A DNA stretch of 64,000 nucleotides from Blepharisma stoltei ATCC 30299 (taxonomy: Eukaryota > Protista > Ciliophora). Each line of letters opens with the position of its first letter. Position 1 is the first letter of the stretch. The notes beneath the pieces are model-generated. The model did no database searches and was not told the origin of the DNA. It was given only the letters and a program-made list of their open reading frames with translations. A program made the translations under genes and the position numbers. This document shows positions 1 through 64,000 of the stretch, one piece after another. The stretch spans positions 1 to 64,000 of the forward strand of contig CBFDEM010000010.1 in assembly GCA_965603825.1 (NCBI GenBank), read 5' to 3'.

Positions 1-1181
1 TAACACCCTAACACCCTAACACCCTAACACCCTAACACCCTAACACCCTAACACCCTAACACCCTAACACCCTAACACCCTAACACCCTAACACCCTAAC
101 ACCCTAACACCCTAACACCCTAACACCCTAACACCCTAACACCCTAACACCCTAACACCCTAACACCCTAACACCCTAACACCCTAACACCCTAACACCC
201 TAACACCCTAACACCCTAACACCCTAACACCCTAACACCCTAACACCCTAACACCCTAACACCCTAACACCCTAACACCCTAACACCCTAACACCCTAAC
301 ACCCTAACACCCTAACACCCTAACACCCTAACACCCTAACACCCTAACACCCTAACACCCTAACACCCTAACACCCTAACACCCTAACACCCTAACACCC
401 TAACACCCTAACACCCTAACACCCTAACACCCTAACACCCTAACACCCTAACACCCTAACACCCTAACACCCTAACACCCTAACACCCTAACACCCTAAC
501 ACCCTAACACCCTAACACCCTAACACCCTAACACCCTAACACCCTAACACCCTAACACCCTAACACCTAACACCCTAACACCCTAACACCCTAACACCCT
601 AACACCCTAACACCCTAACACCCTAACACCCTAACACCCTAACACCCTAACACCCTAACACCCTAACACCCTAACACCCTAACACCCTAACACCCTAACA
701 CCCTAACACCCTAACACCCTAACACCCTAACACCCTAACACCCTAACACCCTAACACCCTAACACCCTAACACCCTAACACCCTAACACCCTAACACCCT
801 AACACCCTAACACCCTAACACCCTAACACCCTAACACCCTAACACCCTAACACCCTAACACCCTAACACCCTAACACCCTAACACCCTAACACCCTAACA
901 CCCTAACACCCTAACACCCTAACACCCTAACACCCTAACACCCTAACACCCTAACACCCTAACACCCTAACACCCTAACACCCTAACACCCTAACACCCT
1001 AACACCCTAACACCCTAACACCCTAACACCCTAACACCCCTAACACCCTAACACCCTAACACCCTAACACCCCTAACACCCTAACACCCTAACACCCTAA
1101 CACCACCCTAACACCCTAACACCCTAACACCCTAACACCCTAACACCCTAACACCCTAACACCCTAACACCCTAACACCCT
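1..1181 (+). repeat. Telomere, (CCCTAACA)n, ~147 units; C-rich strand at the 5' end marks a left chromosome end
   Basis: Near-perfect 8-mer array from base 1, ending at ...AACACCCT|GTCATAATT; CCCTAACA is the heterotrich (Stentor/Blepharisma) telomere unit. Confidence 0.98.
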
Positions 1182-2789
1182 GTCATAATTAACATGATCA
1201 CCTTAAATCATACATTTAATTATTACTCATCTTGAATTAATTCAATAGCTTCATTTGTCAAATTAATTTTGTTATCCAAAACTCTATCTAGCATCGGTGA
1301 TCCGAAAATTAAATGATAAAAATTCGAGCCAATAACATCCACCATAGTTTTCTCCACTTTCACAAGGAAATTAAATACCAGAATTGACGCAAAAAAGACT
1401 TAAGGAACTAAATTGGAGTTATGCCATGGTCGAAAAGGGGGCAGATATTCAGACACTAGAAGAGACAAAAGATGAAAGGCATGGACAAATGAGAACTTAG
1501 AATGGTAAAATGCGAAAAATTTTTGTGAAGGGTGATGTGAAAGAGAGATATTGTGAAAAAAGAAGGAAACTTTAAAACAAAAGTATATATGGTATAAGTG
1601 GACAGAAAGATAGTGTGACATATGATTCTTAAAGCATGCCTTTAAGTGCAGAGGAGTCATTATCTATAGAAACGTCCCACTATAACATAAGGAAATTGAA
1701 GAAATCTTTAAAACAACTTACAACACCAAATTGAAGACTTTTTTAGCAGGGATTGTAGGAGAGAAAAGCCTCTTATCAAGGACATATCTGGTGATTAAAT
1801 TTTCAAGTTAAGAGGGACGATCTAAAACTTTTAAAAAATGTCAAAAACATGATTTCATGTTATAAACAAACTAGTAAATAATCAATTTATAATTTCTAAG
1901 TAAATGCACTCATGATCTATTTGTCAATTGCAATTTAAATCATTAATTAAATGAAATAAAAATTCTAATTCGATATTTCACAAACATAAATTATTGATTA
2001 ACATGTCCCATCTTTAACTGATTTCACTTTTAAAATTTAACGAAATTTATAAACATTTAAAACTAAATCTCTCAATTACAGTTATTGAAATCTCAAAATA
2101 CCTGAAGAAGCTGTTTCAAAACGTTCAACAAAAATCATATCAAAACATCACTAACTATGCTGTTATAATTTTTAAACATAAAACAACTGATATCGTGATT
2201 GCAAGAAATACTTGATAAAATAAAAACATATAAAAGATAAGATTTATTTTGATGTTCACACTCGCTTAGCGTTTAAAATGCTTTGTTAAAAATTTGTAAG
2301 AAGTAAATTGATAGAAATGAAATTTTGATTCGAAAGTTATGTTGGCTATAAAATGATAGGATCAGATTTAACTTTTAGCCCTTTAGCTTTAATATTGAAA
2401 TGCTGCTAAAAGATTTTGACCTCATAATTTGATTAGAGGATGATTTATAAAGTGATATGCATGTGACTCAAAAAAAAATTAAAAGAGGCCAAAACTTTTC
2501 AAAGAGATGAAATATTTTAGAAGCTTATAAAACTAATTTTATATAAAATGAGAAAAATTATAACGCTTGGAAGCTAAGCAGTTTTGTCTTCCTTTTAAGG
2601 AACCACACGATTGGACTCCATTAAATTTATTAGCCTATTTTGCCATCTAAATTTAAGGTCAGATACCGACAGTTTGGGGCAAAGACTTACTTATAAGCTT
2701 GTTTAGGATTTTCCTTGAAATTTAATAGATTTTATCAAAATATAAATAGAACAGGCAATTTCCTATTTTTTTTTTGATGGTTTAAGTTT

Positions 2790-3489
2790 AGCAGATGACT
2801 ACGAATTAACTCTTAGCCGTCTCTCAATTCCATCAAACTCCTTGAATGATGAAAGTTTTGATAGATTTTATGATTTAAATAACTTGGCAAGGATTGATAA
2901 CTAGCAAAATAAAGGAAAAGTATTTCTTGCCAGTTGCTGATAAAATAATAGCCTTTTACTTATAACTGTAACAGATTCCAGAATAAGAAAATCATTATTG
3001 ATGGAAATCTTCTTAATTCTACCTTCAAAAACTCAGAAAATCTATACAACTATTTAGTTGCAAAATTAAATAGAATCAGACCTCCTGAAAAAAATTATAT
3101 GCTTATAATTCTTAAATGATAATATATGAAGAATATAGTCTAGGGGAATGGAGATAATACAAATTCTAACAAAAAATTCATATGGTTTCTCTAAACAACT
3201 TCCTCAAAAAATATTTTACATTTTAGAAAGAAATCGAACTACTGAAAGCTTTGTTGACAAGACTCTACCAAACGTCTTAAATTGGGCAAGCTATCAAAGT
3301 AATAATCTACTTTCTTATTTGCAAATAATTATTGATGACGCTCGCTTTGAACTAGAAGAGAAGGAGACAGCAGAAAAACTAGCCAACGCATTAAATGCTC
3401 TAATCGAAGTGTTCGGCTCTGAACCAGTCTTAAGAGAATTTTCAATATACTCAAAGGGTGTCGGAGTTTTTATTGATAAAATCTCTTAG
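2790..3489 (+). pseudogene. Possible decayed gene in the subtelomere (includes the 113-aa ORF 3148-3489)
   Basis: Protein-like stretches in different frames (DDYELTLSRLSIP..., KIIIDGNLLNSTF..., MEIIQILTK...) separated by TAA/TAG and frameshifts; no family recognised. Confidence 0.3.
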
Positions 3490-4942
3490 TTAAATATTTT
3501 TGTTACAGTTTCCTCTAGTATTAGAAATTTATAAAAGTGGCTATGCAAACTTCATCAGCAGCAACGAAAAGTTTTTTTTTTATTTATGGTAAATATTTTC
3601 AGTAATGCTCTTCTATCACTTATCAAGTATAATCATCCTGAGGAAAATGTTGTTATACACTCTACAACAGGTATGTAGAAGTATCTATGTTATCGTTTCA
3701 TTTGAGTTTCCTCTTCTAAAATTTCTTCAAAAAGGCTAAATTTGATTTAGCAAGTATATTGTTATCCAAGTTTTTAAATTTTTTTGAACTGGTGCTCAAT
3801 AGCAGTGCATTTCACAAAATTATAGTGTGTGATGCTTCTTTCGTTTTTGGATTTTTTGCTCCTATCTTGCAAATCCATCCAGCATTATTTAAATAAAAAC
3901 AGTGAAATTTTTTATCAAGTATAAAAATGCTATAAATAAAAAAGATAAAGCAATTTTATAACTTTTCTGAGTCGTTTTGTGTTTTATTATAGCTCATCTG
4001 CTAAGAATAATGAGGCTCTGCGTTTTTAACGATAATTTCTAAGTTGAATAATAAATGGAAAATACAGAAAACAACTGAATTATTTGAAGGTTTTTATTTC
4101 CTTGTCCAAAATCAAAATATTCTTTGTCAATCTGTTTCTTACAAATAAGTGAATCAGAATTTTAAAGGTAAGGGCATTTTAACATCTGAATAAAGTTTAG
4201 ATTGAGTATTGCTTTGCTTTTGAGGATGCAAATTGTAAGTCAATATTTCATTTTGGCGATCTTTATAAATTTTAATAGCTTAGAAATATATTGCTTTTGC
4301 ACAGATCGTTATAAATCTTTTGTAGCGTCTTTTATTTATAATTTGGCTTTAAGTGCTGTTAAAACTAATCGTTTTTGTTTTAAATGTTTATAAATTCCGT
4401 TAATTTTTATTAAGGAAATTTTTATGAAGTAAAATAAAGATTATAATCAAAATTAAAATTGCTTTATTTATTTTATTTTGAAATTATATTAATCTTAGAG
4501 CTAAGCAGTATTTTAGAATTCTTGATTTTAAAATTACGAATTTTACCTTTCACACTTCAGTCAATTTTATAATAATATATGACCAGGATTAAATAAAGGT
4601 AAGAATTATAACAATAATTAGTATTTAATAAAATTCTAGCTTCTTGAGACATCAGCGGATATTGTGATCTAATTATTTTGATTATGATTAAAAAATTTTA
4701 CCCCTACACTTTCTTAATAATCTCTTCACAACTATTTGCATACCTTCTAGTCTTAAATAAATTTTAATTTTTTTTATCTCAATATAAAATCTATCTAAGC
4801 TGCTTATTTTTTTATTAAATATTCGTATCACTTTTATACTTCCTAAAATTCACTCCTTTAAATCATAAATATCATAATTAAATACTCACATTAGAATATC
4901 GCTTCATTTTACGCACCAAATTATCCTATTTTTTAAAGTATT

Positions 4943-6058
4943 ATGGAGAGGTACAAAGTCATCAAAAACCTTGGCGATGGCACATATGGAAGTGTAAGCA
5001 AAGCTGTAATAAAAGACACTGGTGAAATAGTTGCTATTAAGAAGATGAAAAAGAAATTTTATAGCTGAGAGGAGTGTCTTGAGTTAAGAGAAATCAAAGT
5101 CCTCAGAAAAATTACACATCCAAACATAGTGAGACTTAAAGAAGTTATCCGCGCTAATGATGAACTTCATCTTGTGTTCGAATACTGTGAGAAAAACATA
5201 ATACAGATGATGAATGAACTTTCTTCACCAATGACAGAATTACAGATAAAGGATCTTATTTTACAAGTACTCAATGGATTATCTGAGCTACATAGGAAAG
5301 GATTTTTTCATAGAGATATGAAGCCTGATAATATTTTGGTGAATGAAGGCACATATAAAATCGCTGATTTTGGGCTGGCAAGAGAAATCAGATCTCAGCC
5401 TCCATATACAGATTATGTAGCTACTCGCTGATATAGAGCTCCAGAAATTTTGCTTCACAGCAGAAGATATAATTATCAAGTTGATTTATTTGCTGTTGGC
5501 TGCATAATGGCAGAGCTTTATCTTATGAGACCTCTATTTCCCGGTGCAAATGAAGCTGACCAGCTTAACCGCATATGCTCTGTCCTAGGTACTCCTACTG
5601 ACTGAGGCGAAGGCCAGAGACTTGCTGTATTAATGAATTACAGTTTTCCTCAATACGTAAAAATTCCTTTGCAAAATATTATTCCTAACGCCTCTCCAGA
5701 TGCAATTAATTTTATTGAATCTTTATTACTGTGAGACTCATCTTTAAGATCAAATGCAGAGCAGTGTTTACAGCATCCGTTTTTTGGAATAATTAAAAGT
5801 CCACCATCACCTACTATGAGAATGGACAGTTTAAGCCCAGTGAGGCCTGCGAAGCTTGCAAATAATGAAAGTCCTGTTAATGAAAGATCATTTATAAGAT
5901 TGGAAAGTATGAGCCAGAACAATGATAGCAGAATATCTCCACTGTCATTTGGCAGAGGAAAAACAAATGGAGAGAACTTAAGGCAGGTTGGGGCGAATTT
6001 AATTTCTAGGCCTATTGGGAACATCGGGAATATTGGGATGGGAAGACATAGATTTTAA
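4943..6058 (+). CDS. MAK: MAK/ICK-like (RCK family, CMGC) Ser/Thr kinase, 371 aa
   Basis: [58 protein letters not shown](TGA)YRAPE; one frame with 4 in-frame TGA=Trp, TAA stop. Confidence 0.92.
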
Positions 6059-6137
6059 TTTGATGAAAAATATATTGTAATTAGCATTATTTTATATAAA
6101 TTTATTTAGTCAAATTCATCGAATTAATGATTTTTTA

Positions 6138-9100
6138 TTAAGACTCTTGAACCAAAGGACTGTATTGTCTATTTCTCGTAGATAACGCAGAAACCTCAAT
6201 GCTTCCTGATGAAACTGATGCCACATTTCTCACATCTGTCATCTCATACTGCAGCTCTTGCTTGACCTTCTTGAATTTTCTATAAAAGTAAATAGCTGTA
6301 AACACAGACCCTAGCAGTATCAATGCAGCTCCCCAGAAAATTATTTGTCCAATCCCATGATTCCTTCTCCTAGTCAACACGATTTGTGTAGGATCATACA
6401 CCACCATCCCCAGCATCATATTTTTAGCTCCTTGTGCCACTGCAATCACATTAATAAATCCAATATTACTAGGCAGCTCCACTTCAAGCTCATTAGCCTC
6501 ACTTCCATACAAAGACCCTACATATTTAGCTCTTCCTGCATTAGCAGCAGCATGCATCCCACAAGCTGTCATCATTTGTACGTCCTCATCATCTGTAAAT
6601 ATTACATGATACTCTACAGTTTTTGGTGTCTCATATGGTCTGCCGCCTTCATATTCAATAGGACTCCATATGACTTTTATTTTTCGGCCATCTTTTCTTT
6701 CCCATTTCAAAAGTCCATCATGCCCTGGGGCTAGATTTTTAGGTGCTTGGTCTCCTGCTTTGGTGAAAACGGTTGTCATTTGATAAGTTGCGTTTTTAAG
6801 GCTTTCTACGAGCGAAACTGTGATGTAATAAGTCCCGAGTGCGTTATTGATGCTTCCTTGAATCCTGCCGTCAGTGAGGCTTCCTACAAATACATCAGGG
6901 ACTTCTTGGCTTATTAAGGTCCAGTTAGAAGAAATTTCAAGCTTGAGTTTTCCTTCACATGGGATTACATAAACGTCAAGTTTCCCTTTTTCGTTGACAG
7001 TAAGCTCAAATCTCTTCCTTGTGATAGGACTTGATAAATAGTCGTATCTGTCTGTTCCTACTTTTAATGTGACCATTTCCATGCTAGATGAGCAAAATAG
7101 GTCAAATTGGCCAAAATCGGAGCCTGAATGATCCCCATTGTCGCTTCCAAAAACAGCCAGATTGAGGCTTCCAAAGCCAGTCTCATTGAAAGCCATTTGT
7201 AATTCTCCATACAAAGGATCGTACTGCTCCATCTCAAATTTATATTTCGAATTGAATTGGTTAGGGAAATCTTTACGCTGCCCTGAAGGCTGGAAATCTG
7301 CATAAACTCTTGGCCAAAAGTCAGCACTTAAAGGAGTCAATGTACAGAAAACTGGCCCATGGAAATAAAGATGGTTTCCGAACTGGAAATACACCTTTTG
7401 GCTTCTGCTATATTCGAGTCCATATGTGATTGGCCAGCCATCTACCAGAGTTGCATATGTGTTCCTTGTATGAACGGTCACAGAATAAGTGGATTCTAAA
7501 GCGCAGCTGATTCCAATATAATAAGTCCCTACGATGAAATTAGGGTCACTTGTTTTGATTCCGATAAAGTCAATTTTTTGGCTAGAAAACGCAAACCATA
7601 GAGAGTTTTCGTAATTAACAGTCTTATTAGTAGACACATAAGCATCAATATCGCCACTGAAGGAGGTGAACAAAATATCAAAGTCTGTTCTCTCATTGAT
7701 TTCAAAGGAATAAAACTGCCACCTTTGAGGTACGATGTTAGACCTGAAAGGAATCCCGTTCTGCAAAACAGTGATAGTTTGGTTATTGTTCGCTGTTATA
7801 CTATAGGTGCAGTTCGAGTCTGTTGTATTTACAGCAATTAAGATATTGCAATACCAGCAAAAATATGGATCATTGGTTGGGATATAGATCACATATCTGT
7901 TATTTGCAGTAACTGAAGACCAAATGTAATTGTCTAATGTAGGCAGCCGCTCATAGAATTGGTCATCATATCCATAATCATAGCTTGCTAGAAGGACTGG
8001 GGTGCCAGTTGTAGGGACTAAGCTTATGACGATGTCGACATTGAGCACATTAAAGAAAGAATAATAAGCAACTGAGTTTTTCGCAAGTCTTCCTTGTTGG
8101 GGGATACCTGAATATAATCTGGTGACTGGAGTTATATGATTGTTTATTGTCAATGTGAAAGAGCCTGAAATCACTCCTAAAACTCCAATTATATATGTGC
8201 CTCTCATAGTAAGCTTGTCGTGGAAAAAAGGGTTTTCTTTGCTAATAAGCAACGATTCTCCTAACCAATTTTGTGAAGCCCAATCCCATCTATCGCGTGT
8301 TGGCTTCGCAGCTCTTCCCATTGAGACAAATAAATCAGGATCCCCATTACTGAGTGGAGTTACAGTAATTAAGAAATCAGTTTCATCTTTATCGCAATAA
8401 TAGGAATAATACACATATTGGTTTTCGTCAGCATACCCATATGTCGGAACATTTTCATAAATAATCGTAATTTCTTCTTGCTGCACATTTAAGCTGTACA
8501 TACAGGAATCACTAAAGCAGTAGACTCCTATAAGTGCTAAACAGTTTCCGCTAGGGCAAGCTATCAATAAATCTTCAGAGGAAATGTCAATTTCGTCAGT
8601 CATCACTGTAGATTGCGACCAATAGCTCGAATTTGTCCTTGAAGGAAGCTGCCATTTGGTAATGTCATAGCCAGCCTTTATTACATCAAAAATGTTCATA
8701 AAGAGGTCAGGGTCACCTTGAAGAGGCTGAGAAGTTACTGATAATGGAAGAAATGCATTGATAGTCACATAGTAATAGTCCTCTTGAGTCTTATTTACCT
8801 GGTGGATTTCTGGAGTTCCTATCATAAGAGGAGAAGGAAGATTCCTACGAGGATGGACCTTAATTGTGTAAGTTGAAGCAGAAAACCCATAAACAGCAAT
8901 ATAAAGGTTACAATTAGTAGGACTGCCATGGGTATATTGGTCTGGAAGGGTTGGACACTTAGGCTGGATGTCTGCCCATGTGATTGTCAGGACTTCGCTT
9001 CCGAAGTTGTTTGAACGGAATTCGTTGTCAGATTTAGAAGGTTGTGGTTTTTGAGGACTAGCAGTAATATAGAGATCTGGATCCCCAGATAAAGCTGTGA

Positions 9101-11339
9101 CTGTAATAGTAATGTCTTCATGGTTATAAAAAACAGGGAATCTGTAATAGTCGTATTTCTTTTCTTCAACTTGGCCATTGTATGGAATGTCTTCAGATAA
9201 TATCACTACTCCTTCTCCGATTGAGTAAACAATTGAATAAGTAGCTGAGTCGTCAGAAAATTGCTCAGCAATGACTAAAACTAAGTAAGTTGTGGTCAAC
9301 AGATAGGCTGGATCATTGGTTTCTATCGTAATAGTGTTAGTTATATCAGTAGAATTAGAGTCACTTCTCCAGTTATAGTAAAATATTTCTGTATTCCAAT
9401 CTAGGCTTGCAAGAGAGTTTGCAGCGTAAATTGAGTATTTTCCTGTGATTGGCGTAAGGGTAATTCTGAAAGGCTGCTTGGTTTCAGCTGTATAATGAGC
9501 TGTGAAGTAATAAATTCGGTAGTCTCCATCAGTTACATTATATACAGTATCTTTTTGAGGATGGCCAGGGTAGAGCTGGATTGTGGTGTTTTTTATTGGA
9601 AGCGTTTCTTTAGCAACAATGGAAAATGTGGTTGTAGATGCAGAATACACAGCTACATGATAAGATCCTATTAAGTCTTGTTTGCCGTCTTCACCTCTGA
9701 CATATGAGACAGAATCAATTTCAGTTGCAGCTTTATTTGATGACTTCTCAAAGAAAGTAATATTTGGCTTACCAATACTAGACACATATAAATCAGGATT
9801 CCCTATTATTGGGGTCAGTGAAAAATCAACCTGAGTCGCTGTAATATTAAAAACATCATACACAAAATATTTATATCCCGACCCTTGTATACTCCCCGAC
9901 GTAGGCCTTCCATCTTGAAGTCTCAGCTCTGAACTAAGATCAAGTAAGGCAACTACTGTAAAATAGCTAGTCTGGACACTAGCCCCTGCGACCCCAATAA
10001 TATACTTACACGTCTGTGCCTTGTTGCATTTGTTTGACCTATGAGCAATATTAATAGTATCACTTCCGGTCGAATGGTTTGAATAGTGAATATCCAGTCC
10101 TGGATTAGTAATATCTTCTTTCTTAAAAACGCACTCGTAAATATCACCACTTGTACAAAGCTTTGCATACAAATCAGGATTTCCTTCTAGCGCTGTGACC
10201 TGTACAGTAATGTTGTAGTTTACGTTAATTTGAAGCTCAAAGTAGAATAAATCTACATCAAGGTAATTCACATACCCAGTCTCTGGGACTCCAGCTGTCA
10301 AAGGAGTAAAGCTGTTTTGATTGATAGACACAGTCAATGAATAGGTAGAATCCATAAACCCACATATAGAAATATAATAAAATCCAGTTGGGCTTCCTAA
10401 AGACTGTCTCATTTCTTTGTCTATAATAAGTGTATCATTCCCATACTTTCTCGCTGCAAAATCGAACTCAGTTATAGAAGGAACCTTTCCAGCACTTACA
10501 TATATATCGGCATCGCCTGAGAATGGGGTCAAGTTAATAACTAAAGTCTCATTTGGATCATCCACTGCGATAAAATATGCGTTACATTGTCCACCTCCTA
10601 CAGTTCCTCTAACAGGCACTGACGCTTGCAAAGATTGGATGTTGTTGCTTGGAGTAGTCGCTGTTATGGTATATTGGGTATCAGTAAGCGCCACAATGAC
10701 TGCTCTATATGTTTCGTCATTTTTAAGACTTTCAGTATAAAAATCTTGACCTGAATGCCAGTTGTGCTCGATTGGCAAAGTATTGTCTGCGGTCGGAACA
10801 GTATCCCCTTTGTTTACAAAAAGCTGAAATTCCCCAAAAGTCGCTGAGGCCGCAATTTCTAGGAAATTCCAATTGTTTTCTGTCACAATTTTATATACGG
10901 CTTGTCGGCCTGCTGTGAGATTTCCGGATATTGGCATCCCTGAAATCAGAATAATTTCGTTTGTATAGGCCACTGTAAGAGCATATCTGCAATAAGTATA
11001 GCATGAAACCAGAATAAAGTAATCTGTGTCATTCTTTAGCTCTGAAGGGGAGATCAAAATTGAGCCTATTCCAAATGCAACGCTAGCCCAGTTAAAATTA
11101 GTTACAGTTGGAATTTCGCCTACTTTTACGTACATATCTGGGTCTGACCAATCTGAAAATGTTGTAAGGGAGATTGCGAGATCTTCCTCTGGGATGAGAC
11201 TAGAAATATGGAACTTGTATACTTTGGTGCCACCAGCTATATTCGTAACATTGTTTGTCACAGTTCTCCCATCTTCGATGTCTATTGCATTCTGAGCAGA
11301 AGAAAGGCTGAAGACTGCAATCAGCCATAATGGAAACAT
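6138..11339 (-). CDS. Type I membrane protein with tandem PPC-like (pre-peptidase C-terminal) beta-sandwich repeats, 1733 aa
   Basis: Signal peptide; recurrent ~110-aa units with G(D/N)PDLY motif; one C-terminal TM (IIFWGAALILLGSVFTAIYFY); short tail ending YSPL. Confidence 0.88.
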   Translation of the reverse strand: MFPLWLIAVFSLSSAQNAIDIEDGRTVTNNVTNIAGGTKVYKFHISSLIPEEDLAISLTTFSDWSDPDMYVKVGEIPTVTNFNWASVAFGIGSILISPSELKNDTDYFILVSCYTYCRYALTVAYTNEIILISGMPISGNLTAGRQAVYKIVTENNWNFLEIAASATFGEFQLFVNKGDTVPTADNTLPIEHNWHSGQDFYTESLKNDETYRAVIVALTDTQYTITATTPSNNIQSLQASVPVRGTVGGGQCNAYFIAVDDPNETLVINLTPFSGDADIYVSAGKVPSITEFDFAARKYGNDTLIIDKEMRQSLGSPTGFYYISICGFMDSTYSLTVSINQNSFTPLTAGVPETGYVNYLDVDLFYFELQINVNYNITVQVTALEGNPDLYAKLCTSGDIYECVFKKEDITNPGLDIHYSNHSTGSDTINIAHRSNKCNKAQTCKYIIGVAGASVQTSYFTVVALLDLSSELRLQDGRPTSGSIQGSGYKYFVYDVFNITATQVDFSLTPIIGNPDLYVSSIGKPNITFFEKSSNKAATEIDSVSYVRGEDGKQDLIGSYHVAVYSASTTTFSIVAKETLPIKNTTIQLYPGHPQKDTVYNVTDGDYRIYYFTAHYTAETKQPFRITLTPITGKYSIYAANSLASLDWNTEIFYYNWRSDSNSTDITNTITIETNDPAYLLTTTYLVLVIAEQFSDDSATYSIVYSIGEGVVILSEDIPYNGQVEEKKYDYYRFPVFYNHEDITITVTALSGDPDLYITASPQKPQPSKSDNEFRSNNFGSEVLTITWADIQPKCPTLPDQYTHGSPTNCNLYIAVYGFSASTYTIKVHPRRNLPSPLMIGTPEIHQVNKTQEDYYYVTINAFLPLSVTSQPLQGDPDLFMNIFDVIKAGYDITKWQLPSRTNSSYWSQSTVMTDEIDISSEDLLIACPSGNCLALIGVYCFSDSCMYSLNVQQEEITIIYENVPTYGYADENQYVYYSYYCDKDETDFLITVTPLSNGDPDLFVSMGRAAKPTRDRWDWASQNWLGESLLISKENPFFHDKLTMRGTYIIGVLGVISGSFTLTINNHITPVTRLYSGIPQQGRLAKNSVAYYSFFNVLNVDIVISLVPTTGTPVLLASYDYGYDDQFYERLPTLDNYIWSSVTANNRYVIYIPTNDPYFCWYCNILIAVNTTDSNCTYSITANNNQTITVLQNGIPFRSNIVPQRWQFYSFEINERTDFDILFTSFSGDIDAYVSTNKTVNYENSLWFAFSSQKIDFIGIKTSDPNFIVGTYYIGISCALESTYSVTVHTRNTYATLVDGWPITYGLEYSRSQKVYFQFGNHLYFHGPVFCTLTPLSADFWPRVYADFQPSGQRKDFPNQFNSKYKFEMEQYDPLYGELQMAFNETGFGSLNLAVFGSDNGDHSGSDFGQFDLFCSSSMEMVTLKVGTDRYDYLSSPITRKRFELTVNEKGKLDVYVIPCEGKLKLEISSNWTLISQEVPDVFVGSLTDGRIQGSINNALGTYYITVSLVESLKNATYQMTTVFTKAGDQAPKNLAPGHDGLLKWERKDGRKIKVIWSPIEYEGGRPYETPKTVEYHVIFTDDEDVQMMTACGMHAAANAGRAKYVGSLYGSEANELEVELPSNIGFINVIAVAQGAKNMMLGMVVYDPTQIVLTRRRNHGIGQIIFWGAALILLGSVFTAIYFYRKFKKVKQELQYEMTDVRNVASVSSGSIEVSALSTRNRQYSPLVQES

Positions 11340-11490
11340 TATTATTATTCACCTAATGGTTGCTATGTTTTTATATCATATGGATTGTCTATATTTCTTT
11401 GTATACCCTTTATAGGGAATTTTACGATTTTTTAAATGTCAATTTTTATAAGCGTCATATTTAAAGATTAAGAAATTTTGAGAAATAAGT

Positions 11491-12045
11491 TTAATAGCCA
11501 ATTACTTGAATTCCTGACCCGCCAACCTTGCCTAGACAAGTTCCAAGGTAAAACCCGAAATCCTTCCATCTTTTGGCTTCAAAGAATTTCATAGCTTGGT
11601 CTAGATACCAGTGAATTTCTCTTTCATTGACTTTAAGGCTTTTATTTTCAGCAAAACTAAAGGTAAGAGGGTTTTGGAATACATTTAAAGAGTGATACAC
11701 CCTTGATAAGTCTCTTTCTACAGGGTTGCAATCAAGGAATCTTGGGAATTGATTTAAGGCTGCAGCAAGGTATTTAAGGGTTTGGGTTGCAGATTCTGCA
11801 GTAGAAAGTTTATAGCTAGATATAGCCAAGGAGAAATTTTCTGAAATTTTGTCGGTCCCTGATATGCAATCTTTGATTTCAGGGTATTGAGCTTCTGTTG
11901 GAAGGCCTTCAAGTAAACCTGAAATTATTTGATGGACTTCAAGGTCATTTGGACTTGTGGATTCAGCTCTGACTCTTCTAGCTGAGAAGCCTGAGTTGAA
12001 ATCTAGGACAGCTCCAATCAAAAATGCGAGAAAGAGTGCTCTCAT
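11491..12045 (-). CDS. Hypothetical secreted helical protein, 184 aa
   Basis: Clean ORF with N-terminal hydrophobic signal and TAA stop. Confidence 0.8.
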   Translation of the reverse strand: MRALFLAFLIGAVLDFNSGFSARRVRAESTSPNDLEVHQIISGLLEGLPTEAQYPEIKDCISGTDKISENFSLAISSYKLSTAESATQTLKYLAAALNQFPRFLDCNPVERDLSRVYHSLNVFQNPLTFSFAENKSLKVNEREIHWYLDQAMKFFEAKRWKDFGFYLGTCLGKVGGSGIQVIGY

Positions 12046-12122
12046 TTTATTATTTCACCACAAATATGAGTTTTTATTAAGAGTGAGAAGTTTTTAGGTT
12101 TAAAAGAATTTAATTAAGATAA

Positions 12123-13301
12123 TTAAGAAAATGCTTGTAGACCTGTAATTCCTTTTCCAATGATAAGTGAATGTATATCTGCGGTTCCCTCATAAGTATT
12201 AACTGCTTCTAGATTCATAGCATGCCTCAAAACATCGTACTCATCCACAATTCCATTCCCTCCCAACATATCTCTAGCTTCTCTAGCAATCTGTAACGAC
12301 TTTTGGCACGCATTTCTTTTTAAAATCGAGACCATTTGAGGAGTTATTTTGCCTTCATCCTTTAATTTAGACACATGATACGCAGCTAATAATCCTAGAG
12401 ATATTTCGGTAGCCATATCAGCTAGTTTTTTCTGGATTAATTGGGTTTGTGCCAAAGGTCTCCCAAATTGTTTTCGTTCTAATGTATAATTTCTAGCAAT
12501 TTTATAGCAAGCTTCAGCAGCTCCAAATGATGACCAAGCGATCCCAAACCTAGCTTCCCCAAGACATGATAAAGGCCCTTTCATCCCTCTTACTTGCAGC
12601 ATATTTTCTTCATCTAGCTCTACGTCATGAAAGCTGACGATACCTGTTGAGCTTGCTCGTAAAGAAAGCTTTCCTTGGATTTTTGTTACTGAAAGTCCCG
12701 GGGTATCTTTTTCTAGCGCAAAACCTATGACGTCTCCAGTTTGGTCTTTCGCCCAGACTACAAAAACATCAGCAATAGGAGAGTTTGAGATTCATATTTT
12801 AGAGCCGTTTAGAACATATTTTGAGCCCTTTTTTTGAGCTCTTGTTTCCATGGCCTCAGGGTTAGACCCATGGTTTGCCTCCGTTAAGCAAAAGCAGCCA
12901 ACATAATCCCCAGACTCCAACTTAGGGACATATTTTTCTTTAATGGAATTTTTAGCATAACTCCTTAATGGGAATAACACAAGTCCATTTTGGACACTTA
13001 AAGAAGTTCTGTAGCCACTGTCTACAGCGTCTAGTTCTTTATTAATAAGTCCATAAGCAACATTGCCAATGGGTTCATCATGGAAGTATCCTTGTTCGCC
13101 AAGGAGTTTAATTATATCTCTCTCCCCAGATTCAGTTCTAAAATCTTGCAAGATTTTAGGCTTTAGTTTTTGCTGAGCAAAATGTCGGGCGCTATCTCTT
13201 ATTAATTTTTCTTCTTCTGTTAATAAGCTTTCAAGATTTAAAGGATCTTCCCATGAAAAGGATATGCTTCTTTGAGCTACTCTTCTTATCGAACGAATCA
13301 T
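12123..13301 (-). CDS. GCDH: Glutaryl-CoA dehydrogenase, mitochondrial, 392 aa
   Basis: Two track ORFs join in frame through TGA=Trp at 12792-12794 ([16 protein letters not shown]); motifs [33 protein letters not shown]; Arg-rich presequence. Confidence 0.95.
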
Positions 13302-14619
13302 GGCTGGATTAAAATTTTACATAAAATATGGACAGTTTAAAACAATGATGGGAATTTAATGTTAAATTTTATTTAAGGTAACAAATCTTTGGCTGAAGAT
13401 TAAAACCAAAAACTAGGAAATAAACGAAAAATTAAAATTTTTTAAGATTAATAGTTCGGGAAGGACTATCCCTATTAAAGTTTTAAGTATTGGAAACTGT
13501 TTTAATTAAACAAAAAATTAATTGCTATTCACCTTCACTTTAATTATGTGAAATTCTTTTTAACTAAAGTTCTAGTTTGCTATGATTTAAACTTGGTATT
13601 TTCGCTTTTATATTTTCATAAGAAAACTGCATGTTATTTGATTATAAGATTGAATAAATATTTCTTTGAGCTGCTCTTCATATCGAACACATTCTAGCAG
13701 GAATGAAAAAATTTTACAACAAGGACAGCTTAAACAATAATACAATAATTCTTTGGTTGGAGGTTTAAACAAAAAGGATAAAAGAAAATAAATTATTTAT
13801 AATTATGAGGGCTTGGGACGTACATAAAGCTTGGAAAGAGTGTAATCCCAACTAAATCTAAAACTAAGAATGCTATTTTTTATCAAGCAAATAAATTTAC
13901 GAAAGCACTCAACTAGTATGATCAAATTTTTCTAATTAAAGAATTTCTTAAATCTCCAGAAATTGATCAATTAAAACATCACTAATATCAGGTTGAAAAT
14001 TAATGCTACTGTGATCTTTTTCGTTTATAATTCCTATTTACTTTTTTCCAATTATGGTTCAGCTTTTCTTTGCTTATCTTGGAGATGTATTCCTGTAGAA
14101 AATGCTAAATTTCTCATTTATATCCCTGCTAGAAATGCTAATAATATCTCGATACTGTTTTTGAAAGGCTTGATTCATATCTTAACTTTTTTGCTAATTT
14201 TTTAATTGTGATTATCTCTTTTATGCCTCTATTTATTATCCTCTTTTAATTTTTTAGCTTCTTCTTTAAACTCTTCCCTTATCTGGATTACTCGAAAAAT
14301 ATTGTGATTCTATTCCCTAACTCTCTTGAATTGACACTGAAAGCATTAACAGCCTTTTAAAATGAAATTAATCAGATGGTTCAACCATGATTATATTAAT
14401 TTTTGTTTTCAAGCAATTTTGCGTTTTCATGTAAGAAGATATAAGAAAAAGTTGCTATCATTTGGAAACAGTAAGTAATTATATTTCAAATATAATATGC
14501 ATAATTGCCACACTTTTCGATACTCCCAAATTTTCTCTGTCTATTTTTATTATTGATCTCATTGAATATGGGTGCATTTTATTTCTTATTGCACAATCAA
14601 GACCATTTCATTATAATAA

Positions 14620-15227
14620 ATGGAATCTAGAAGGCTTCAGAAAGAGTTCGAAGAGCTTTTCAAGCTGAGCGCTCCAGGCACCCAGAGCATTGTATCAGCT
14701 CACATGGTTGGTAATGATATGCATCATTTAAAAGGAATAATCAAAGGACCAGTAAGATTTTATATCAGTAGCCAGACACACCTTATAGTGGCGGAACCTT
14801 TATCGTAGACATCACCATTCCTCCAGATTATCCTTACAAGCCACCAAAAATGAAGTTCGATACCAAAATTTGGCATCCAAACATTTCATCTCAGACTGGA
14901 GCTATCTGTTTAGACATCCTTAAGGATGAATGAAGCCCTGCCTTGACCATCAGAACTGCCCTACTCAGTTTACAAGCTTTATTGTGCGCTCCAGAGCCTG
15001 ACGACCCTCAAGATGCTGTTGTTGCAAGCCAATATAAAAACCATCCTCAAGAATGGGCAAGAACAGCAAGACAATGGACCCAAGAATACGCCAAGGATAT
15101 TGAACAGGTCCATAGGGAACAGATTCAAAGACTAATGGAAATGGGATTCGAAGAAGAAGTGGTAAGAAAAGCTTTAGAAAGTGCAGGATGGGATGAAGAA
15201 GCTGTCGTGAATTCTTTATTAGGCTAA
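14620..15227 (+). CDS. UBE2K: Ubiquitin-conjugating enzyme E2-25K/Ubc1 with C-terminal UBA domain; exons 14620-14751 and 14772-15227
   Basis: Spliced GP|[31 protein letters not shown](TGA 14931)[16 protein letters not shown]-type MGF motif. Confidence 0.93.
14752..14771 (+). other. Spliceosomal intron, atypical 20 nt (GTAAGATTTTATATCAGTAG)
   Basis: The only GT-AG removal I found that restores frame and the conserved GPPDTPY motif without a stop. Confidence 0.7.
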
Positions 15228-15309
15228 TAAATAATTTATTATCTAAAACTGCTTATGGAATTCACGTCAGTTATAAAGAGAATTTTCATAATTTTTTAAA
15301 CATTTTACA

Positions 15310-15969
15310 ATGAATGACCAAGAGATTATGGCCCTTCCTCCTGAGGAGAGGCTAAAACTGTATGTGGAGCAGCTTCAAGAATCCCGCAGAAAACACCAGC
15401 AGGAAAAAGAAGAAGCCAAAGCTAAGAAAATTGAAGAAAAAAAGCGTGAGAAATTCTTAAAAAAGCAAAAGGAGGACAAGTTCACGATAAATCCAAAGTC
15501 AAGGCCTGTTTTTAAGCTCGGAGAGCGATGTACCCCAGAAGCATTTGACAATAAAACTGCGACTTATTTACCTAGATCTGATTTGACTGCAACTGAGCTT
15601 TATCATACAGCTCATTTTATTCCAAGGTCTTATAAATATCCTGAAGTCCCATTCAGATTGACATGCAACAATGGTGACGAGTTCGGACACCCGAAATCAA
15701 GCTTACTTACTAATTCAGGGAAACAGTTGGTTCAGACTAATATTGCGAAGTTTGAAAAAGAAGTTGAACATCGTCGTGAAGAAGAAATGAAACCAAAAAT
15801 AGTTCATTTTGGACCAAGATGGGAGCCAAGTAAAACTCATGGAGGCAGTTTTAGCGTTCCCCCAACAGATGATTATCATCTTTATGCCCAAAACATAAAG
15901 CCTAAATATTTTCAAAGCAAGCCAATGCTCCGAACATCTCGATACGGTGGTCTTTTTTCATATCCTTAA
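15310..15969 (+). CDS. Hypothetical protein, 219 aa (N-terminal coiled coil)
   Basis: Clean ORF, coding-like composition, TAA stop. Confidence 0.8.
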   Translation: MNDQEIMALPPEERLKLYVEQLQESRRKHQQEKEEAKAKKIEEKKREKFLKKQKEDKFTINPKSRPVFKLGERCTPEAFDNKTATYLPRSDLTATELYHTAHFIPRSYKYPEVPFRLTCNNGDEFGHPKSSLLTNSGKQLVQTNIAKFEKEVEHRREEEMKPKIVHFGPRWEPSKTHGGSFSVPPTDDYHLYAQNIKPKYFQSKPMLRTSRYGGLFSYP

Positions 15970-16026
15970 CAATTCTAATACTCAAAATCTATTATTAAAG
16001 CTAATTAGTTCAGAAATCGGTTAATT

Positions 16027-18204
16027 TTATGCTCTTAACCATTGCATTATAGTTTGGTCATACCCACCAGCACTAAAAATGCGTCTATCATCATGACTCC
16101 ACTTCACGTTCATCACATGCTCTGAGTGTCCTCTAAAGGCTTGTGACTTTGCTCCAGCATTATTCGGGAACCCAAATATTTCTACCAAACCCCAGTCATT
16201 CCCTACAGCTACCATTTCTCCATTGTGGCTTCTATCAACTCTATTCACATGGGTATAATCCACGACCCCTCCAAAAATGCCTTGAACTGGCCATCCGAAA
16301 TGAGTGCTCCAAGTTGCCCAGTTTTCGTCCTGGTACCTGGTGCAGCCATCTGGGACTTGTTGACCAGTGGTAATATCCCAGAAAAGCAGCTCATAAGCTC
16401 CACAAGTAGAATGCATAGCACTTCCGTCAACGCTCCAGTCAATTGCTGTGATATATGAGGAATGCTTATTAAGCTTATGGATCAGCTTATAGTTCTGGGC
16501 TACATTGTAAATGTAGACTGCGTTATCATGAGACCCTACTGCAAGTTTGCTGCCGTCTGGGCTGTATCTGATAGCTTCGCTCCATTCTTTAGGGTCTTTT
16601 AAGGTGAATACAACAGTGTCCAAAGCTCTGACTCCTTGTCTGATGGTCACTTTTCCATCATTGTGGGTTACAGCTACATGTCCATTTTGAGGGTGTATTG
16701 CAATTCCACGTGCTTGTTGATTTGGAGTGGTGGTTGCTAAGGTGCTGGCTCCTGCGCCTGCTTTGCGCTCAACTCCTCTTGCGTTATCAAGAGTGCCTGA
16801 AGAAATGCATTTTCTTTGAGCAGTGTCCCAAGCTTTTACTTTATTGTCGTCTCCTACAGTCACAATGACGTTATTATTGCTTGGGTCATTGGCAACGCCC
16901 CAGATTTCTCCATCAGAATGGGATTCCATCAGGACTGTGGCGCTTCCGCTTGAGCTGAATTCTTTGATTGAGCCGTCTCTTAACCCTGCCAAAATATTGC
17001 TGCCACTCATATCAAGGGATTTTGGACAAGACCCAGCATTAATTTCTTTGGTTTTCTGGAAATTTTTGTCGAGGATGATGATTTTGTTGTCTTTGCCTCC
17101 TGAAATGATAGTGTCGTTTACTATAGAAAGAGCGTGGATGCATTGGTTTGGTCCATGGACTTGGACTGTTTTTCTGAGTTCTCTATCTTGCCAATGATAA
17201 AGCATGCCATTTTGGCCACCAGTCACAGCTGTACCATCTCCGAACCATTGGGCAGAAGTCATATTAGTAGCTTCCCCTTGTGAGCCGAATAATCCTTTAT
17301 TGTTGGTTAGAGTGCCATTATCTAAAGTCCAGAAATAAATATGTTTAATTCCAGCTGTGCAGAATTTCAGCTCAGTTTTGCTCCAGCAGACGTCTAAAAT
17401 TTTGTCTGGACCTCCTTTTTGTTCAGCAACTTTTCGGCCAGTTGAAACTTCCCATACGCTGACGTAGTGATCATTATGCATGTCACAGGCTGCTAAATAT
17501 CGCCCATCAAAGCTGAAGCCTAAGCAGCTGACTGCTCTGCGACCTCTACCCAGTTTTACGTCAACTCTTGGGCCAGCTTCTGGATTGCTGACACTCCAAA
17601 CACAAATTTTAGGATTTTGGCCAACTTCTCCAGTAGCGACCAAATCTCTGTTTGTGGTGACTGCAAGGGCTGTTATATCATCACTGTGGCCATTAGCTTG
17701 CTTTACATTGCCAGCTCCAAAGAATTTTTGGGTGTTGTTAGACTTGTCAAGGACAACACCTAGGGCTGCAGTCATATAGACAACTTGGTTTGGGTTGCTG
17801 GTATAGAACAAGTTTTGTCTAGAATCAAAACATCTGTACCCATAGGCGTACTCAAGCCTCATATTTATGTTTGGTGGCTGGTTTTGGAACGCAGGTGCGT
17901 TAGAAGGCGCTTTAATTGCTCCAAGCCATGGTTTAACAGCTAAAGCTTGTTCTCCTGCTCCAGCTTCTTCCATTTCAAAGAGCCCGACCATTGCTTGGTT
18001 GTCTTCAGGACGCTGCTCTGATCTGTCATAAATTGAGATTTGGTTGCCTTTTTTATCAGTTCTTGTCCCACTGATTTCAATCATCAAATCATGGTCTTCA
18101 GCTGAAGTCTGATTTGCTGAAGGTTTTACCTGAGCTGAGCTGCCTTGGTTGCTAGACCCTGTAGTTGGAGCTTTTGCTTCGTTTTTTGATCCTCCACACC
18201 CCAT
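16027..18204 (-). CDS. EML (echinoderm microtubule-associated protein-like) HELP/WD40 protein, 725 aa
   Basis: HELP motif LEYAYGYRCFDSRQNLFY, many WD repeats, N-terminal MGCGGS acylation motif. Confidence 0.92.
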   Translation of the reverse strand: MGCGGSKNEAKAPTTGSSNQGSSAQVKPSANQTSAEDHDLMIEISGTRTDKKGNQISIYDRSEQRPEDNQAMVGLFEMEEAGAGEQALAVKPWLGAIKAPSNAPAFQNQPPNINMRLEYAYGYRCFDSRQNLFYTSNPNQVVYMTAALGVVLDKSNNTQKFFGAGNVKQANGHSDDITALAVTTNRDLVATGEVGQNPKICVWSVSNPEAGPRVDVKLGRGRRAVSCLGFSFDGRYLAACDMHNDHYVSVWEVSTGRKVAEQKGGPDKILDVCWSKTELKFCTAGIKHIYFWTLDNGTLTNNKGLFGSQGEATNMTSAQWFGDGTAVTGGQNGMLYHWQDRELRKTVQVHGPNQCIHALSIVNDTIISGGKDNKIIILDKNFQKTKEINAGSCPKSLDMSGSNILAGLRDGSIKEFSSSGSATVLMESHSDGEIWGVANDPSNNNVIVTVGDDNKVKAWDTAQRKCISSGTLDNARGVERKAGAGASTLATTTPNQQARGIAIHPQNGHVAVTHNDGKVTIRQGVRALDTVVFTLKDPKEWSEAIRYSPDGSKLAVGSHDNAVYIYNVAQNYKLIHKLNKHSSYITAIDWSVDGSAMHSTCGAYELLFWDITTGQQVPDGCTRYQDENWATWSTHFGWPVQGIFGGVVDYTHVNRVDRSHNGEMVAVGNDWGLVEIFGFPNNAGAKSQAFRGHSEHVMNVKWSHDDRRIFSAGGYDQTIMQWLRA

Positions 18205-18422
18205 GTTATTTATTATAAGTTATCGTATAACTGCCATGATGTATGGGAAATTTGACGAATAAATCGCGAGAAGTGTAACGGACTTGTGAAGGAATAATGT
18301 ACAAATATGTGGATTTAGCAAGAGTGCTCAGTAATTTAGTATCATTGAAATATTGTGCAGCTTTATTAGATAACGTTTATAATTATAATTTTAGTATTTT
18401 TTACCCTGTTATGCTTAAAAGT

Positions 18423-19700
18423 TTAAACTCTACACACGTATGAGCTGGCTTGGGTGACATATCGTACCCATCTGTATGGGGAAGGGACTTTTCCTTGGTC
18501 TGCTATCCTCAAATATTTCACTTGCATATTTGATGCGTTATACATGGGGATTTCAAATTGCATTGAAATAGGGCCTATTTCTTTTGATGAAGCAGAGGCA
18601 CTTAAGCTGATTTTAGCTTTGATAGCATGCTCAGCGTTTCCAGGGAATTTTTTAATATTTCATTCAGCGAGCTTTTCTTGGTCTCTATATTCTGATTGCT
18701 GTCCGCTGAGTCCTTTTGGCATTTCAAACATGACGGATGTTGTCGTCTTAGGCAAGTTAAATTTCACTGATACATTTGACCCGAATTGGCTTTCTGGGAA
18801 GCATGATTTAATTTTTACCAAAATCTCCACTTTATAAGGCGTTAAATTTTCCACGAATGGGAAAATCCTAAACGGGGTCTGATAGTCTCCTCTGATTCTG
18901 TAGTTCATTGCAATGAATTCTCCATCAGGAGGATTAATTGTCAGAATCTTAAATTCATTAAATTCACTTGAGCTTACACATTCGTGGAAATTACAATCAT
19001 CTAGCACGACGCTCCCATAATTTCCGCTTCCTCTTCCAATAACTAAATCTTCATTTAATGCTAGCCTGAGCTGAGGATTTCCATATAAATATGATTTCAT
19101 CTGAATGCATCCGTCTATTGACGAATTCAATATATATCCATTAGAATTGAACAGTACTGACACTTTTTCTAAAATATCCACAAAAATCTCATTCTTTTGC
19201 TTCTTCGAAAGTGGCTTCTGAGCTGCAATATGAGGGACTGTATTAGAAAAAGGGTTCGACTTAAGTAAAGATGTAGACTGGTCTATTGCAACTGGATCGT
19301 TCACGATAAAAGGCCTGACTTGTTCAGCTGAAGTACTCTGAGGGTACCCATAGTCAATTATTTCATCAATTATCTCATATACCAGCACAAAATTTTTTCT
19401 TATGCTTTCTTCAGTCAAAATTCCACAGAAGTCTTTAATTACTGTGACTAGCCTATAAAGCAAGTCAAATGCATATGATGGGGATACGTTGTGAAGGGTC
19501 GTAACGACTAGGTAAAGCCCATTTCTTTTTATGTGGAGAAAATTAATTCCTTCAATGTTAAATGCTGGGGGTGGGTCGCCTTTCCAAAACTTTGCTTTCC
19601 TGAAGAATATTTCATTGGTTCCACGGGCGAGATCGCCTCGAAAATCACGAGTAATTATGGTATCACCTCTTGCTGAAAGAATAAAAAGCTGAGAAAGCAT
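18423..19700 (-). CDS. AP4M1: AP-4 adaptor complex mu subunit, 425 aa
   Basis: MLSQLFILSARGD..RDFRGD, NFVLVYEIIDEIIDYGYPQ, KNEIFVD; reads through TGA at 18660 to YRWVRYVTQASSYVCRV-TAA. Confidence 0.93.
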
Positions 19701-20019
19701 TTATTCTAACACAATTTTGATGTATTTCATAATAGGGATGCTGATAAAATTCAGATTATTTATAAATCATAATTAGAGCTATTTTAATGAAACTTTTAAA
19801 AAATTTTGCGCTAATTTTTAAAGGTTCAGGTTTATTAGTTACTAAAGCTGACTTATTTATTTTCTATTAAATTATTTATATGTATTTTCATGCAATTTTA
19901 TCTAAATTCATTTTACAGCAATAAGCCAAATTTACACAAAGCTTAAAAATAAAAGATAATCATTAGATAAATTTCAGGAAAATCCCATTTAAGAACATTA
20001 ATGAATATCAGTTGCAAAT

Positions 20020-22557
20020 ATGGAGACAATAAATCGTATCTGGATAGAACTTGAGAGCCAAAAGTATCAAAAACTTTACACCCCACTTGAAGAAGAAATA
20101 ATAATCCCTAACCCTTTTTCTCAAAACGAATATATCCTGACTCACTCATTTGTGCACTCAAACAATAACTTTATAGCAAAAGATCTAGATGGATACATTT
20201 TTCACATAAAAATTTTTTCTTGTTCTTCTTATGAAGATCTGAAGTTAATTCACCTTAATCTTAAGATTATCCGAGAGCATACTGAAAGTCTAAACTTAGT
20301 GCAGATAGTGGACGTATTTGAATACAAGGAGAGAAACTCATGGATCGTCATTTGTGTATTAGAAATGCTGGATGGGCTCACTATAGAACAATTTAGAGAG
20401 CTTGTGGATGAGCTGAATTTATTAGATAAGCTGTCTAAAGAGTTTTGTATTTCTATATTTTTAAAAATTATAGAATTGATTGAAGAATCGCATAATAGAG
20501 GAGTCTTAATAGGCAATCTTATGCCAAATACAATTTATATTTATAGAGATTATGAAGAGGAAGGATTCGCTTCATATAAAATAAAGGTTGCTGTTACAAC
20601 AAAAGAGCCGAGCAAATCTTCAAAATTTTTGCATCTTTATTATCCTGAAAATAAAAAAAAGCAACTTAAATATAAAATTTGGGGAGCTGGGATTTCTTTA
20701 TATAATTTAATTGGGCAGAAAAATCTTAGCGAAATCTCATATCAAGAAATAGAAGAGAGTGCTAATCCAGATTTACCTCTGAGGTTTAAGGACAATGCTT
20801 TAATATCTCTTCTCACAAAATGCCTAAAAGGTGACATCTCACAATCCATTTTTCAAGATCCCTTTATTACTTCCTGAAAATATCTATTCGAAAACGACCA
20901 ATCTTTAATGCAAAAAATTCAAGTCAGCGAAATGCCTGTGCTTGCTTCCGGTCTATCATTTGAGCTTGACCTCAGCAAAGAAAAATGCACCAAAAGAATC
21001 TTAGAGCTTGCCCTTGAAAATACTTCAGAAGTCGCTCTATATCTCAAAGAAAAAGAAACAATTTGCACTTTTATCAAAACCAGCATCCATCTCTGTTTAA
21101 GTTCGTACTCGAATCATCTTATTACACCTTTACTTGTCATTTTATATAGAAAAATTGAAAGCAAAAAGCTAAAAAAATGGCTCGTAAAGTCAGGTTTTTA
21201 TTCCTTAATTCAATCTCCTATGATTTTTTTAGCAAATATTAATTTACTTTGCAATTTTTCTAGTAAATTTTTAAAAAAAAATACATTGACTTTGCTTCAA
21301 ATTTTTGCAGACAATGGATTTTTAGATATGGCATTTGAGGTGGATTCTAGAGGAGGTGGGGGAGAGCTGCATGATTTTCTGGACTCAACTTTGCCATATT
21401 ATGGGCCAAATGCTATAAACCTTATAGAAAATGCTTATAATTCAGCAAAAACGACAACTCCATTGAAAGCATTGAAACTCAAAGCTATGCAGAGGCTTAG
21501 TGAGGTACCTTATCATTTTAGAATTGAGCACTGTCAAGTGACATTGAATTTCATTAATAAAATGATTTCTGCAAAGTCTAAATTTCACAGAGCAAAAGGT
21601 ATTTCTATTGATTTGCTTGATATCATTATAGATATCTTTATTGAAACTTTAGTTTTTCATGATCAAATCCAAGATCATTATAACAGAGGAACTTGCATAA
21701 GCCACTCAAAATCAGAAAAGTTATCTTTTAAAGCAAAAAATCCTATATTAGTTACCTGCTGTGAATGCCAAAATGTTGCATTATGCACTGTTTGCCGGGC
21801 TGTAAAGCATTCAGGCCACAGTAAAAGTCAAATGTTTTTGCATTATTATCAAGAAATTACTAGATGCAATTGCAAAGATGAGCATAAAGATTATGAATTA
21901 GGTGGAATACGCTTTATCCTTCCTAAATTCAGCCAAAATTTTGCTTTTAAGCTGCAAAATGACAGTATCCAAGAATCGAATATTTTTGAAGGAGACGGAG
22001 AAACACGTATAACCACTGAAAATTCTATATCATTGGCCCAACAGTCTGCAAATCAAGATATTCATGCCTATTTCGAAGTAAAAATATACAAAGCAGGGTC
22101 TCTCGAAGATATTACTATAGGACTTGAAGGGACAGGAATTTCATATTGTGGAAACACAGGAGGGATTTATTTAAATGCATTAAAAGTAGAAACTGGCCCT
22201 AGGTTTGGATCGTATGATACAATTGGGATGGGACTTACAATGACCTCTAAAGTTTTTATTTCTTATAATGGAGTTGTTATATATCCTTTAATTGACTCAG
22301 AAATAAAAAGAGAAATAAAGCCATTTGTAGTAGCCAAAGGGGATAAGTGGAAAATTGAAATAAAATTTGACGAATGGATGCTGAAAAGCACAGGTGCTTC
22401 AATGCTAAGGGGAGAAATTCTGATGTCAAGCCAAGAAATAATTCAAAAATTAAACAAAAGGATCAAAGAAGTCAAGAAAAAGGAAAAAAATGATTGCAGA
22501 GAATTGACTGATAAATTTCAATTTTTAAGAGAAGAAATAGAAAGAACTATAAGGTAA
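20020..22557 (+). CDS. Degenerate kinase-like domain + Cys/His zinc finger (UBR/B-box-like) + SPRY domain, 845 aa
   Basis: Two track ORFs join in frame via TGA at 20875; HNRGVLIGNLMPNTI; CCECQNVALCTVCRAVKHSGH..CNC; YFEVKI..IGL..GPRFGSYDTIGMGL..SYNG. Confidence 0.8.
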
Positions 22558-22758
22558 TAATTAATTGGTGATAAAAAATCAATACAAGTAATAATGAAAT
22601 ACTTATGCTAAGAACATAATTTAAATTGAAATAATAGACAACAAATAATTAATCCTATTGATTATCAATAAAATATTTTTATGATTCATGTTATCTATTG
22701 AGTTTAAATAAATGTGATCATATTTTGAATTGTTAGATATAATTTATTCTAATCTGAT

Positions 22759-23331
22759 ATGAACAATCGACCAGCACAAGACCAGCTGCAACAAGCAGAA
22801 CAAAGGAATCTCGAAGCTCTAGGAAACATCCTACGGGTTGCAAAAGAAACTGAAGAAATCGGCAACGCAACCAGTAAAGAACTTTACATACAAGAGCAGC
22901 AAATTGATAGAATCGGCAACAAGTCGAATACAATATCTTCAAATCTCGATAAATCTGGAAAAATCGTCAAAAGCATGGGAAGCTTCATGGGCAGAGTAAA
23001 AGGCTGGTTCTCTAAAAATTCAAAAGAAAAGGAACCAGAAATTCAATACCCTAATAATGAACCAATACCACAGCAAAATAATAGAAGTTTAAGAAATCAA
23101 GAGCCAGTTCTGGTGGTTCAACCGAAAAAACAGGTGGGATATAATGAAAAAGAAGATGAGCTTCTTGATGAAATAAGCCAATCCGTTGCAAATACGTTAA
23201 TTTCCGCAAATTCCATTTCTGACGCCCTTGATAGGCAGAATAAGAAACTTGATGTCATACACGAGATAACTGATAGAAACAATAAAAAACTGGAAAACCT
23301 GAATGAAAAAACTTTAATGCTTTTAAGATAG
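22759..23331 (+). CDS. SNAP-25-like Qbc SNARE, 190 aa
   Basis: Two SNARE coiled coils (ETEEIG..L..QEQQIDRI; DELLDEI..LDRQNKKLD), no TM. Confidence 0.85.
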   Translation: MNNRPAQDQLQQAEQRNLEALGNILRVAKETEEIGNATSKELYIQEQQIDRIGNKSNTISSNLDKSGKIVKSMGSFMGRVKGWFSKNSKEKEPEIQYPNNEPIPQQNNRSLRNQEPVLVVQPKKQVGYNEKEDELLDEISQSVANTLISANSISDALDRQNKKLDVIHEITDRNNKKLENLNEKTLMLLR

Positions 23332-23377
23332 ATTTTTTATATATAGTGATAAATTAGTTTCTTTAAAAATATGATAA

Positions 23378-24226
23378 ATGGATTCAGTCGAAATCTCCAA
23401 GGATAATGAAAGACCTTCAAAGTCATATTGAATGGAACAAAACCTCTGCTATATCGCCTGCAAAAAACTACGTGAGATTTTTATTCCTGGATCTCATAAT
23501 TCTGGGGCATACCGATCTTCAAATAAAATTGTTTCACCTTGGGTGAAGTGCCAATCAAAATCTTTCCTTAAGCAGCTTAACGCCGGAGTCCGCTATTTTG
23601 ACTGTAGGCTTGAATATAGGACTGATAAAGGTCAAGATCATCTATGGTTTCATCATGGAAAATATGACTGTGACGTTTCTATATTAGCTTTACTAGATGC
23701 AGTCACTCAGTTTCTCTCAAGAAGCCCCAAAGAAATAATCATCCTAGACTTCAGCCATTTCCGAAAATTCAAAAAAACTGCCTTTGATGAGCTAAATCAA
23801 TACTTCACTATTCTCTCAGATGTGCTAATTCTAAAAGATGAAGCAGAACTAACAGTAATCGAGCTCTTAGAACTCGACAAAAGAGTAATGATCCTTACTG
23901 ATAAGCATGAGTTTGGAAATCATCTCTTTGGAGAATCTATTAATAAATGCCACTCATGGCCTGATACATCTGAAATTAAACAGTTAAAAAAATTTCTGAA
24001 GAAAAAAATAGCCCCTAAGCAAGAACTGTGGCTGTGTCAATGTGTGCTTACTCCAAAGCTATCTACTTGCAAGATGCTTGCAAAGAAATTAAAGCCATAT
24101 TTGGAGAAATGGTTTGATAGTGTATGGATGGATTATGTAAATATTGTATTTACAGATTTCTCACATGACAATAATATAGTCGATATAGCGATTCGAGCAA
24201 ACCAAAGAAGAGGGATGTTAAATTAG
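23378..24226 (+). CDS. PI-PLC X-domain protein (PLCXD-like), 282 aa
   Basis: Start extended to ATG 23378 via TGA giving the family's WM motif; IPGSHNSG, QLNAGVRYFDCR, HG, EIIILDF. Confidence 0.88.
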
Positions 24227-24358
24227 TTTAATACCAGTGGTATTTTATTAAAAACTATACATATTCTATTGAAAATTATCACTAAAATTCATTATAATTA
24301 GCACATAAATTCCCATTTTTGCCTATCTATGATAAAATTCTCTTATATATAAACATTC

Positions 24359-25336
24359 ATGAAGAAATGGGCCGAAGAACTTGTAGACGCATTCCAGAGC
24401 TGCGACAAAACTAAAATCCGCGAAATTTTCAACTGTGGTTTTCCACACAGTGCAGTTTTACATGTAAAAAATTCAGAAGGAGAAATTTTGATTAGCAGAA
24501 CCTATCCTATTCATTTCGCTGCAGAGTACGGATATCTTGACATTTTGCAAGAACTTGTAACCGCAGGCGCAGATATAAACGCAATTGATTCTTACCAGAG
24601 AACTCCTGTAATGGTTAGCTGCGGCATGGGGCATCTAGACATAGTGCGTTATTTAGTAGAAGAAGCTGATGCAAATGTGGTAGGTTTTGACTACAACGGA
24701 AACACAGTCCTCCACATTGCCTCCTTAGCAGGCCAATATCATATTTTACGCTACTTAGTCGAAGATTTACAGATTCCTATAAACCTGCCTAATAAATCCA
24801 AACAAACTGCTTTATCTCTCTGCCAAAAAACTCAAGAAAAAACAACTGGGGAATTATCATGAAAATTAGAAAGAGTAATTGGCTATCTTGCTTCTCATCA
24901 AAATAAGCATACCCCTGCTTTCTTTACGCCCTTAAGGCCTAAACAACATGAGCCAGTTCGACATAGCTGCCATTCAAATTGTATCAGCCGATATAATCAA
25001 ACTTTATGAGCTGACTCTGTAGGGATCGAAGTCCAGTCATTCCATTCTCCGAAACTGGACCGATTTGCTTTTAGTAAATTTGCACATAATAATTTGAATT
25101 CAAGCAGAAAATTTTCATCAGATATTCCATCAGTTGATAGAATGATCAGAAACAAGTGTAATTTAATATATGATAAATATATGAGCAGCCACCAACTTAT
25201 GGTAAGTGTGAAAGAAAAATCATCAAATCAAAGCTTAATGCCACTGTATAGAAAGTCGTCAGCGCCTTCTTTTAGCGGATTGTCGACATCGAAGTCAAAT
25301 AAAACAGATTTTCTGTGAAGGACTAATATAGATTAA
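24359..25336 (+). CDS. Ankyrin-repeat protein, ~325 aa (end is 25318 if the last TGA terminates)
   Basis: YPIHFAAEYG, TPVMVSCGMGH, TVLHIASLAGQ; frame continues through 3 TGA to TAA at 25334-25336. Confidence 0.82.
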
Positions 25337-26174
25337 TTATAAAAATAAAAAAAAGTGAGCTGGTTTGTAGATAACTACTGTAACTTTCTTGCTTTTTATC
25401 TTCTCCGGTATAAAAGAAAACAAATCTTCCATTTCTATCATTTGCAAGCCTGTTGTTTCCATTGCCATTTGCAAATGATTTATTTTTAGACCATTTACTT
25501 TCAAAAAAATCCAGATCTTTTTGGCTTATTGGCTGAGGCTTTGACCAAACTATCCATCTGACCCCTTCAGTGCATGGAGGGATATTATTTGAGCCTACAT
25601 AAAGGTAAAAATTGTCTATAACCTGTATATCCCCAAAAGCATCCATTAGGTCTATACTTGCAGGCTGATCAACTGATTTAAGGACTTGGGAGAAAAATGG
25701 GGTATTTCCTTTAATTGAGGTATCTAAAGAGTATAATATTGAGAATTTATAAGGGGTAAGAGAATCATCATAATGTAAAATCTGCATTTCTAAGTCATAA
25801 GTTTGGTCGTTTAGGGTATGCTCAGCTGGAGAGTGAAATTCAATCTGCACTGCTTTGGCGAGACTAGCGTCATTCGTTGAGTTTGTGCTAATACCGTAGC
25901 CCCATGATCCTTTTAATATGTAAGAGTAACTGTTGAAATAGCCTTGTATGCTTAGTTTTACATAGCTGAGATAAATTTGAATTGAGAGATCAGATCTGAA
26001 AGGAATTGAAATCGCGATTTCTTTGCTAAGATCTATAGGAGATTGAAAGAATCCTGTTTGGCAGGTGCCTGGCCAGTCGTTTCCATTATAATAGTAGTCA
26101 AAATATTGAGTTTGAGCTATAACATATGAGATGCAAAAAAGAGTTGATAATTTTAGAATTGATGCCATTTTCAA
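25323..26174 (-). CDS. Alpha-carbonic-anhydrase-like protein, secreted and probably GPI-anchored, likely inactive, 283 aa
   Basis: QSPIDL, FHSPAEHT, YVGSNNIPPCTEGVRWIV, NNR; signal peptide and hydrophobic C-terminus. Confidence 0.88.
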   Translation of the reverse strand: MKMASILKLSTLFCISYVIAQTQYFDYYYNGNDWPGTCQTGFFQSPIDLSKEIAISIPFRSDLSIQIYLSYVKLSIQGYFNSYSYILKGSWGYGISTNSTNDASLAKAVQIEFHSPAEHTLNDQTYDLEMQILHYDDSLTPYKFSILYSLDTSIKGNTPFFSQVLKSVDQPASIDLMDAFGDIQVIDNFYLYVGSNNIPPCTEGVRWIVWSKPQPISQKDLDFFESKWSKNKSFANGNGNNRLANDRNGRFVFFYTGEDKKQESYSSYLQTSSLFFIFIINLY

Positions 26175-26258
26175 TTAAATTATGAGAATTATTTATTTAA
26201 TTTATAATTGAGAACAAAAAACAATTTAATTAATTCTAAACAATTTTTATTTAAAATA

Positions 26259-27074
26259 TTAAGAAGCTATTAAATTTTCTAACAAATAATCACTCAGCAT
26301 CTTTGGTGCATTTGCAACCATTTCTTTATGAGGTATCAGTGATATAGAAGGTATAGTCCCATCTTTTCTTACTTTAAAAAGCACCGCATAATAAACGTCC
26401 CCTGACAGCTTCCTGCACCCCAAAATTTTTGCAGGCTCAGAATTGCTAAAGTCGCCTTTATCATTTTCTATCTCAAACTTATATGTGAATTCTTTGGCTT
26501 TTTGGATATTTTCGTCAGGATTTTTATTTTCATCTCCTTCATTTTTTGACATGTTTAATTCTTCTTCAAAGTCTACTTTTTCTTCTTCAGGATTTTTCTG
26601 AGTTTCTTCTTGGCTGGAGTTTTCATTTTCCATGCCTGATTTTTCGTTTTGAAATGGGGATTTTGAGCCTTCACTTTTTTCAGGAGAATCTGGTGGAGAA
26701 TTGTTAACAAGCTCTTTTAGGTCTTTAGGGGGATCAGCTTTTTTTCGCTTTCTAGGCTCTCCTTCATCAAGAGTAGTTTGAATTTTCCCTGGAGTTTCAG
26801 CTTTGCGCTTTTCTTGACGCCGTTGTCGTTGCTTTGCGAGTCTTTCAAGCTTTTTCTTTTGTTGCTCTTTAAGTTTTTCTTCCTTTTTTTCCCATTCCGC
26901 ATTAAATCGGTCTAGAAGTCCAGGCACAGATCTTAAGTTTTCTTCAGGCTCCCAGGTGTTTTCTTCAGAGGAGAAGCCTTCCCATTTGATTTGGTAGGTT
27001 CAGCAGTTGAGGCTTGTGGAAAATTTTTTCTCAACAATTGATTCAATTATGTAAAGGGTTTCTTGGTCCCCCAT
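26259..27074 (-). CDS. HP1-like chromodomain + chromoshadow-like protein, 271 aa
   Basis: ATG at 27074, one TGA=Trp; LYIIESIV..YQIKWEGFSSEENTWEPEENL; charged hinge; C-terminal PAKILGC..APKMLSDYL. Confidence 0.87.
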
Positions 27075-27219
27075 TTAAGTTAATTTATAACTATGGCTTA
27101 GTTATTTAAAAAATTCTAAAATCTAATTAATAAGCACTATAATGCAAGCTACCCATAATTAATTTAATTAATATTTAACTTTAAAATCAGATTAGATTAA
27201 GTCATATCGAGATATTTAG

Positions 27220-28527
27220 TTATTTAACAATTTTTCCACTATCCCACTCAGCTTTTGACGATTTTCCATTGTCATTAGTAGAGTATCCTGGTCCATGCTT
27301 TTTCCCATCTCTCCATTCTCCAGCATACTTTTTCCCATCAGCCCAAGTAAACACCCCAAATCCATTTTTCTTTCCATTTTCCCATTCCCCAATATATTCA
27401 CGTCCATCAGTCCACGAGTATTTTCCTAACCCATGGAATACATTATTTTTCCACTCCCCAGCATATTTGGTCCCATCAATCCACGTATATTCCCCAACCC
27501 CTTCCTTTAAGTTATCTTTATATCCTCCTGTATATACAGTTCCATCAACCCATAGGTTTCTTCCTATCCCATTTTGTTTATCATTTATCCATTGCCCAGC
27601 ATATGTGTCTCCATTATCCCATATACACCTACCTCTCCCTTCCCTCACATTTCCCTTAAGCTCTCCAAAATACTTTAAATTCCCTGGATACGTCTTTTCT
27701 TTAAACTTCCTGCTGAATTTGTCATCAAATAATGTTTCAACAAACTCCTTATGCTCTTGCAAATTTTCTAATAATTTTTGGTAATTTTTTTCGATATTTT
27801 TAAGCTTTATTAAGTGGGCATCGGAGTATCTTGGGCCGCTTTTGGCTTCTTTACACTTTTTGTATAGTCAGACTAATTATTTCTTACGATAACCATCAGG
27901 TGAAGAATTGTTTTTTGATCTGGCATGGGCGTAAGGACTTATCCACTCGCCTTCATAGATGTCTTCACCTTTATATATGAATGTTCCGGCTCCAAATGGG
28001 TACCCATAGCTTCATTCTCCTTCATATTTTGATCCATCGACCCAGTTCATGATGCCATACCCATCTCTAAATCCACCTACCCAGTCACCTTTATAAGTGG
28101 CTCCGTTATCATATGTGTAAGGCTTTTTCTTTTTCCTCTTTAATATTCCAGCTGCTGGAGAAACAGTTTCTTTGTTGTACTCATAAGAAAAGTAGTCATG
28201 ATTAGATTTCCTGTAGCTTCTGAATTGCAGATATTGATTGACATTATAATAGATTCTCCAGGCATTTTGAATTTTTCGGGCTAAGTTCTCATGCTCTTGC
28301 TTTAAATTTATATCAAAGCTTTCGTCTTTGGATTCAGGGATCGTTGATTCTGATTGCTGATTGATTTGGTGTGCTTGTTGAGGCTTTATTTCTGACTTAT
28401 TAAATAGCTGTTGAGTTTCTATGCTTTTTTTCGGGAGAGCAAATGATTGGACAATTGAACGCTTTAGGTCAAGTTCTGTGCTCCTTTCTGTGTTTTGGCA
28501 AAATTGTGAGCAGTTTAAGTTTCCCAT
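27220..28527 (-). CDS. MORN-repeat protein with IQ motif and N-terminal MGNxxC; one intron
   Basis: YxGxWxxGxxxGxG repeats, KIQNAWR; track ORFs join via TGA and the 15-nt intron 27873-27887. Confidence 0.88.
27873..27887 (-). other. 15-nt intron GTAAGAAATAATTAG
   Basis: Removal deletes an in-frame TAA and gives DGYLWLY. Confidence 0.85.
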
Positions 28528-28974
28528 TCAAAATATAAATTATAAAGAAATTCTAGATTAACCTATCAGAAATATTTTGTTTAAATTTAGTCTAATACTG
28601 AGTTTTATTTGACCTAGAGAAAAAATATCAAATTAAGCATTAACAGATGCTGATGTTTTTAAATTTATTACAAATAAATGATTTAACAGCTCTATTAAAT
28701 AGAAAAATATTTAAAAGTGGCAATGAGTAAAATATCAGTTGAAAGAAATTATGAGTAAAATGAGATGATGATAAGATTTAATTTCAAATTTAAACAAGAG
28801 GAAAGCCTGCTTTATTATATAGTAAATTAATTAAATATACTACTTATTTTATAAACTCCGATTCTAATTTTAAAAACAATCTCAAGTATTCCATACTTAA
28901 TTCAAAGTTTTTAATTTAGCTTATAGTAAGGTCAAGCATGAGCTATTAAATTTACGTTTTTGCTTTCTATTATA

Positions 28975-30711
28975 ATGGCGAAAAAGATTATCATTGCCGT
29001 AGTTATAGGTTTTGCCTCTATCAAACTATTTTCTTTTATCCGTCGAAAATCAATTGCATATCGCCACCACAAAAGAGCCCAACAAAAGCGATCTGAAAGA
29101 GACTCCAAAACAATCACTCTCCCTGAAGTCGAAAAATCCAAGCAAGATTATATTCTTTCTCTTCACGCTTATGAGCTTGCAGATGCTATAAAATCCGGCA
29201 AAGTCACAGCAGTAGAAGCGACATCCACTTATATTTACAGAGCTTACACCCTAGGCCGAAAATTTGGACTCACAACTGAAGAGCCCTATGAAGCGGCCTT
29301 AGAGCTTGCTTATCAGCGTGACCAGCAGCTAAAAGAAAGCCCAGAGACATGTGGAATTCTCCATGGGGTTCCTATCAGTCTCAAAGATATTTTTTCTCAA
29401 AAAGGATGCTGCAGTACCGCTGGACTTGCATGCAAACTTAGCAAAATGGACACTGAAGACTGCTATTTATTAGAAATATTAAAAGAAGAAGGAGCTATTC
29501 CTTTTGCAAGATCTAATATTCCTCAAGCTTTAATGTGGATGGAAACTGATAATGATATTTATGGGAGAGCTGATAACCCATGAAATCCTGAATTTTCTAC
29601 TGGAGGAAGCTCTGGAGGAGAAGGTGGGCTGCTGGCTTGTAGAGCGTCTCCACTTGGAATTGGAAGCGATATTGGCGGCTCTATTAGGATCCCTTCATCA
29701 TTTTGCGGGGTTTATGGCTTTAAAACGACAGCTGGCCGAGTTTCTACTAAAAATGTCATGGTATCTCACCCTTCTGGCGTAAACCCTTTCGCGTTTGTAG
29801 TAAAAAGTGTTTCAGGTCCTATGGCAAGATGTGTAAAAGATATGGAACTTGTGCTAAAAGCTTGGTGGCAAGAAAAATATTTCGCAAAAGATTTTGCTTT
29901 GTGCCCATTGGCATTTAACGAAGAAATGTATACAAATGCATATAAAAGCAAGAGCTTGAGAATTGGGTATTTCTTTGACTTAGACAACTTTGAATGTTGC
30001 CCAGCGATAAGAAGAGGGGTTAGAGAATGCAGGGATGCTCTTAAGAAATTGGGACATACCTTGGTAGAATTTCATTTTCCTAATTCAAAAAAAGCTCTAA
30101 ATCTTTATATGAGAAATGTTTCTGCATGCAGCAATCGGGTTCTATTAGATGCTATGCAAGGAGAAGAGCCGGCAAAGTTTTATAAGCCAGGGTTCTTCTT
30201 AGTAGAACACCCATGGATCAAGAAAATTATTATGCAAATTTTGCAGATGACTAATAACCAAAGACTCTACGATTTATTGAATATAAGCCAAAATCTCACA
30301 CCTGCTGAATATATCGAACTTTTTAGAGAAATCAACGACTATGTTCAAGAATTTACAAATTATTGGCAATCTCTACAGCTAGACGTAGTAATCAGTCCTG
30401 CTTATGGAACAGTGGCTACTCCTCATGCTGAAGGCTTTAAAGTTGCATCTTCTTTGATATACAGCACTGTTTGGAATATATTAGGATATCCTGCAGGAGT
30501 AATACCAGTTGGAATTGTAAAGGAAAATGAAACTGAGTACATAAGCAAGGTCAATGATTTAATCACAAAAAATGCTAAAGCAATCACAAAGAATTCGTCT
30601 GGATTACCTATTGGTGTACATGTGGCAAGTTTGCCTTATAGAGATGAAGTAGCTCTTGGCGTTATGAAGCAAATTGAAGATGAGATTAATTTCCATCAAT
30701 TTGCATTTTAA
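28975..30711 (+). CDS. Amidase-signature enzyme, FAAH-like, with N-terminal membrane anchor, 578 aa
   Basis: LHGVPISLKD, NPW(TGA 29581), GGSSGGEG, GSDIGGSIRIP, GLPIGV. Confidence 0.93.
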
Positions 30712-30755
30712 ATAATTAGAAGCAATAACTATAAATTTTTGCATGCAATTTGTAA

Positions 30756-31013
30756 ATGGAAGAAAGAAAAGAAGCTTGTGAAGCGTGCGAAGCCAAACAA
30801 GAGCATATTCAGGCACTGCAGGATGCATTAGGAGAAATTGTGGACCAGAATGAAGCTTTTAGGCTGAGAGTTGTGGAATTGGAAGCATGGGTAAATAAAG
30901 CAAATGATAAATTGGAAAATAGAGAAAAGCGGGTTGATTCGTTGAGAGAGGAAATTAAGCAAGCAATAGAAAAAAAGGAAGAAGGGAATAAAAGTGAAAA
31001 TCGTGAATTTTAA
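30756..31013 (+). CDS. Small coiled-coil protein, 85 aa
   Basis: ORF with heptad E/K/L pattern and coding-like composition between AT-rich spacers. Confidence 0.6.
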   Translation: MEERKEACEACEAKQEHIQALQDALGEIVDQNEAFRLRVVELEAWVNKANDKLENREKRVDSLREEIKQAIEKKEEGNKSENREF

Positions 31014-31214
31014 ACCGGATAATTAATTTGTGAAATTAGATAGTTTAATTTTTGGTATTCCTAACAAATCGAACTGCTTTATTATTTCTTAGCTATTAGG
31101 AAGCCAATAATTGTGCATAGAGTAAGGATATTTTTCAATATTTTAAAATAGTTAAAACAATAATTATAAAATTATGAAAATTTCTCTTTATTTCAAGCCC
31201 CATAAAGTTCAATA

Positions 31215-31838
31215 ATGACAACAAGTTATTATGATCCAGGAGATGTTATCGAATACTGCTTACTTACAAACTGATATAAACCGCGGCCAGATCACCTCCA
31301 ATTTGACTCAAAAAATCTCAAAGATTGCATGATTTATCTCAAAACATCCAAATTCAGAAAATACCTTCCATTTCTAATCAACGATTTATACATAAAAGAT
31401 CCAACAATATTATCCCAGCTTTCTATTTCCAGGAACCTCTTTAACCTCTTAAACGAGCCTAGTAACCGCCCTCTAGACGATGAGGATACCATTTGTTTTC
31501 TCTGCGGAAATAAAGAATATGCAAAGCTTATTATACATTTGAGGATTTATCATAAATTAAGCAAAGAGATGGTTAAGGATTATTTTGCAATGTATGAGAA
31601 TGAGTATAAAGCGATTGGCTCAAAAATTGATTATTATGAAGACAAAAGCACTGTAATATGTGATTTATGTAAGAAACCGTATTGCAGTCTTTATTATAGA
31701 AAACATATTTTCGTGCATTTTAATCTCAGATTTATACCTTGTCCGATTTGTGGAAAATTAAGATCGAAACAGAATTTGAAGGGGCATATTTATAGAGCAC
31801 ATGAGAGGCCCGGGGGATTGTTAAGAGATGATAAATAG
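31215..31838 (+). CDS. C2H2 zinc-finger protein, 207 aa
   Basis: CxxC..HxxxxH, CDLC..HIFVH, CPIC..HIYRAH; start extended to ATG 31215 through one TGA. Confidence 0.8.
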
Positions 31839-31990
31839 ATATAATTTATTCAATAGAAATTATAATTAATTATATTATTGCTCTAATTTCAATATCTAAT
31901 GAAAGTATAAATTATTAGGTATAAGAATTTTTTATAAATATTAATTCGCTTAAACTGATATATTATTTTCAAAATCATTTTTAAATTCTC

Positions 31991-34900
31991 CTAAATTTTG
32001 CTACGGTCACTTATGCTCGACATTGATCATCTATTTTGATTTGAATTATTTGTTGGCGAGGCAGCCGGCAATTTATTTACGTTTAAGTATTGTAACTCAT
32101 AAGGTATAATCGTTTTCCCATCCTTACTATAAGCTTGGCTCGATATTTCACTGTCACTCAAGGTGTAATTTGTTTTAAAATTAAGTTCCATTTTTTTAAC
32201 AGCGTCAATGAGTTTTTTTGTTTTCTGTTGATTTTTCGACCTCTCTACAGCTGCTTTAGTACCTTTTTCTATTTTTTGCATGAAAAACCCTCCCATATCA
32301 ATTATTCCGCTAACAGAGCCTATTAAAGCACTTATAAACAGCAGAAACGTAGTGTTTATGCTTCTCACAGTTAGGAAGCCAATTGTATTGACATCTAAAT
32401 TAATAACAATTTTTAATGACCTTGTCAATATCATTTTATAAACTGTCGAGCTATCTCCTGGCGTATAATTTTCGCTAACTGAAACCATAAATCCTGTCTG
32501 GTTTGTCGGCCAAGAGCTTGATTGAGAAATAAAAAGCTAAATATCAATTACAGATGGCGTCATATCAAAATGAACATATGACGGATTATTTCCTATGAAA
32601 ACTTCATCTTTTGGAGGAGATACATAAAGATTTAGAGAACTTTTTTCTCCGGGTATAGAAGAATCAGCCGAAACGTTTGCAGAAAAATAGCTGCAGTAAC
32701 TAGTTGTTTCTGACAGCAATAAATAAAGGTAAGCTCCTGTATCAAGTGAGCATGATTTGCAAGTAATCTCCACAAAGCAGTTTTTGTTCTGCTTAATACA
32801 ATTAATTTTGCTAAAATCCCCTTGAATATTTTCAAAGCTTAAAATTATGTTTTCATTGCAAGAATCATTTTCAACGCATGTTCCTCCGTAATTATAAATC
32901 CCAATTACAATAAACAAATCACCTTTAATTCTTCCAGCTTGTTTTATTAAATTTTCAATTGGAATTAAGGATTTTGATTCTGCGATGTTGTTCCAACGAT
33001 ACTGCACAAAGGAGATGGAAACGAGATAAGCAGCAATTATAAGGGAAATTATGGAAAAAACTCCTCCAATACTTGTTTTTCTTGATCACATAGGCTGATC
33101 GTCTTCATTGTGCTTGTCGTCGTATAAATCTCATCGGATAATTGATTGTCTGAATTGTTTTTTTAGGGCTATTGCTAAAAGGAAAGTACTCAATATGATT
33201 GCAAAAAAAATGCCACTATAGGTTGTGTACTCTTGAATTAAATCATATTTCGGGTCAAAATCATCAGGCTGGCTTGATGATTTTGAAGAATAAAAAACTG
33301 CATCAGTCGGCTCTGTGCTGCCTACATTGCATGTTTTATCCCCAGGGCATTTTTTGCACATCCCAGTTCCATTTGTGTTTGAGTATGTTCCATAAGGGCA
33401 AGGAAGGCAAAAAATGCTTGAAGCAGATCCAGTATAAGAATTTTGAGTCCCAAATGGGCACTCTAAACATTCAGTTGAATTTATATTTTCATTATATGTA
33501 CCTGGTGAACATCATATACATTCAGATTCAAAAAAATATGTTCCTTTGCTGCAAGGACTATCTATAGTGCTGTTAATTCCAACTTTATACAAAGACGCAG
33601 AAGGTAGCAAATTGATAATATTTGTCTTAGAAACGCCTCCTCCAAATATATATAAATCATTTTTAACATATACAGTTTGGTGTCCAAAAATATTGAAGTC
33701 TAATATATAATAACTATCAATTGTGTAAGTTTCCAAATTCAAAAAAATCACAGATCCAGTTGAATAGGTCCCTTGAAGCTCTCCTCCTAAAATTATCAAA
33801 TGCTTAGAAAATAGCACGATTGAAGACTCACTTACTGACCCTGAAATAAAATTCAAATTTTTTACTAATTCTCATTGATTAGTCCTTAAGCTGTATTTAT
33901 AAGCATTTTGATTGAGCTGATATTCATCAGTTTCTCCCATAATTGCATAAAATTCGATATCGTTATTTTTTACCATTGTATAGCACTTATGTCAAACTAA
34001 TGGAGGAACTTCGATTCCTGTTGATGATATTGATGTTCATAATAAAACTGTTGTATCGTATATTCAAAAATCATTGGTTATCCCTGAATCAGTTAAACCT
34101 CCGAATAAGAAGATATAAGGAGGTGTAAAAGCCATGCAGGCACCTTTTGTGGGTGAGGGGACTGTGTCAGAATTTTTAACTGCTTCTTCTCATGTCCCTG
34201 AAGCTATAGAATAGATATAAAAATCGTTAAGCAGTCCAGTGATGCTTTCGCCGCCAAAAATTATCATTCCATATCCGATCCCAACACTTGCATGCCCGGA
34301 TCTTGCAGATGGTGAATTATCAATTCTCTGCAGTTCCCACTTCTCATTTTCTATATCAAATAGTCATAAGTCATTATATCTATATATAATTTACAATTCG
34401 TCGTTTACGCCTATTCCGCCTCATACAGCTAAATAATTGTTTACTACATGCATAGAAAACCTTATTCTTGCTGCTGGAGAATTTCAAATAGGAGAAAGCG
34501 TTTTATATTTTGGATGGTTTACAGATAAATCGATGTAAAGGAGGTCGTTCTGAAATGATGAGCCGCTGAATTGGTAGATGGTTGAATTAATCAAAATATT
34601 TGCAGATTCACATGAAATTTCTTTTTTTGTGCCTTTAGAAAACTCAACTTGCTGTCATTCAGACAATGTTGATAGATTTATTTTCCAAATATCTTGAAGG
34701 TTTGCAGCTTTTATGTAATTAAATCCTGGGGTTATATAAAAATAGCCAGAAATCACAGCTGTATGATGCCATGATCTTCCAGTCGGGGAAGAGGAAAAAT
34801 TATATTTAATTCATTTTTGCGAATCTAAATTATATCGGTATAAGTTAGGATCATATCCAACCCCAAAAGCATATCCTCCTCAAACATACAAAGAATTATC

Positions 34901-35522
34901 ATAAAATGACATTCTTGAGCCTGCTGTTGACACAGGAATATCTCCATTATTTGGCATAATAGTGCAATTCAGAGAATTTGCATCAATTCTGATATAAAAT
35001 TTACAAATATAATGAATTTTGGGAATTTTTTTCAGAAACACCTCCAAAAATCCCATAATAAATATTACCATTTCATTCAAAAATATCTGAAGCTGCATCA
35101 AATAAAGGATTTAATTTAGTTCCATTCAAACTTATTTTTTCTCATTCAAAATACTCTAAATTAAAGCTTCAAACATCAGCAATAGATCCGCCTGTGGTTT
35201 TTCCTGCAATTAAAATAAGGCTATTTCTTTGTTTGTTAAAAAGTAGTATAGACCCAACCCTTGGATCAGGTAAAATTGATGATACAGGATTAAGTTGTCT
35301 TCATATATGAGACGACAAATTGAAGCTTCAAAGATCATTTTTGTATAATCTTTTATCGGTTGATCCTCCAAATATAATTATGCGATTTTCTATGTAATCG
35401 TATGTGGAAGCTGCTGAAATTCTGGAATCTGGAGGGGCATCTGTTTCTGGGATTAGAGTTGTGGGTAGAGCAAAAATTTGTTGAAAAGCTACAAGAAATA
35501 AAATACTGTTTAAAGTGCGCAT
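31991..35522 (-). CDS. Kelch-propeller / Cys-rich repeat / 3-TM surface protein, paralog A, ~1161 aa, 3 introns
   Basis: Signal peptide, repeated hhFGG..D.W kelch units, CPxGT(Y/F) repeats, three hydrophobic segments; one frame after removing introns 34989-35004, 34380-34394, 32537-32551 and reading ~19 TGA as Trp. Confidence 0.85.
32537..32551 (-). other. 15-nt intron GTAATTGATATTTAG
   Basis: Removes in-frame TAG; same position as the paralog B intron 36411-36425. Confidence 0.88.
34380..34394 (-). other. 15-nt intron GTAAATTATATATAG
   Basis: Removes in-frame TAA and gives the kelch motif ELYNDLWLFD. Confidence 0.88.
34989..35004 (-). other. 16-nt intron GTAAATTTTATATCAG
   Basis: Restores frame (SLYL|IDANSL); same position in paralog B. 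Confidence 0.88.
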
Positions 35523-35906
35523 TATAATAGCTTTTATTTGTATGAATTATTAATTATACGTTGTAGAATTTTTTGGTAATTTAAAGTAACTAATTTTAAC
35601 TCTAGTTTAAAAAAATATAAGTTTTTGGAAATAGCATCTGGTTTTTTTTTTCATATTTATATATTTATTAAAACAATTAAATGTTTTTTATAATCAATAA
35701 TGATAATTGAAATCTACCTCCGAAGATAGACAGCATTCTTTTTACTGTGAAAATCTTACTTTAGGTGAGAAAATGTTATACTTTGCCAATTTAGGTAAAA
35801 TTGGTACAAAGAGCTAAATGTTTTTAACTCTCAATTAAGTATATTTTTAAGAATTTGCTCAAATTATCTACGATATAAAGGTTATTAATTTGTCGTAATT
35901 ATTCTT

Positions 35907-38900
35907 TTAATTTACAGTTTTATTCAAATGCAATTTATCTCAATAACGAAGTTGTTGATACTCTATAGAGTCGTCATAGAGTTCTTTAGCTGTATTCATT
36001 TCTTCTTTCATGTGGCAATCTATCAAAGTAAGTCTTCGAATATTAAATGGGAAATTATCTTGTATTTTAATATTCTCGTTGATAATTTTTTCATGGCTTA
36101 TTTTGAGACTGCGCCTTTCATTAATTTTTTTAATTTTATCTTCAACTTTTTCCATAAGAAATCCACCTGCACTGATAATTCCACTAATAGACCCCATCAA
36201 GGTACTAATAAAAAATAAAAATGTGTTATTAAGGCTTCTTATTGTTAAAACACCAATAGTATCTATATCCAAAGTCACCACAATCCCAAGTGTTCTAGTC
36301 AAAGTCATTTGAGTAACTGATGCACTAAATCCTTGTGTTGATTCTTGGCTTGACGAAACTAAAAATCCAGTTTGATTCGTTTGTCACTTAGAAACATCTG
36401 AGATAAATAGCTAAATAACTATTACTGATGGAATCATATTAAAATGCATATATGAAGGATTGACACCTATGAAAACCTGGCCAGAAGGAGGAGAAAGATA
36501 GAGATCATGAGAACTTTTTTCATTAGGAATTGAAGAGTCTGCAGTTACATTTGCATATAAGTAGCTCGCATAGCTTGTTGGCTCTGCAAAAGATATGTAA
36601 AAATAAGCTCCAGTTCCGAGATTGCATGAATTGAATGTTGCTTGCACAAAGCAATTTTTTTGATCTTTAAAGCATTCTACTACAACTGATTTACTGATAA
36701 TATTGTATTGATATCAAGATATATACTCATTGCAAGCGCTGCCCGTAACACATGAACCTCCATAATTATAAGCTCCAACTATAATTGTGATGTCACTGTC
36801 AAAATTTTCAGCTTGCTTAATAAGAGTTTCATACGGAAGCAAAGTCTTTGATTCTATCACGTTGTTATATCAGTACTCAAGATTAGATAAAGTAAAAATG
36901 TATATCACTCCAATAAATGCTAAAGCAGAGAAAAAACCACCAATGCTTGTTCGTTTCAGGTACATAGGCTTGCCTTCTTCATTATGTTTATCATTATATA
37001 TATCAAATTTCGTGAATTTTTCAAAATTTTTACTATTTCAAGCCAAAATACTTATCCAAAAAACCAAAAATATGGCAAGCCCAACGCCAAGCCATAGAGT
37101 GACTTTTTGAATAACACTTAACTCAGGTGAGTACTGGTCAGGTTGGTCTGTCTCTTCAGCGTTATTATGAAGTAAAACAATTGGTTCTGTAGATCCAACA
37201 GGACATGCCATACCTGCAGGGCATTTTTTGCACATCCCAGACCCAGGAACATCATTATATGTCCCTAACTCACAAGGAACACACACAAACTGGCTTGCTC
37301 CTCCTTGATATTCATTTATTGTTCCTATTGGGCATGGGTTGCATTTATCTATGCTTGAATCTTCTGATCAGGTTCCAATAGGGCATCAAATACACTCTAA
37401 ACCTGATTTATAAGCTCCTTCACTACATGGGCCATCCTCTAAAGACAATTTAATGAAATCAGATGTAGGAATATTGTTTATTCTAAGTGAGCTTGATCTA
37501 GTGCCAGCAAAAATGTAAATATCATTTTTCATATAAATTGACCGGTGGCTAAATAAATTTGTACTTAAGCCTAGAACTGCATCAACTGAATAGTTTTGTC
37601 CGTTAAGAAAAATAGCAACATTTGATGAAAAAATATTCTTAAACTCTCCGCCAATAGTGATTATGAATGAAGATGACAAAATTATGTTTGATGCTTCACT
37701 TAATGAAAACTGCAAATAATCAATAGTTTGGACGATTTCCCATGAATTTTGTTTTAAACTGAATCTATATATACTTTTATTCGGCAGATTATTATCTGTT
37801 TCTCCCATAAAAACATAAAACAAGAAGTCATCATCCTCGTGATCAGCGTAGCATTGGTGCCATGCTAATGGAGGGATAGTATCTCCTAGAGGGATTTTTT
37901 GGACTCAACCTAAAATTGTTATATCATATTGATATAAAATATTACTAAGTCCTGAACTTGTTACGCCACCATATAGAAAAATATAAGGAATTGCAGCATC
38001 TATGCATGCACCTTTTGCTGGAAGAGGGCTTTTTCCTGTAGAAGTAATTATTTGAGATCAGCTCTTAGAAGTTGCAGAATAAATATAAAAATCATTGAGT
38101 AGGCCAGTTGAATCTTCTCCTCCAAAAATAACCATTCCATAGCCAATACCTGTATGAGCATGGCCATATCTTGCAGATGGTTCATATAAAGGATTTTCTT
38201 GCACCCATTCATTATTGTCAACGCTGTATACCCAAAAATCATCTAACCTATATTAAATATTACAGATTCCCATTTCTTCCTTGTCCTCCAAATATAGCAA
38301 TTTTGTCATTTATTTGCTCCATTGCAAACCTCATTCTTGGAGGAGGCGAAACTCAATTAGAGGTCAATGTTGAAAACTTTGGATTTTCATAAGAAATATT
38401 AATATAAATCAAATCATTTGTATAAGTAGATCCACTGTATTGAAATAAAGTTGAGTTGACAAAAGTATTCCCAGCCTGACTTCTAAGCTGAGTGTTTTTG
38501 TCTATATCAAAATCAACTTGTATTCACTGATCTAAATCGTTAAGGTTGATTTTTCAAATATCATTTATTCCCGCGTCGTAATTATAATCAAATCCTGGAA
38601 AAATATACAAAAATTCAGAATATATTGCTATGTAATGCCACATTCTCCCAATAGGGGATTTATTAAAAATGTGTTTCGTTCAGACTTGGTTTTGTAAGTC
38701 ATATATATAAAGATTATTATCATATACATATTCTGTTGTAAGTCCACCTCAGATATATAGTTTTCCATCAGAAAATGCAATTTTTGCGCTGTGAATCAAA
38801 GTAGGCCCATCCCCTGTATTTGGCATGATGATACAATTTAAACTCCCTGAATCAATCCTATAGTAAGTCTTACAAATAAATTAAATTTGAAAATCCAGAA

Positions 38901-39391
38901 TCAATAGCTCCTCCAAAAATCACATAATAAATATTACCTTTTCATTTAAAAGCTTCATATGCCACTGACGAGAGAGAATTTAATTTGCAGTTTTGCAGTT
39001 CTAATTCTTTCCAAACTAGTAAGTCTAAATCAAAGCTTCATATATCAGTTATGGCTCCAAGTTCGGTTTTGCCTGCCATGATTATTAGTGAATTTTCTGC
39101 TTCATTGAAAAATGATGCTGATTCTTTCCTTGCATCTGGAACTTTTGATGATGAAGGGCATAATTCTTGCCATTGATTATTGTTAAAATTGAAGGCTCAT
39201 ACATCATTATAATAAACATTTTCTGCTGAAGCCCCACCGAATAACAGGAGTCTGTTTGCGTTAGTGTCATAAACTGAAGATGGCAATGATCTTGCAGTTG
39301 GAGGGCAGCCTGTTTCGGGTATTTTGCTTTCTTTGATAGCTGAAGTTGCGAATATTACTGAGATAATTAGTAATAGGGCAAGCATTGCCAT
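35907..39391 (-). CDS. Kelch-propeller / Cys-rich repeat / 3-TM surface protein, paralog B, ~1145 aa, 3 introns
   Basis: Collinear with paralog A (IPET..PP..R, HNE..PM..TSIGGxFS, YGGxCV, ADSSIP.EKSS, TIGxLTxRS); introns 38858-38873, 38248-38263, 36411-36425; many TGA=Trp. Confidence 0.85.
36411..36425 (-). other. 15-nt intron GTAATAGTTATTTAG
   Basis: Removes in-frame TAG (MIPS|LFIS). Confidence 0.88.
38248..38263 (-). other. 16-nt intron GTAATATTTAATATAG
   Basis: Restores frame (GNL|LDDFWVY). Confidence 0.88.
38858..38873 (-). other. 16-nt intron GTAAGACTTACTATAG
   Basis: Restores frame (LIYL|IDSGSL). Confidence 0.88.
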
Positions 39392-39680
39392 ATATTTGAT
39401 TTAATTAGTAATTTTAACATCAAGAAAGAAATATGAAAATTTGATTTTAAGAGATATTTAAAGAATTATTTAGTGATTAAGAGAATAAATAAAATCAATA
39501 AAAAACTTCTTCCATTAATATTTAAATGGCCTTTTTGTCTCATGTTCTTAGAAATAAATTTCTTTTATCTCAGAAATTTGATTATTATTGACTTTAAACT
39601 TTAAAAACCCAGATAATGAAGTAATATCCATATTTATGAGTATCTAATTATTGTAAAAAAAGAATAGATAGAATTATAAT

Positions 39681-41456
39681 TTAACTATCTTCAGACTTTC
39701 TCTTCTTTTTAAGTTTTGATGAGTCTTCTTTGTGTTTTCTTTTAACAGGAAGGGATTCTTCATTTTCATTATCTTCTTCCACTTCATGTGTTTTTTCGGC
39801 TTTAGCTTTTCCTTTCTTTGTTTTTTTCTTTTCAATTACCTCTTCATCTGAAATTTCTTGTTCTTTTTCAACAGATTTTTTTCCTTTTGGCTTTGATAGC
39901 TCCTCCTCTTTTGGTTTTTTGATTTCTTTTGCTTCGTTTTTGTTCTTCTTTGATTTCTTTTCAGCATTTTTGTCTCCAATATTAATATCTAGATCCCCAA
40001 AGCTCTGTTTATCTGATTTCTCTTCTTTTACCTCTTTTTCATGCTTTTTATCTTTTTTCTCTTTTTTATTTCTTTTTTCTTTCTTACTCTTTTCTTTAAG
40101 ATCATGTACCAGATTTTCTAACTCTTCATTCTCATATGTATTTTCCATCAGCTTTTTCCTCTTTGCATCTTTTTTGTCTTTTTCTTTTTGCTTCTTCTCT
40201 TGACTCCATTGTTCATTTTCCTCTTCAATTTCTACTTTTTCCTCCTCTATCTCCATATCACTGTCCTCTGTCTTTTGCTTTTTTGCTTTTTCTCTTTTTT
40301 CTCCGCTATGCGGCTTGCTAGCTTCTTGTGGTATTTCATTATCATATTTCTTTAGCTTGCATACAAAGAACCCTTCCATGTTGTAAACGTGAGGATAAAT
40401 TCTCTTACATTTGGTCATTGATGGGTGGAATATTTTTCCTTTGAATTTTGGAAGCCCAGGTTCTCCAATAGTTAGCCCAGTATCAACAATTTTTACATGT
40501 CGATTTTTCAAGGCATAGCTGATGACTTCTTCATTTTCTTCGATAGAAATTGAACAAGTTGAATACACAATATATCCTCCTGTGCTGGATCTAGCATTTA
40601 CTACATCAATTGCTTCTAATAATAGCTCTTTTTGTATATGGGAATTTTTCTTGATATCTTCAGTTGTCCTCATTGCTTTTACTGATTGGTCTTTCCATAT
40701 AACTCCAAGCCCAGAGCATGGGGCGTCTAATAAGACTCTGTCAAATCCGTTTAAAACTTTTCCAATTTTTCTTCCGTCATAGTTTGTGATAATACAGTTG
40801 GTTATACCCAACCTGTGGACATTCCCTTTAATTGATATAAGTCTGTCCTTATTCATCTCATTAGCAACCAAAACGCCTGTGTTTTTCATTAGCTGGCCAA
40901 TGTGTGTGGTTTTTCCTCCTGGAGCAGCACACATATCCAGTATTCTTTCACCTGGCTTAGGTGCCAAAGCCATCACAGGCAGAAATGAGCTAGCTGACTG
41001 AAGCATATAATGTCCAGCCAAATACTCAGTAGTTGCTCCTATCGGGACTTGACTTTCGATAATTTTCAGTCCAACCTTGCTTCATTCGCCTACTGGGTCA
41101 AGATTTACACCTTTTTGTATCAGTGATTGGGCAAGCTCCCTTCGCTTAGTTTTCAATGTATTTGTGCGGATTACCATAGGACGTGGAGTTTGGTTTGCTT
41201 CTAAGAATTCGACAAGTTCAGCTGGTGGGAAAAATGATGCGAGGTAGGCTGCGAGGTCTCGATTGTACTCATAATAAATGATGATATTGTCCACAAGTTC
41301 ATCGAGATATTCAGATCGTGTTTTTTCTCTGGGTTCATCTTTATATCGAACGAGAGTTTGAACAAGCTCTTGAATTTTCATGTGAACTAATCCAAGATCT
41401 GACTTCATGTGTGTGTCATTTCCTTCGGATACATGGACAGATATCTCTTCACTCAT
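39681..41456 (-). CDS. NOP2: Nop2/NSUN1 rRNA m5C methyltransferase, 591 aa, K/E-rich tail
   Basis: IRTNTLKTKRRELAQ, GEW(TGA)SKVGL, ILDMCAAPGGKT, VLLDAPCSG, VYSTCS. Confidence 0.95.
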
Positions 41457-41571
41457 TGAAATTAATATGGATTATTAAAAAGACTTATTTATACATTACT
41501 TAAGGCTATCAAAATATTTAAGCTTTGGTAAAGAAATTGTGATAATTTATGATGCTAAATATCTCAAATGC

Positions 41572-42372
41572 CTAAATACTGTGAATCGTATCTGGCCAAT
41601 AAGCTCCATCAAATTGCAGCTTTGACATCCTTGGCATTAGGCATATAAGCAAGCTTTGAGTCCCAAAAACTGTCTCAAGGTTCTTCCTCCAGCTTCCTCT
41701 CGAAAAATCATAAATTCTTTTAAGTTCTGGAGCTCCAATAATTCCAAAAAGTTCAATAGTAGTCCTTCCTCTTAATGCAAGAAACCAATGCCACCCTCCA
41801 AATCCAGCTATAACCACCGAAAAAACAGCAGAAAGCACAAACGACAACTGTAAAGTCGCAATTCTTGGCCTTGCCCCTAAACAAGGATAACTAACTCCTA
41901 CATAAAATAAGCACCCAAGGGTTATATAAGTCAAAAACAGCAAAAAATACCTATGATTTTTATGTCCCATGCAGTTATGAATCCATGGGCAATGGTGATC
42001 CATCTTCAATACACACTTTTTACAGATTGAGCAATGGTGTGCTCGGGGTGGCTTTGCCTTTTTGCAATATTTACATTTAGGGAAGCCAGGAAGGTCTTCA
42101 GGGTTTCCAGGGCCAATTATTACACACATAATATAATTGAATAGGATATTGAATAAAAATCATAAGCCTAGGGAGGTTAGAATGAGAGATTGGTAAATTC
42201 CGTAAAAGGGTGCAATCCGTGGTAGCACATCATTGAAATATGAATATGTCACTGTTCCGACAAGGAGAAATAAAGCAACTATGAGGATAGGCCCTAGGAT
42301 TCGCATGATAATGTTGGAGATTTTTTCGGAGTTGATGCGGATAAGCCCTGCTAGGTGGACAGCTAATGGCAT
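41572..42372 (-). CDS. DHHC palmitoyltransferase, 266 aa
   Basis: [32 protein letters not shown] motif, 4 TM; joined via TGA at 42160. Confidence 0.93.
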
Positions 42373-42407
42373 TTTAAGTTATTTTATGGCCTATATTAAT
42401 AAAATAA

Positions 42408-42689
42408 ATGCTAGGATTTAGGCTTTTCAGATCTTTTGTAACGAAAGAAGAGCTATTTCCAATGATCAAAAATATACTTATTGAGAAAAACCAGGTACCA
42501 GAAAGCCAAATAACTCTCAATTCAACATTTTCAGAGTTAGGGCTCACTGAATTTGAAGGTGCTGATGTAGTGATGTCATTATGTGTTCGATCCAAATTTA
42601 GGGTTGATCCAAGTTATGCTAGTGAGATTGCAGGAATTAAATCAATTTCTCAATTACAGGAATTTGCAGAGAAATTTATTCCTAAATAA
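42408..42689 (+). CDS. Divergent mitochondrial acyl-carrier-protein-like protein, 93 aa
   Basis: Presequence-like MLGFRLFRSF; ITLNSTFSELGL..DVVM..F..A..IKSI..L.EF pattern resembles ACP. Confidence 0.6.
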   Translation: MLGFRLFRSFVTKEELFPMIKNILIEKNQVPESQITLNSTFSELGLTEFEGADVVMSLCVRSKFRVDPSYASEIAGIKSISQLQEFAEKFIPK

Positions 42690-42770
42690 GAATTCTTTGA
42701 TGAAATTGTAATTTAATTAAAATTCGTATTATTCTGTCAATATAATTTGAAATATAAACTTAAAGAAAAA

Positions 42771-43442
42771 TTATAACAAATGAACTAATAAGCTTAAAAA
42801 CCCTAGCGTTTTGATCATTGAAGAGTCCACAATAAAATTAAGATTCAGAATGTACTCTGGAAACAAATTTTCAGCACAGAAAGGCGCTGAGTATAAAGTA
42901 ATGTAGTTGTCCACCGTATAATTTCACAGCAGCATATCCCTATAATACATCTGCCCATCATGATTTGAGCACACAGTCCAAAAATCCTCATACAGCTCAG
43001 AGCTTTTATCAGCATAGCAATACTTATTTCCATCCATTCCACACAAGCAGTCTGCATAATCCCCATCTTTAAGCTTGCAGTCGTCTGTGGTATTGCATGT
43101 TTTCGGAAAAGTTCCATTGACTAAATCTCTATTCGCCGTTCTTGTTTCACACTTCACATAATAATCCAATTGAATCTTATTATTTTCTGTCTCTTCTCCC
43201 ACAAAGCATGGCAAATTAATTGTATCTCCTGTGGCTTGGCTTTTTACGACTGCATCTTCTACATATGTATGGTTGCATGTCAAATAGGAGCATCCTTTAT
43301 CATTAAGAGTTACCGTATTCTGGCTACCATACACAATGGCACATACTAAATCATCAAGAGTATCACAAGTAAACGTATAGCAGTCCTGACAATTAGAAGC
43401 CACAAGCAAGAGCCCAAGTATTACTAAATGGGGTAACTTCAT
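42771..43442 (-). CDS. Cys-rich secreted, probably GPI-anchored surface protein, 223 aa
   Basis: Signal peptide, C..DDC..CLCGMDGNKYC; reads through TGA at 42924 to a hydrophobic C-terminus and TAA. Confidence 0.82.
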
Positions 43443-43460
43443 TATGTTAAAAATTGTAAT

Positions 43461-45173
43461 ATGGATTCAGCGTGCGAAAGCACCACAGCTGATAGAAATA
43501 TCAATGAAGTGGATGTGCCAAAATATATTTTTGAGTTAACCGATGAGGCGTTTAGGTGCATTATGAATGGGCAATTTGATGAAGCTTTAATAGGGTTGAT
43601 TAAATGTGAGGAAATGATTGAGGCAGTTGTAAATAAAAAAGGATATGTGGATCCAGATGTAGCTGTTATGGTTTTGCATAATATAGCAGTTTGCTATCAG
43701 AATTTAGGAAGCCTTGAAGAATGTGTAGATTATCTGGAAAATTGTCTCCTTAATCGGAATTCTAAGAAAATTCAAAATTCCAATAATCGAATCCAAACTC
43801 TTGAAACTCAAGTGAGCGATAAAATTAAAAAAGAAACCTACCAATGCAAATCAAATCTCAATCTATGTGCTATTTCTTCTCAATTATCAAGGCATGAAAT
43901 AGCTCTCCTTTATGCAAGGAGAGCTGCTGGAAATATTTATGAAATTCTTCAAGATTGCTTCAAACTTTGTACAAGCTTCATTTTGAGGCTTAAAAAAGCA
44001 CGAATCCACAACAATATAAAAAATTATTTTGGGAGTTCTAATACTTATATTGAAGAAAAATACAGAGAGATTATTGATAAAAATTATCCCATAGTAGCTT
44101 CCTTAAATCAAATAGTAGCTGAAAAAGAGCAAAAGCAGCAGCAAAATTCAAAAATGCTAAAGCTAAATATTAAATCAGCAGCTAGCATCCAAAATATTGG
44201 AGAAAAATTTTTTTATTTAAAACTCGAAGAAGCTATTGCTGCAAAACCTTTAGCTTATAGAGACCTTAAATCCTCTTCTAATCTAATTGCTGAAATTTCA
44301 AAAGAGAGGTTATATGAGAAAATTTGTTTGCTTGTCATCTCATATTTTTTCATATCTACTGAATTATGATTTCTTAATAAACAAGAAAACTCAGAGACTA
44401 AATTTTCAGAATCAAAAAAATGGCACTATAAATCTCTAGAAATTGCAGAAAAATTAATGCCTTATAGTTCACCTATCTTGCAAAATATTAAAGATAGCTA
44501 TTATGATCGCTATCCACTAAATATGGTTCAAAATATTTTCATCAAAAATACAGAATTTTCTTTAAGTCAAACCAAAATGAGTGATAAGAAACAAAAACTG
44601 AAAAAAGTTTATGGAAGATCTTCTTCAGTTAAGCCAAATATAAAAAATTTCTCGAAAACATTAGACAAATTCCAATCCAGGAATAAAACTCCTCTGCTAA
44701 TAACAACTAAACAAGGATCATCTAGATCATCTAAATCACCATCAAGGCTTAAAAGAAAATCTATAACAGACCGAGACAAAATTGAGAATATTGACAAATT
44801 TAATAAAACAGTTGAAAATACAAAGCAGAAGAAAGAAGAAATAAATTTTGAAAATACCTCAAATAATAAAATAACAAATAATTTGATGAATTTGATGAAA
44901 ACTTATGATCTATCTGATGATTCAAGTGGAAGCTCTGAGTCTTCTTTTGATGAAGAATATTTTAGACAAAATTTTATATTGACATCAAATGACTTATATG
45001 GAAATTTTGATAAAGAAACTAATGAAAATAAGAAAAAGAATAGTACAAGTAAGCGCAGACTTATTAAAATAGACACAAAAACCTCTGAAATGAGCAATGA
45101 AGATGAGTTCATGCCTGCTATAAGACTAATAAATCCAAACAAAGAAAGTAACTATGAGTTTGTACATAATTAA
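43461..45173 (+). CDS. TPR-like hypothetical protein, 570 aa, low-complexity C-terminus
   Basis: VLHNIAVCYQNLG and NLCAISSQLSRHEIAL.YA TPR-like helices; ORFs join via TGA at 44367. Confidence 0.8.
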
Positions 45174-45268
45174 TTCTTGAATTATTTTTAGTATCAAAAT
45201 TAAATAATTATTTTAAATTAATAAATAAAACTAGATTATAGAGAAATTCGCATGTAAATTTTCATTAA

Positions 45269-46276
45269 TTATAACTTGCTTCTTACAAAAAAGAACAAAG
45301 GTATAGATAATCCACAAGCGCTTAAAATAGGCTTTAAATAAATCATTTTGCTTGCTGTGTCTCTAAAGTTGAGCTCATCATATAAGAGCAGTCTATTCAT
45401 AATTTTATATGGTCCTCTTATGCTAAAATAACTCCAGTCTCTTATAGTTGTGTTTCTTTCTTCTTCAGGGAGTAGAAATACTAGGCTTTTTACTCTTCGA
45501 AAAGTGATCCCTCATAGATGATACTCTGTGGTACGGTCTGGAGGATTTTTCTCATTATAAGTATATGAGTCAATGCTGGGTGTTTTAGGTAGAACTACAC
45601 CTGCTGTGTGACCATTGACGTTTATTTGCAGCCCAATTGATTTTATGAGTGTAATATTTTTGGAAAACTCGATTGGTTTATATATTTCTGAATACATTTT
45701 ACCTTTAAATTTGTGGGTGAAATTATCAAAAGATACCCACCTATAGGAATGAACTTCATTGGGGCTGAGATTAATTAGATGGTTTTCTGGAGTAAGCTGT
45801 ATAAATACTAAATATTAAATACCATAAAGACCAAGAAGCATATTTCGATGATAATAAGGGAAAATTTCTTTCATAGCCCCAACATAGGCAAACTTATTTT
45901 GATCCGATAAATCCAGGCCAATCTCTTCATAGGTTTCTCGGACTGCAGCTTGATAAGGAGTTTCCCCTTTTTCAACTTTTCCACCCGGAAATGCAACTTG
46001 CCCTGAATGCTTGTCTTTAGGGTGTTGAGTTCTTTTAATAAATAGTAATTGCAAGTCTCCATCATTTACCCAAGGTTGGTTTTCAAAATATTGCTTCAGC
46101 TGATCTTGATTTGTGATTTGAAAATTTTGAGTATTTGATGGAATAAAACTAGAAGGAATTTTTGGAACAATTTTAAAAATAGCGGCTATGCTTGCTCTGC
46201 GGCCAATGTAATCGTTTTCTTTGATAGAATCTGCTGCAAGCTTTTCTGCGAGCTTTAGGAATCTGTGTAATGGCAT
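45269..46276 (-). CDS. Nudix hydrolase, CoA-diphosphatase (NUDT7/Pcd1-like), ending in PTS1 SKL, 330 aa; one intron
   Basis: HSGQVAFPGGK..AAVRETYEEIGL, NEV, LW(TGA)GIT; C-terminus RSKL-TAA. Confidence 0.88.
45808..45822 (-). other. 15-nt intron GTATTTAATATTTAG
   Basis: Removes in-frame TAA (GLYV|FIQ). Confidence 0.85.
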
Positions 46277-46365
46277 TAATTATAGTTATGCTTATTTAAT
46301 GTAAATTGACTCTTCACAAATTTATTGCATAACTTGAGTAAAATTTCAAAAAATCCTTATAAATT

Positions 46366-46956
46366 ATGTCAGATAAGTTAAATCCTAATTTTTCAAGAAC
46401 CAAGGGTAAAAAGCCATGTATGCTTGATAAAGAATTGAATTTGAAACTTGATTTAAAGGAATTTTCCAATCCATCATCTTCTAGAGGATTTACGTCTAAA
46501 AAAGGAGTAAACTATATATCATGCCATACAGACAGATGCTCTTCAAGCTCAAGAAATCAATATGATCCAAAATGCCACTTAGGCTCTTTAACAAAAACTT
46601 CTTGAAGGTCTAAAGGACCAATCATAAAGGCACAAGAAGATTTTGACAATTTTTATAACAGTATAACCCCTTCTTTACGTTGAAAGCTAAACAAACAAGA
46701 AACCCCAGAAATTTTGAATTTTGGCCATAAACCGTCGATACTAAATCCAAATTTTATCCCTTCCGAACCCAGCGCATCTTCTAAACTAAAAGAATTATTA
46801 CCGTTTGGCACACTAAAGAAAATCAAAAATATAATAAAAATAAACGAAATCAATGAAGATGAAGAGTAATTATTATTCAGTTATATCCAAGAATTAAAAG
46901 ATTTTGCTTTTGAGGTGCTGTCCCAAACAACGAAAAAAGATATGAAAAAAGATTAA
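46366..46956 (+). CDS. Hypothetical protein, ~191 aa; one probable intron
   Basis: Frame continues through 2 TGA; 15-nt intron 46866-46880; TAA at 46954. Confidence 0.65.
46866..46880 (+). other. 15-nt intron GTAATTATTATTCAG
   Basis: Fits the consensus (A at position 10); removes TAA and adds 24 coding-like codons. Confidence 0.65.
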
Positions 46957-47142
46957 TGTAGATTCAGTAATGATTTTAATTATTCTTTTAACTAAATTAC
47001 TTTATGTATGATATATTTTTGCAATTATTTATATTTTTCAAAATTAAGAGGATAAATTATGATGAGTAAATATTTATCTCTTTTATTGAAATAATATTAA
47101 ATTCAACATATAAGATAACTAATTCTTCTTATATTAATAAAA

Positions 47143-48210
47143 ATGAATGAGCAGAAGTGAAATGAAAGGTTTGAAGAAATGATGCAAAAAAAGCGCAAAA
47201 CACAAGAAAAGCTAAAAATGCTTCAAGCTCAAAAACTTCTAGATGAAATGAAAGAGGTCACTGGCGTCCCCAAAATCAACGAAGTAAGCAGAAAAGTTGC
47301 AAATGAGCTTGCAAAAATTGAAGCTGAAAAAGCAGCAAATTCAGAATCCAATAACTATAAAGAAGCAACCCCTATTTCAAACGCTTCTAAAGGTGACAAT
47401 CAAGCTCAACCAAACAAATCATTCTCTAGAAGTGCTGCAAAATACCTCAAAAACGACGACCTTGAATCAAAGCGGCTTCCTCCACCAACCGAAATTGTAT
47501 TTCCTCCTAAAAAATCTGACACTTTGCCTAGCAAAGAGTTCAAAGACCTTCAAGAAACTTATATAAGAGCTCAAACCCTTCATTGCCAGCAGCAGAACTC
47601 TCAAGCTCTTTCACCAAGATGCCATATAGACTTGCAGTCTGGACAAGCATCTGAGCAATATATAAATTTAAGGGCTCCAAAGAATGGAAAAGTGAGCAAC
47701 ACAATGGGAGTGAGCCAAGCAGAAACACTGAGAAGGGATTTTCTTCAGACTGAAGAGAATAGTAAAGAGAAGCTTGATACGTATATGAAAAATATTAAAT
47801 GGGTACAAAAGAGAGAAGAAAAACTTAAAGAGCAGAGATGGGATAGACAAGTGTCAGAAATCACGCCTTGCACGTTTAAGCCTGCTCTTACTAAATCTCA
47901 AAGCTTAAGAAACAGCTTTTCAGGACCTCATGAGGATAAAGACAATAACTACCTTGATATGCATTATAGAAGAAAGAATCTGCAAGAGAGCTTAGAGAAA
48001 CAAGAAGTAAAGCTAAAAAAAGCAGAAAGTGTAAGAAGCGCTGAGGCTGATTCTGTTGAAGAATCTCAAGTTCAAAGTTTGAAGGACAAGCCTTTTACTT
48101 ATTCAGCACTAGCTCCTATGGGATCTAGAGTCAAGTATAAAGAAGGGTTCAATGTTAAGAAATTTACGAATACTGCCAAGCCTATGGTCAGTTATAAACG
48201 ACTAGAATAA
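47143..48210 (+). CDS. Hypothetical coiled-coil protein, 355 aa (PKIN and CTFKP motifs)
   Basis: Start extended to ATG 47143 via TGA (MNEQKWNERFEEM). Confidence 0.78.
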
Positions 48211-48541
48211 ATAAATTAAAGTAGTTAATTAGAAAGTTGTTGTACTATAACTTTATTTTAAAATAATTTTCTTATTCGATTAAGCTTTTTGATTTTGTTT
48301 ATAATAAAATATAAACTCACAATTATAAACGGAAAATTGATTCCCTGAGCTTATATTAGCTGTTTTATGCTAATTAAGGAAAATACACTTACAGAGTTTT
48401 ACATTTATAAACTCAGTTTCTTTATAAAGTAATGAAACTTTCAGCAAGGGTTTTAATTATGCTAATTAAAATAGCCTAATAGCTCAAGTTTAATTTTAAT
48501 GGCCAATTGATATAAGCTGTTTTAGTATTTAGCAGGTAAAA

Positions 48542-49885
48542 ATGGCAGCTTGGTATTCTAATCTCTCAATTAGTGAACTAAAAGACACAGTCCTACATGG
48601 AAACATCAAAAACCGTTTTATTCTCTGAAAAATCTTTCTTGGCATTCTCCAAGGCCCATATGAAGATTGGCTTTCCACAAATTCAAAACTCCGTGAAGAC
48701 TACAACCACATGAAATCAGCCCTTACCCCTTCTATCAACCTCAAGCAAGCAGGCACCTTAAATAACCCCCTTTCCACAAACTCAGATGTATTTTATAATT
48801 AGAGTCCTTGATTTACACATTTTAAATACCAAGAAGAAAGAAGAGTGATAAGAATTGACGTGGATAGGACATTTCAAAAATATCAGATATTCCAGGATGA
48901 GCAGAATAAAAATATTTTGGAAAATATCTTATTTGTATGAAGCATGACACATTCTATAGGGTACAACCAAGGACTCAACGAAATTTGTGCAGTCATCATG
49001 TACGCTCTTTTAAATGAGCCAGAAAGTGAAGATGGATTAGCAAGCTGAGAATATATAGAAGCTGATTGCTATTGGATTTTTAGTAAAATAATGGAACTTA
49101 ATATAGAAGAGTTGTTTGTCCATGAGATTGAACAATCGAAAATAGGAAATACGTTAGATGACGTCGCATGTTATGATAGATCGATATTAAGAGAAACCCC
49201 AGAAATGGTGAGAAGAAGCCACTATATTTTTCATAGAATTTTAAGTGTAACAGACCAAGAACTGTATTTACATATCCAAAAAAGCAAATACGATCCTCAG
49301 CTTTTTTTCGTCAGGTGGCTTAGATGCCTAATAAGCCGCGAATTTACATTAAACCAAACTCTCTTGATTTGGGACGCAATGCTAGCCTGCCACAGCATAA
49401 ACAATAAGGAGCTCGAACTTTTAAACTATATTTGTGCAGCAATGCTCTCCGCAGATCGTGAAAACTGTAAGACATAAATAGTGCTTCATACACCTTGTGG
49501 AGATTTGCTGCAACTATTAATGAATCCGTTGACTATAAATGATATCCCGTTTGTGATAAATTCTGCTGTTATGTTTTATGAAGAACAAATAGACAAGAAG
49601 AAGACAGTTCTTATGAGGACTGATGGGGGAGAAGGAACCTTAACTTCTTCACTGAAAATGCTCTATAAAATGGTTTCAAATAAAGCTGAGCATTTAAAAA
49701 AGAAAACGAAAAATAAAAAGCAAAAGGGAGCAACGCTTGAGTCAATGCTCTTGTATGTAAGCCAATCTAAACTTATGATCGAAGAACAACTGCAAGCGTA
49801 AGAATAATGTAGAAAAAGCTTAGATAAAGACAAAACAAAGAAAACGATAAAAAAACTGAAATATTTGCTTGATTACCCGAAATAA
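48542..49885 (+). CDS. TBC-domain Rab GTPase-activating protein (TBC1D5-like), ~432 aa, 3 introns
   Basis: R..W(TGA)KIFLGIL, NNPLS, IDVDRT (Arg finger), GYNQGLNEI (Gln finger), EADCYWIF, RWLRCLISREF..IWD. Confidence 0.9.
48788..48802 (+). other. 15-nt intron GTATTTTATAATTAG
   Basis: Removes in-frame TAG. Confidence 0.88.
49467..49481 (+). other. 15-nt intron GTAAGACATAAATAG
   Basis: Removes in-frame TAA. Confidence 0.85.
49798..49812 (+). other. 15-nt intron GTAAGAATAATGTAG
   Basis: Fits the consensus; removes TAA and extends the CDS to TAA at 49883. Confidence 0.7.
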
Positions 49886-49922
49886 ATAATTAAATTATAA
49901 GTTGCTTACTCCTTATAAAAAA

Positions 49923-52094
49923 TTAAAGCGCAAACTTATAGCGATAATGCAAATAATGCAGCTTCGACGCTGCTTCAACAGCTACAGAGCTTGCGTACAC
50001 ACTTTCCCGAATCACTGATTTCTGCCATATATGTGCAGGTACCAGAGGTCTAACTTTTTCAATAAGAGCAGCTAAATGTTCAATAAAGTTTTTTCCTGAA
50101 ATAACCACAACTGCAGGTCCAAATACAGACAGCAGCGTAGAAATAGCAGCTATTGGATCTTGAATATTCAATCTTGATACATCACCTAAGCATTCTCCAT
50201 CTTCTGACAATAAAATTCTTCCTTTATGAACAACACAACTTCTAAGACCGTCATCATTAACCACTGAAATCAGTGTGTGTGAATGCAAACTTTGTTCGCT
50301 GAATAAGGCAACTGCGTCTACATCTCTCGCAACTGCAACAGCACCTAAGGTATCTAGTCCTTCTCTTTTTTTGGCTGATTTTTCAACAATTCCGATTTTT
50401 TTGATCGGGTAGAGTTCAGGGGAGTTTTTGGTAACTTTTTCAATAAATTGTGAAATAAGACTGTGAAGGTCTGTGTCTTCGCTGAAAAGAGATTCTTCTC
50501 TTATGTTGTGGGAAAGCATTAATATTTGGTTTTGGGAGATGTGGACTCCGATTTCTAAGACTTCTATTGAAGGGGTTGAGTAGCAGAGGTCTCCCATTTT
50601 GTCTGGATGTGTGATTGTGATAAGTTGTTGGATTTCTTTGTGGTCTTGTACATTATTTTTTGTGATTGTGGTTGGCTTTATTAAAGATACTTTGAATCTT
50701 AAATGCTTGCTTCTAAACCAAGAATATTCATTATTCCATATAAATCTGTATAGTCCAGGAGAATGAAGCAGCCTGACCCCTAAGCAAGGAGCTTGATCGC
50801 AGCTAACTTTTTCCTCTTCTATAATAATCTGAGGCTGAGGGAGATCTACCCTTGATAATGAATAAGAAATATCATAATACTCAGTTGCAAAACCCCACAC
50901 CAAAATAGAGTTTGGCTCCTGCACCTCAATCACCCTTTGAACTTTTTCCCCACTTGGAATCTGTACACTCAGCGGAAACCCAATATGTGCTTGAATGTGG
51001 TCTATATCCACTGATTCTTCTGCTTCAAAAACTCCTTCTATTGATTTTTCATCATATTTATCATGCTTAAATAAATTTTCAATTTCTACTTCTGTTTCTA
51101 ATCTTCCTTTAAATTCACCATCCACATCAGTAGAATGCAGAATCACATATAAAAACTTTGCAGAATTCCCTTTGATCGTTTCATCCACTGATGATGAAGA
51201 TTTTTTAAAGTGCTCTATAAGAAGATCATACATAGACGGTCTATGCTTTGGGTAATTTTCCCATAATCTTCTTATAAGGACCCCTAAAGTGAGATTTTGG
51301 CCTTTATCAAAAGATTGAAGCATCTGTACAAATTTAAGGGAAGTGTAAAATATGTCGTCGTGAATATATAGAAGACGAGTATCAGAACATTTATAGATGT
51401 GATTATATGATGATCCGTCTTCAAAACCTCCAAGTTTTACATTGTAATGGACTCTGAAAATAAAGTTTTCGAGAAGCCGTGAAAATTTTTTGAGCATTTC
51501 TTCATTAGCATTTAAAGCTAAAGCATCGAGAACAGGCTCAAGTTGAGTGCCATAGCATAAAAATTGTTCTTTAAGTGTAGGAATAGAGCTAAACATATCC
51601 ATTAGCCTATTAATTGCGAAAATATTTTTATCCTGTATATCTTGAATTACAGGCTTTAACGCTTCTTCATAATTAACTGCTGTTTTTTTATCAAGCAGCT
51701 GCTGGACTATTTCAAGTTGCTCTTTTTCTAATCCTCCATGTTGAATTAAATGAACTAAAATTTCTTTAACCCCAGCCTCTAGTTCTTCAGCGATTTCTGT
51801 GCCTTTTAAGTTCTCACAAAGCAAAAAAATATCATTTGAGAGATCTAATAACAAGTGAGGGTCATTTCTGGGCGCCAAGCTACAAATTTTATTGTAAAGT
51901 TTAGCGGCGAATCTGACAATCTGGAAATCAAAGTGAAGCACTATCTTTTTCAGGCACGCAATTACTTTTAAGTCTATTGAGCCTAGCGAAGAATCTAATA
52001 AGGCTTCTGCTTCTCGAAGATGCCCGATAGCCTCTGTTATTGTCTTAGATTTCAGAGCATGATTGAACGTGTCAAAAATGGGGTTTTCTGACAT
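49923..52094 (-). CDS. Helical-repeat + GOLD domain + probable degenerate ROK-family domain protein, 723 aa
   Basis: GOLD: ILVWGFATEYYDISYSL..PGLYRFIWNNEYSWFRSKHLRFKV; C-terminal ROK-like motifs (see findings). Confidence 0.85.
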   Translation of the reverse strand: MSENPIFDTFNHALKSKTITEAIGHLREAEALLDSSLGSIDLKVIACLKKIVLHFDFQIVRFAAKLYNKICSLAPRNDPHLLLDLSNDIFLLCENLKGTEIAEELEAGVKEILVHLIQHGGLEKEQLEIVQQLLDKKTAVNYEEALKPVIQDIQDKNIFAINRLMDMFSSIPTLKEQFLCYGTQLEPVLDALALNANEEMLKKFSRLLENFIFRVHYNVKLGGFEDGSSYNHIYKCSDTRLLYIHDDIFYTSLKFVQMLQSFDKGQNLTLGVLIRRLWENYPKHRPSMYDLLIEHFKKSSSSVDETIKGNSAKFLYVILHSTDVDGEFKGRLETEVEIENLFKHDKYDEKSIEGVFEAEESVDIDHIQAHIGFPLSVQIPSGEKVQRVIEVQEPNSILVWGFATEYYDISYSLSRVDLPQPQIIIEEEKVSCDQAPCLGVRLLHSPGLYRFIWNNEYSWFRSKHLRFKVSLIKPTTITKNNVQDHKEIQQLITITHPDKMGDLCYSTPSIEVLEIGVHISQNQILMLSHNIREESLFSEDTDLHSLISQFIEKVTKNSPELYPIKKIGIVEKSAKKREGLDTLGAVAVARDVDAVALFSEQSLHSHTLISVVNDDGLRSCVVHKGRILLSEDGECLGDVSRLNIQDPIAAISTLLSVFGPAVVVISGKNFIEHLAALIEKVRPLVPAHIWQKSVIRESVYASSVAVEAASKLHYLHYRYKFAL

Positions 52095-52278
52095 ATTTTT
52101 ACTATTTATAATGAATTATTTATGATTTTAAAGCTGTTTAGCATTACTTATCCTTTAAATAGCAAAAATCTTTAGCCTTGAACTCTGGTTTTGTTAAATT
52201 TGCCTAACACTGACTATTTTATATGAGCAGATTTAATAGTCACATATGACTAATTTTATATTAGTCTACGATTAAAGT

Positions 52279-53571
52279 TTATTTGAATATGTCATTCTTA
52301 TCAAAATCATACATACTTCCAAACCCGCCTACACTGAAATCTTGGAAGGCATCCATGCCATTCCCAAACATATTCCACGCAGGCTGAACCGGCTGATTAT
52401 ATGGATTTTGGAACATCTGCTGAGACTGCACTTCGTTATTCGTGGGCATCGGCAGTTCTTCTTCGTCTTCACTGCTGCTTGATGATGAGCTTTCAGAGCT
52501 GGACTCTCCAGCAGGAGCAGCTGGTTGTGGAGGAAGATTGTCAGGCTTTTTGTTCTGTGAAAGCTGTTCTAATTGTTGATCTAAGTCTTTAAGCCTTGAT
52601 GACGTCATTTCTTGAATTGACTTCATGCCATCAATATTAATAGGCTTGGTCTTCTTTTTGGACTGGGCCCTGCCTGCATTTGTCAAACACTGCTTCACAT
52701 ATTTTTCCAGCTCTCTACACACGTTAGAAGGCAATTTGTCGATGTCAAACTCCAGCTCTTCTCCTTGGACGTTCATGCATTCTTGAACAATATCTAAAAC
52801 TCCTTTCAAATATTTCGGGTCAAGTTTTTTTATATTTGTGCACAGATTTTTTTTCTCATGCAAAGTCATCGGTTTTTCTATTTGTGGCTTGGCTGGCATT
52901 TTTACAACTGCTGCAGATGACGTGGACGCTGCTTGAGGATTTGCTTTGTTAGCCTGGATTTCTCGCATTCCTTTGGACAGCTTTTCGATTTTTTGATACA
53001 AGTCTTGCATGACGTCTTGCTTGTCAGCGAGCATCAGATTTTCGTTTCCTTTCATGAGGCTTTCAAAATGGGAGCTGAGCTCCATTGTCATGGCGTAGAG
53101 GTCGGAGTTTTTTGCGTTATATTGGAAAGAATTGCTCCAAATCAAGCGCATGTCCATTGCAAATTGATAGCCGTTCTCATATTCGCCAGCCCGGAGCTTT
53201 TTTTCAACAGTACTTAAATCCATGGGCTCTTTGATTACTGAGTGATAATCAGGGACAAGCTTGGGGTTTACTGGCTCTAGAAAAGGCTCAGAAAAGTCAT
53301 GTCTCTTAATAGATTGGAGTATTTTATATATTTTCTTGAAAGATTCACTTTGTTTGGGCATTGTGTCAAAACTGTCATTTGATACTTGGCGCTTTACCCT
53401 AGTTGGACGCAATTCCTTTTCCCTAGGAATATAAATATTATTAAAATCTAAGTTTTCAAGCTCTGATTTTCTATGCTTATTTTTCGACTCTTTTTTGACT
53501 AGAGGGTTAATTTTGAAGCCAGCTGGTAGTTTGGCATTTATTGCCGAAAGTTGAGAGCTTGTCAACTCCAT
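52279..53571 (-). CDS. Bromodomain + ET domain protein (BET/GTE-like), 430 aa
   Basis: PFLEPVNP..PDYHSVIKEPMDLSTV..LIWSNSFQYN; ET domain PMTLHEKKNL..ELEFDIDKLP; Ser/Glu tract. Confidence 0.92.
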   Translation of the reverse strand: MELTSSQLSAINAKLPAGFKINPLVKKESKNKHRKSELENLDFNNIYIPREKELRPTRVKRQVSNDSFDTMPKQSESFKKIYKILQSIKRHDFSEPFLEPVNPKLVPDYHSVIKEPMDLSTVEKKLRAGEYENGYQFAMDMRLIWSNSFQYNAKNSDLYAMTMELSSHFESLMKGNENLMLADKQDVMQDLYQKIEKLSKGMREIQANKANPQAASTSSAAVVKMPAKPQIEKPMTLHEKKNLCTNIKKLDPKYLKGVLDIVQECMNVQGEELEFDIDKLPSNVCRELEKYVKQCLTNAGRAQSKKKTKPINIDGMKSIQEMTSSRLKDLDQQLEQLSQNKKPDNLPPQPAAPAGESSSESSSSSSSEDEEELPMPTNNEVQSQQMFQNPYNQPVQPAWNMFGNGMDAFQDFSVGGFGSMYDFDKNDIFK

Positions 53572-53862
53572 ATTATAATGGCCTCATATTTTTGATTTTA
53601 TAGCTTGGGGTTATCTGCGACCGAATATATTAATTTTGATTAATTCATAATAACTCTTTCTATATACATATATTCTAGATAAGATCAGATTAAATAGCTA
53701 AGACATTTCCATTTTAACAGCCAGCATGACAAATAACTCAAAACTCCCATCCCTTTTATAAATCTAAGCTAAATCTTTTCCTCCTTCTCCTATCCTTTTC
53801 ATCATGCAAAATTTTCCCTTTTATCCCAATTCTTATCCTTCTTTGAATTCCCATATATAAAA

Positions 53863-56800
53863 ATGAGTCTTGAGCTCCAGTCTTGCTTATCCTGCAACTG
53901 CGGCCCAGTGAGCACAGTCGATAAGGAGATCATCGCCTACATGGCTGCCAACAGTGTGGTATTATGGAACATCTCTTCCAACAGAAAGGATTTCATATGG
54001 CATGAGTCTCTCGGAATCACAACATGCGCGGCAAGTTCCCGAGCCAACCAAATCGCTGTAGGAGAAGAAGGCGCCAACCCTTGCGTCGCAATCTACTCAT
54101 GGCCTTACAAAAGTCTACTTAGAAAAATCCATGCAGGTGCGGCAGTTATGTACACCGCACTTGCGTTTAATAAAACTGGAGACCAGCTAATAACAGTTGC
54201 TGACTATCCTGACTACACTTTAAAGGTCTGGGAAGGCGACAGAGAGCTGGTAAGCCTTGATTTAGGAAGAGAACCTCTCAAAATTATGGCCCATTACTCA
54301 ATATTGATCCTTCTTAAGCATGAAGTAAAAATTCTGACAATTCATAACTCCTATGAGCTGCCTTCAGGGATAGAAGAAGATTTATTTGAAAGAAACCGAT
54401 ATACACTTAAGACGTACTCACTAGCTGAAATTGTGCCACTAGACGCCACTTGGGATAAGTACGGGAATATTTATTTGTCAACTAATGCAGGAGAACTTTT
54501 GGTGATAAAGCCAAATTTAAAGGAGACTTTGGCTATTGTGAGGTATGATTTTAATATTTTATCAATGGTGCTCACCCATAGATATCTTGTGATTGCTACT
54601 TCAGAAAATAAAATACAGTGGCTGAACATTTATATACCAAAAGAAGAAAACGATCCAAGACTAGGGAAAAATTTAAATTTGAAGCCGCATAAGGAGTTGC
54701 CATTGGAAGACCCTCAGGATATCATTCAGTTATTATATACAGGAGATATGTCAAAACTAGTCATGATTGGCGCACAAGGGAAAATACAAGTTCTGCATCA
54801 GCCAGCTGAGCCAGGATTCGAAGTAGAAGATGAAGAAGAAGACAAAGAAGAGGAAGACGATCTAGGAGAAGAAGATGAAGATGAAGAAGCTGTCAGGAAA
54901 CCTAAACTGATCAATGCAACTCCACAGGTTTTGGGGCAATTTCATATAGGCTGCGTTAAATCAGTTGTAGGATTAGGGGATTCAACACAGTGTGCAACGA
55001 TTGCGGAAGATTTCAGAATATGGGAAGTCGTGACTGGAGAAAATTTAATGCAGTATTCTAGTCCTGGGGATTCTGAATATACTTCAATTGATGCAAATTT
55101 AGCTGGAAATCTAGTTGCAATAGGCAGCAGCTTAGGCGCTATAAGGATTTTTGATGTTTTCAGCAGAATGGTGCCAAGGCTGCTTATTTTCCACAGGCTT
55201 ATTAATTCTCCTATTACTTGGGTACAATTTAGTCCAAGCCAAAGACTGATTGCATGCTCATCCAATAAAAGCAATCAAATCTATTTCATCGAGGCGAGCA
55301 TTAATTCCTTATTCCGCGTCATTGGCTTCATTGAGCTAACCAGCAACATCAAAACTTTGACTTGGTACAAAAAATCCATAATCGCTCTATTAGAAAACCA
55401 GCTTTTAGTGCAATTTGACGAGCCTCGTGCAGACACCCCTTCATCTCTTACTCCAATAGAGGCTACTTTTAAATATCGGCACGTAGCAGACGGTCTTAGC
55501 ATAGGTGTCAACAACAATATGGTCCATCTAGCAGGCTCAAGCAAAGATATTTTAATATATCAGCTTCCTGAGCAGAACCTCAATGACATTGATTTACGAA
55601 AACTCCCGCCTGATCCTAATGAAATTTATCCAGTCCAACAGATCCAGGCTACAGTTTTATCATTTTCGCCTGATCAAAGATTTCTGGCTGCTGGCTGTGC
55701 AGATGGTCTTATACAAATAGGTGACCTTTCTACTAGTGATAATGATTTTAGATCAGTCCATGGCCCTTCTGGTGTCCAATGTTTAAGCTTTTCTGTAGAT
55801 TCTTCATTATTGTTCAGCACTGGAAGTGAAAGAGATTTCTTTGTGTGGAGCATTACAGGAAGAGTTATAGACCGTCCTGTAGCTAGTACAATGGTGGAAG
55901 ACCCACAAATAGACGCTCTTGATAATGTCGACGACAAAGCTGACGCTGAAATCCAATTTTTTAGCGAGATTTTGACAGAAGCGAAAAATAAAGCAGAAAC
56001 TAAAGAAGTGGAGAAAGTTAAGTCAAAATTAAAAGCAAGGGTTCAAGAAATACAGGATAAACTGCAAGCAATGCTGAGCGTTAATGAAAAATGCCCAGAG
56101 CTGGAAAGATTGGATAGAGATGAATTCGTACTTGATTTGGCAGGAAAACAAAAAATTGAAGAAGAGGGCAAAAAAGCGGCTCAGGTTTTGAGGGAACAAG
56201 CCAAAAAAGAGAATTTAGCCCAAGAGTTACTTAAAGAAAGAATTAAAATGAAGACTATAGACAGCATGGAAGTAAACTCCAGGGTGATTTCAAGTATGCA
56301 AAGAGACCAAATTGTGTATAACTATACAATCAGAAAACTCGCCTTATCTGAACAATCATTGTTCAGGAAAATCAAATGCTATCGCATGATTGAGCTGCGT
56401 GAAGCCACATTAAGAAAAGAAAAAGGGCTCGATGAGATCATTGAATATGAAAATTTCGCAGTAGATTGGATTATTGGAAAAAAGCCAGAAGATTGGAAAA
56501 ATCATCCACTGCTTCAAGCATTAGAAAAGAAAAGAGCTTCATCAAGAAAAGAAGGAGACCCTGAGCAGACAAATGAATGGGAATTACTATATCCTGCACC
56601 TTTAATCTACACTCCTGCCCGCAAAAGGACTCAAATATATCTCCTCTACATGCTATGCAGAGCTCTCAAAGAAGGGTTTAACGTCGAATTCGAAAAACTT
56701 ATCCAATTCAAAGAAAAACAAGTCGACTTAATTGAAGAAAAAAATCAGTTGATCCAAGAAAAACAAAAAGAACTCAACGTGGCCACAAATGTTTTTGTCC

Positions 56801-58671
56801 CTCCAGTGCATCTATTAGAAGACCCTAATGAAATGCTTAAGATCAAAGACTCAGACTTCACCGTCGAAAAATACCTAACAAAAGAAGAAAGAGAGGCTTT
56901 AGAAGAAAAAAAGCGAAAAGAAGAAGAAAGGCTAAGACTGCTTAATGCTGACGACTCAAAAAAGAAAGCCTTAAACCAAATGATGTATGGGACTATTGAA
57001 AATAAAAAAAATAATTACTCAAAATTGACTGATAACTTGCAAAGAGAAGAATGGATGGACAAATTGACGCTGCAAGAAATGACTGAGGAGCAAAGACAGA
57101 AATTGAAGGAGTTTGAAGAAAAGGATAAAAAACTGCAAGAAGAAAAAGACAAGCTTAGAAAAATCATTGAAGGGGAGCTTAAGAAACTGCAAGGAGAAGT
57201 CAATGAAATCTGCAAAATTTTTGACCAAAAGGTCAGAGAATTGTTCTTGCTGAGGCTTGACACTGATTATGAGATTTATCAAATGGAATTTATGATAGCA
57301 AGACTTGTCAGGTCAATTATGGCTGACATGAAAAGAAAAGTTGAGCTTGAAGAACTGAGAAAAGAAAATGGAAAATTAGATGAAGAGGTCAATAAAAGAA
57401 AAGAAGAGATCAATGAGTTTGGCCATCATATCGAATTTTTGCAAGCAAAAATCAAAAGATGCCAGGATGATTCTAAAGCTGTTGATGCGCATTTTAAGAC
57501 AATTGTTGAAAAAGAACAGAATATAAATACACATGACCAGAAGAAAATTAAAGATTTGTTGAAAAATGGGCCTGAAAGAAAACAACAGCCAAAGGCTCCT
57601 CTTTCGCCTGACGTGGAAGACTTACTTGCCACTTTAAATGCTCTGGATCCATTTACTCCACAAGAAAAAGAAAAAATAATCAGCAACCTTCCTCTTCCAC
57701 AGCCAAAAGAAATTGAAGATAAAGATCTTGTAGGAATCCCTGAGCAAATCCATGAAATCTTAAAAAACAATCGCAAAAAGAAATTAAATTACGAAAAACA
57801 AATCCCACAGCTTCAAAAGCATATCAAAGACGTCGAAGTCCACAAAAAGTGGCTGGAAAAGAAATACCAAAAATCTCTAGAAAAATCATCACGAGTTAGA
57901 GAAGAGTTGCAAAGAAAAGAAGACGAAAATATTAAGCAGAGATTTAATACAGAATTATTGCTCAAAATGAAGCAAGCTGTTGTAGAAGTCCCTCAGCAGC
58001 CTGTTGTTACTGATTATGCAGACGCAATTTTAATATACAGAGATGTAGTTGAAAGCAAAAACCGCAGAATCAGAGAAATCGGAAATGAAAAAGTCAAAGT
58101 TCTGCAAGAAATCGCAGATTTCAAGATTGCTTTAGCCAAGGTTAAATGGAGAGAAGAGCTTTTAGAGCTGGAAACTGAAGATTTCAAGGAAAGTGAAGGT
58201 GACTTAAAGATGCTTAGGATTGACAAAAGGCTCCAAAACATTCTAGCAGGGCGTGGGCTTGATGAAAATCAGCAAATGCAAGAAAGAATCAGAAATCAAA
58301 TAGAGCATCTAAACATAAACACAGAAAAAAGAGTGAAACAAATTTATGAGAAAAAAGAAATAATTGTAAAATCTATCATGGAACTTACCAGAGATAACGA
58401 AGTATTAGAAAATGAAGTCTCAGAAATGGAAAAGCAAGAAGAAAACAGAGAGCAGCTGTTAAAATTAAGAGCCACCATTTCAGACCAAGCAAGAGATGAC
58501 CCAGCAGGAAAATTCAGACAGATTTCTGAAAGACGAAGAATGATGGACAAAATTGAGCAATACAGAGAAGAAATTGAATTCCTAAACGACGAACTTGACA
58601 GACTTCGTGCCAAGACTTTTCCATCATTCGCCCACCTTCAGGCGCATGTTGACTTCCCAGACGAATATTAA
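53863..58671 (+). CDS. CFAP43: Cilia- and flagella-associated protein 43 (WDR96), 1602 aa
   Basis: N-terminal WD40 region with acidic insert, long coiled coil, ELERLDRDEFVLD, KQAVVEV..DYADAILI, C-terminal LRAKTFPSF. Confidence 0.88.
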   Translation: MSLELQSCLSCNCGPVSTVDKEIIAYMAANSVVLWNISSNRKDFIWHESLGITTCAASSRANQIAVGEEGANPCVAIYSWPYKSLLRKIHAGAAVMYTALAFNKTGDQLITVADYPDYTLKVWEGDRELVSLDLGREPLKIMAHYSILILLKHEVKILTIHNSYELPSGIEEDLFERNRYTLKTYSLAEIVPLDATWDKYGNIYLSTNAGELLVIKPNLKETLAIVRYDFNILSMVLTHRYLVIATSENKIQWLNIYIPKEENDPRLGKNLNLKPHKELPLEDPQDIIQLLYTGDMSKLVMIGAQGKIQVLHQPAEPGFEVEDEEEDKEEEDDLGEEDEDEEAVRKPKLINATPQVLGQFHIGCVKSVVGLGDSTQCATIAEDFRIWEVVTGENLMQYSSPGDSEYTSIDANLAGNLVAIGSSLGAIRIFDVFSRMVPRLLIFHRLINSPITWVQFSPSQRLIACSSNKSNQIYFIEASINSLFRVIGFIELTSNIKTLTWYKKSIIALLENQLLVQFDEPRADTPSSLTPIEATFKYRHVADGLSIGVNNNMVHLAGSSKDILIYQLPEQNLNDIDLRKLPPDPNEIYPVQQIQATVLSFSPDQRFLAAGCADGLIQIGDLSTSDNDFRSVHGPSGVQCLSFSVDSSLLFSTGSERDFFVWSITGRVIDRPVASTMVEDPQIDALDNVDDKADAEIQFFSEILTEAKNKAETKEVEKVKSKLKARVQEIQDKLQAMLSVNEKCPELERLDRDEFVLDLAGKQKIEEEGKKAAQVLREQAKKENLAQELLKERIKMKTIDSMEVNSRVISSMQRDQIVYNYTIRKLALSEQSLFRKIKCYRMIELREATLRKEKGLDEIIEYENFAVDWIIGKKPEDWKNHPLLQALEKKRASSRKEGDPEQTNEWELLYPAPLIYTPARKRTQIYLLYMLCRALKEGFNVEFEKLIQFKEKQVDLIEEKNQLIQEKQKELNVATNVFVPPVHLLEDPNEMLKIKDSDFTVEKYLTKEEREALEEKKRKEEERLRLLNADDSKKKALNQMMYGTIENKKNNYSKLTDNLQREEWMDKLTLQEMTEEQRQKLKEFEEKDKKLQEEKDKLRKIIEGELKKLQGEVNEICKIFDQKVRELFLLRLDTDYEIYQMEFMIARLVRSIMADMKRKVELEELRKENGKLDEEVNKRKEEINEFGHHIEFLQAKIKRCQDDSKAVDAHFKTIVEKEQNINTHDQKKIKDLLKNGPERKQQPKAPLSPDVEDLLATLNALDPFTPQEKEKIISNLPLPQPKEIEDKDLVGIPEQIHEILKNNRKKKLNYEKQIPQLQKHIKDVEVHKKWLEKKYQKSLEKSSRVREELQRKEDENIKQRFNTELLLKMKQAVVEVPQQPVVTDYADAILIYRDVVESKNRRIREIGNEKVKVLQEIADFKIALAKVKWREELLELETEDFKESEGDLKMLRIDKRLQNILAGRGLDENQQMQERIRNQIEHLNINTEKRVKQIYEKKEIIVKSIMELTRDNEVLENEVSEMEKQEENREQLLKLRATISDQARDDPAGKFRQISERRRMMDKIEQYREEIEFLNDELDRLRAKTFPSFAHLQAHVDFPDEY

Positions 58672-58690
58672 TAAGCTTATAAAGAATAAA

Positions 58691-60847
58691 TTAATTTCTA
58701 CATTTAGTAAGCCTAGCTCTATGACGAGTAACGCGCATAGTTTCTGCCTTTTCGACGCATTCAGCGCAGAACCAGTCTCCTACAGGGATTTCATCAAGAT
58801 CTGCACAACCTTGATGAGCAACTTTGGGGCATCCGTCACAGCATACCATAAGTCCTGGTTCTCCACAGACGTAGCAGGTTTGGTCTTGGTTGCGGAATTC
58901 TTCTTCTATTTGGTGAAGCTTTCGGAGTCGCTCGAGTCGATAAGATCTTCTTGCCAAATTGTAAGAAGTCTCCTCTGGAGGGATTTCCGGCTTGTGTGTG
59001 TCTAAATATTTGTAGAGGACTGCTGCAAAAATGTGGTAGCATAGATAAAGTTCCTGGGATTTCTCGACGCCGACGAGATATTGAGACCAAAATTGGAGCA
59101 AATCTCCATGGTCTTCTCATATAAAAACTTCGCTTTTTGATTTTTTGACAGGCTCGTCTTCAAATGTTGGCTCTTTAGGGATGGATCCAGTGCAGTTTGA
59201 TAGAGCAATAAAAGCTTCTTTTAGGTCAAAAACAGTATTTGATGCCTCAATTTGATCCATTACTTCAGAATTCCCAATTCCTAAAGTGTTAAGTGTGGCA
59301 GTATATGCTTCTTTCATTTTTTGTTTTAAATTATCAAGGGTATATGCTGTGTTTTCTAATAGCGCGCTTTTGTCAATTTCTCCAAGTTCAGCTTCACTAG
59401 ATGTGGACTCTTCAGGATTTGTCGGAGGAATTAATTCTGATAAATATTTTTCTAAGCCAAATGAGAGCTTGGTTTCTCTGATTCCTTTTAAGCACAGACA
59501 ATTCTTAAGAGATTCAATCTCTTCTTTGGAATTATAGTAGTACCAATACCCAGATTCAGACTCTTTTCCTTTGCCTCCGATTGGCTTATAGCGCTTCACA
59601 AACAAAAATCGCTTTTCTCAAGGAAATACGTAATACTCACTATAATTCCTATCTTTCCCTATGCATTCTGATCTAGTCCTAATACCTTTCATTTCGGCCA
59701 AAATTTCTTCTAATCTTTCGTTGATTTCTCCAGCTTCTTCACTGGTGAGGCTACCTTTTTTGCCTTTTTGAAAACTCTTTAGTTGCATGTGAATATCATC
59801 TTTTTCTTTGCGAAGAATTTCTCGTTTTTCTATTCTTTTAGTGATTTCTTGATAAAACTGAAGAGAGTCGAGGGTCATGCTGATAAGTAAGGAAATCATT
59901 TGGATTTTTTCTTGAAGAGTGTATTTTTCGTAATAAGTAGTTGAAATGGGAAAATATTCGAATTTCTGTATAAGCTGCTCGGAGTCTTCAATAAATTCAT
60001 TCCATAATCCTGATGAAAATATACTTTCCATAAGTATCAAGTAAGATGAATCCATTATTTCTTCTAAATTTGCTATTTTCTGTGCTCTGCATAGCAAATA
60101 GCTCAGTCCTCTATCAAGTTTTTTATCAGAATTTTCCTTCCTGATCATTTTTGCCACAAGTGGTCTGAGCAGCCCAATGTGTAATTCCTTGACAATTTTG
60201 TTTTCATGCTGTGTATTCAATGCATTGTATAATAGATCAATTCCTATTTTCTGTGTCTGAAGTAAGTCCTTAAATGTGAACAAAAAATCGCTAATAAAAA
60301 GTACGTCTCCAAGAACTTCAGGATGTATGTGGTAAACTTTTGGTAATGGCATATCATTTTCCTCGACCTCATGCAATTCAGGATTTTTCCACAGAAGTGT
60401 ATCATTTATTGGGTAAAAGATTTTCCCTCCTTTCACCAAATCAGGATGTTTCTTTTTAAATCTCTTCATAAGCGTATCAGCTTCTGTCCTCATAAGTTTA
60501 TGATAGAGTTTCTTGTCTCTCGTCTCTTTATCAGTTTTTTGGCTTTTCACAAGTCTTATCTCTTCTTCTCTGATGCGTTTTTCGAAATTATCGGTACAGT
60601 CAGCACATACCCAATGCGAGAATGATACCTCTGATTCAGATAACCCTAAGCAGGTAAGATGATACGCTTGTGAGCAGATATTGCAAGGCAGCAAAATACC
60701 TTTCTCCTTACAGCAAATGCAAGAGCGGGAAACGCGAGATTTACGTGCAGTGGGGGCATTAGAAGTCCGTCGAGAATTCAGTTTGCGAGAATCTTGTTTA
60801 TTTTTACCCTTTTCTCGTTGTTTGCTTGGTTTGGTATTTTTGACCAT
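58691..60847 (-). CDS. PHD - DDT - WHIM-like - PHD chromatin protein (ACF1/BAZ-like ISWI partner), 718 aa
   Basis: Three track ORFs join via TGA at 59618 and 59117; two C4HC3 fingers; DDT GDVLFISDFLFTFKDLL; IGKDRNYSEYY; WYYY..L..CL..KGIRE..L. Confidence 0.87.
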
Positions 60848-61324
60848 TCTGAATGCGATGGAATAATAATGGATGAAAAGCTGTAGACTGGAGGAAAATT
60901 GTATATTGGAAAATAAGGTTTATTATAGGAAAAATGGATTTTGGCAAAGTGGAGGGATGAAGGGTCGGTGGGATGGACTTTTGAGGGAAAGGAAAGAAAA
61001 AAAAATAAAGAGGAAAGTAGGTGAACTGGGAAATTTAGTGTAAAGGAAAGTTTAGTGAAAAAGGTAAATATGGATATTCAATTTTGAAATTTATAAAATG
61101 GTGGGTTACATCAAAATATTGATAGACCGAATAAGGAGAATTTTAATGGGGTTTTGCTTTTTAAAAAGCTAATCAATAAGAGTTATTTGTGAAATTGAAT
61201 AGTGGAAAATGAAGACCAAAATTTTGGTTCTGCCAAAATAATTTTGATTAGATTTTATCTAAAAAATGTAATATATTTTTCTGATGTGAAAATTGTTGAT
61301 ATAAATGCTATTTAATGATTAATT

Positions 61325-61789
61325 TTATTTCTTTCTAGCAGTTGTCTCTTCTCTTGCCTCTTCCATTATCTGATCTTGATTCTCAATGGTTTTATTAACT
61401 TGTTTTTTACTTGTCTCAATCATATACCCTCCAGCTATCATTTCATCCAAAATATAGTAAGCCTTATGAAAATTGAAAATGATATCCAACTCACAAACAT
61501 TCTTAAAATACTTATCCAGAACTTCCACAAAGAAGTGCATAATGTCCAGTGCTATAAGCTCGTTATCTTCCCTATCTATGCAAAATACGAAGTATAAGCT
61601 TGCATATCGTTTTGCTACCAATGTGAATTCCTTGAATTCTAAAAAGTTGCAAAGCTTGCTGTTTCTTCCTATAACTAAGGGTTTGACTTCTTTAAGAATT
61701 GACTCTCTCTCTTTTTGAGAATATGTGCTGAACCATTTACCTAGCCTGATCTTGCCATGCCTGCTTATTAGAAGAATAAAATGAATCAT
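61325..61789 (-). CDS. AP1S1: AP-1 adaptor complex sigma subunit, 154 aa
   Basis: MIHFILLISRHGKIRLGKWF, KRYASLYF, DNEL, YFKNVCELDIIFNFHKAYYILDE. Confidence 0.92.
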   Translation of the reverse strand: MIHFILLISRHGKIRLGKWFSTYSQKERESILKEVKPLVIGRNSKLCNFLEFKEFTLVAKRYASLYFVFCIDREDNELIALDIMHFFVEVLDKYFKNVCELDIIFNFHKAYYILDEMIAGGYMIETSKKQVNKTIENQDQIMEEAREETTARKK

Positions 61790-62590
61790 ATTTTTGTATA
61801 AGTAATGTGAAGTCGATTATAAAGCTTAGCGAATAAACAAAGAAATGGGCATTTGCAGACCATTTTAAATGATATTTGCTTATTTTATTATGCTGGTTAT
61901 AAAATTGAAAGGAGAAAGAGTGATTATTATTGTGCAAGAGTATGATGATAAAAATAAAGGAAATTGCTTACTGAACAGAATTGGAAAATGATGATACTAA
62001 GAATAAAATATTTGGCTTCGTCTCTCTTCAGATTATATGAGAAAGACTGATAATTTTGCGAAATCATCAACACTTAGAGGCACCTAAATCCTTAAAAACA
62101 ATTGTTTCAAAGTGCTTTTTTGTAAAATGGCCTTTGATTTTTCATCAGTTCTCCAGTAAAAGTGATGGGACTGCTTTGTAGTTATTTTATTAATGATGCT
62201 ACTAGCTTTACGAATCAAAGCTAAAATGAGTTACAAAATTTATTCAGAAAAAAATTAAAGAAAACCAGTGAAGAAAAAAAACTCAGAATTTTTACGAAGA
62301 ATCAGAAGCTTGAAAACCTTGACTTTATAATAGCCATCAGCACCATCTAATAAAATTTTGGTTCAAAACTCCTTAATTATCGTTGATTCTTCAAAAATTA
62401 TTCAATAATGCACTAAGCTTCACTAGCAGTAATAGCAAGAAATCCTAAGTATCAAAAGAGTTCCAGCTTTATAATGCTAAATTTTAAAATAGCTTAATTG
62501 ATAAATTAAAATAATTGCTAACTAATTAATCCTGAAGACTTCCTACAAATCATTTGGCAAGAAATACATATTTTCTTAAAATTTTCTAAT

Positions 62591-64000
62591 ATGGGAGTTT
62601 GCTGCACTGCAGAACACAAGTTGCGTAGTCCATCATCTGGCACTTTGATTCCAAAATCAGAAATTTCACAACTAACACGACTTGATAGTAATAATCAACT
62701 AGGCATCGCAAAACATTATGAATTTTTAAAAGTCCTTGGGTACGGACAGTTTGGAACAGTGCGAGAAGCTTATAAAATTGAAAGAAGCCCTATGCATAAT
62801 GATAATGACTCAACTAAATTCAAGAGATATGCTGTTAAATCAATAAATAAGGATCGAGTCAAAAAAGGGATCAATATGCTGAAACGCGAGTTAGAAACTT
62901 TACAAATATTAGACCATCCCAATATAGTAAAACTCTATGAAATTTACGAAGACAGTAAGTATATTCACTTGGTTATGGAGCTATGCACAGGAGGAGATTT
63001 ATTTGATCATTTGATATCTAAAGGGTATTTAATTGAATCGGAAGTTGCACAAATCATGAGAAAAATGCTTTCAGCAGTAAACTATTTGCATAGCCTACAC
63101 ATCTGCCACAGAGATATTAAGCCAGAAAACTTTCTATTTACAGCACAAGATGATCTTTCTGAAGTAAAATTAGTTGATTTTGGGATGTCAGTTAAATTTG
63201 GAGATGACGGGATGGATACAATGCTAGGAACACCTTATTATCTTGCTCCTGAAATATTAAAAGGTAGATACGGCAAAGAATGTGATGTATGATCATTTGG
63301 AGTCGTAATGTATTATTTATTGAGTGGGAAACAGCCATTTAAAGGTGCCAATATACAAGAATTATTCCAAAACATAAGGGTTGGAAAATATGCTTTCGAT
63401 GACGACAGATGGAATAATATTTCAATAGCAGCAAGGCAGCTTATCTCAAAAATGCTCACAGTAAACCCTGAAGCCAGGATCTCCATTTCCAATGCCCTTA
63501 AGCATGAATGGTTTACTTCATATTCTCAGGACCAACAGACAGGCATAAAAATTGAGCTTTTTAACTCAATTAAAACATTTAAACGGCAAAGCAAGCTTTG
63601 AAGAGAAGCTATGAAAGTTTTCGTAAGGAATTTAAGTGAAGAACAGCTAGAAGAGCTTCATCATGCATTTGATGAAATTGATAGATCTAAAACAGGAGTC
63701 ATTACCCCTTCAGATATAGAATGTGCAATGAGGAGAAATGGCTATGTCATTGCTATGGATGAGTTCCAAAAATTAACAAGCACAATCCAAGACATCGGAC
63801 AAGGCCGGCTAAACTATACACAATTTTTAATTGCTGCAATGGATAGAAAACGACTGATGAACGAAGAAGGCATGTGAGATGTCTTTAGGCATTTTGACCT
63901 TGATGGAAATGGGGAAATCACTGTTAAAGAGCTGAAATATGCTTTGGAAAAAGCAGGCTGCTGCGTAAGTGATAATGATTTTCAAGAAATTATTGAGGAG
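62591..64000 (+). CDS. Calcium-dependent protein kinase (CDPK), 3' end beyond the window
   Basis: MGVCC acylation motif, LGYGQFG, HRDIKPEN, DFG, DVW(TGA 63290)SFG, EF-hands DRSKTGVIT and DLDGNGEIT. Confidence 0.93.

Follow-up and report, generated by a model that had tools for sequence, protein, structure and literature searches.

In our study we identified two neighbouring genes in the window, a stretch of 64,000 nucleotides from Blepharisma stoltei, which encode a kelch-propeller receptor fused via an extra membrane helix to a two-helix module with a predicted PAC-, Erv41- and ASIC-like fold. The best reading of this fusion, which we favour at slightly less than even confidence, is a trimeric, ligand-controlled and probably cation-passing channel with a tethered kelch double propeller as sensor. 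The sequences show how the genes are built and spliced, the order of their domains, the number of relatives and the conserved motifs; the fold is predicted, and the trimer and the pore are inferred.

Both genes are located on the minus strand, head to tail with a spacer of 384 bp. Gene A (35907..39391) starts with an ATG at 39391, ends with a TAA at 35907 and comprises four exons encoding 1145 amino acids, and gene B (31991..35522) extends from an ATG at 35522 to a TAG ending at 31991 and encodes 1161 amino acids. The two proteins are sister paralogs with 45% identity across 1118 aligned residues. The original prediction of two collinear paralogs of about 1150 residues that are seen only as scraps in a list of open reading frames was confirmed. 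The frames are fragmented under the standard code because TGA must be read as tryptophan, which applies to 17 codons in A and 20 in B. Moreover, each gene harbours three GTA..AG introns of 15-16 nt whose codon positions and phases are identical in A and B. They are located at 38858..38873 (16 nt), 38248..38263 (16 nt) and 36411..36425 (15 nt) in gene A and at 34989..35004 (16 nt), 34380..34394 (15 nt) and 32537..32551 (15 nt) in gene B. Translated with TGA as tryptophan and without the introns, both frames were intact and of the same length and reading as the NCBI records P0003 (gene A) and P0004 (gene B), which carry the source name Blepharisma stoltei. Exactly four of the six introns were absent from RNA-like contigs of four runs of one study, the RNA nature of which is presumed. 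The third intron was skipped in contigs of all four runs in both genes, the second in contigs of three runs for A and in a contig of one run for B; no contig bridging the first intron of A or of B was found among those listed for the four runs. A reading of the loci as untranscribed pseudogenes was rejected, since both frames are intact and four of the six introns are spliced out. Automatic annotation labels the genes only as LZTR1-like or ephrin-receptor-like.

The order of signal peptide, 12 kelch repeats, Cys-rich repeats, TM1, cytosolic loop, TM2, beta ectodomain, TM3 and tail is common to A and B and agrees with the layout proposed before. Hydropathy indicated a signal peptide and three membrane helices in both proteins. 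When the eight exon pieces of A and B were searched with Pfam, the kelch and the Ephrin_rec_like Cys repeats exceeded the cut-off and ERGIC_N remained below it. Of the six pieces with kelch repeats, five passed the cut-off of the attractin/LZTR1 propeller model PF24981. With a Gly-motif pattern, 10 repeats were recognised in gene A and 9 in gene B, spaced by about 51 residues. The total amounts to 12 because gaps near residues 312 and 515 add the missing repeats, and the repeats of gene A likely form two six-bladed propellers. In gene A, the signal peptide (39338..39391, about aa 1-18, by hydropathy) is followed by the kelch repeats (37440..39319, about aa 25-640, by Pfam and Gly-motif pattern), the Cys-rich Ephrin_rec_like repeats (37194..37427, aa 645-722, by Pfam) and the extra helix TM1 (37038..37106, aa 752-774, by hydropathy). 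The cytosolic loop with the invariant D786 and H792 (36945..37037, by family alignment) leads into TM2, the first helix of the module (36870..36944, by hydropathy and the model of a relative), the beta-rich ectodomain (36225..36869, aa 831-1040, predicted to be PAC/Erv41/ASIC-like by the same model) and TM3 (36141..36224), the predicted inner helix, which bears a G[ST]xxG small-residue stripe and the invariant E1068. Gene B, with the same layout, contains the kelch repeats at 33572..35450 and the Cys-rich repeats at 33320..33553 (both by Pfam), and TM1, loop, TM2, ectodomain and TM3 at 32267..33232 (by hydropathy). A Cys-containing, beta-rich ectodomain had been expected at about 230 residues; its length between TM2 and TM3 is smaller, with 191-224 aa and a median of 211 across the family.

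For the fold we used an AlphaFold model of the module of the relative P0018, which is 32% identical to the window protein (107 sequences; pLDDT 94.3, pTM 0.82). Every Foldseek match listed between ranks 1 and 20 was a PAC/ASOR/TMEM206 structure (E 1.8e-10 to 8e-8), followed by Erv41, BRTNaC1 and ASIC1, with identities of 7-12% and query TM-scores of at most 0.34 for all matches. VIA-align superposed the model on PAC with a Z of 7.9 (rmsd 7.1, 212 aligned residues), on ASIC1a with 7.5 (rmsd 8.7, 241 residues) and on FaNaC with 7.0 (rmsd 8.1, 233 residues), and ASIC, ENaC and FaNaC together ranged from 6.5 to 7.5. The highest Z and the lowest rmsd were obtained for the luminal domain of Erv41 (3zlc; Z 9.9, rmsd 3.7, 168 residues). 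PAC/ASIC-type channels filled 48 of 50 rows of one VIA-align listing, at a Z below 8, the tool's level for a possible common arrangement only, and an rmsd of 7-11; the likeness to the ASIC core fold is moderate. Two aligners independently ranked the same four families on top among 48,161 and 350,542 chains and covered nearly the whole module. P2X reached an E of 1.4e-4 in Foldseek but with an rmsd of 20 and a query TM-score of 0.18, and was absent from the 50 listed rows of each VIA-align search. Judged from this model, PAC/TMEM206 is the best whole-module match, Erv41 the closest ectodomain match and P2X a much weaker one. Of the Erv41/46-ERGIC and ENaC/ASIC/P2X layout proposed originally, the Erv41 and ASIC/ENaC parts are upheld by the predicted fold, with a much weaker match for the P2X part; PAC/TMEM206 had not been named.

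At the sequence level, module-only profiles gave 0 matches in the PDB at E up to 10, and the best 60 of 169 PDB matches of the A4 profile were all proteins with kelch or Cys repeats. A viral fold library yielded no match at E <=0.001. The sole sequence-level family match of the module was ERGIC_N, which stayed below cut-off with weak matches in 3/3 and 9/24 module sequences (best E 4e-4) and 19.6 bits against a cut-off of 27 on gene B. A three-copy prediction of P0018 residues 30-335, in which the alignment was unused, scored 0.00 and 0.01 and has no bearing either way on a trimer. The module belongs to none of the PAC, Erv41 and ASIC/ENaC/FaNaC families, because the HG and GxS motifs, the PAC lysine and the Erv46 di-lysine are absent and the extra helix puts the receptor outside.

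The family is large. We found 603 relatives of the C-terminal module, and all 15 species-named matches that were looked up belonged to Blepharisma, Stentor or Climacostomum, with at least 13 divergent paralogs within one species. Fusion of the kelch receptor to the module is the rule among relatives, and the upstream helix is present in nearly all matches long enough to show one. No Pfam family covers the conserved C-terminal third. Word-index searches brought up few relatives (1, 3 and 5 matches), and scans of metagenome loci revealed no instance of the locus. Matches of about 950 aa and C-truncated ones were judged to be gene-calling artefacts at introns and not distinct forms, as their starts cluster near residue 150-225 (40/149) and their ends near 980-1010 (32/149). 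Among 27 near-full-length members TM3 was the most conserved helix, with a mean pairwise identity of 39% compared to 28% for TM2 and 16% for TM1, a contrast that is biased because the hits were chosen on the module without TM1. The A6 alignment corresponds to A5 without the misaligned P0154 and the Cys-repeat-bearing P0151, P0040 and P0011. The loop histidine at the position of H792 was present in 133/134 rows, G[ST]xxG of TM3 in 96/116 and a single CxxC per module in 107/142. E1068 was glutamate in all 116 occupied cells, and an acidic residue three positions further was not conserved (3%).

In the proposed mechanism, three modules would form a trimer in which TM3 is the inner helix and lines the pore, with S1047, G1051, G1055 and S1058 on one TM3 face and the invariant E1068 at its cytosolic end. 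Owing to the signal peptide and TM1, the propellers and the Cys-rich stalk would lie on the side of the channel ectodomain. An outside ligand, such as prey, a partner cell or matrix, could then bind the propellers, the more variable part, and thereby gate the pore, either by contact of the propellers with the ectodomain or via TM1 together with the D-x-Y-xxx-H loop, an invariant element that may be located where ASIC has its re-entrant pore loop. Many paralogs would provide many specificities. As the original prediction suggested, the proteins may sense ligands, act as channels and serve in chemosensing or mating. We counted the PAC/ASIC fold matches, the trimeric state of PAC and ASIC/ENaC, the 1:2 trimer proposed for Erv41-Erv46 (PMC7001479), the TM3 conservation, G[ST]xxG, E1068, the loop histidine, the missing di-lysine and the paralog number in favour of the channel. 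Counted against it were the top Z and lowest rmsd of the non-channel Erv41, the ERGIC_N match, the low channel Z and high rmsd, and the missing HG, GxS and conserved basic residue of TM3. Besides, small-residue stripes also fit plain helix packing, E1068 and H792 were mapped by range end-points, the conservation contrasts are biased and the model is that of a relative.

The match to Erv41 also leads to a different and rather unlikely reading, in which the proteins are ERGIC-derived cargo or sorting receptors, that is Erv41/46-type trimeric scaffolds of the secretory pathway whose luminal kelch part binds cargo that may be destined for extrusomes, pigment granules or digestive vacuoles. Sortilin, a sorting receptor composed of a propeller and a Cys domain, offers an analogy. 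Consistent with this reading, Erv41 gave the best ectodomain superposition, and the stretch with weak ERGIC_N similarity, which covers the loop and the first module helix, contains D-x-[FY] in 131/132 rows and T-x-x-G-[GA]-x-x-[ST] in 87/138; the last helix is likewise Gly-rich. Moreover, cargo binding by Erv41-Erv46 depends on pH (PMC7001479). However, the rmsd is flattered as the Erv41 crystal lacks the helices, and neither the C-terminal COPI di-lysine KKxx/KxKxx of the Erv46 type (0/116 tails) nor the CCxxC of the Cys-rich region of Erv46, which also has CxxC, (0/142) was detected. The termini of Erv41/46 are short and signal-bearing (PMC7001479), whereas the ciliate tails comprise 24-108 aa, lack a conserved motif and are the least conserved part (13%). 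The N-terminus differs as well: the short cytosolic tail of Erv41/46 is replaced by a 750-aa outside receptor, the module being extended by about 775 aa. An expansion into many paralogs, unlike Erv41-Erv46, would also be unusual for a housekeeping receptor.

That the fold is common to a non-channel such as Erv41 also fits a receptor or adhesion protein of the cell surface that does not conduct, whose module merely trimerises and anchors the protein, so that three double propellers are offered for avid binding, and which signals through partners reading the D-x-Y-xxx-H loop or the tail. The absence of HG, GxS and the PAC lysine is in line with this reading, as is the score of the kelch part on the attractin/LZTR1 propeller model, attractin and MEGF8 being non-conducting co-receptors with extracellular kelch propellers and Cys-rich repeats. 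We consider it improbable, since TM3 bears an invariant acid towards the cytosol and is, like the loop, strongly conserved in every member, which exceeds the needs of an anchor, and the tail has no conserved motif. Finally, the likeness might be no more than superficial: a beta sandwich flanked by two helices could resemble these channels and ERGIC without kinship to either, in keeping with the low identities and TM-scores and the empty PDB search. The independent agreement of two aligners over nearly the whole module and the ERGIC_N hint, which agrees with the fold match, make this very improbable.

In the literature searched, in which most subscription papers were beyond reach, no description of the ciliate family or of a link between ERGIC and channel folds was found. 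The trimeric two-helix channels ENaC/ASIC, PAC and P2X sense with their own ectodomain and have both ends inside the cell. In the ciliate design a separate receptor of 12 kelch repeats is placed in front via a third helix, in hundreds of divergent members. If the tethered-sensor channel conducts, it would represent a new build of ligand-gated channel and offer a candidate, open to tests by RNAi, for the sensory currents of Stentor, whose habituation a recent preprint describes as largely undefined in its molecular basis (bioRxiv 10.64898/2026.07.23.740246). More tentatively, and with clear doubt, heterotrichs may hold a large ionotropic receptor repertoire of new design with a PAC/ASIC-fold trimeric pore, a swappable tethered kelch sensor and an extra helix. 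This would provide molecular candidates for the chemo- or mechanoreceptor currents that await identification in Stentor and Blepharisma. Because the family most resembles Erv41 in its outside part and PAC as a whole, it would also link ERGIC cargo receptors and trimeric channels as one superfamily.

Compared to PAC/TMEM206/ASOR (8zlb, 7sqg, 7ji3), the module shares the predicted fold of two helices and a compact beta ectodomain of similar size (Z 7.7-7.9 over 211-228 residues). However, identity is only about 10%, and no PAC Pfam match was found in 3/3 and 24/24 module sequences. PAC and ASIC/ENaC are trimers with the second helix inner and pore-lining, and anion selectivity of PAC depends on the conserved inner-helix lysine K319 (PMC7904269). 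In the ciliate family K/R occurs anywhere in aa 1046-1063 in only 19/116 sequences, with the invariant glutamate at 1068 instead. The ciliate proteins furthermore add a signal peptide, 12 kelch repeats, a Cys stalk and an N-terminal helix, and PAC has been reported from deuterostomes only (bioRxiv 10.1101/2022.06.28.497943).

With DEG/ENaC/ASIC/FaNaC (6vtk, 6bqn, 7yvb) the module has the predicted overall fold, a loop histidine before its first helix and a Gly stripe in the last helix in common, and an invariant glutamate, E1068, lies at the inner end of that helix. E1068 may correspond to E18' of ASIC, as mapped from range end-points and not at residue level; Na+ selectivity of ASIC is attributed to a glutamate band at the inner pore mouth (PMC5449180). 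By the same kind of end-point mapping, which also underlies the placement of H792, the P0018 model aligns from residue 41 onto 6vtk from residue 30, within the re-entrant loop (PMC7308080). Nevertheless, HG was found in 3/134 rows, with HN instead in 92/134, the GxS (GAS) belt of the inner helix in 6/116, and Pfam ASC matched none of the 3 and 24 module sequences scanned. The ciliate ectodomain of about 210 aa is too short for thumb and finger domains, and while DEG/ENaC, PAC and P2X possess two helices with both termini cytosolic, A and B have an N-terminal receptor with signal peptide and three helices.

Stand-alone ciliate two-helix Y80K_N (PF27811) proteins formed the nearest ESM Atlas clusters by language-model features (0.89-0.91), a lead only, without alignment or E-value. 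These proteins (315-412 aa, the family on 15-45% of members) are too short for a kelch receptor. The suggested likeness to attractin and MEGF8 holds for the signal peptide, the extracellular kelch repeats scoring on PF24981 and the Cys-rich repeats before a membrane helix, but not for their EGF, PSI and CUB domains, which had no Pfam match in the eight exon pieces of A and B, nor for their single-pass topology. In contrast to attractin and MEGF8, the Cys repeats of the ciliate proteins are Ephrin_rec_like, and the chain runs on into a two-helix module with a predicted channel fold.

Genes A (39391-35907, 1145 aa) and B (35522-31991, 1161 aa) are arranged head to tail on the minus strand with a spacing of 384 bp, and both are read with TGA as tryptophan. 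Each contains three introns of 15-16 nt (GTA..AG) whose codon positions and phases match between the two genes, and the proteins share 45% identity across 1118 residues. The NCBI records of Blepharisma stoltei match our spliced models; their names do not go beyond 'unnamed protein product', attractin-like or ephrin-receptor-like. The introns at 32537, 34380, 36411 and 38248, four of the six, were exactly absent from contigs of four runs of a single study, which are presumed to be RNA. This precise GT-AG intron loss is best read as splicing, and therefore both genes are expressed. Among the contigs listed for these runs, none bridged the first intron of A or of B. The intron at 36411-36425, which follows a '[TI]PS' motif, appears to be common to distant relatives. 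Just past this site five relatives end and two others have a short in-frame insert (together P0043, P0056, P0113, P0123, P0143, P0106 and P0140), while 25 other matches stop near residue 1010, which suggests another intron site there.

The pair is flanked by genes for an amidase (28975-30711, plus strand), a small zinc-finger protein (31215-31838, plus strand) and a NOP2-like RNA methyltransferase (39681-41453, minus strand), for which a functional connection to A and B was not apparent. The window starts with a long run of CCCTAACA telomere repeats (1 to ~1080) and hence at a macronuclear chromosome end. An intron-free gene (6138-11339, minus strand) encodes a predicted single-pass membrane protein of 1733 aa that has a signal peptide and numerous repeated beta domains; its Pfam matches were only weak (UPF0669, E 2e-10; PPC, E 2e-4), and it resembles a further large surface receptor that lacks annotation. 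A 223-aa Cys-rich protein (42771-43442, minus strand) with a signal peptide and a hydrophobic C-terminus had no match in the Pfam scan and is possibly a GPI-anchored surface protein.

Hydropathy of A and B revealed a signal peptide and three helices, and kelch repeats and Ephrin_rec_like Cys repeats scored above the Pfam cut-off. The kelch glycine motifs of A are spaced by ~51 residues, with ten found by pattern and two degenerate ones, making 12. The last 400 residues matched no Pfam family above cut-off; ERGIC_N was a weak match below it. We infer that the propellers and the Cys stalk lie outside and that TM1 leads inward into a 30-residue cytosolic loop, after which TM2 would run outward to an ectodomain of ~210 aa and TM3 inward to a cytosolic tail. 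Eight of the nine N-glycosylation sequons of A fall within the outside parts.

Searching 1.84 billion 50%-identity representatives with a profile of the C-terminal module from three Blepharisma paralogs yielded 603 proteins at E <= 0.001. The family composition rests on the best 150 of these, and the other 453 may include other taxa or layouts. Among 149 examined from the best 150, a Cys repeat preceded the module in all 123 with more than 130 upstream residues, the other 26 being too short to judge. Kelch matches occurred in 37 of 40 chosen longer relatives; the remaining three are pieces of ~510 aa with Cys repeats only. Of thirty matches whose source was checked, 10 belong to B. stoltei, 3 to Stentor coeruleus and 2 to Climacostomum virens, and 15 carry no species name; the three named genera are heterotrichs. 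B. stoltei has at least 13 paralogs, including A, B and P0005. In a FastTree phylogeny of 116 complete modules, from which 26 rows without TM3 were excluded, A and B were sisters (support 0.97) within a four-member Blepharisma clade (support 0.997), and Blepharisma members spanned the midpoint root. Thus, the pair is an old tandem duplication inside an older, repeatedly expanded family.

Conservation was counted in a 142-row alignment with occupied cells as denominators (residue numbers of A). D786 was invariant (132/132), H792 was present in 133 of 134 rows, and G807 (138/138), G1051 (115/116), G1055 (114/116) and E1068 (Glu in 116/116) were similarly retained. Across 27 near-full-length members, pairwise identity averaged 41% in the Cys repeats, 39% in TM3, 35% in the loop, 32% in the ectodomain, 28% in TM2, 27% in the kelch part, 16% in TM1 and 13% in the tail, contrasts which are inflated because matches were picked by the module without TM1. 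The histidine of the ectodomain motif TGYH, present in 94% of family rows, is lost in A, B and P0005 (TGFL, TGFM and TGYL; residues 992-995 of A, window region 36362-36357), a subfamily-specific change at a titratable position.

The fold was modelled, using 107 aligned sequences, on P0018, a relative of 354 aa that spans TM1 through the tail and shares 32% identity with A across 339 residues (E 3e-46). The model (pLDDT 94.3, pTM 0.82) consists of a beta-rich domain flanked by two long helices. Foldseek placed PAC/TMEM206 structures on top (E 1.8e-10 to 8e-8), followed by Erv41 (1.5e-5), BRTNaC1, ASIC1 and, weakly, P2X7. VIA-align against 48,161 chains ranked Erv41 first over the ectodomain only (Z 9.9, rmsd 3.7, 168 aligned), followed by PAC (Z 7.7, rmsd 8.1, 215 aligned), FaNaC (Z 7.0, rmsd 8.1, 233 aligned), ENaC (Z 7.0, rmsd 4.4, 123 aligned) and ASIC (Z 6.8, rmsd 10.6, 233 aligned); unrelated helical proteins came next (Z <= 6.8), and a repeat comparison agreed. 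The two methods converge on the same families. The modest Z and high rmsd of the channel matches probably reflect helix-to-ectodomain hinge differences in the monomer model. According to the available text of PMC7904269, PAC and ASIC/ENaC have a common 12-strand core and a trimeric build without sequence similarity, and a 1:2 trimer is proposed for Erv41-Erv46 in that of PMC7001479. Given this fold class, the module would be expected to form a trimer.

The single most likely reading, which we hold tentatively, is that the module would act as a ligand-controlled trimeric channel. TM3 would be the counterpart of the inner pore helix. It is more conserved than the other two helices and has a small-residue stripe and, at its end, an invariant Glu. 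This resembles the ASIC pore, at whose end a band of Glu determines the Na+ selectivity (PMC5449180, available text). The aligner placed the loop with its invariant His over the re-entrant pre-TM1 loop of ASIC (6vtk; model 41 onward, chain 30 onward), which the accessible part of PMC7308080 describes as lining the lower pore. Since TM1 joins the loop directly, a path from propeller ligand or force to the gate is plausible; ligand or force on the propellers might act through TM1 and the loop on the gate, a scheme in which we infer every gating step. Because the ectodomain is nearest to Erv41 and ERGIC_N is the only sequence hint, an ERGIC-type cargo receptor whose kelch parts bind cargo stays a rival; however, the C-terminal di-lysine was found in 0 of 116 members, and we consider this reading rather unlikely. 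The same low probability applies to a non-conducting trimeric surface receptor.

The family suspected in the original prediction is real, expressed and conserved, with a new architecture and a known fold. Supplements aside, our literature searches yielded no description of it. The available portions of PMC12485921 and PMC7935092 contained nothing further on it, and 'kelch', 'ENaC' and 'ephrin' are absent from the main text of the Stentor genome preprint, whose supplements could list such genes with the expanded or regulated families (bioRxiv 10.64898/2026.07.23.740246). The ESM Atlas gave leads only, namely stand-alone proteins of ciliates that carry PF27811 Y80K_N, and an unnamed rotifer-rich cluster. 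In the available part of a DEG/ENaC survey, unicellular homologues are described for heterokonts and filastereans, PAC is restricted to deuterostomes, and ciliate proteins are unmentioned (bioRxiv 10.1101/2022.06.28.497943). Module sequences reached the cut-off of no Pfam family. The family would work like PAC, DEG/ENaC or ERGIC proteins, yet it belongs to none of them. The DEG/ENaC motifs HG and GxS occur in only 3 of 134 and 6 of 116 family rows, the TM lysine of PAC is not conserved, and the CCxxC of Erv46 is found in 0 of 142. In contrast to all three groups, the kelch-module proteins have a third helix and an outside N-terminus, and the fusion to a kelch receptor is the new element.
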